Part shown: one piece after another, positions 1 through 25,213 of the stretch
Position numbering within the stretch: position 1 is the first letter of the stretch
Layout: each line of letters opens with the position of its first letter
Source: a virus
Lineage: Duplodnaviria > Caudoviricetes
Strand: one strand, 5' to 3'
Virus record (IMG/VR): IMGVR_UViG_3300017908_000287
Coordinates: 1 to 25,213 of that record
Length of the DNA stretch: 25,213 nt
Position numbers and translations under genes: made by a program
Notes under the pieces: generated by a model
Told to the model about the DNA's origin: nothing
Seen by the model: the letters and a program-made list of their open reading frames with translations, nothing else
Database searches by the model: none

Positions 1-1
1 C

Positions 2-943
2 ACTGCTTATCTTGCAATTGGTGGCTGGCTTACTGGCACTACCTTTGCTACGAGCTGGTACACCCACGGTCTCGCAAGTAGTTACCTTGAGGGTGCTAAT
101 TTTCTTACAGCGGCTGTCTCAACGCCTGCTGATGCTATGGGTCATTCTCTTCTTTTACTTTGGGGTCCTGAGTCTCAGGGAGATTTCGTCCGCTGGGTCC
201 AACTTGGGGGACTCTGGGCTTTTGTGGCGCTCCACGGAGCCTTCGCTCTTATCGGTTTTATGCTTCGACAGTTTGAAATTAGTCGTTTAGTTGGTATTCG
301 TCCGTACAATGCTATCGCGTTCTCTGGGCCTATTGCTGTTTTTGTCAGTGTGTTCCTCATTTATCCACTCGGACAATCCTCCTGGTTCTTTGCGCCGTCG
401 TTTGGTGTTGCTGCGATATTCCGCTTCTTACTCTTCCTACAGGGTTTCCATAACTGGACGCTCAACCCGTTTCATATGATGGGAGTGGCGGGTATCTTAG
501 GAGGGGCCTTGCTTTCTGCCATACATGGTGTTACAGTTGAAAATACATTGTACGAAGACGGTGATCAGGCCAATACCTTCAAAGCATTCGATAGCACACA
601 AGAAGAAGAGACCTATTCGATGGTTACGGCAAATCGTTTCTGGTCACAAATTTTTGGTATTGCTTTTAGTAATAAGCGTTGGCTGCATTTCTTTATGCTA
701 TTTGTCCCAGTTATGGGTCTTTGGACTAGCAGTATCGGCATCATTGGTCTTGCTCTTAATCTACGTGCGTATGATTTTGTCTCACAAGAGATTCGTGCCG
801 CAGAAGATCCAGAGTTTGAGACCTTCTACACAAAGAACATTCTCCTCAACGAAGGACTCCGTGCTTGGCTTGCGCCTGTCGATCAGCCACATGAAAACTT
901 TGTCTTCCCTGAAGAAGTCTTACCAAGAGGGAATGCACTCTAA
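2..943 (+). CDS. psbD: Photosystem II D2 protein, 5'-truncated by the window edge
   Basis: The frame is open from base 2 ([49 protein letters not shown]...) into the 137..943 ORF. It has D2 motifs [16 protein letters not shown] and [19 protein letters not shown] and the C-terminus [11 protein letters not shown]. Confidence 0.99.
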
Positions 944-945
944 CT

Positions 946-996
946 TTTAATAAGGATTTCTCTTATTAAAGGAAACCCACTAAACCTTTAATAAGA
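946..996. repeat. Three-armed inverted repeat after psbD
   Basis: TCTTATTAAAGG (961-972) is the perfect reverse complement of CCTTTAATAAGA (985-996). TTTAATAAG (946-954) is also complementary to CTTATTAAA (962-970). Confidence 0.8.
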
Positions 997-1015
997 CCAC
1001 TTCCATAACCTTCAC

Positions 1016-1042
1016 ACCACTCCTTCACAGGGGTGGTTTTTT
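1016..1042 (+). terminator. Rho-independent terminator downstream of psbD
   Basis: Stem ACCACTCC / GGGGTGGT (one G-U pair) with loop TTCACA, followed by a T run. Confidence 0.8.
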
Positions 1043-1052
1043 ATTGTATAAT
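1024..1052 (+). promoter_or_regulatory. Sigma70-like promoter overlapping the terminator
   Basis: TTCACA (1024-1029), 17-nt spacer, TATAAT (1047-1052), upstream of ORF 1079. Confidence 0.6.
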
Positions 1053-1078
1053 ACTCACATAGTCAATACAAGGTTATC

Positions 1079-1306
1079 ATGATGACCAGTAAATACTGGG
1101 ATGTAATGAACAAGTTGGAAGAGTCATTCTCCAACATCAACTCTATTAGTTTCATGTTAGAAGAACTGACTGAAGCAATGGACAACAATCGTATGGATCA
1201 AGCACACGATATCGTTCATGCCCTGAATGCTTTCATGCCAGTGTATACTGACAACTGGGATCGTAATTTCAAACAAGCATGGAATGAGGTGGTGAAAGAT
1301 GACTGA
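1079..1306 (+). CDS. Hypothetical phage protein (75 aa)
   Basis: ORF behind a promoter, with an ATGACTGA overlap into the next ORF. Confidence 0.75.
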   Translation: MMTSKYWDVMNKLEESFSNINSISFMLEELTEAMDNNRMDQAHDIVHALNAFMPVYTDNWDRNFKQAWNEVVKDD

Positions 1307-1577
1307 AGAATACGGATACATTTCTGATGCCTTTGATAATCTACCAGAAGAGGAACTTCTTATGACTGACGAACAAATAAAAACCCTTGAAGATGCATTT
1401 AATTCAATTCCAGAAAAACTGAGAACTGGAAAGTATAAAACTATGGAAGGAATTGAAGAACAACTTGCGAGTGGTACTAACATTATCTTTTATATGAGAT
1501 GTGAAGATAAAGTTGATAAAGATGGCGAATATAAAGAGTTTGAAATGAAGAGTATGAAACTTGGTGAAGATGACTGA
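1299..1577 (+). CDS. Hypothetical acidic phage protein (92 aa)
   Basis: Translationally coupled ORF with an internal near-repeat DAFDNLPEE / DAFNSIPEK. Confidence 0.7.
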   Translation: MTEEYGYISDAFDNLPEEELLMTDEQIKTLEDAFNSIPEKLRTGKYKTMEGIEEQLASGTNIIFYMRCEDKVDKDGEYKEFEMKSMKLGEDD

Positions 1578-1704
1578 AGAACAAAAGGGTGATTTTTTCC
1601 TTGACAAAGATACAAGCGTGTTGTATATTTTTGATGGGAATGAATGGTTAGAAATTGTCCCAACCTCTGTATTGAAAAAACCTAAAACAAATGAGTATCC
1701 CTAA
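1570..1704 (+). CDS. Small hypothetical protein (44 aa), not in the ORF track
   Basis: Hand translation gives MTEEQKGDFFLDKDTSVLYIFDGNEWLEIVPTSVLKKPKTNEYP. It overlaps the upstream gene by ATGACTGA and fills the gap to ORF 1691. Confidence 0.65.
   Translation: MTEEQKGDFFLDKDTSVLYIFDGNEWLEIVPTSVLKKPKTNEYP
1601..1629 (+). promoter_or_regulatory. Sigma70-like promoter inside the small ORF
   Basis: TTGACA (1601-1606), 17-nt spacer, TATATT (1624-1629), upstream of ORF 1691. Confidence 0.5.
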
Positions 1705-2026
1705 TTTCAAATCCCAAGACGATTGGGAAGCATTTACCCAGATCTTTGATAGTCAGTGGCATTGTAAAAGAGCACTGCTAAATCGTGTCAAGAATGATCT
1801 GTTCCCTGAATATAAATCATGGGATCAACTTCAACCACATACAATGGAAGTGATCAACGGCATCGTATCCAATCTTGTGTATGAGTGTGAGCGTCAGTTC
1901 AAAGAGACCCACCAGGATTACAAGACTGATGATGATGATGAAATGTTCATTCCCTATCGTTCTTTTAAAGAGAATGTAGCAGAAGCACTCAAAGAAGCAC
2001 TGGAGAGTCATCAGAAGAATGAATAA
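1691..2026 (+). CDS. Hypothetical phage protein (111 aa)
   Basis: ORF in operon orientation with phage-like composition. Confidence 0.75.
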   Translation: MSIPNFKSQDDWEAFTQIFDSQWHCKRALLNRVKNDLFPEYKSWDQLQPHTMEVINGIVSNLVYECERQFKETHQDYKTDDDDEMFIPYRSFKENVAEALKEALESHQKNE

Positions 2027-2080
2027 CTTTGAAGTTTTCTTTTACCTGAAATCAATTAACACCTCCGCGAGAGAAACAGT

Positions 2081-2512
2081 ATGAAACATCTGGGCATGTT
2101 AATACTCCGATTATGCGTCGGAATATTTTTAATACATCATGGTTATGAAAAATTAGATAGTATTGAAAACTTTGCAGATGCATTTGTTAGACCCCTACAT
2201 CTTCCTTTTCCAATATTCTTTTCTTATTGTGCAGCACTATCGGAAATTTTTGGAAGTTGGTTGTTAATAACTGGATTTCTGACTCGTCTAGGGGCACTCT
2301 CAATTGTTATGACAGCATCATTTGCAATATATCATGCTGTTGTATTCAATGGATTCAATATCTACTTGTTAGAATTGCTGGGTCTTTACTGGGGTGGAGC
2401 AGCTGCTATTATGTTATGTGGACCGGGAAAACTTTCTTTGGACTACTTAATTTTGAATAGTATCTTTAGTTCGGTAACAGTTCCAGAAACGGAAGTCAGG
2501 GTTGATGAATAA
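2081..2512 (+). CDS. DoxX-family membrane protein
   Basis: N-terminal LILRLCVGIFLIHHGYEKL, then SEIFGSWLLITGFLTRLGAL and C-terminal GPGKLSLD, with about four hydrophobic segments. Confidence 0.85.
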   Translation: MKHLGMLILRLCVGIFLIHHGYEKLDSIENFADAFVRPLHLPFPIFFSYCAALSEIFGSWLLITGFLTRLGALSIVMTASFAIYHAVVFNGFNIYLLELLGLYWGGAAAIMLCGPGKLSLDYLILNSIFSSVTVPETEVRVDE

Positions 2513-2513
2513 A

Positions 2514-2542
2514 TTGACCAAGATAAAGAAATATGATATACT
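2514..2542 (+). promoter_or_regulatory. Sigma70-like promoter upstream of talC
   Basis: TTGACC (2514-2519), 17-nt spacer, TATACT (2537-2542). Confidence 0.6.
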
Positions 2543-2543
2543 A

Positions 2544-2571
2544 AGGGGGTCTAAAACAGACCTCTTTTTTT
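2544..2571 (+). terminator. Terminator-like hairpin directly before the talC start
   Basis: AAGGGGGTCT-AAAAC-AGACCTCTT followed by a T run ending at the ATG. Confidence 0.65.
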
Positions 2572-3216
2572 ATGAAAATTTTTTTAGATACAGCAGAGAC
2601 CGATGTCATTTCCAAATATTTTTCAACCGGATTAGTTGATGGTGTGACAACTAACCCTACTCTGATTAGAAAGAGTGGTCGTAATCCTGAAGATGTCTAC
2701 CAAGAGATCAAGGATATGGGTGTTCAGGACATCAGCATGGAAGTTGTTGGATCTGACTTTGAGATGTATGATGAAGGCAAACGTCTTTATGAAAAGTTTG
2801 GTGATGTATGTACTGTGAAGGTTCCCTGCACACGCGAGGGTCTAATAGTCTGTAAATCTCTATCCGATCAGGGTGTCAAGGTTAATGTCACACTCATCTT
2901 CTGCGCTGCTCAGGCAGTCCTAGCAGCGAAGGCAGGGGCAACTTATGTTTCTCCCTTTGTAGGACGCTTAGACGACCAGTCAGTGGCAGGTCTGGAGGTT
3001 GTACGGTCCATTTCAGAACTATATCGTATTCATGGTATGAGAACTCAGGTTCTTTCTGCATCGATCCGCAGTGTTCAACGTGCTATCCGTTCCTGGTATA
3101 ATGGAGCTGAGATTTGCACGATGCCACCAAAAGTGTTTGATCAGATGTATGATCACATCCTCACAGACAAAGGTTTAGAAATTTTTGACAACGATTGGAA
3201 GCAGGTACAACAATGA
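2572..3216 (+). CDS. talC: Transaldolase (TalC/Fsa type), auxiliary metabolic gene
   Basis: Motifs KIFLDTA, GVTTNPTL, TVKVP (catalytic Lys), NVTLIF, YVSPFVGRLDD and LSASIR. Confidence 0.97.
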   Translation: MKIFLDTAETDVISKYFSTGLVDGVTTNPTLIRKSGRNPEDVYQEIKDMGVQDISMEVVGSDFEMYDEGKRLYEKFGDVCTVKVPCTREGLIVCKSLSDQGVKVNVTLIFCAAQAVLAAKAGATYVSPFVGRLDDQSVAGLEVVRSISELYRIHGMRTQVLSASIRSVQRAIRSWYNGAEICTMPPKVFDQMYDHILTDKGLEIFDNDWKQVQQ

Positions 3217-3449
3217 CATTTACAATTTTTTCGAGAGATGGTTGCCCTTATTGTGATAAAGTGCAACAAGTGCTACAACTTGCTGAGATAAAGCATGTGA
3301 TATATAAACTTAACAGGGATTTCACCCGTGATGAGTTCTATGCTAAGTTTGGAGAAGGTTCAACCTTTCCGAGAGTGGTTAAAGATGATACTCTGATAGG
3401 GGGGTGTATGGAAACTGTTAAGTACCTACGCGAGCAAAAGTTAGTCTAA
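3213..3449 (+). CDS. nrdC: Glutaredoxin (T4 NrdC-like)
   Basis: CPYC active site, TFPRV and IGG motifs. The start is likely the ATG at 3213, an ATGA overlap with talC. Confidence 0.9.
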   Translation: MTFTIFSRDGCPYCDKVQQVLQLAEIKHVIYKLNRDFTRDEFYAKFGEGSTFPRVVKDDTLIGGCMETVKYLREQKLV

Positions 3450-3808
3450 TGGATCAAAACCTCATCGACATTTATGATCTCATTGAACATGCTATCGACA
3501 ATGCCTTTGAGGGTAATATGAATCTAAAATTCTATGAATATTTGAAAGACAATAAAACTAAAAAGCATGAAGTAGACACCTTCATTGAAAGCACTACAAC
3601 ATTAGAAATCAACAACTTAGTTGAGGACTTGAGTGAATACATTGAGGGTGGCAATGATAATATGCATAAGCAACTTAGAGAGGGATATGGATTCATTCCT
3701 AAACCTCAAGCAAGAAAGATAAAGAACTATCTTCAAAATATTCTAGATGATGCTACGAGGTATAGTAATGACCGAAGACCAGGAAGAAGAAAAAAAGAAT
3801 CTAAATAA
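3449..3808 (+). CDS. Conserved cyanophage hypothetical protein (119 aa)
   Basis: TAATG overlap with the glutaredoxin gene. The QLREGYGFIPKPQARKIKNYL motif is recalled from T4-like phage hypotheticals. Confidence 0.8.
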   Translation: MDQNLIDIYDLIEHAIDNAFEGNMNLKFYEYLKDNKTKKHEVDTFIESTTTLEINNLVEDLSEYIEGGNDNMHKQLREGYGFIPKPQARKIKNYLQNILDDATRYSNDRRPGRRKKESK

Positions 3809-3974
3809 TTCCGAAACCCACATCAATCGTGGAGTTGAGTTGCTACTACGCAACAGGAGGAGAAAACCAGAACCGCCCAAAACTTTTCAGATAAAGTTTG
3901 GTAAGATGGTGTCTCTCTTCCGAAGAGAGATTGTATTTCATCTGAACTTCTATCTGGATATCAGAAAGAAATAG
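3768..3974 (+). CDS. Hypothetical basic protein, start uncertain (3747 or 3768)
   Basis: The ORF fills the gap before ORF 3993. Confidence 0.6.
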   Translation: MTEDQEEEKKNLNNSETHINRGVELLLRNRRRKPEPPKTFQIKFGKMVSLFRREIVFHLNFYLDIRKK

Positions 3975-3992
3975 TCTCTGGAGGACAAGAGG

Positions 3993-4214
3993 ATGTTAGC
4001 AGTAACGCTCACTATTGGAACATTGGTATCGATAATGTTCTTTTTTGTTGGAAGTATGGTAGGATGGTTAGCAAAAGAGCACGTCTATCAAACTCAACCC
4101 GTTTATACACATCCAGAAATGTTTGATGAAAATGGAAATGTGTTACCAGACGAAATTTTAGCAGTACGATTTGAAAATGGCTATGACGAATACGACGAAG
4201 AAGACAACGACTAA
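3993..4214 (+). CDS. Small membrane-anchored hypothetical protein
   Basis: GGAGG upstream, an N-terminal hydrophobic helix, HPEMFDENGN motif and acidic tail. Confidence 0.8.
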   Translation: MLAVTLTIGTLVSIMFFFVGSMVGWLAKEHVYQTQPVYTHPEMFDENGNVLPDEILAVRFENGYDEYDEEDND

Positions 4215-4785
4215 GAAAGTAACAACAAAGAAACCAAGGACAGTTAAGGCACCAGTCAAGATTACTCTTCCAAACAACCCGTTTGTATTTGAGATTCTTG
4301 AAGCAGTGTCTGCTCAAAGAACTGCTGCCAAGAAAGTTGAAACACTGAAACAGTATGAAGATGATTCTGTTAAGGCAGTTCTGATTTGGAATTTTGATGA
4401 GAGTGTTATCTCTATGATTCCTGAGGGTGAAGTTCCTTATGGTGATCCTCAGGAGCAAACGGTATATCAAGGTTCATTGTCTGATAATCTCAATCGAGAG
4501 ATGGCAGGAGGGGAGTCTGCAACAGGACAGGATCTTGATGGACGCAATAAAACATCACTCCGTAAGGAGTGGCAGAACCTCTATCACTATGTGAAGGGTG
4601 GAAATGACACCCTCACAAAGACTCGTAGAGAGATGATGTTCATTAATTTGTTACGAGGACTACACCCCAAGGAAGCAGAGTTGCTTATACTAGTTAAAGA
4701 TAAACTTCTTACAACTAAATATAAATTAACAAAGGCTAATGTCGAACAGGCATATCCTGATATTACATGGGGAGGTCGTTCTTAA
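4177..4785 (+). CDS. Conserved T4-like phage hypothetical protein
   Basis: Long ORF with a Lys/Thr-rich N-terminus and motifs PEGEVPY and RREMMFINLLRGLHPKEAELL. Start uncertain. Confidence 0.8.
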   Translation: MAMTNTTKKTTTKKVTTKKPRTVKAPVKITLPNNPFVFEILEAVSAQRTAAKKVETLKQYEDDSVKAVLIWNFDESVISMIPEGEVPYGDPQEQTVYQGSLSDNLNREMAGGESATGQDLDGRNKTSLRKEWQNLYHYVKGGNDTLTKTRREMMFINLLRGLHPKEAELLILVKDKLLTTKYKLTKANVEQAYPDITWGGRS

Positions 4786-5135
4786 TGGCAAATCAATTAG
4801 AAGATGCCCCAACAAAAACAAAACAGGAGGAGGCACCTAATCAAGATATGAATTTAAGTTTCAACCCATCTGATTATGGTTGTCAAATTTTACTTGAGAA
4901 AACTACTCTCGATGCTGCGAACGATAAGACATTTCCAAATGATGCCAGACTTGTTTGGTATATCGTTGATGGAACTGAATACATCGATCTGACTCGATGT
5001 GGTAAAGTATCGAAGATGTTTGATATGTACTATGATCGTTATGGTGCTGGTTCCGTTCAGAAGATTGATTTTGGATATGGCACAGTCAACCCTAAACTAT
5101 GGGGAGTGAAGAAAAAGGAATCAAAGAAAAAATGA
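4785..5135 (+). CDS. Conserved cyanophage hypothetical protein
   Basis: TAATG overlap with the previous gene, upstream GGAGG, and motif FDMYYDRYG...GYGTVNPKLWG. Confidence 0.8.
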   Translation: MANQLEDAPTKTKQEEAPNQDMNLSFNPSDYGCQILLEKTTLDAANDKTFPNDARLVWYIVDGTEYIDLTRCGKVSKMFDMYYDRYGAGSVQKIDFGYGTVNPKLWGVKKKESKKK

Positions 5136-5305
5136 GTGACGGATTTGATGTGCAGGTCGAGATGCCCAAAGAGGATATTAATCGACTTCTCAAACAATAT
5201 AAAAAACTGAAGAAATACCAGAAGTCTTCTCTCTATCAGATTGAAAAACTCTCTGGTAAGAAAACTAAGGTCGATGAATTGATCGACGAATACGGAGTTG
5301 ACTAA
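5132..5305 (+). CDS. Hypothetical protein (57 aa)
   Basis: ATGA overlap at 5132 (MSDGFDVQ...). Confidence 0.7.
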   Translation: MSDGFDVQVEMPKEDINRLLKQYKKLKKYQKSSLYQIEKLSGKKTKVDELIDEYGVD

Positions 5306-5326
5306 ACCGGTATGCCGTGTTATAGT
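5298..5326 (+). promoter_or_regulatory. Sigma70-like promoter with extended -10
   Basis: TTGACT (5298-5303), 17-nt spacer, TG-n-TATAGT (-10 at 5321-5326). Confidence 0.6.
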
Positions 5327-5349
5327 CGATGCTATGAACCATTTTCACC

Positions 5350-5544
5350 ATGTCTTATAAACCCTATAGTGCCGAGTGGCACAGGCATCGCTATCTGAAA
5401 GAAGCTCTTGATAAGTATCTTGATGATGGTGCAGAAACTCAGACAATCATTGATGATATCATAAATATTGTTTGTGATCGTCAGTTAAAAGCACATGAAG
5501 AGTTCACTAAACTTTCGGACTTAGAAGCAAAACTGCGAGAGTAA
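5350..5544 (+). CDS. Hypothetical protein (64 aa)
   Basis: ORF downstream of the promoter, beginning YKPYSAEWHRHRYLKEAL. Confidence 0.75.
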   Translation: MSYKPYSAEWHRHRYLKEALDKYLDDGAETQTIIDDIINIVCDRQLKAHEEFTKLSDLEAKLRE

Positions 5545-5545
5545 A

Positions 5546-5860
5546 ATGCTATCAACTCAATACAGACTAAGATTAGAGTCTATCTGTGCCTGCATTGCGA
5601 ACAAAGAAAATGTTCCTTTGGAAGATATGATTTGGGTAGAGAAACTTGCTAAAGCACATACGACTGCGCGAGATTGGTTAAATAAAGCACGTCGTCAATC
5701 TGCTAGTGATATTGAAGAAGGTAGCACTGACGATTTTTTAAATAAGATGGGTCTTGGGGACCCCGATCCATCTAATCATAGAACGGGGTTCTCTGGAGCG
5801 GATGAAATTGTAGATTGGTTCAAACAAGATAAACCAGACGATTGGCGTCAGAGGGATTGA
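5546..5860 (+). CDS. Conserved cyanophage hypothetical protein (104 aa)
   Basis: MLSTQYRLRLE...DDWRQRD pattern recalled from cyanomyoviruses, 1 nt after the previous stop. Confidence 0.8.
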   Translation: MLSTQYRLRLESICACIANKENVPLEDMIWVEKLAKAHTTARDWLNKARRQSASDIEEGSTDDFLNKMGLGDPDPSNHRTGFSGADEIVDWFKQDKPDDWRQRD

Positions 5861-5862
5861 AA

Positions 5863-6060
5863 ATGAAGATACTTTTTTTACTGATACTAATCTATCAAAT
5901 ACAACCTGCTTATTCTCATGGTAGGGGAATGTATGAAACAAAAGAAGAAGCAATAGAGAGATCTATTGAAGTTGGTTGCGATGGTTATCATAAGAATGGC
6001 AAAAAATGGATGCCATGTGAAAATGAGTCTGAATTACATAAAGCATTGAGAAAACTTTGA
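5863..6060 (+). CDS. Small secreted DUF3721-like protein
   Basis: Signal-peptide-like MKILFLLILIYQIQPAYSH followed by Y.TKEEA...GC.GYH..G.KWMPC, a pattern I recall as DUF3721 of marine picocyanobacteria. Confidence 0.65.
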   Translation: MKILFLLILIYQIQPAYSHGRGMYETKEEAIERSIEVGCDGYHKNGKKWMPCENESELHKALRKL

Positions 6061-6077
6061 AGGAGGCAAAGAGACTG

Positions 6078-6320
6078 ATGAGAGCAATTTTGTATTCCAA
6101 TAAGAATCAAGAATGTGAGAGGGCAAAGAGTCTTCTATCAAGTGTTGGTGTAGAGTCTATTGAGTATAATCGTGATAATCACTTCACTGACAGAGGATTT
6201 AAATCTGAGTTTGGTGATGAGGCAGAGTATCCACAGGTCACGATTGACTATGGTGGGTTCAGACATCGTGGCGGATTGAAAGATGCGCTACACTTTTTGA
6301 AAGAGAAAGGTCTGATCTAA
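6078..6320 (+). CDS. Glutaredoxin-like protein with degenerate active site, start 6057 or 6078
   Basis: AILYS..NQECERAKSLL...F..EFG..AEYPQV...GG mirrors the glutaredoxin fold, but CxxC is reduced to NQEC. Confidence 0.7.
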   Translation: MRAILYSNKNQECERAKSLLSSVGVESIEYNRDNHFTDRGFKSEFGDEAEYPQVTIDYGGFRHRGGLKDALHFLKEKGLI

Positions 6321-6334
6321 AGAAATAGTAAAAA

Positions 6335-6350
6335 TGTATCACAAGATACA
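6335..6350. promoter_or_regulatory. NtcA-type binding site (GTA-N8-TAC)
   Basis: TGTATCACAAGATACA has GTA at 6336-6338 and TAC at 6347-6349 with extended TGTATC/GATACA symmetry and A-rich flanks. It lies 8 nt upstream of the -35 box. Confidence 0.7.
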
Positions 6351-6357
6351 AAAGAAC

Positions 6358-6386
6358 TTGACTATATAGTTCATGGAGGTTATAAT
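6358..6386 (+). promoter_or_regulatory. Near-consensus sigma70 promoter for the riboswitch operon
   Basis: TTGACT (6358-6363), 17-nt spacer, TATAAT (6381-6386). The predicted start near 6393 coincides with the first RNA repeat. Confidence 0.85.
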
Positions 6387-6392
6387 AAACCT

Positions 6393-6481
6393 ATCGTTCA
6401 TCCAGGAAACTGGACGCAAGTAAGTCGCGGAACGGATCGTTCATCCGTCTTCGGACGGACGCAAACGACTGAAGGAACGGG
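6393..6481 (+). ncRNA. glnA-type glutamine riboswitch-like cis-regulatory RNA with a duplicated or nested aptamer
   Basis: Two copies of ATCGTTCATCC-hairpin-GGACGCAA (6393-6419 with a GAAA loop, 6436-6464 with a cTTCGg loop). Two GAACG strands (6430-6434, 6475-6479) are complementary to CGTTC. Helix AGTCG/CGACT is flanked by AGTA and GAA (loop-E-like). Confidence 0.8.
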
Positions 6482-6542
6482 AAACTCGGATCACCCGTAA
6501 GGGTTAAAGGAGAAAAACCACCCAACTTCAGGAGTAAGACAA

Positions 6543-6710
6543 ATGAACACACTTCAAATCATCAAGAAGCAGATCAACAAAGCATCTGCTGTTCACGATG
6601 CACAGATCACTATCACCAAATATCGTGGTGTTGAGTATTCGTCTAAGAATGTAGAGCGTAAGGATCCTCAGGGAACCTTCTGCTACCGTGGTCGCACCTA
6701 CACCAAGTAA
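6543..6710 (+). CDS. Small DUF4278-like protein with two YRG motifs (55 aa), not in the ORF track
   Basis: AGGAG at 6530-6534. Translation is MNTLQIIKKQINKASAVHDAQITITKYRGVEYSSKNVERKDPQGTFCYRGRTYTK. Confidence 0.85.
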   Translation: MNTLQIIKKQINKASAVHDAQITITKYRGVEYSSKNVERKDPQGTFCYRGRTYTK

Positions 6711-6716
6711 GGAACT

Positions 6717-6812
6717 ATGGAAGCACTACAACTCACAGGATTAATTACCCTGGCATGTATTGCTGGAATGGCTATCATATATGGTGAAATAATTCTCCTT
6801 CATCATACCTAA
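6717..6812 (+). CDS. Single-transmembrane micropeptide (31 aa), not in the ORF track
   Basis: AAGGA directly upstream. Translation is MEALQLTGLITLACIAGMAIIYGEIILLHHT. Confidence 0.7.
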   Translation: MEALQLTGLITLACIAGMAIIYGEIILLHHT

Positions 6813-6823
6813 GGAGAAATTAA

Positions 6824-6988
6824 ATGCTTAGCATCAAACTATGCTATAACCTTCCAGAATACAACCCAGAAATCCACGATCCAGATAGAGTCTTTCGATT
6901 TCTAACTTATCGTGGAGTGAGTTATGCTAAATGGGTTGACCTTAAGTCACTCAGTAAATGCATATCAAGATGGACAGTAACTAAATGA
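6824..6988 (+). CDS. Small protein with LTYRGVSY motif (54 aa), not in the ORF track
   Basis: AAGGAG upstream. Translation is MLSIKLCYNLPEYNPEIHDPDRVFRFLTYRGVSYAKWVDLKSLSKCISRWTVTK. Confidence 0.8.
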   Translation: MLSIKLCYNLPEYNPEIHDPDRVFRFLTYRGVSYAKWVDLKSLSKCISRWTVTK

Positions 6989-7013
6989 GGACCTTGACGG
7001 GTCCTCTTTTTTT
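6987..7013 (+). terminator. Rho-independent terminator closing the small-ORF operon
   Basis: GAGGACCT-TGAC-GGGTCCTC followed by seven T. Confidence 0.88.
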
Positions 7014-7022
7014 ATCTATAAT
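6994..7022 (+). promoter_or_regulatory. Sigma70 promoter embedded in the terminator
   Basis: TTGACG (6994-6999), 17-nt spacer, TATAAT (7017-7022). Confidence 0.7.
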
Positions 7023-7043
7023 TAGTGGAAGTATAATCTTTTT

Positions 7044-7214
7044 ATGGACAGAGAGAAACTCAAATTAATCGTGAGGAACCTTAAGTCTCTGGTAGATGTA
7101 CTAGAGTCTGAGGTATACTCAAATGTGGATGCATACAAAGCAGAGAACTTTGATGATCCTCCAGAAAATTACATCCTAGATTACGACGAGGTATTTGAAG
7201 ACGACGATGACTGA
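7044..7214 (+). CDS. Small acidic conserved cyanophage protein (56 aa), not in the ORF track
   Basis: Translation is MDREKLKLIVRNLKSLVDVLESEVYSNVDAYKAENFDDPPENYILDYDEVFEDDDD, with an ATGACTGA overlap into thyX. Confidence 0.8.
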   Translation: MDREKLKLIVRNLKSLVDVLESEVYSNVDAYKAENFDDPPENYILDYDEVFEDDDD

Positions 7215-7848
7215 TATTAAACTGATTAGTGTTACTCCCGATGCAGAAAAGCACATGGCATATTGTGCTCGGGTCAGTAATCCTGCTAACCAAGAGAATG
7301 AAAAGTTCTCTGGTCTTCTGCGCTATTGTGTAAAACATCAGCACTGGAGTATCTTTGAGCAGGCATATATGACTCTGGAGATTAACACCACCAGAGGAAT
7401 CGCAGCTCAAGTACTTCGACACCGTTCGTTCACATATCAAGAATTTTCACAACGCTATGCTGATTCTTCCCTACTCGCGGAGACGATCCCTTTACCTGAA
7501 CTACGGCGTCAAGACACCAAGAATCGTCAGAATTCTATTGATGATATTGACCCGTTTGTCCGTCAAGAGTTCCAAATCAAAATGCAACGACACTTTGATG
7601 AGGGAATGAAACTCTACAAAGAGATGCTCGATGCTGATATTGCAAAGGAGTGTGCCCGTTTTGTGCTTCCTCTAGCATGTCCTACTAAAATCTATATGAC
7701 CGGTTCTGTGCGTTCATGGATTCATTATATCGATTTGAGGTCTGCTAACGGCACACAGAAGGAGCATATGGCCATCGCTCTTGGTGCTAAAAGTATTTTC
7801 TGTGAGCAATTTCCTGCAGTCGCAGAGGCAATGGAGTGGGTTTCATAA
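7207..7848 (+). CDS. thyX: Flavin-dependent thymidylate synthase
   Basis: HWSIFE, ThyX signature RHRSFTYQEFSQRY, ECARFVLP and LRSANGTQKEH. ATG at 7207. Confidence 0.96.
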   Translation: MTDIKLISVTPDAEKHMAYCARVSNPANQENEKFSGLLRYCVKHQHWSIFEQAYMTLEINTTRGIAAQVLRHRSFTYQEFSQRYADSSLLAETIPLPELRRQDTKNRQNSIDDIDPFVRQEFQIKMQRHFDEGMKLYKEMLDADIAKECARFVLPLACPTKIYMTGSVRSWIHYIDLRSANGTQKEHMAIALGAKSIFCEQFPAVAEAMEWVS

Positions 7849-7851
7849 ATA
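7845..7851 (+). promoter_or_regulatory. T4-like late promoter (ATAAATA)
   Basis: Overlaps the thyX stop codon, about 22 nt before ORF 7874. Confidence 0.55.
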
Positions 7852-7873
7852 TTCACACTAGGACTTGAGGTTT

Positions 7874-8125
7874 ATGCCAACTTACCCTGTTATTAACAAA
7901 GAAAATAAGGAAACAAAAGTGCTCGTCATGACTATGAAAGAGTACGATCAGTGGAGAAAGGATAATCCGGATTGGGATAGAGATTGGTCACAAGGTTGTG
8001 CGGGTCAGTCCACAGAATTAAAGTGGACTGGTGAGGCTCGTTCCAGTGGATGGAACGAAGTCTTGGATAGAGCATCAAAACAACCTGGTGCTACTGTCCG
8101 TAAACACCGCGATTACAGTTTCTAA
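7874..8125 (+). CDS. Conserved hypothetical protein upstream of phoH
   Basis: GAGG then ATG at 7874 (MPTYPVINK...GWNEVL). Confidence 0.8.
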   Translation: MPTYPVINKENKETKVLVMTMKEYDQWRKDNPDWDRDWSQGCAGQSTELKWTGEARSSGWNEVLDRASKQPGATVRKHRDYSF

Positions 8126-8133
8126 AACAGCGT

Positions 8134-8886
8134 ATGCCTTCTAAAAGAAAGTCACAAACTCCAGTTCCATTTGGAATGTCCAATAGACAAATGAAAAGAA
8201 AGAAACCTCTCAATACGGATTTGATGAAAACCATCGATCCGTTAACAGAAAATCAACAAGAACTCTTTCGCTGCTACAAGAACGACCAAAACATCGTTGC
8301 CTACGGAGCAGCAGGTACAGGAAAGACCTTTATCACGCTCTACAATGCGTTGAGAGACGTTCTTGATACTAGGACACCTTATGAGAAGATCTACATCGTC
8401 AGGTCGCTTGTGGCAACTAGAGAGATTGGTTTCCTCCCTGGAGACCATGAGGATAAGTCATCTCTCTATCAGATTCCATATAAAAACATGGTCAAATACA
8501 TGTTTGAATTACCAACAGAATCTGACTTTGAAATGCTCTACGGTAATTTAAAGGCACAAGGGACAGTCAGTTTCTGGTCCACAAGTTTCATTCGTGGCAC
8601 TACACTTGACAACTCAATTATTATTGTCGATGAGTTCCAGAACTTGAATTTCCACGAACTTGATAGTATAATTACAAGGGTCGGTGAAAATAGTAAGATT
8701 ATGTTCTGTGGTGATGCTACTCAATCTGATCTTATTAAAACTGCAGAGAAGAATGGAATCGCAGACTTCATGCGTATCTTGAGAACGATGCCCTCCATGG
8801 ACATTATTGAATTTGGTGTGGAGGATATTGTTCGCTCTGGTCTATGTAAAGAATACTTAGTTGCAAAAATGGATCTTAATTTATGA
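8134..8886 (+). CDS. phoH: PhoH-family ATPase
   Basis: Walker A GAAGTGKT, IGFLPG, FIRGTTL, Walker B IIVDEFQN, GDATQSD and DIVRS. Confidence 0.96.
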   Translation: MPSKRKSQTPVPFGMSNRQMKRKKPLNTDLMKTIDPLTENQQELFRCYKNDQNIVAYGAAGTGKTFITLYNALRDVLDTRTPYEKIYIVRSLVATREIGFLPGDHEDKSSLYQIPYKNMVKYMFELPTESDFEMLYGNLKAQGTVSFWSTSFIRGTTLDNSIIIVDEFQNLNFHELDSIITRVGENSKIMFCGDATQSDLIKTAEKNGIADFMRILRTMPSMDIIEFGVEDIVRSGLCKEYLVAKMDLNL

Positions 8887-9563
8887 ATTTTGTTCATCAT
8901 AATTTTCTCGGTGACCTTGAACTAAACAAGAAAGAAACTGGTGGCATCCGCTTGTACAATCTCCCTGATGGTCAGTGGGTGCCATCTATTACTTCGGTAA
9001 CTTCCTTTTACAATCGTCAGATATTTGCTGATTGGCGTAAAAGAGTTGGTATTGAAGAAGCAAATCGTATCACTAAAAGAGCTACTTCTCGTGGGACTGA
9101 CTTCCATGAGGCAGTAGAAGTTTATATGAAGAATGAAGAGATAAACTGGGATGACTTTCGTCCTCTCACAAAGTTTATGTTTCACCATGCCCTACCATAT
9201 CTGGACAAGATAAATAATGTACACGCTATAGAAAGGACTCTTTATTCTGAGTATCTTGGTTTAGCGGGAAGAGTTGACTGCATCGCAGAGTACGAAGGAG
9301 AACTTGCAGTCATAGATTTTAAGACATCAGATAAAATCAAACCAGAAAAATGGTTGGAAAACTATTTTGTCCAAGAGATGTTTTATGCTTCTGCTTATTA
9401 TGAGTTGACCGGTATCCCTGTAAAGAAACTCATCACTATAATGGTTACTCCTGGTGGTGAAGTAAAGGTATTTGACAAAAGGGATAAAGGGCAGTATATT
9501 AAACTACTAGTGAGATATATTAAAGAATTTGTACATCACAATACTAGGTCAGAGGATGGATAA
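8883..9563 (+). CDS. PD-(D/E)xK exonuclease
   Basis: Motifs PSITSV, RGTDFH, LAGRVDCI and IDFKTS, in the typical position between phoH and gp33. Confidence 0.88.
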   Translation: MNFVHHNFLGDLELNKKETGGIRLYNLPDGQWVPSITSVTSFYNRQIFADWRKRVGIEEANRITKRATSRGTDFHEAVEVYMKNEEINWDDFRPLTKFMFHHALPYLDKINNVHAIERTLYSEYLGLAGRVDCIAEYEGELAVIDFKTSDKIKPEKWLENYFVQEMFYASAYYELTGIPVKKLITIMVTPGGEVKVFDKRDKGQYIKLLVRYIKEFVHHNTRSEDG

Positions 9564-9813
9564 TGAATTAGAGAAGGCGCTAAAGAATAAATTTTTCTGT
9601 CCTGCTAAGTTCGTACAAGAGATTGAAGATCTTGTCCAGAAGAATAAGGACATGAGTTACATTGATGCTATCATTCACTTCTGTGATCAGAATAGTATTG
9701 ATGTTGAGTTTGTTCCTAAACTTATCACCAAACCTCTGAAGGAGAAGTTGAAATATGAAGCAATGGAACTAAACTTTTTAAAGAAAAGTTCTAGAGCAAA
9801 ATTACCTCTCTGA
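9556..9813 (+). CDS. gp33: Late transcription co-activator gp33
   Basis: F..EIE...MSYIDAIIHFC...LITKPLKEKLKYEA.ELNFLK, with gp33-gp59-gp32 synteny. Confidence 0.9.
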   Translation: MDNELEKALKNKFFCPAKFVQEIEDLVQKNKDMSYIDAIIHFCDQNSIDVEFVPKLITKPLKEKLKYEAMELNFLKKSSRAKLPL

Positions 9814-9818
9814 TTCTA

Positions 9819-9848
9819 TTTTTGTAGGAAAAATTTTTCCGCAAAAAA
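9819..9848. repeat. Intergenic palindrome upstream of gp59
   Basis: Perfect 14-bp palindrome GGAAAAATTTTTCC (9827-9840), flanked by TTTTTG and CAAAAA. Confidence 0.75.
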
Positions 9849-9868
9849 TTACTATATTACTTTTTTTG

Positions 9869-10462
9869 ATGATGCCGTTTGATGCATATAAACAATATCT
9901 CGCGTTGAAGAATCACTTCACGAAAGAGAAGTATGACTACCATAAGTATTGTGGTAAGAGTCGTGCTACTGTAAAGTCTTTCTATAAACGGAAAGACCGT
10001 TTCTGGTTTGAAAAAATATCAAGAAACAAATCTGATAAAGAAGTTGTTGACTTCTTTGTATCTAACTTTATCACCTGCACTGATCCGAGTAAGCTTTGGA
10101 TAGGAGAAATGATACGCGAAGGTGAGGGTAGATACACTGCCTGGAAACGACGAACCCAATCCCTCTCTTATATTTTTAGAGAGGAGATTGAACTTATCCT
10201 TAAGAATACCGATTTAAATACTGTATTCGCAAGGACGACCGGTCATCCACCAATACTTAAAAAGTATCTGAGTGGTGACATATCACTTGAAACTCTGGTG
10301 ATTTGTGATAGAATACTAGGGTATCGCAATGATTATGACAAACAGTTGACCGATCCGGTGTGGGAAACCGTAAGTTTGAGAATTAAAAAATATTCTCCCT
10401 TCCTAAATATCGATGTATTTCACTTTAAAAAAATTCTAAAGGAGATTGTTCATGGCACTTAG
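9869..10462 (+). CDS. gp59: Helicase loader gp59
   Basis: Y..YLALKNHFT..KYDYHKY.GK...F.KRKDRFWF and ISLETL motifs. Confidence 0.92.
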   Translation: MMPFDAYKQYLALKNHFTKEKYDYHKYCGKSRATVKSFYKRKDRFWFEKISRNKSDKEVVDFFVSNFITCTDPSKLWIGEMIREGEGRYTAWKRRTQSLSYIFREEIELILKNTDLNTVFARTTGHPPILKKYLSGDISLETLVICDRILGYRNDYDKQLTDPVWETVSLRIKKYSPFLNIDVFHFKKILKEIVHGT

Positions 10463-10658
10463 TAATACTGAAGTACTGGAAAACCTCACTAAGCAGAAAG
10501 AGGACTTGGAGAAGAATCTCCAAGAAGGTCAAAATCAGATGGAGACACTTCGTCAAACCTATCTGAAAGTCGTTGGTGCCATTGATGCGCTAACTCAAAT
10601 CGAAGAAGCAAACAACCCAACTGAAACCTCTGAAACAGAAGTTGTAGAAGGTGAGTGA
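10452..10658 (+). CDS. Hypothetical coiled-coil protein
   Basis: GGAG upstream and a heptad-rich sequence. Confidence 0.7.
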   Translation: MALSNTEVLENLTKQKEDLEKNLQEGQNQMETLRQTYLKVVGAIDALTQIEEANNPTETSETEVVEGE

Positions 10659-10989
10659 TTTCTTTGATTCGGAGGTTGTCCGAGCAGAGATGACCGAAAT
10701 CAGTGAACTACAAGAAGACATTTATCAAAATGTCTTCAATTTTCCTAAAATGAATCAAGAAGAGAAACTCTTTCATGTCTCACTTCTTGAGAGGTTGATT
10801 GAAAAGCAGAGGATTCTTTATACTCGTCTGAGTTTATCTGATGATCCTGCTGCTAAAAGAATGAAGGAAAATATCACTGACTCTGCAAAAATGATGGGAC
10901 TTCCTCCTGATACTGATATGAATTCAATATTCGGTAATATGATTAAGATGCTTGACGTGATGAGAAAACAGATTGACAGTTCTGATTAA
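10651..10989 (+). CDS. Hypothetical protein, DUF1825-like
   Basis: FFDSEVVRAE...Y.RLSLSDDP.A pattern as recalled, GTG start, directly upstream of gp32. Confidence 0.7.
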   Translation: MSDFFDSEVVRAEMTEISELQEDIYQNVFNFPKMNQEEKLFHVSLLERLIEKQRILYTRLSLSDDPAAKRMKENITDSAKMMGLPPDTDMNSIFGNMIKMLDVMRKQIDSSD

Positions 10990-11001
10990 GTTCAGTACGA
11001 T
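10973..11001 (+). promoter_or_regulatory. Sigma70-like promoter for gp32
   Basis: TTGACA (10973-10978), 17-nt spacer, TACGAT (10996-11001). Confidence 0.65.
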
Positions 11002-11046
11002 ATCTTTGTCAACACAAGCCAAATCCAAACTAATCTAACAAATCCT

Positions 11047-11955
11047 ATGTCTTTCGCAAATCTCAAAAAGCAATCCTCTCTTGGATCTTTGACTCAGAAA
11101 CTGGTCAAGGAAGTAGAGAAGATGAATAATACTTCTAACGGCGCAGATGAGCGTCTTTGGAAACCAGAAATGGATAAGAGTGGTAATGGTTATGCCGTTA
11201 TCCGTTTCCTTCCTGCCCCTGAAGGTGAAGAACTTCCTTGGGCAAAGATGTACTCCCATGCCTTCCAAGGTCCTGGTGGATGGTACATCGAGAACTCTCT
11301 GACCACTCTTGGTCAGAAAGATCCTGTGTCAGAACACAACCGTGAACTGTGGAACAGCGGACTGGATTCTGATAAGGATACTGTTCGTAAGCAAAAGCGT
11401 AAGTTGTCTTATTACGCTAACATCTATGTTGTGCAAGACAAGGCAAATCCACAGAACGAAGGTCGTGTCTTCCTTTATAAGTTTGGTAAGAAGATCTTTG
11501 ATAAGGTCATGGAAGCCATGCAACCTGAATACGAAGATGAAACTCCCATCAATCCTTTTGATTTTTGGCAGGGTGCAAACTTCAAACTGAAATTGAAGAA
11601 AGTTGCAGGTTACTGGAACTATGATTCTTCTGAGTTCGCAGCACCTAGTGCTCTGCTTGACGATGATGATGCTCTTGAAGCAGTATGGAAGAAGCAGTAT
11701 TCTCTTGCTGCACTGACTGCTGCTGACCAGTTCAAGTCCTATGAGGATCTTGATAAGCGTCTGAAGATGGTTCTTGGTGCGAAACCAGCAAGTCGTTATG
11801 ATGAAGAACTTGAGGATGAGAGTGAAGGTCGTGGTTCATTCACGCCCGACTTTAAGTCCAAGGCACCTAAAGTAGAACCAGACATCACTCCTACACGTAA
11901 TAGTGAAGATGAAGATGATGCTCTGTCATACTTCCAAAAACTAGCAGAAGATTGA
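11047..11955 (+). CDS. gp32: Single-stranded DNA-binding protein gp32
   Basis: DERLWKP..DKSGNGYAVIRFLP, WYIENSLTTLG, YKFGKKIFDK and the acidic C-terminus DDALSYFQKLAED. Confidence 0.97.
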   Translation: MSFANLKKQSSLGSLTQKLVKEVEKMNNTSNGADERLWKPEMDKSGNGYAVIRFLPAPEGEELPWAKMYSHAFQGPGGWYIENSLTTLGQKDPVSEHNRELWNSGLDSDKDTVRKQKRKLSYYANIYVVQDKANPQNEGRVFLYKFGKKIFDKVMEAMQPEYEDETPINPFDFWQGANFKLKLKKVAGYWNYDSSEFAAPSALLDDDDALEAVWKKQYSLAALTAADQFKSYEDLDKRLKMVLGAKPASRYDEELEDESEGRGSFTPDFKSKAPKVEPDITPTRNSEDEDDALSYFQKLAED

Positions 11956-12618
11956 TTATTGGAATAGTCTGATATTTTCTCCTCTCTTTAAGGTTCTGCT
12001 CATGTATTGGGTAGAACCTTTTTCATATTGCATCATTTCTTCAAGGTCATCTTTGACGACATTTAAATACCTTGATTCAAGTAAGAATATATTTCTTCTT
12101 TCTATCTGTAGTTTTTCTTCGTATTGATAATTGGTGATGGTGGAAACAGGATACTTAGTAGTCATTCCACCCACTTGGTCATCAAAGAATGAGACTGAGA
12201 AGTTTGAATCAACTTCTAATCCTGCGGGAACAATCACTGCTCCCAAAGTATTAGTCACCTCCGTGGTTTCATAGTGATGGACGGCAGATATATTATCGAA
12301 GGTCAAATATTTTTCTAACAAATAGTTTTCAAAATTAAATTGTGTCATAGGCCACTCGCTATACACATTAATAATATTATTACAGGTTAATACTAACCAA
12401 TCTAAAGATGAATCTCCGTAATAATCATACGCAACATTATCAGGACGATCATCACCTTTTATTTGATACTTAGTGAAGATGGATACATCTTGAAAAATAT
12501 CCTCTCTTAACTTACCTCTCTTAAATAAATTCTTGACAGTAATATAATCTGATATCTTAGCATCCGGAAGTCTGCTAACATAATCAAAGTCTGGGATTTG
12601 ATTGAAGTAGTTTGACAT
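11956..12618 (-). CDS. gp53: Baseplate wedge protein gp53
   Basis: YF..IP..DY, Y.I..DDRPD.VA..YYG....DWLVL..NNI, HHYET and YE...N/E.RR.I.LL motifs. Confidence 0.9.
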   Translation of the reverse strand: MSNYFNQIPDFDYVSRLPDAKISDYITVKNLFKRGKLREDIFQDVSIFTKYQIKGDDRPDNVAYDYYGDSSLDWLVLTCNNIINVYSEWPMTQFNFENYLLEKYLTFDNISAVHHYETTEVTNTLGAVIVPAGLEVDSNFSVSFFDDQVGGMTTKYPVSTITNYQYEEKLQIERRNIFLLESRYLNVVKDDLEEMMQYEKGSTQYMSRTLKRGENIRLFQ

Positions 12619-13892
12619 CAGAAACCTATGTATTCGTTTTCCTGTTCATCATATTCATCGTTAAAGATTGGTTCAAGTTCGTTAAATGACATTGATATTT
12701 GATACTGAACTGGAGTGCCGTCACTATACGTTGCATAGTTTCCTGTTGGAGTATAATCGACACTAAATCCAGTCATTGCACATTCTTTGAAAGCATTTAA
12801 TCCTTTATGAAGGCCACCATCTTCACCTCTATGTAGATATCTAAGTCCATACGTATTTGGTGATTTTAAAAATAGATTACTCTTACTGCGGATGGGCGAC
12901 ATTGATTGCTTGAATGTTCTTATTATTTTCTTCACTTGCATTGCTTCATCTTTTGATCTTGGTGATAAGAAAAATACAAAGGAGAAAGTTCTTAATGATG
13001 GACCACCAAATAAGAGTTCCATATTTGGATTCATCACCATTCCTGTTGTCCTTTGCAACACTTGTTGTCCTTTACCTGATGCTTGACCTGCAAAATATGC
13101 TGCTATTGCTTTTTTTGCATCATCAGGATTATTTTTAATGACATTGGCATAATCACCTACCTTATCAAGACCTGGTTTTATGCCATCCATTATACCTGTC
13201 AAAGCTATATCGGCTTTTGCAATATCCATTGCATTCATTTCACCTTCACCCCATTTCACAGTTTTTGCATCCTGTATTCCTGCGGGGATTGGGAGTATGA
13301 CTGATCCTATACTTTTTCTACCACCTGCATTTCTTCTTGCATTACTTGCATAAACTCCACCCCCACTACTAGTGCTAAACTCTTGAGGAATATATTCATA
13401 GATGTCAAATTTAATGACATCTTGCTTTGATGTCGCGATATCTATGGGGTATCTGTAATTGCCATATGATATTGCTGTGCCACCCGCACTTGCAACCGAT
13501 CCCATTTCATTTGATGGCTTTGACTCTGCATTATCATTATCATTAGTTGCTTTATTCGGTTCTCCTTGAGCCCTATTATATTCCTCTGCTTCTTGAGACT
13601 TTGTGACAAAATCTCCCCTCATAGATTCCATCTGATTCTTTGAGGCTTCGTTTAGTCGTCCTTGATTTGACTTTGCTTTAGTAGAAGCCTGGTCATTAAA
13701 GTTCCATTTATTTACACTTTCTCGTTCTGCTATGACTCTTCCGCCTGCGCCTTTAGCATCACTGTACTGCAACAATTCGACAGAATAAGTCCCATCTCCC
13801 AACTTAGTTGTTCTAGTGGCAGTATAGATTGTTTCTTTGTCTCTACCTTGTCCTAAAGTTACAGGACTTATCTTACTCGTTACAACAGTCAT
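12618..13892 (-). CDS. gp48: Baseplate tail tube cap gp48-like
   Basis: YRYP, ILPIP, NPNMELLF.GP.LRTFSF.F...PRS..EA and C-terminal F.ELEPI, adjacent to gp53. Confidence 0.82.
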   Translation of the reverse strand: MTVVTSKISPVTLGQGRDKETIYTATRTTKLGDGTYSVELLQYSDAKGAGGRVIAERESVNKWNFNDQASTKAKSNQGRLNEASKNQMESMRGDFVTKSQEAEEYNRAQGEPNKATNDNDNAESKPSNEMGSVASAGGTAISYGNYRYPIDIATSKQDVIKFDIYEYIPQEFSTSSGGGVYASNARRNAGGRKSIGSVILPIPAGIQDAKTVKWGEGEMNAMDIAKADIALTGIMDGIKPGLDKVGDYANVIKNNPDDAKKAIAAYFAGQASGKGQQVLQRTTGMVMNPNMELLFGGPSLRTFSFVFFLSPRSKDEAMQVKKIIRTFKQSMSPIRSKSNLFLKSPNTYGLRYLHRGEDGGLHKGLNAFKECAMTGFSVDYTPTGNYATYSDGTPVQYQISMSFNELEPIFNDEYDEQENEYIGF

Positions 13893-13905
13893 CTAAAGAT
13901 GGTTT

Positions 13906-14256
13906 TTATTTATTTAGTACCCGTTTTCTATATTGTAATGATAGTAAGTCATCGAGTTCTTCTCTGTAAACAATATAGACCTGAGTTCCTAATTCCTCCC
14001 AAGTATATTGCCTGTAATCTCTCCAGTGAAAGTTTATACCACGAAATCCCCAAGAGAAAACATCGCTCACTGCGACTAGTGGATGCTGATCATATTCAAT
14101 GTTTGGAGTCTTTGCATAATATTTGAAGGTACAGATGCTTCCTTCTTCGGGTATAGGTGTTACAGTATCATTCAGTGCATACATTATCAATTCCATTTTA
14201 TCATCAAGATTCTTCTCAGATTTAAGATCGTCAATAACAGGTTCTATGCGGTTCAT
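13906..14256 (-). CDS. gp2 (DNA end protector)-like short protein
   Basis: F.Y.AKT....YD.HPLV.......GFRGINFHW resembles the gp2 core. Adjacent to gp4. Confidence 0.55.
   Translation of the reverse strand: MNRIEPVIDDLKSEKNLDDKMELIMYALNDTVTPIPEEGSICTFKYYAKTPNIEYDQHPLVAVSDVFSWGFRGINFHWRDYRQYTWEELGTQVYIVYREELDDLLSLQYRKRVLNK
13907..13916 (-). promoter_or_regulatory. T4-like late promoter (TAAATA) for gp48/gp53
   Basis: The minus strand reads CTAAATAAATA about 15 nt before the gp48 start. Confidence 0.6.
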
Positions 14257-14696
14257 TTGATACCTAGTTCGTCTTCTGTGATGATCTTAAATTCAATTCT
14301 TCTATCAACACAAAACTCAGTAGCAGCTTTCCACTTTGCTTTATTTACTTCCCAGGTCTTACATTCATAGATGTATGACTGAGTAACCTTTTTTTTTTTT
14401 TTTTTTGGTTTTGTTTGCTTCTTTGGTTTTACTTCAATGACGTATGTCTTTATTTCACCTGTGCTTTCTCTTACTTTAATAATAAAGTCTGGGAAGTATT
14501 TGTGAACTCTCCGGTCAACTGGAGAGATGTATGGAATGTGAAACTCCTCACTTCCCCATTGTAATATATTCTCATTTAGATCACACCACCTACAGAACTT
14601 GCGTTCCCAACTGCTACGGCATATAATATTTGTAAAGTCACCTTTGTATTTACTTGGATATGAAGGTTTGTATTTACTCTTGTAACTTTCGGCCAT
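14253..14696 (-). CDS. gp4: Head completion nuclease gp4
   Basis: KYKG....I..RSSWE, W.SEE, Y.PDF, IEVKP, N.AKW.AA and F.IITE motifs. Confidence 0.93.
   Translation of the reverse strand: MAESYKSKYKPSYPSKYKGDFTNIICRSSWERKFCRWCDLNENILQWGSEEFHIPYISPVDRRVHKYFPDFIIKVRESTGEIKTYVIEVKPKKQTKPKKKKKKVTQSYIYECKTWEVNKAKWKAATEFCVDRRIEFKIITEDELGIK
14389..14406. repeat. 18-nt homopolymer (A18 on the gp4 coding strand)
   Basis: Eighteen consecutive T on the + strand, encoding a poly-Lys run with the frame preserved. Confidence 0.9.
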
Positions 14697-14719
14697 ACAT
14701 AATATACAAGGTTAAAAAT

Positions 14720-14727
14720 TATTTATA
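14720..14727 (-). promoter_or_regulatory. Perfect T4 late promoter TATAAATA for the gp4 operon
   Basis: The + strand reads TATTTATA, 23 nt upstream of the gp4 ATG in the divergent intergenic region. Confidence 0.8.
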
Positions 14728-14730
14728 ACG

Positions 14731-15561
14731 ATGCCCACCAAAAGGTCGATATCATTTTTAAAATCGAAACTACTTCAACCTGCGCTCACTTCACACTTTG
14801 AGGTTAATATTCCATCTGGGAGTTTACCAAGTGCCATTAAGATTGATAAAGAGGAACAAGATGACTTGAATTTATTCTGCACGGAAGCCACCTTGCCAGG
14901 TTCATCTGTGAATGTATTTGAAGTTAATAATGATTTCACTGGTGCGACTGAAAAGTTTGCTCATCGTAAAATGTATGATGGATCTATTGATTTTACATTT
15001 TATGTTGATGCACAGAAATATTCTGCAATAAGGTTCTTTGAGAGGTGGATGAGATATGTCACTGGAGAAGAGGGATCTGATAGAGATGATGGGGAGATAA
15101 GGAGTTATAAAAATCCATCTTATAACTATAGGATAAGATATCCAGATGGTGATGGTGGTTACCGTTGTGATGGACTGACAATCTCAAAGTTTGAAAGATC
15201 CCATAAATCACAGATTAGATACACGTTTTTGAAATCATTTCCAATTGCTGTGTCTTCGATGCCAGTTTCATATGATGCATCAAATCTATTGAAATGTACA
15301 GTTACTATGTCATATGTAAGATATTTTATTGATGAAGCAATCGTAAAAGATCCACCAATCCTTTCACCAGTATTTCTAGGTGCTCCACCACCAGCACCAC
15401 CATTACCAAATGCAGCACCAGAATTGGTAGGAAATACGAATGCAGAAGATCAAAGGTTTATTCCAACTGATAGTGCTTCAGGTTTTAGGGGACAATTATT
15501 GCAACCACTTAGAGATGCTGCAGGAAATATAGTCACTGATCTCGAAGGAAATCGTCTTTGA
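14731..15561 (+). CDS. Tail tube-related baseplate protein (gp54/gp19-like fold)
   Basis: C.EATLPG, FTFYVD...FFERWM, Y.F...FP.AV..MPVSY and LKCTVTMSY motifs, with a Pro-rich C-terminal extension. Confidence 0.7.
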   Translation: MPTKRSISFLKSKLLQPALTSHFEVNIPSGSLPSAIKIDKEEQDDLNLFCTEATLPGSSVNVFEVNNDFTGATEKFAHRKMYDGSIDFTFYVDAQKYSAIRFFERWMRYVTGEEGSDRDDGEIRSYKNPSYNYRIRYPDGDGGYRCDGLTISKFERSHKSQIRYTFLKSFPIAVSSMPVSYDASNLLKCTVTMSYVRYFIDEAIVKDPPILSPVFLGAPPPAPPLPNAAPELVGNTNAEDQRFIPTDSASGFRGQLLQPLRDAAGNIVTDLEGNRL

Positions 15562-15567
15562 CCCCAC

Positions 15568-15573
15568 TAAATA
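15568..15573 (+). promoter_or_regulatory. T4-like late promoter (TAAATA)
   Basis: Intergenic CTAAATA 28 nt before gp26. Confidence 0.6.
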
Positions 15574-15601
15574 ATCACACTGAACATATCTATAGGTCAT
15601 T

Positions 15602-16321
15602 ATGCCTTTACCAAGAATTGCAACCCCAAAGTATGAACTTGAATTGCCATCAACAGGGGAGAAAGTTTATTACAGACCCTTTCTAGTTAAGGAAGAAAAA
15701 CTTTTAGTTCTTGCTCTTGAGAGTGAGGATATGAAAGAGATTACGACTGCTATTAAGTCTGTTCTTAAAAACTGCATTCAAACCAGTGGGGTCAAAGTTG
15801 ATGCTCTCCCCACGTTTGATATCGAATATCTGTTCCTTAACATTCGTGGAAAGTCTGTTGGTGAAGAAGTTGAAGTTAAACTTATCGCGCCTGATGATGG
15901 GGAAACCGAAGTCGATGTATCAATTCCCATCGATGAAATTAAGGTAGAAAAGAATGATAAGCACACTCGTCAAATAAAAATTGACGATAACTTGATGATG
16001 GAAATGAAATACCCATCCTTGAATCAATTTATTTCTAGCAACTTTGATTTTAATGAGAAGAATCAGATGGAGCAATCCTTTGATTTAATCGCAACATGTG
16101 TCGATAAAATCTACAACGAAGAAGAGGTATGGGCAGCTGCTGATTGCACGAAGAAAGAAATCATTGAGTTCCTTGAACAGATGAATTCGACTCAGTTTAA
16201 GCAGATTGAAACTTTCTTTGAGACAATGCCTAAACTTTCTTACACTGTGAAGTTTAAGAATCCAAAAACTAAAAAATCAAATGAAGTATTGCTTGAAGGG
16301 TTAGCATCTTTTTTCGCCTAG
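15602..16321 (+). CDS. gp26: Baseplate hub subunit gp26
   Basis: MPLP.I..P.YEL.LPS, YRPFLVKEEK.L, FDIEYLFL.IRGKSVGE and LEGLASFF motifs. Confidence 0.92.
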   Translation: MPLPRIATPKYELELPSTGEKVYYRPFLVKEEKLLVLALESEDMKEITTAIKSVLKNCIQTSGVKVDALPTFDIEYLFLNIRGKSVGEEVEVKLIAPDDGETEVDVSIPIDEIKVEKNDKHTRQIKIDDNLMMEMKYPSLNQFISSNFDFNEKNQMEQSFDLIATCVDKIYNEEEVWAAADCTKKEIIEFLEQMNSTQFKQIETFFETMPKLSYTVKFKNPKTKKSNEVLLEGLASFFA

Positions 16322-16323
16322 GC

Positions 16324-16506
16324 ATGATCCATATGGATCTTGAGAACTACTTCCGTCTCAATTTTGCCTTAATGCAGTATCATAAATATTCATTAACTGA
16401 AATTGAAAATATGATGCCTTGGGAGAGAGATATCTATGTCGTTCTTCTGAAGCAGCATCTTGAGGAAGAAAAACAAAAGTTAGAGCAGCGAAAGAATGGC
16501 GGCTAA
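16324..16506 (+). CDS. gp51: Baseplate hub assembly protein gp51-like
   Basis: NFALMQYHKYSLTEIENMMPWERDIY, directly after gp26. Confidence 0.85.
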   Translation: MIHMDLENYFRLNFALMQYHKYSLTEIENMMPWERDIYVVLLKQHLEEEKQKLEQRKNGG

Positions 16507-19090
16507 GACTACTGATCCTATTGATATCCTTCTTGAGATGGGTATTGACCTCGACAATCTGTCGGAGGAAGAGGATTATCTTAGTGCCTTAATTGAAGCA
16601 ACCAATGCTTTAACCATTAAGGATCCTAGTGATCCCCGTATTGCACCTCTTCAGAAAGAAATTTTAAAAGTAAGAAAGAAAAGAAAAGAAGCAGACCCTA
16701 AGTTTAGAGTAAGAAAAACTACAGTAAGTCCGGATAGATTTTTCGATAGAAAGAAACCGCAAGAGGAACAATCAAAACCAGTTCCAGGGCAACTGATGAT
16801 TCCTGGAGATACGAGTGGTGCTCTTGTTAAACCAGATAGTTTAAGACCACCCGAAGTTGAAGAAGATGGAGAGAAGATAAAAAAAGAACCAAATATCCTT
16901 CAGGATATTTTGGATGGAATCAATTCTATTATAGGAATACTCAAATCACAGAATAAACTTGATAGGAAGAGAGCAGAGAAAGATAGAAAAAAACTAGAGA
17001 AATCAAAAAGATCTACTAAAGAAGGTAAACTTGAGAAGGGTCCTCTTGAGAAATTTGTAAATCAATCAAAGAAACTTTTAAAACCAGTACAAAGTCTCTT
17101 TGGAGGATTGTTTGAATTTATTAAGAATATTTTGATTGGTAGATTATTGGTGAAAGTTGTTAATTGGATGAGTGATAGTGAAAATCAAGAAAAGTTGAAA
17201 GCGATAGGTAATTTCTTAAAGAATACATGGCCAGCACTACTTGCTGCATACTTATTATTTGGAAATAGTTTAGGTCGATTTGCAGTTAACCTAGTCAAAG
17301 TTATTGGTGGATTTGCAATCAAGTTACTTAAAACTATTATACCTCAACTTTTAACTGCCGTCAAAAAACTTGGATTTAAAAAGAGTATGATGCTTGGTGG
17401 ACTTGCTGTTGGTGGAACAATGCTTGCTGGACGGTTGTTAGATGGTGGAAAGGATGATGTTGATCTGACACAACCAGACGGCAGACAAGGTGCTCCAGGA
17501 TCTGACGGAGCAGATGGTAGACAAGGTGCTTCAGGATCTGACGGAGCAGATGGTAGACAAGGTGCTCCAGGATCTGACGGAGCAGACGGCAAACAAGGTG
17601 CTCCAGGATCTCAGACAGGAGGAAAGACCCCTTATGAAAGAGTAACAGAAGCCGGTTTTGAGGTAATCGCTGCGGATAATGGTTTTATCTCATTTGAAAA
17701 AGAAGGAAGTAAAAGGTCCAGGACTGGAACTTTCACACTTCAAGGTAACACGAAAGAAGAGAGATTTAACAATTACTTTGATGGATCTGATACATTTAGA
17801 ACACTTAAATTAAATGGTGGTGGTCAGGTTCCTGGTAGTGGACCAAACAAGGACACTGTGCCTGCTATGCTGGCACCAGGTGAATTTGTAATGAGCAGGG
17901 GTGCTGTACAGAAATATGGGACAGATACCTTTGCTGCTATGAATGCCGCTGGTGGAGGAACTAATCTACCAAGAAGAATGAATGGTATTACTTATGCTGT
18001 GGGTGGTGGTCTAATGGGGTCCATGAGTGATTATGGATATGAGGAAAAGAATGAGGAGCAATCTCCTACAGTAAAAGGGGAAATGGAGGAAAGAAAAACC
18101 AAAGGAGAGGGAAAAAATAAAGGAGAGGGAAAAGAAAAGCAAACAAATGGTGGAATCTTTGGAAGTATAAAAAGGTTTTTTGGATTTGGTGGATCTAAAT
18201 CTGGTGAAGAGGAAGGAGAGAAGTCTGGTGGTGGAGGAAGTCTCAAGGGGTTAACTGGTCAAGATTTTAGGGACCTTGCATATATTGTCAGTGGTGAAGC
18301 ACAGAGAGGAACTGATGATGAGTACGGAGTTGCTGCAGCAGTTTTAAATAGAGTTGCAGACCCCGCATGGCCGAATACTATTAAGGAAGTGGGATCTCAG
18401 GATGGACAATTTGAGGCAGTGTATACTGGTAAAGCATTTGATGATCCAGAACTAGCAGCAAAACTTGCATCATCTGAGGGACAGGCAAAGATTGTTGAAG
18501 CAATGAAGATGCTCAAGGGCAGAACTGACTTTAAGGGAACGAGTCAGTATGGAAATATGGGATCTGGTGATATAAAATTTTCAGATAGAGGAAATTTCTA
18601 TCATTATAAAGAACAAGTTAGTAAAACAGATCCACCCCCAAGTCCAGTTCCAAACTTTTATCAGAAGTTTATTGGCACTGGTGGACCTGCTGTTTCATTG
18701 AATGGAACGAAATCATCTGCTGGCGGAATAACTGCTTCTCCAGGATCTGGGTCTGGATCTGGATCCCATACAACATCCTTATCAGGTTTGATTGGTGGAT
18801 TTGATAGCAAAATTATGGAATCCCTTAGAGTTTCTGGAGGTGGTGGTAGTAGCATCATTAAAGGAAGTCCAACTTCTGGATCATCCATAGAACCACCACA
18901 TACAACAACACTATCTTCTATTGTGAAAAGAACGGGGTCTGGAATGGGTTCATCTGGATCGTCATCTTCTGGTCAGAATTCTCCAACTAGACCTGCAGAT
19001 GCATCTCCTCCAAATACTATCCCTCCTATTGATGCAGAGGCAATGATATCACAAGAGAAGATAAAGGTCTTAGGAATAGCGGTGGGTTGA
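16496..19090 (+). CDS. Large tail/baseplate hub (tape-measure-like) protein with collagen-like repeats and a SleB/Hydrolase_2-type cell-wall hydrolase domain
   Basis: Coiled-coil N-terminus, G-X-Y repeats, GGQVPG...[14 protein letters not shown] motif, and LAYIVSGEA...[10 protein letters not shown]...[13 protein letters not shown]. Confidence 0.75.
17477..17611 (+). repeat. 36-bp tandem repeat, 3.75 copies, encoding [12 protein letters not shown]
   Basis: Units start at 17477, 17513, 17549 and 17585 and differ at only a few positions. Confidence 0.92.
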
Positions 19091-19091
19091 T

Positions 19092-21686
19092 ATGGCGTTA
19101 CCAGCATTATTAGGAGCAGGGGCAAGAGCTATTGGAGGTAGTATTGTAAAAAGTGTTGCTAAAGATAAGGCAAAGAGTTTTATACAGGGTAAAAAAGCAT
19201 CAACTAACAGACGTGAAGATTCAAATGAACCAACAACAGAGGGAGGTTCTTTAGTAATAAGACCAAAAACATCATTAGTATCACCAAGTTCACTGACTCC
19301 TCCAGAATCGCCAGGTGCCATAATTAATGTAGAAAAAAAATCTGATATATTAAAGGAGATAAGGGATAAGGTTTATCAAATTAATGATATATTGAAGAAT
19401 AAACTTATTGAGGAATCAAAATTATTAGGCAAAGAAAAAAAGGAACAAGAAAAAGTAAAAAGAGGTAAGCAAGAGAGTGAATTAGAAAAAGTAAAGAAGA
19501 AGGATAAGAAGAAAAAAAGTAAACTGAGTCTCCCTGGCACTGGATTATTCAAAGCAATATTTGATTTCATTTCAAATATTTTTATTGGTCGTCTATTATT
19601 TCTAGGTGTAGATGGTGTAGATGGAATACCAGGTATCGGTATTCTTAAAATGATTGGTGGCGTGGTAGAAACTACGATTGATGTTATTATAGGAATTTTT
19701 GATGCTTTTGGGACTTTCTTGATGTGGGGTCAAAAAGCATATGATGCCACTAAAGGATTTTTAAAAGATAACTTTGGTGATGGTGCTGAAAAAGCATTCA
19801 CCGATCTTATGAAAAACTTGAACACTGCATTCAATCTGATCGCTACGATTGGATTACTTACAGCAGCGTTCAATCCGTTTGAAGGTCTGGGAAAAGATAA
19901 GAATAAGACTAAGACAAAATCAAGAAGTGGTATAGATCCAAAGACCAATAAACCAAGGAGAGTAAGACCGACTAACATAGTTGATCCTGATGGAACAATA
20001 AGATCTAAGACATCAGTAGAAACTAAATTAAAAGATATGGGTTTGGCAGACAACCAAATCCGAGAGTATAATAAAGCGCGGACTGGTGGTGCTAATACAT
20101 CTCAAGCACTTACACAAGCAAAGAAAGTAACTCCAGACATTCCTAAACGTGGTGGTTTACTTGGTTTTTTTGCACAAGCAGGTGATAATATAGCAGCAGC
20201 AACGAAAGGTGCAAGAGATTTAGCAGGTAAAGGACTTAAAGCAATCGGTGGAGGACTTGATTATTTGTCCGGAGGAAACCTAGGTAAACTTGGAAACTTT
20301 CTTCAGGATCAATATAAAAATGCTTCTGAGTTCACTAGAAAACAATATGATAATGTTGTTGCCGTAGGTCAAAAACTCAAGAGTAAGTATGATAATGCAG
20401 TAAGCTCAGTAAAAAATGCTATTGGCAATCTAGCAGAGAAAGCACAGCAAAAAATTCTTCAACCTATACTTGATAAAATTAAACCATTTATAGAACCGAT
20501 CATAGAAAAAGCTAAGTCTATGGGTGAGTCGATATTAGAAGTGCTTAAAAAAATACCTGGGTTTGATAATGTTCTTCAAGTATTAAAGAAAAAGGGCATC
20601 AATAGTTTGGGCGATGTTGGTGGGATTGCTAAGAAAGTTGGCGGAAGAGCACTTCCATTTATCGGTGGTTTATTTAACCTTCTGTTTGCATATGATAGAT
20701 TTGCTAGTGGCGATACAATAGGAGGATTACTTGAAACCATATCTGCTGGATTTGATTTCGCTGGACTTGCTCCAGTTTCCATGGGTATTGACGCATATAT
20801 GTTTGCTCGTGATTTTGTTCCTGCAATACAAGAGACTGAAGAGAGTGCAATAAACGCCCTGGGATTGGGTGGATTTAAGTCCAATGTTGATAAAGTGGTA
20901 TCGAAACTTCCTGATCTTGGGACAATTTTTAGTAATGTCATGGGTAAAAAGGACGAATCTGGAAAGGCAGGAACAAGTCTTGCCTCTACAACCACAGGCA
21001 CTGAAACTGATGATAATGCATCAAACCTTGCAGGAGAAGCAGGTAAGTTTATTGAAAAGAATCTTGAGTCTGCTGCGGTTGCTGCGGATGGATATGGAGA
21101 TTATAATAGAATCACAGAGCACCCAGACTTTGGTGGCGTAAGAGGGACACATGCTACAGGTTCATATCACTATGTCAATAGGGCAATAGACATTGGTGCA
21201 TTTACTAACGAGCAAGAACCTATTGTTAATGTATTGAATCAGTTTAATCAGATGAAAGGTGTTCAACCTAAGGAACTTATTACTGGTTCTCAATTCCCAG
21301 GTACAACGATGGTGGATCCTGGTGGTCATGATGATCATGTTCATGTTGCATATAGACTTGGAGGACTTGTAAAAGGACTTACACATGCAATGCTTGGAGA
21401 AGAGGGTCCAGAATATGTTATAGATACTGATTCGTATGAGGCAATCGAGAGTGCTTATCCTGGATTGTTTGACGCCATTAACACTGCGAAAGGTCCAGAT
21501 GCTGTAACTAATCTCATGGACTTTACAAGTTATGAAAGACCACAAGAACCGGATATGGCAATGGCAGGAGGTGAGAGCGAAACGCCAACATATTCTGGTG
21601 GCGATGATACATCGTCAATGATTAGTTCAACTCCAACACTATCAAAAACTAAAGACAATTCTTTTGAAATTACTTACAAGTTTTAG
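19092..21686 (+). CDS. Large tail/baseplate hub (tape-measure-like) protein with a putative Zn-peptidase (M15-like) domain
   Basis: The N-terminus resembles the preceding ORF. It contains HATGSYHYVNRAIDI...HDDHVHVAY and GGLV...AMLGEEGPEYVI. Confidence 0.7.
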   Translation: MALPALLGAGARAIGGSIVKSVAKDKAKSFIQGKKASTNRREDSNEPTTEGGSLVIRPKTSLVSPSSLTPPESPGAIINVEKKSDILKEIRDKVYQINDILKNKLIEESKLLGKEKKEQEKVKRGKQESELEKVKKKDKKKKSKLSLPGTGLFKAIFDFISNIFIGRLLFLGVDGVDGIPGIGILKMIGGVVETTIDVIIGIFDAFGTFLMWGQKAYDATKGFLKDNFGDGAEKAFTDLMKNLNTAFNLIATIGLLTAAFNPFEGLGKDKNKTKTKSRSGIDPKTNKPRRVRPTNIVDPDGTIRSKTSVETKLKDMGLADNQIREYNKARTGGANTSQALTQAKKVTPDIPKRGGLLGFFAQAGDNIAAATKGARDLAGKGLKAIGGGLDYLSGGNLGKLGNFLQDQYKNASEFTRKQYDNVVAVGQKLKSKYDNAVSSVKNAIGNLAEKAQQKILQPILDKIKPFIEPIIEKAKSMGESILEVLKKIPGFDNVLQVLKKKGINSLGDVGGIAKKVGGRALPFIGGLFNLLFAYDRFASGDTIGGLLETISAGFDFAGLAPVSMGIDAYMFARDFVPAIQETEESAINALGLGGFKSNVDKVVSKLPDLGTIFSNVMGKKDESGKAGTSLASTTTGTETDDNASNLAGEAGKFIEKNLESAAVAADGYGDYNRITEHPDFGGVRGTHATGSYHYVNRAIDIGAFTNEQEPIVNVLNQFNQMKGVQPKELITGSQFPGTTMVDPGGHDDHVHVAYRLGGLVKGLTHAMLGEEGPEYVIDTDSYEAIESAYPGLFDAINTAKGPDAVTNLMDFTSYERPQEPDMAMAGGESETPTYSGGDDTSSMISSTPTLSKTKDNSFEITYKF

Positions 21687-21687
21687 T

Positions 21688-21693
21688 TAAATA
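21688..21693 (+). promoter_or_regulatory. T4-like late promoter (TAAATA)
   Basis: Intergenic TAAATA 19 nt before ORF 21713. Confidence 0.6.
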
Positions 21694-21712
21694 GGTATAG
21701 TAGGAAATCAAA

Positions 21713-23074
21713 ATGGCAGAAGCACAAGGACAAAAAGAGGGACCATCTTTTATTGATTATGCTGTTTTAACTAGCATAGATGGGTCAAATGATGTTGATA
21801 TATCATCTGGAATTGTCAACTTTAGATATTATGAAAGTATTCTTCAAGATGGTGTAATGGGATCTGTGATGTTCGCAGACTCCGGCAATACCATTAATAA
21901 TAAAACTATCATGGAGGGACTTCCACTGACTGGTAGCGAATATTTTCAGATTAAAGTAAAGGATAATAATAATGTTGAGTTGAAACAACGAATGATCGTG
22001 TCAAATCCAACTCCAATATCAGAAGAGTCAAACAAAACAATGGTTGTATGCTCTTTAGTATCAGAAGCATATGCAAAGAATGATAATACATCAATCTTTG
22101 AAAGGTTTGATGGAAAGATCTCTGATCATGTAGAAAAAATTCTCACCGATAATAATTACCTCGCAACTACAAAGGGTTTGGATGTTGAAATTACCAGTAA
22201 CAACTTATCTGAGTTTGGTTTGCGTAGAAAACCATATTTTATGTTGAATTCATTTGCGAAAAAATCTGTTCCTGACGGTGGTTTAGGAGATGTAGCTGGA
22301 TATTTTTTCTTTGAAACATCTGACAAAATGATATTTAAATCTATTGATAGTTTATTTGATAAGGAAAAGAACAAACCAAAACGATCAATCATTTATAATG
22401 AAAGCACTGCTGGTATGAAACTCACTGATGTAATCAATGGCGGAAAAAAAGGAGATATACCTGCAGGATATGATTATAAAGCACTGACATATGATAGGAC
22501 CACCTCTGATGCTATGTCTAGGAATAAAATGGGAGCGAATTCCACTGCTACAATTACATTCAACCCATTCACTCAAGATTTTAAAAGGACTGTAATGTTT
22601 TCACCAGCAATTGAACAGACCGATCAATCTAGCGGAGAAACTAATGAACCATTATCAACTGCTGGTTTGGATTTACCTGCATTCAACCCCAGTTTAGTTA
22701 AAGAGTTTGCTAGAACTACTATTTCTTTATTTGATGTTGGAACTTTTGATGATGAACCAAAATCAGAAAATGAATCTGATTTTGAGATTGAAGATATTCT
22801 CAATCAATCAATTATGAGATACAATCAGGTGTTTGCAACGAAAGTAAATATTACTATCGCTGGCGATTTTGATTTACATGCAGGAGATATGATATTTTTT
22901 GATGCTCCGTCACCACAATCTGACACAAAAAATGATGAGGTTGACAGACAGAGTGGGGGTCTATATATTATAGCAAGTCTATGTCATTTTATAAGTCCTA
23001 AAAGAACTCTTACTAAACTTACTTTAATAAGGGACTCTTTTGGACGGACAGGAAATCACACACTAAGAGATTAA
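21713..23074 (+). CDS. Baseplate hub / tail protein (gp27-like, tentative)
   Basis: YYESI, GY.FFET....FKSID.L, I.I.GD..L.AGD and SGG.YII..L.H motifs, positioned before gp5. Confidence 0.6.
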   Translation: MAEAQGQKEGPSFIDYAVLTSIDGSNDVDISSGIVNFRYYESILQDGVMGSVMFADSGNTINNKTIMEGLPLTGSEYFQIKVKDNNNVELKQRMIVSNPTPISEESNKTMVVCSLVSEAYAKNDNTSIFERFDGKISDHVEKILTDNNYLATTKGLDVEITSNNLSEFGLRRKPYFMLNSFAKKSVPDGGLGDVAGYFFFETSDKMIFKSIDSLFDKEKNKPKRSIIYNESTAGMKLTDVINGGKKGDIPAGYDYKALTYDRTTSDAMSRNKMGANSTATITFNPFTQDFKRTVMFSPAIEQTDQSSGETNEPLSTAGLDLPAFNPSLVKEFARTTISLFDVGTFDDEPKSENESDFEIEDILNQSIMRYNQVFATKVNITIAGDFDLHAGDMIFFDAPSPQSDTKNDEVDRQSGGLYIIASLCHFISPKRTLTKLTLIRDSFGRTGNHTLRD

Positions 23075-23079
23075 CAAAC

Positions 23080-23307
23080 ATGGAAAGCGTCGAAAAGCAT
23101 ATTGAGCAAGATAAGAAAATTCTTGAGAACCCAACGACATCCCCACAGCAACGTCGTCATATTGAGGGAGAACTTGAAGAGTTAGAATTGTATGTAAAAA
23201 ATCATCACAAAGAAATTGAGGCAGGAGATCATCATGATCCCACTGCACTTGAGTTGTTCTGTGAGGTCGAACCTGATGCTGATGAGTGTAGGGTTTACGA
23301 AGACTGA
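23080..23307 (+). CDS. cp12: Phage CP12 (Calvin cycle inhibitor), auxiliary metabolic gene
   Basis: C-terminal DPTALELFCEVEPDADECRVYED carries the C-x8-C pair. The N-terminal Cys pair is absent, as in marine picocyanobacterial and phage CP12. Confidence 0.9.
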   Translation: MESVEKHIEQDKKILENPTTSPQQRRHIEGELEELELYVKNHHKEIEAGDHHDPTALELFCEVEPDADECRVYED

Positions 23308-23309
23308 GT

Positions 23310-25213
23310 ATGCAACAGGGAGCACTATTTGATTCCGGTATTTTAGGTACAAGTTTTCACTGGTGGATTGGGCAGATCGCTGACGATTCTACCTGGAGAG
23401 AAAACATATCTAGTAAACCTACGGAATCACCCTATGAAAATAAAGGTTGGGGTAGAAGATATCGAGTAAGAATACTTGGTCTTCATGATCAAGGTGAAAA
23501 TGAAATTCCATCCGATAAACTTCCCTGGGCACAGATTATGTATCCGGTGACTGCCGGTAGTAGCAATACTAATAGTTTGCAATCACCAAATCTTCGTCAG
23601 GGAAATATGGTATTTGGGTTCTTCCTTGATGGTCAGGAGATGAGAATCCCTGTTATTATGGGAGTATTAGGGAATAATGCTCAGACAAATGGTGCTACAA
23701 CGATTGGAGACAATCGTGTTACTAATGATCAACCAGGATCTCTTGCGGTTTCTGGATACGCGACAGGAGCGAAACCTAAGGATCCTGCTACAGGAGAAAA
23801 AGAAACACCACCCGATAGTGATTTATCCGCCGTAAGACCCGGAGCACCGCCAGAAAGTGCTCCTATTCCACCGAATGTTAAACTGAATAAGTATGGATTA
23901 AGACCAGATTTAACTCCCACCAGGGCACAATTTGCGGACGCTCAAGCAGCAAGACAAGAGGCAGCAAGAAAAGGTCTTTCCTTTGTAGAGACTGAAGATC
24001 TTGTAATGAAGAGAGTTGCTAAAGGAATAAAGGATAGAAAAAACGAGCACGAGAGTCCTACAACACCACCATCAGCACCAGCATATAGAGAGAGTCCTGA
24101 TGTTCAGCAAATCACTGCCGCTGATGTAAAAAGAGACGAAGAATATAAGAAAAAAACTGCCCTCGCAAAACCAGATGATCTTATTCAATCTGCAATTAAA
24201 TCAATACAAATAGTCATCGATAATTTAACGGAAAGCATAGATAAACTTCTGCATAGTATTCAAAGTTATACTGATGCAGTTTCTGATTTAGCAACCCCAC
24301 TAGAAGACATAATGCATAAAGGAGCATGTGAGCTGACAAAATATATGAAAGTTATATTTGATAAGGTGATGGAGTTTATATTAAAACAACTAAATGTTGT
24401 AATGTCAGAAGTTATATCAGCACTACCAACAAGTCTTAGAAATAACTTTGGAGATTTAAAAGAAATTATTACCCAACAGATAACTGGAATGTATAATCAA
24501 ATGACTGGTGGATTATGTGAACAAATTAAAGGAGTTCTTTCCGAATCTCTTAATTCAAATTTTAAGAATGATGAGAGAGCTCCCGCAACTGTATCTGATT
24601 TAGTAGAGGATGCAAGAAAATTAGCAAATAATAATCCTCAGGGTTTCAAAAAATTTAGAACAAAACCAAAAGTTTCGGTATGTCAGGCAGAGACACTTAC
24701 AGCAACACTCTTAGCAAAAAATAAAAAGGAAATCGATAAAGCAAATACAAACGTAATTAGAAATGTTAATTCCTACATTGATGGACTTCAAAGTCAAATG
24801 GGTTCTATAAGTGGATTAATTTCTTCTGGTAGTGATGCTATCAGTGGGGGTATAGGTGCATTTTCTGCTGCTGGTGATTTTATGGATACTGCCTCTCAAG
24901 TTTCTAATGGAATGGATGGAGTATTAAATATGATTCCGGACATTAGTTCAGGACTTAGTGGTGCGTTAGACTTTAAAAATATAATCTATAGTATTTTCCC
25001 TGGTGAATTGGAACCAAAGAAAGCTCTGTCTGATTTTTATCAATTAGCAACTGGTGGTTCCGGCACTGGTGATAAAGAAACTCCATCTGTACCAGCTATT
25101 GGAGAATATATAAAAAGAGATTCTATCTCTGGGGTCGAAAATCGCAAGACTGATAGAGAGTTCTTTGGTCAAGTAGAGTCTGTTCCAGATTTTGCACAAC
25201 CTACTACGAGCAC
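23310..25213 (+). CDS. gp5: Baseplate hub/spike protein gp5, N-terminal part, 3'-truncated and not in the ORF track
   Basis: Hand translation gives MQQGALFDSGILGTSFHWWIGQIADD...GRRYRVRILGLH...LPWAQ...GNMVFGFFLDG...PVIMGVLG (gp5 OB-fold). The same frame is open at the window end. Confidence 0.9.
   Translation, partial: MQQGALFDSGILGTSFHWWIGQIADDSTWRENISSKPTESPYENKGWGRRYRVRILGLHDQGENEIPSDKLPWAQIMYPVTAGSSNTNSLQSPNLRQGNMVFGFFLDGQEMRIPVIMGVLGNNAQTNGATTIGDNRVTNDQPGSLAVSGYATGAKPKDPATGEKETPPDSDLSAVRPGAPPESAPIPPNVKLNKYGLRPDLTPTRAQFADAQAARQEAARKGLSFVETEDLVMKRVAKGIKDRKNEHESPTTPPSAPAYRESPDVQQITAADVKRDEEYKKKTALAKPDDLIQSAIKSIQIVIDNLTESIDKLLHSIQSYTDAVSDLATPLEDIMHKGACELTKYMKVIFDKVMEFILKQLNVVMSEVISALPTSLRNNFGDLKEIITQQITGMYNQMTGGLCEQIKGVLSESLNSNFKNDERAPATVSDLVEDARKLANNNPQGFKKFRTKPKVSVCQAETLTATLLAKNKKEIDKANTNVIRNVNSYIDGLQSQMGSISGLISSGSDAISGGIGAFSAAGDFMDTASQVSNGMDGVLNMIPDISSGLSGALDFKNIIYSIFPGELEPKKALSDFYQLATGGSGTGDKETPSVPAIGEYIKRDSISGVENRKTDREFFGQVESVPDFAQPTTS

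Follow-up and report, generated by a model that had tools for sequence, protein, structure and literature searches.

A predicted nested variant of the glutamine-I riboswitch class with a putative second pocket in a T4-like marine cyanophage

We analysed a 25,213-nt stretch of viral DNA (the window) from a T4-like marine cyanophage, in which thyX, phoH, and genes for a ssDNA-binding protein and a tail protein lie near a short structured element at positions 6393-6483. The element is real and is best classed as a variant of the known glutamine-I riboswitch class; its nested topology is well supported by the sequences of its relatives, and two-site cooperative binding appears likely. Our best overall explanation, which we favour with modest confidence, is a T4-like cyanophage glutamine-I riboswitch in nested form that would bind two glutamines and free the ribosome site of an IF17-like gene.

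The element and its predicted operon

The Rfam glnA model (RF01739) matches 6393-6483 with 46.3 bits under permissive filters (gathering score 35, E 2.3e-7), in an alignment that represents one aptamer and places the inner 42 nt as an insert in P3. The resemblance thus exceeds what chance would give. A reading made from the sequence alone had described two copies of ATCGTTCATCC with differing, fully paired hairpins, two GAACGG strands, and a single AGTCG/CGACT helix with loop-E-like flanks. All of this is in place. The copies start at 6393 and 6436 and their hairpins lie at 6401-6414 and 6444-6459; GAACGG starts at 6430 and 6475; and there is only one shared helix, AGTCG at 6423-6427 with CGACT at 6466-6470, flanked by AGTA (6419-6422) and GAAG (6471-6474). 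The outer core has the loop E of RF01739 at the sequence level (AGUA/GAA), its three-way junction of P1, P2 and P3 (with compensatory changes among relatives), and its long-range Watson-Crick pair and pocket letters C1, G2, G22, C58 and G59 (contacts from PMC6698751).

The two-core layout occurs once in the whole window, as a compact, gene-free form of 88 nt in which neither P2 loop holds the gene found there in many relatives; no homologue of those loop genes was found in the window (best E 0.054). The element also lies within contigs of two other studies, one without differences (X8 record 24, 6259-6636) and one with two (X5 record 9, 6204-6496), so it is real DNA and not an assembly artefact. 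The same upstream half is present in 87 of the 120 viral loci that have the 14-nt junction. Energy folding of 6385-6490 alone was uninformative (MFE z -1.35). The features are as follows, with relatives meaning the 181 elements described in the next section.

6358..6386, plus strand: sigma-70-type promoter-like site (TTGACT, 17 nt, TATAAT; motif match, 11/12)
6395..6400, plus strand: outer P1 5' strand, CGTTC plus A; pocket C1 and G2 in glutamine-II numbering; 6399 pairs with 6475
6401..6414, plus strand: P2a hairpin, 5 bp with GAAA loop, fully paired; a whole small gene instead in 33/181 relatives
6415..6422, plus strand: junction strand of the outer core, with G6416 assigned to a triple, C6417 to the long-range pair (partner G6480), and AGTA as one side of loop E
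6423..6427, plus strand: shared helix P3, 5' strand
6428..6437, plus strand: inner core, permuted first piece; G6429, GAACG at 6430-6434, loop G6435-A-T; G6435-C6462 pair predicted
6438..6443, plus strand: inner P1 second strand, CGTTC plus A; 6442 pairs with 6430
6444..6459, plus strand: P2b hairpin, 6 bp with UUCG loop, fully paired; a whole small gene instead in 106/181 relatives
6460..6465, plus strand: junction strand of the inner core (C-G-C-A-A-A), with G6461 assigned to a triple and C6462 to the long-range pair; loop E absent
6466..6480, plus strand: P3 3' strand (6466-6470), loop E GAAG (6471-6474), outer P1 3' strand (6475-6479) and G6480, from covariation and folding
6469..6474, plus strand: predicted switching strand, overlapping the P3 3' strand and the loop E GAAG
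6487..6510, plus strand: optional hairpin module with a GNRA cap and 4 bp, placed after the aptamer and before the ribosome site; matched by 22 of 257 distinct downstream sequences
6526..6534, plus strand: CTTCAG, which is complementary to 6469-6474 and overlaps the Shine-Dalgarno AGGAG (6530-6534), from sequence and folding
6543..6710, plus strand: 55-aa DUF4278-like (IF17-like) peptide with two YRG motifs, the likely regulated gene (Pfam, PHROG)
6717..6812, plus strand: ORF for a 31-aa hydrophobic peptide, no family match of note; probably the same operon
6824..6988, plus strand: 54-aa ORF with one YRG motif (match to phrog_6192); probably the same operon
6987..7016, plus strand: intrinsic-terminator-like hairpin closing the operon, overlapping the next promoter-like site (6994-7022)

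The promoter-like site would place the transcription start at the very beginning of the element (about 6392-6393). By a loose test, 127/177 relatives have a -10-like hexamer 6-9 nt upstream together with a -35-like motif. The peptide at 6543-6710 matches phrog_545 (E 2e-30), and Pfam PF14105 below its cut-off (23.1 against 25.3 bits, E 9e-5); a YRG peptide lies downstream in 151/181 relatives. Nineteen of the 22 matches to the module at 6487-6510 are fully paired, with seven stem types. The module reads CGGA-TC followed by a purine-rich strand ending in AAGG. In this it recalls the junction strands (CGGA...GAAGG), and it could represent a vestigial third core or a hairpin used for docking. The loop region of the terminator-like hairpin carries the -35 hexamer of the next promoter-like site, and a similar overlap is visible in relatives. 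Elsewhere in the window, the adjacent ORFs 16496-19090 and 19092-21686 each encode exactly 864 aa, the first matching phrog_35029 and an endolysin-like family, and the end of the window (23835-25213) includes about 1.2 kb with almost no ORF of at least 50 aa and no Rfam match.

Relatives and the predicted nested fold

A blastn search with 6340-6720 returned 437 phage records (354 named Synechococcus, 63 'Cyanophage', 12 Prochlorococcus and 8 'Marine'), and the cultured phage Bellamy (Synechococcus WH8109) has a layout near-identical to that of the window. Relatives were collected in eight scans, six of viral contigs and one each of metagenomes and genomes. The first seven scans and the window gave 336 core matches, which reduced to 181 distinct complete elements; 98 matches had one end missing (locus edge or chance) and the remainder were duplicates. 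Five of the scans targeted rare variants and the set of 181 is variant-enriched, not a random sample; in no scan were both positions of a tested pair fixed. The short-anchor scan for a middle base other than G returned mainly chance matches, and the P1-variant scan was mainly noise with 10 informative elements. The 53 loci of the genome-contig scan were also mainly chance; the true matches lie on short MAG or single-cell contigs, some with non-cyanobacterial names, and may be phage DNA.

Of 10 test loci run in Rfam's standard mode, four gave no match (Bellamy, S-SM2, Sf-CH8 and L034), four gave one half, and two gave two separate matches; the element was missed in three cultured phages. One locus (L623) holds a lone second half with a loop gene, lacking the first half or promoter-proximal core, which is the pattern expected from deletion between repeats.

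Two folds had been put forward from the sequence. In fold (a), an outer three-way junction has its P3 capped by a circularly permuted inner core; in fold (b), two tandem aptamers are joined by a loop-loop helix formed by AGTCG and CGACT. The relatives distinguish between them. Three pairs of the nested fold are Watson-Crick in all 181 elements, namely the outer long-range pair 6417-6480 (C-G in 140, G-C in 41), 6399-6475 in outer P1 (C-G in 171, U-A in 10) and 6430-6442 in inner P1 (three types, in 134, 41 and 6). The inner long-range pair 6435-6462 is Watson-Crick in 153, with 5 G-U, 21 A-C and 2 A-G. In contrast, the tandem pairs fail in 50-69 of the 181, being Watson-Crick in 112 (6417-6435), 113 (6462-6480) and 131 each (6399-6430 and 6442-6475).

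To follow these changes we used a tree of the flanking sequences (FastTree), for which 151 of the 181 rows had enough flank. The outer long-range pair changes seven times on this tree, jointly every time, and 6399-6475 changes twice. Among independent pairs on supported branches, joint changes make up 3/3 for the outer long-range pair, 6/6 for the inner long-range pair (p 0.03) and 7/7 for inner P1 (p 0.016), but a fraction of 0.1-0.4 for the tandem pairings. The number of independent events can be given only roughly, since the elements are related and recombination of modules is apparent; block recombination can inflate the counts for the inner pairs. In an alignment of 33 gene-free elements (the window plus 32 of the 50 relatives that lack loop genes), the outer long-range pair forms in 33/33 and the inner in 24/33, against 18/33 for each tandem long-range pair. 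The sequence-only reading had named a lack of covariation in the AGTCG/CGACT helix as grounds for giving up its proposal; the shared helix P3 occurs in 59 types with compensatory changes, with A-C pairs frequent in the longer forms. These patterns make it very highly probable that the family folds as in (a), with the inner core circularly permuted. Fold (b) is rejected as the family fold. That rejection holds for the family, not formally for the molecule encoded in the window, whose own letters are compatible with both folds; computed energies favour the nested fold (-28.3 against -21.2 kcal/mol, the tandem fold being scored without its pseudoknot).

Long P2 loops are present in 130/181 relatives (P2b only in 97, P2a only in 24, both in 9), and all 139 such loops hold an ORF that starts 2-15 nt into the stem region. 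These ORFs show a coding pattern of substitution (260 pairs; 2774 changes at third, 1495 at first and 634 at second positions) and match PHROGs 504, 6471 and 13397 in four of six cases tested; one is annotated as a gene in S-SM2. Related ORFs and identical hairpins are found in either P2 slot. At six loci (L006, L007, L009, L021, L034 and L675:906-1073), P2a, P2b or both are filled by whole genes of 49-92 codons with two cysteines. Most P2b genes continue past the inner junction, ending on the TGA or TAA that opens loop E.

The inner core as a putative second pocket and predicted switching

By homology, the outer pocket very probably binds L-glutamine. For the inner core we used a scan that fixed only the outer 3' end, which returned 120 matches (115 distinct). 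The upstream loop-E half is present in 107 of the 115, and in all 107 the inner core is there with every glutamine-contacting letter kept, while the loop that joins the inner strands is 3 to 6 nt long (its first letter always G) and the outermost P1 pair is flipped in three. The other eight comprise five cut by a locus end, one chance-like match, one lone second half, and one that is irregular or out of range. In the glutamine-II structure the ligand contacts are C1, G18, C39 and G40, the long-range pair is C19:G41, and C5:G36 is among the non-conserved pairs (PMC6698751). All 17 core letters named for that structure match in both cores of the window, and the varying pair of the inner core is the equivalent of C5:G36. 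Judged by its letters, the inner core has the pattern of a working pocket, and this conservation makes it fairly probable that it binds a second glutamine. Cooperativity between the two pockets, which our model would allow, is a more tentative proposal.

The strongest alternative is that the fold is nested and the outer pocket alone binds, the inner core being a structural 'ghost' left after duplication, as in glycine riboswitch singlets, or serving mainly, in relatives, to hold the start codon of a loop gene. Ghost aptamers have been described for glycine riboswitches (PMC9481103), and a gene start lies inside P2b in 106/181 relatives. The inner core has no loop E in the window, where its junction strands are CG and CGCAAA, and none on the inner side in 165/181 relatives (16 have loop E on both sides); the supports of class II, a P2 stem and an A33:G42 pair, are likewise absent from it. 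In 23/181 relatives the inner long-range position is A (A-C in 21, A-G in 2), neither Watson-Crick nor G-U. However, the pocket letters are invariant in 107/107 beside a loop and an outermost P1 pair that vary, as in functional pockets, the inner long-range pair covaries in every independent comparison, and the inner core is retained in gene-free elements such as that of the window. We regard a ghost as unlikely, although it is the alternative that fares best.

The nested reading with two working pockets can be set out as a mechanism. The element would be one pseudo-symmetric unit, with the outer three-way junction and the permuted inner core at the two ends of the shared helix. P2a, P2b and the inner hairpin would be pre-formed, and P3, loop E and outer P1 would compete with an anti-ribosome-site helix. 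Because both pockets need P3, binding at one would help the other, and binding of two glutamines would make the ribosome site accessible on the IF17-like peptide gene that follows.

The proposed anti-ribosome-site helix (6469-6474 with 6526-6531) has a predicted probability of 0.98-1.0 at six transcript lengths in the ligand-free state, and the 5' strand is also able to pair with the start codon. With the nested fold forced, positions 6526-6545 become more open (mean unpaired probability 0.64-0.75, against about 0.47 otherwise). ViennaRNA, whose energy model leaves out loop E, triples, Mg2+ and ligand, places this forced state 8-10.5 kcal/mol above the free ensemble. In relatives with a C-G outer long-range pair, at least five of the six anti-ribosome-site pairs are possible in 89/123, compared with 102 at the overlapping +1 register and 0 at the other seven; the variable position of the helix is G-C in 17, G-U in 37, A-U in 32 and A-C in 0 of 86 cases. 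The aptamer would be complete about 45 nt before the rival strand is made, and control may therefore be kinetic. Glutamine-activated translation of DUF4278 genes is known from gifB and a Prochlorococcus leader, both ON switches, and the short homologues lack the C-terminal part that IF17 needs in Synechocystis to inhibit glutamine synthetase (PMC6212724). The gifB precedent and the predicted pairing of the 3' strand beside the ribosome site without ligand make an ON switch for translation the likely mode of control. In four RNA runs, one contig covers 6417-6543 with 0 differences and none extends 5' of 6411; these contigs are not counted as expression because they show neither strand nor start and DNA carry-over is possible.

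It is quite improbable that glutamine is bound in the nested fold with control exerted on mRNA stability or processing, or by an OFF switch. The element does begin at the predicted 5' end of the mRNA, and the 6-bp anti-ribosome-site helix is nearly absent from the G-C class (4/41), where the arrangement differs. Predicted Shine-Dalgarno opening is weak and mixed among 47 gene-free relatives, rising by more than 0.1 in 19, falling in 6, and hardly changing in the C-G class to which the window belongs. Against this stand the register-specific complementarity beside the Shine-Dalgarno described above and the translational ON switching of both host leaders of DUF4278 genes tested in PMC6212724.

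The tandem fold (b), with each aptamer closing its own P1 and the AGTCG/CGACT helix joining their loops, is a shade less probable again, even as an alternative state of the window sequence. In its favour, all tandem pairs are complementary in the window, the halves receive separate Rfam scores in relatives, and glutamine-II shows strand exchange in crystals and is functional when split in two (PMC6698751). Against it, the failures of tandem pairs among relatives have no counterpart in three of the nested pairs, which are Watson-Crick throughout, and tandem P1 has a probability of at most 0.04 in the free ensemble of the window.

The sequence-only reading had also noted CGCAA...AACGG in both copies as an apparent compensatory swap of the long-range G-C pair and had raised altered ligand specificity. 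The letters are as it described, but they are not unusual. Although the RF01739 consensus is G-C and the ligand side chain in glutamine-II stacks on C19, the swapped position (PMC6698751), the least probable of the alternatives is that the RNA senses a ligand other than glutamine, since glutamine-II with exactly C19:G41 binds L-glutamine (Kd 190 uM, PMC6698751), ordinary single glnA RNAs of the 2010 alignment (PMC2864571) have C-G, and both orientations occur within the family ahead of the same peptide type. Altered specificity is thus not supported, and there is no reason to expect another ligand.

Comparison with known systems

No description of a nested or permuted glutamine aptamer was found in the full-text literature searched. 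A 2017 survey identified two glutamine aptamers among cyanophage genomes and described riboswitches as rare in phages (PMC5473149). PMC9964418 and PMC9004378 give phage glnA matches, with no comments on structure in the excerpts; their S-CREM1 match is 99 nt long and would fit a nested element. The excerpts of PMC12510878, PMC12379486 and PMC6316151 add nothing on topology.

A broader proposal has several parts: that a permuted pocket in its parent's P3 arm takes up a second glutamine, with cooperativity transmitted by the shared helix, that many published 'tandem' glnA doublets (in phages and marine proteobacterial genomes) have the same interlocked fold, that these are among the commonest phage riboswitches, and that P2 loops are exchangeable slots for whole small genes. 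Taken jointly we put this forward as possible, with somewhat less than even confidence. If it is true, nesting by permutation would be a new route to two-site sensing in riboswitches, and doublets described as independent and pseudo-cooperative may turn out to form a single fold. The proposal is also relevant to the frequency of phage riboswitches, as an estimated 2,500 or so stored viral stretches hold one 16-nt anchor, compared with the two examples of the 2017 survey. The element further suggests that the nitrogen status of the host is sensed by cyanophages as infection begins. The compact 88-nt form is well suited to ITC and crystallography, and together with the Bellamy layout it makes the nested-switch reading directly testable.

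The closest known system is glutamine-I (RF01739; the Synechocystis gifB/IF17 leader, PMC6212724). The window shares its three-way junction, P1 (CGUUC/GAACG), P2, P3, loop E (AGUA/GAA) and long-range pair, precedes a DUF4278-type gene, and scores above the Rfam cut-off. It differs in being phage-encoded and in having P3 capped by a second, permuted core instead of a loop.

Published 'tandem' glnA RNAs (PMC2864571, PMC9481103) likewise have two cores a few nucleotides apart, and their halves are of the same P3 types, as rows of the 2010 alignment. Those halves were aligned as separate aptamers without P3, whereas the covariation here indicates exchanged strands and one unit. The exact junction motifs were not found in the excerpt of that alignment, probably because halves are entered as separate gapped rows. 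In PMC9481103, 157 glnA doublets were classed as pseudo-cooperative, and the word 'nested' is absent from the excerpt. A pseudo-cooperative tandem would consist of two independently folding aptamers in series, at odds with the failure of the tandem pairs, and each would have a separate expression platform; no terminator or ribosome site was found between the cores. Sixteen doubles with two loop E motifs are unable to form P3 within each half, and in most of them the halves pair with each other; Rfam gives two of these doubles as two matches each. Five loci with loop E on both sides (L335, L378, L394, L406 and L434), again with halves that pair with each other and do not form a P3 of their own, precede a different small protein, ending in WDKYY; L406 and L434, two-loop-E doubles, are on contigs labelled proteobacterial.

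Glutamine-II (Downstream-peptide, RF01704; PMC6698751) resembles both cores at C1-A6, C17-A20 and G35-G41, including C19:G41, and also precedes YRG peptides. The window differs in having neither the downstream P2 pseudoknot stem nor A33:G42. Its RF01704 score is below the cut-off (27.7 against 33 bits); for the P2 pseudoknot 3' of G41 the Rfam alignment has six mismatched pairs, and A6436 directly follows the inner G6435.

The c-di-AMP (ydaO) riboswitch also forms two pseudo-symmetric pockets in one fold (PMC9481103). Its ligand and fold are different, and it has no member with a single-pocket module, whereas single glnA aptamers exist. Natural circularly permuted RNAs (PMC10085705) share the swapping of the 5' and 3' parts of a conserved core. 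The introduction of that 2023 source, as excerpted, lists ribozymes, 5S rRNA, group II introns, tmRNA, tRNA and SRP RNA and no natural riboswitch aptamer; if the nested reading is true, the inner core would add a natural permuted aptamer to the list.
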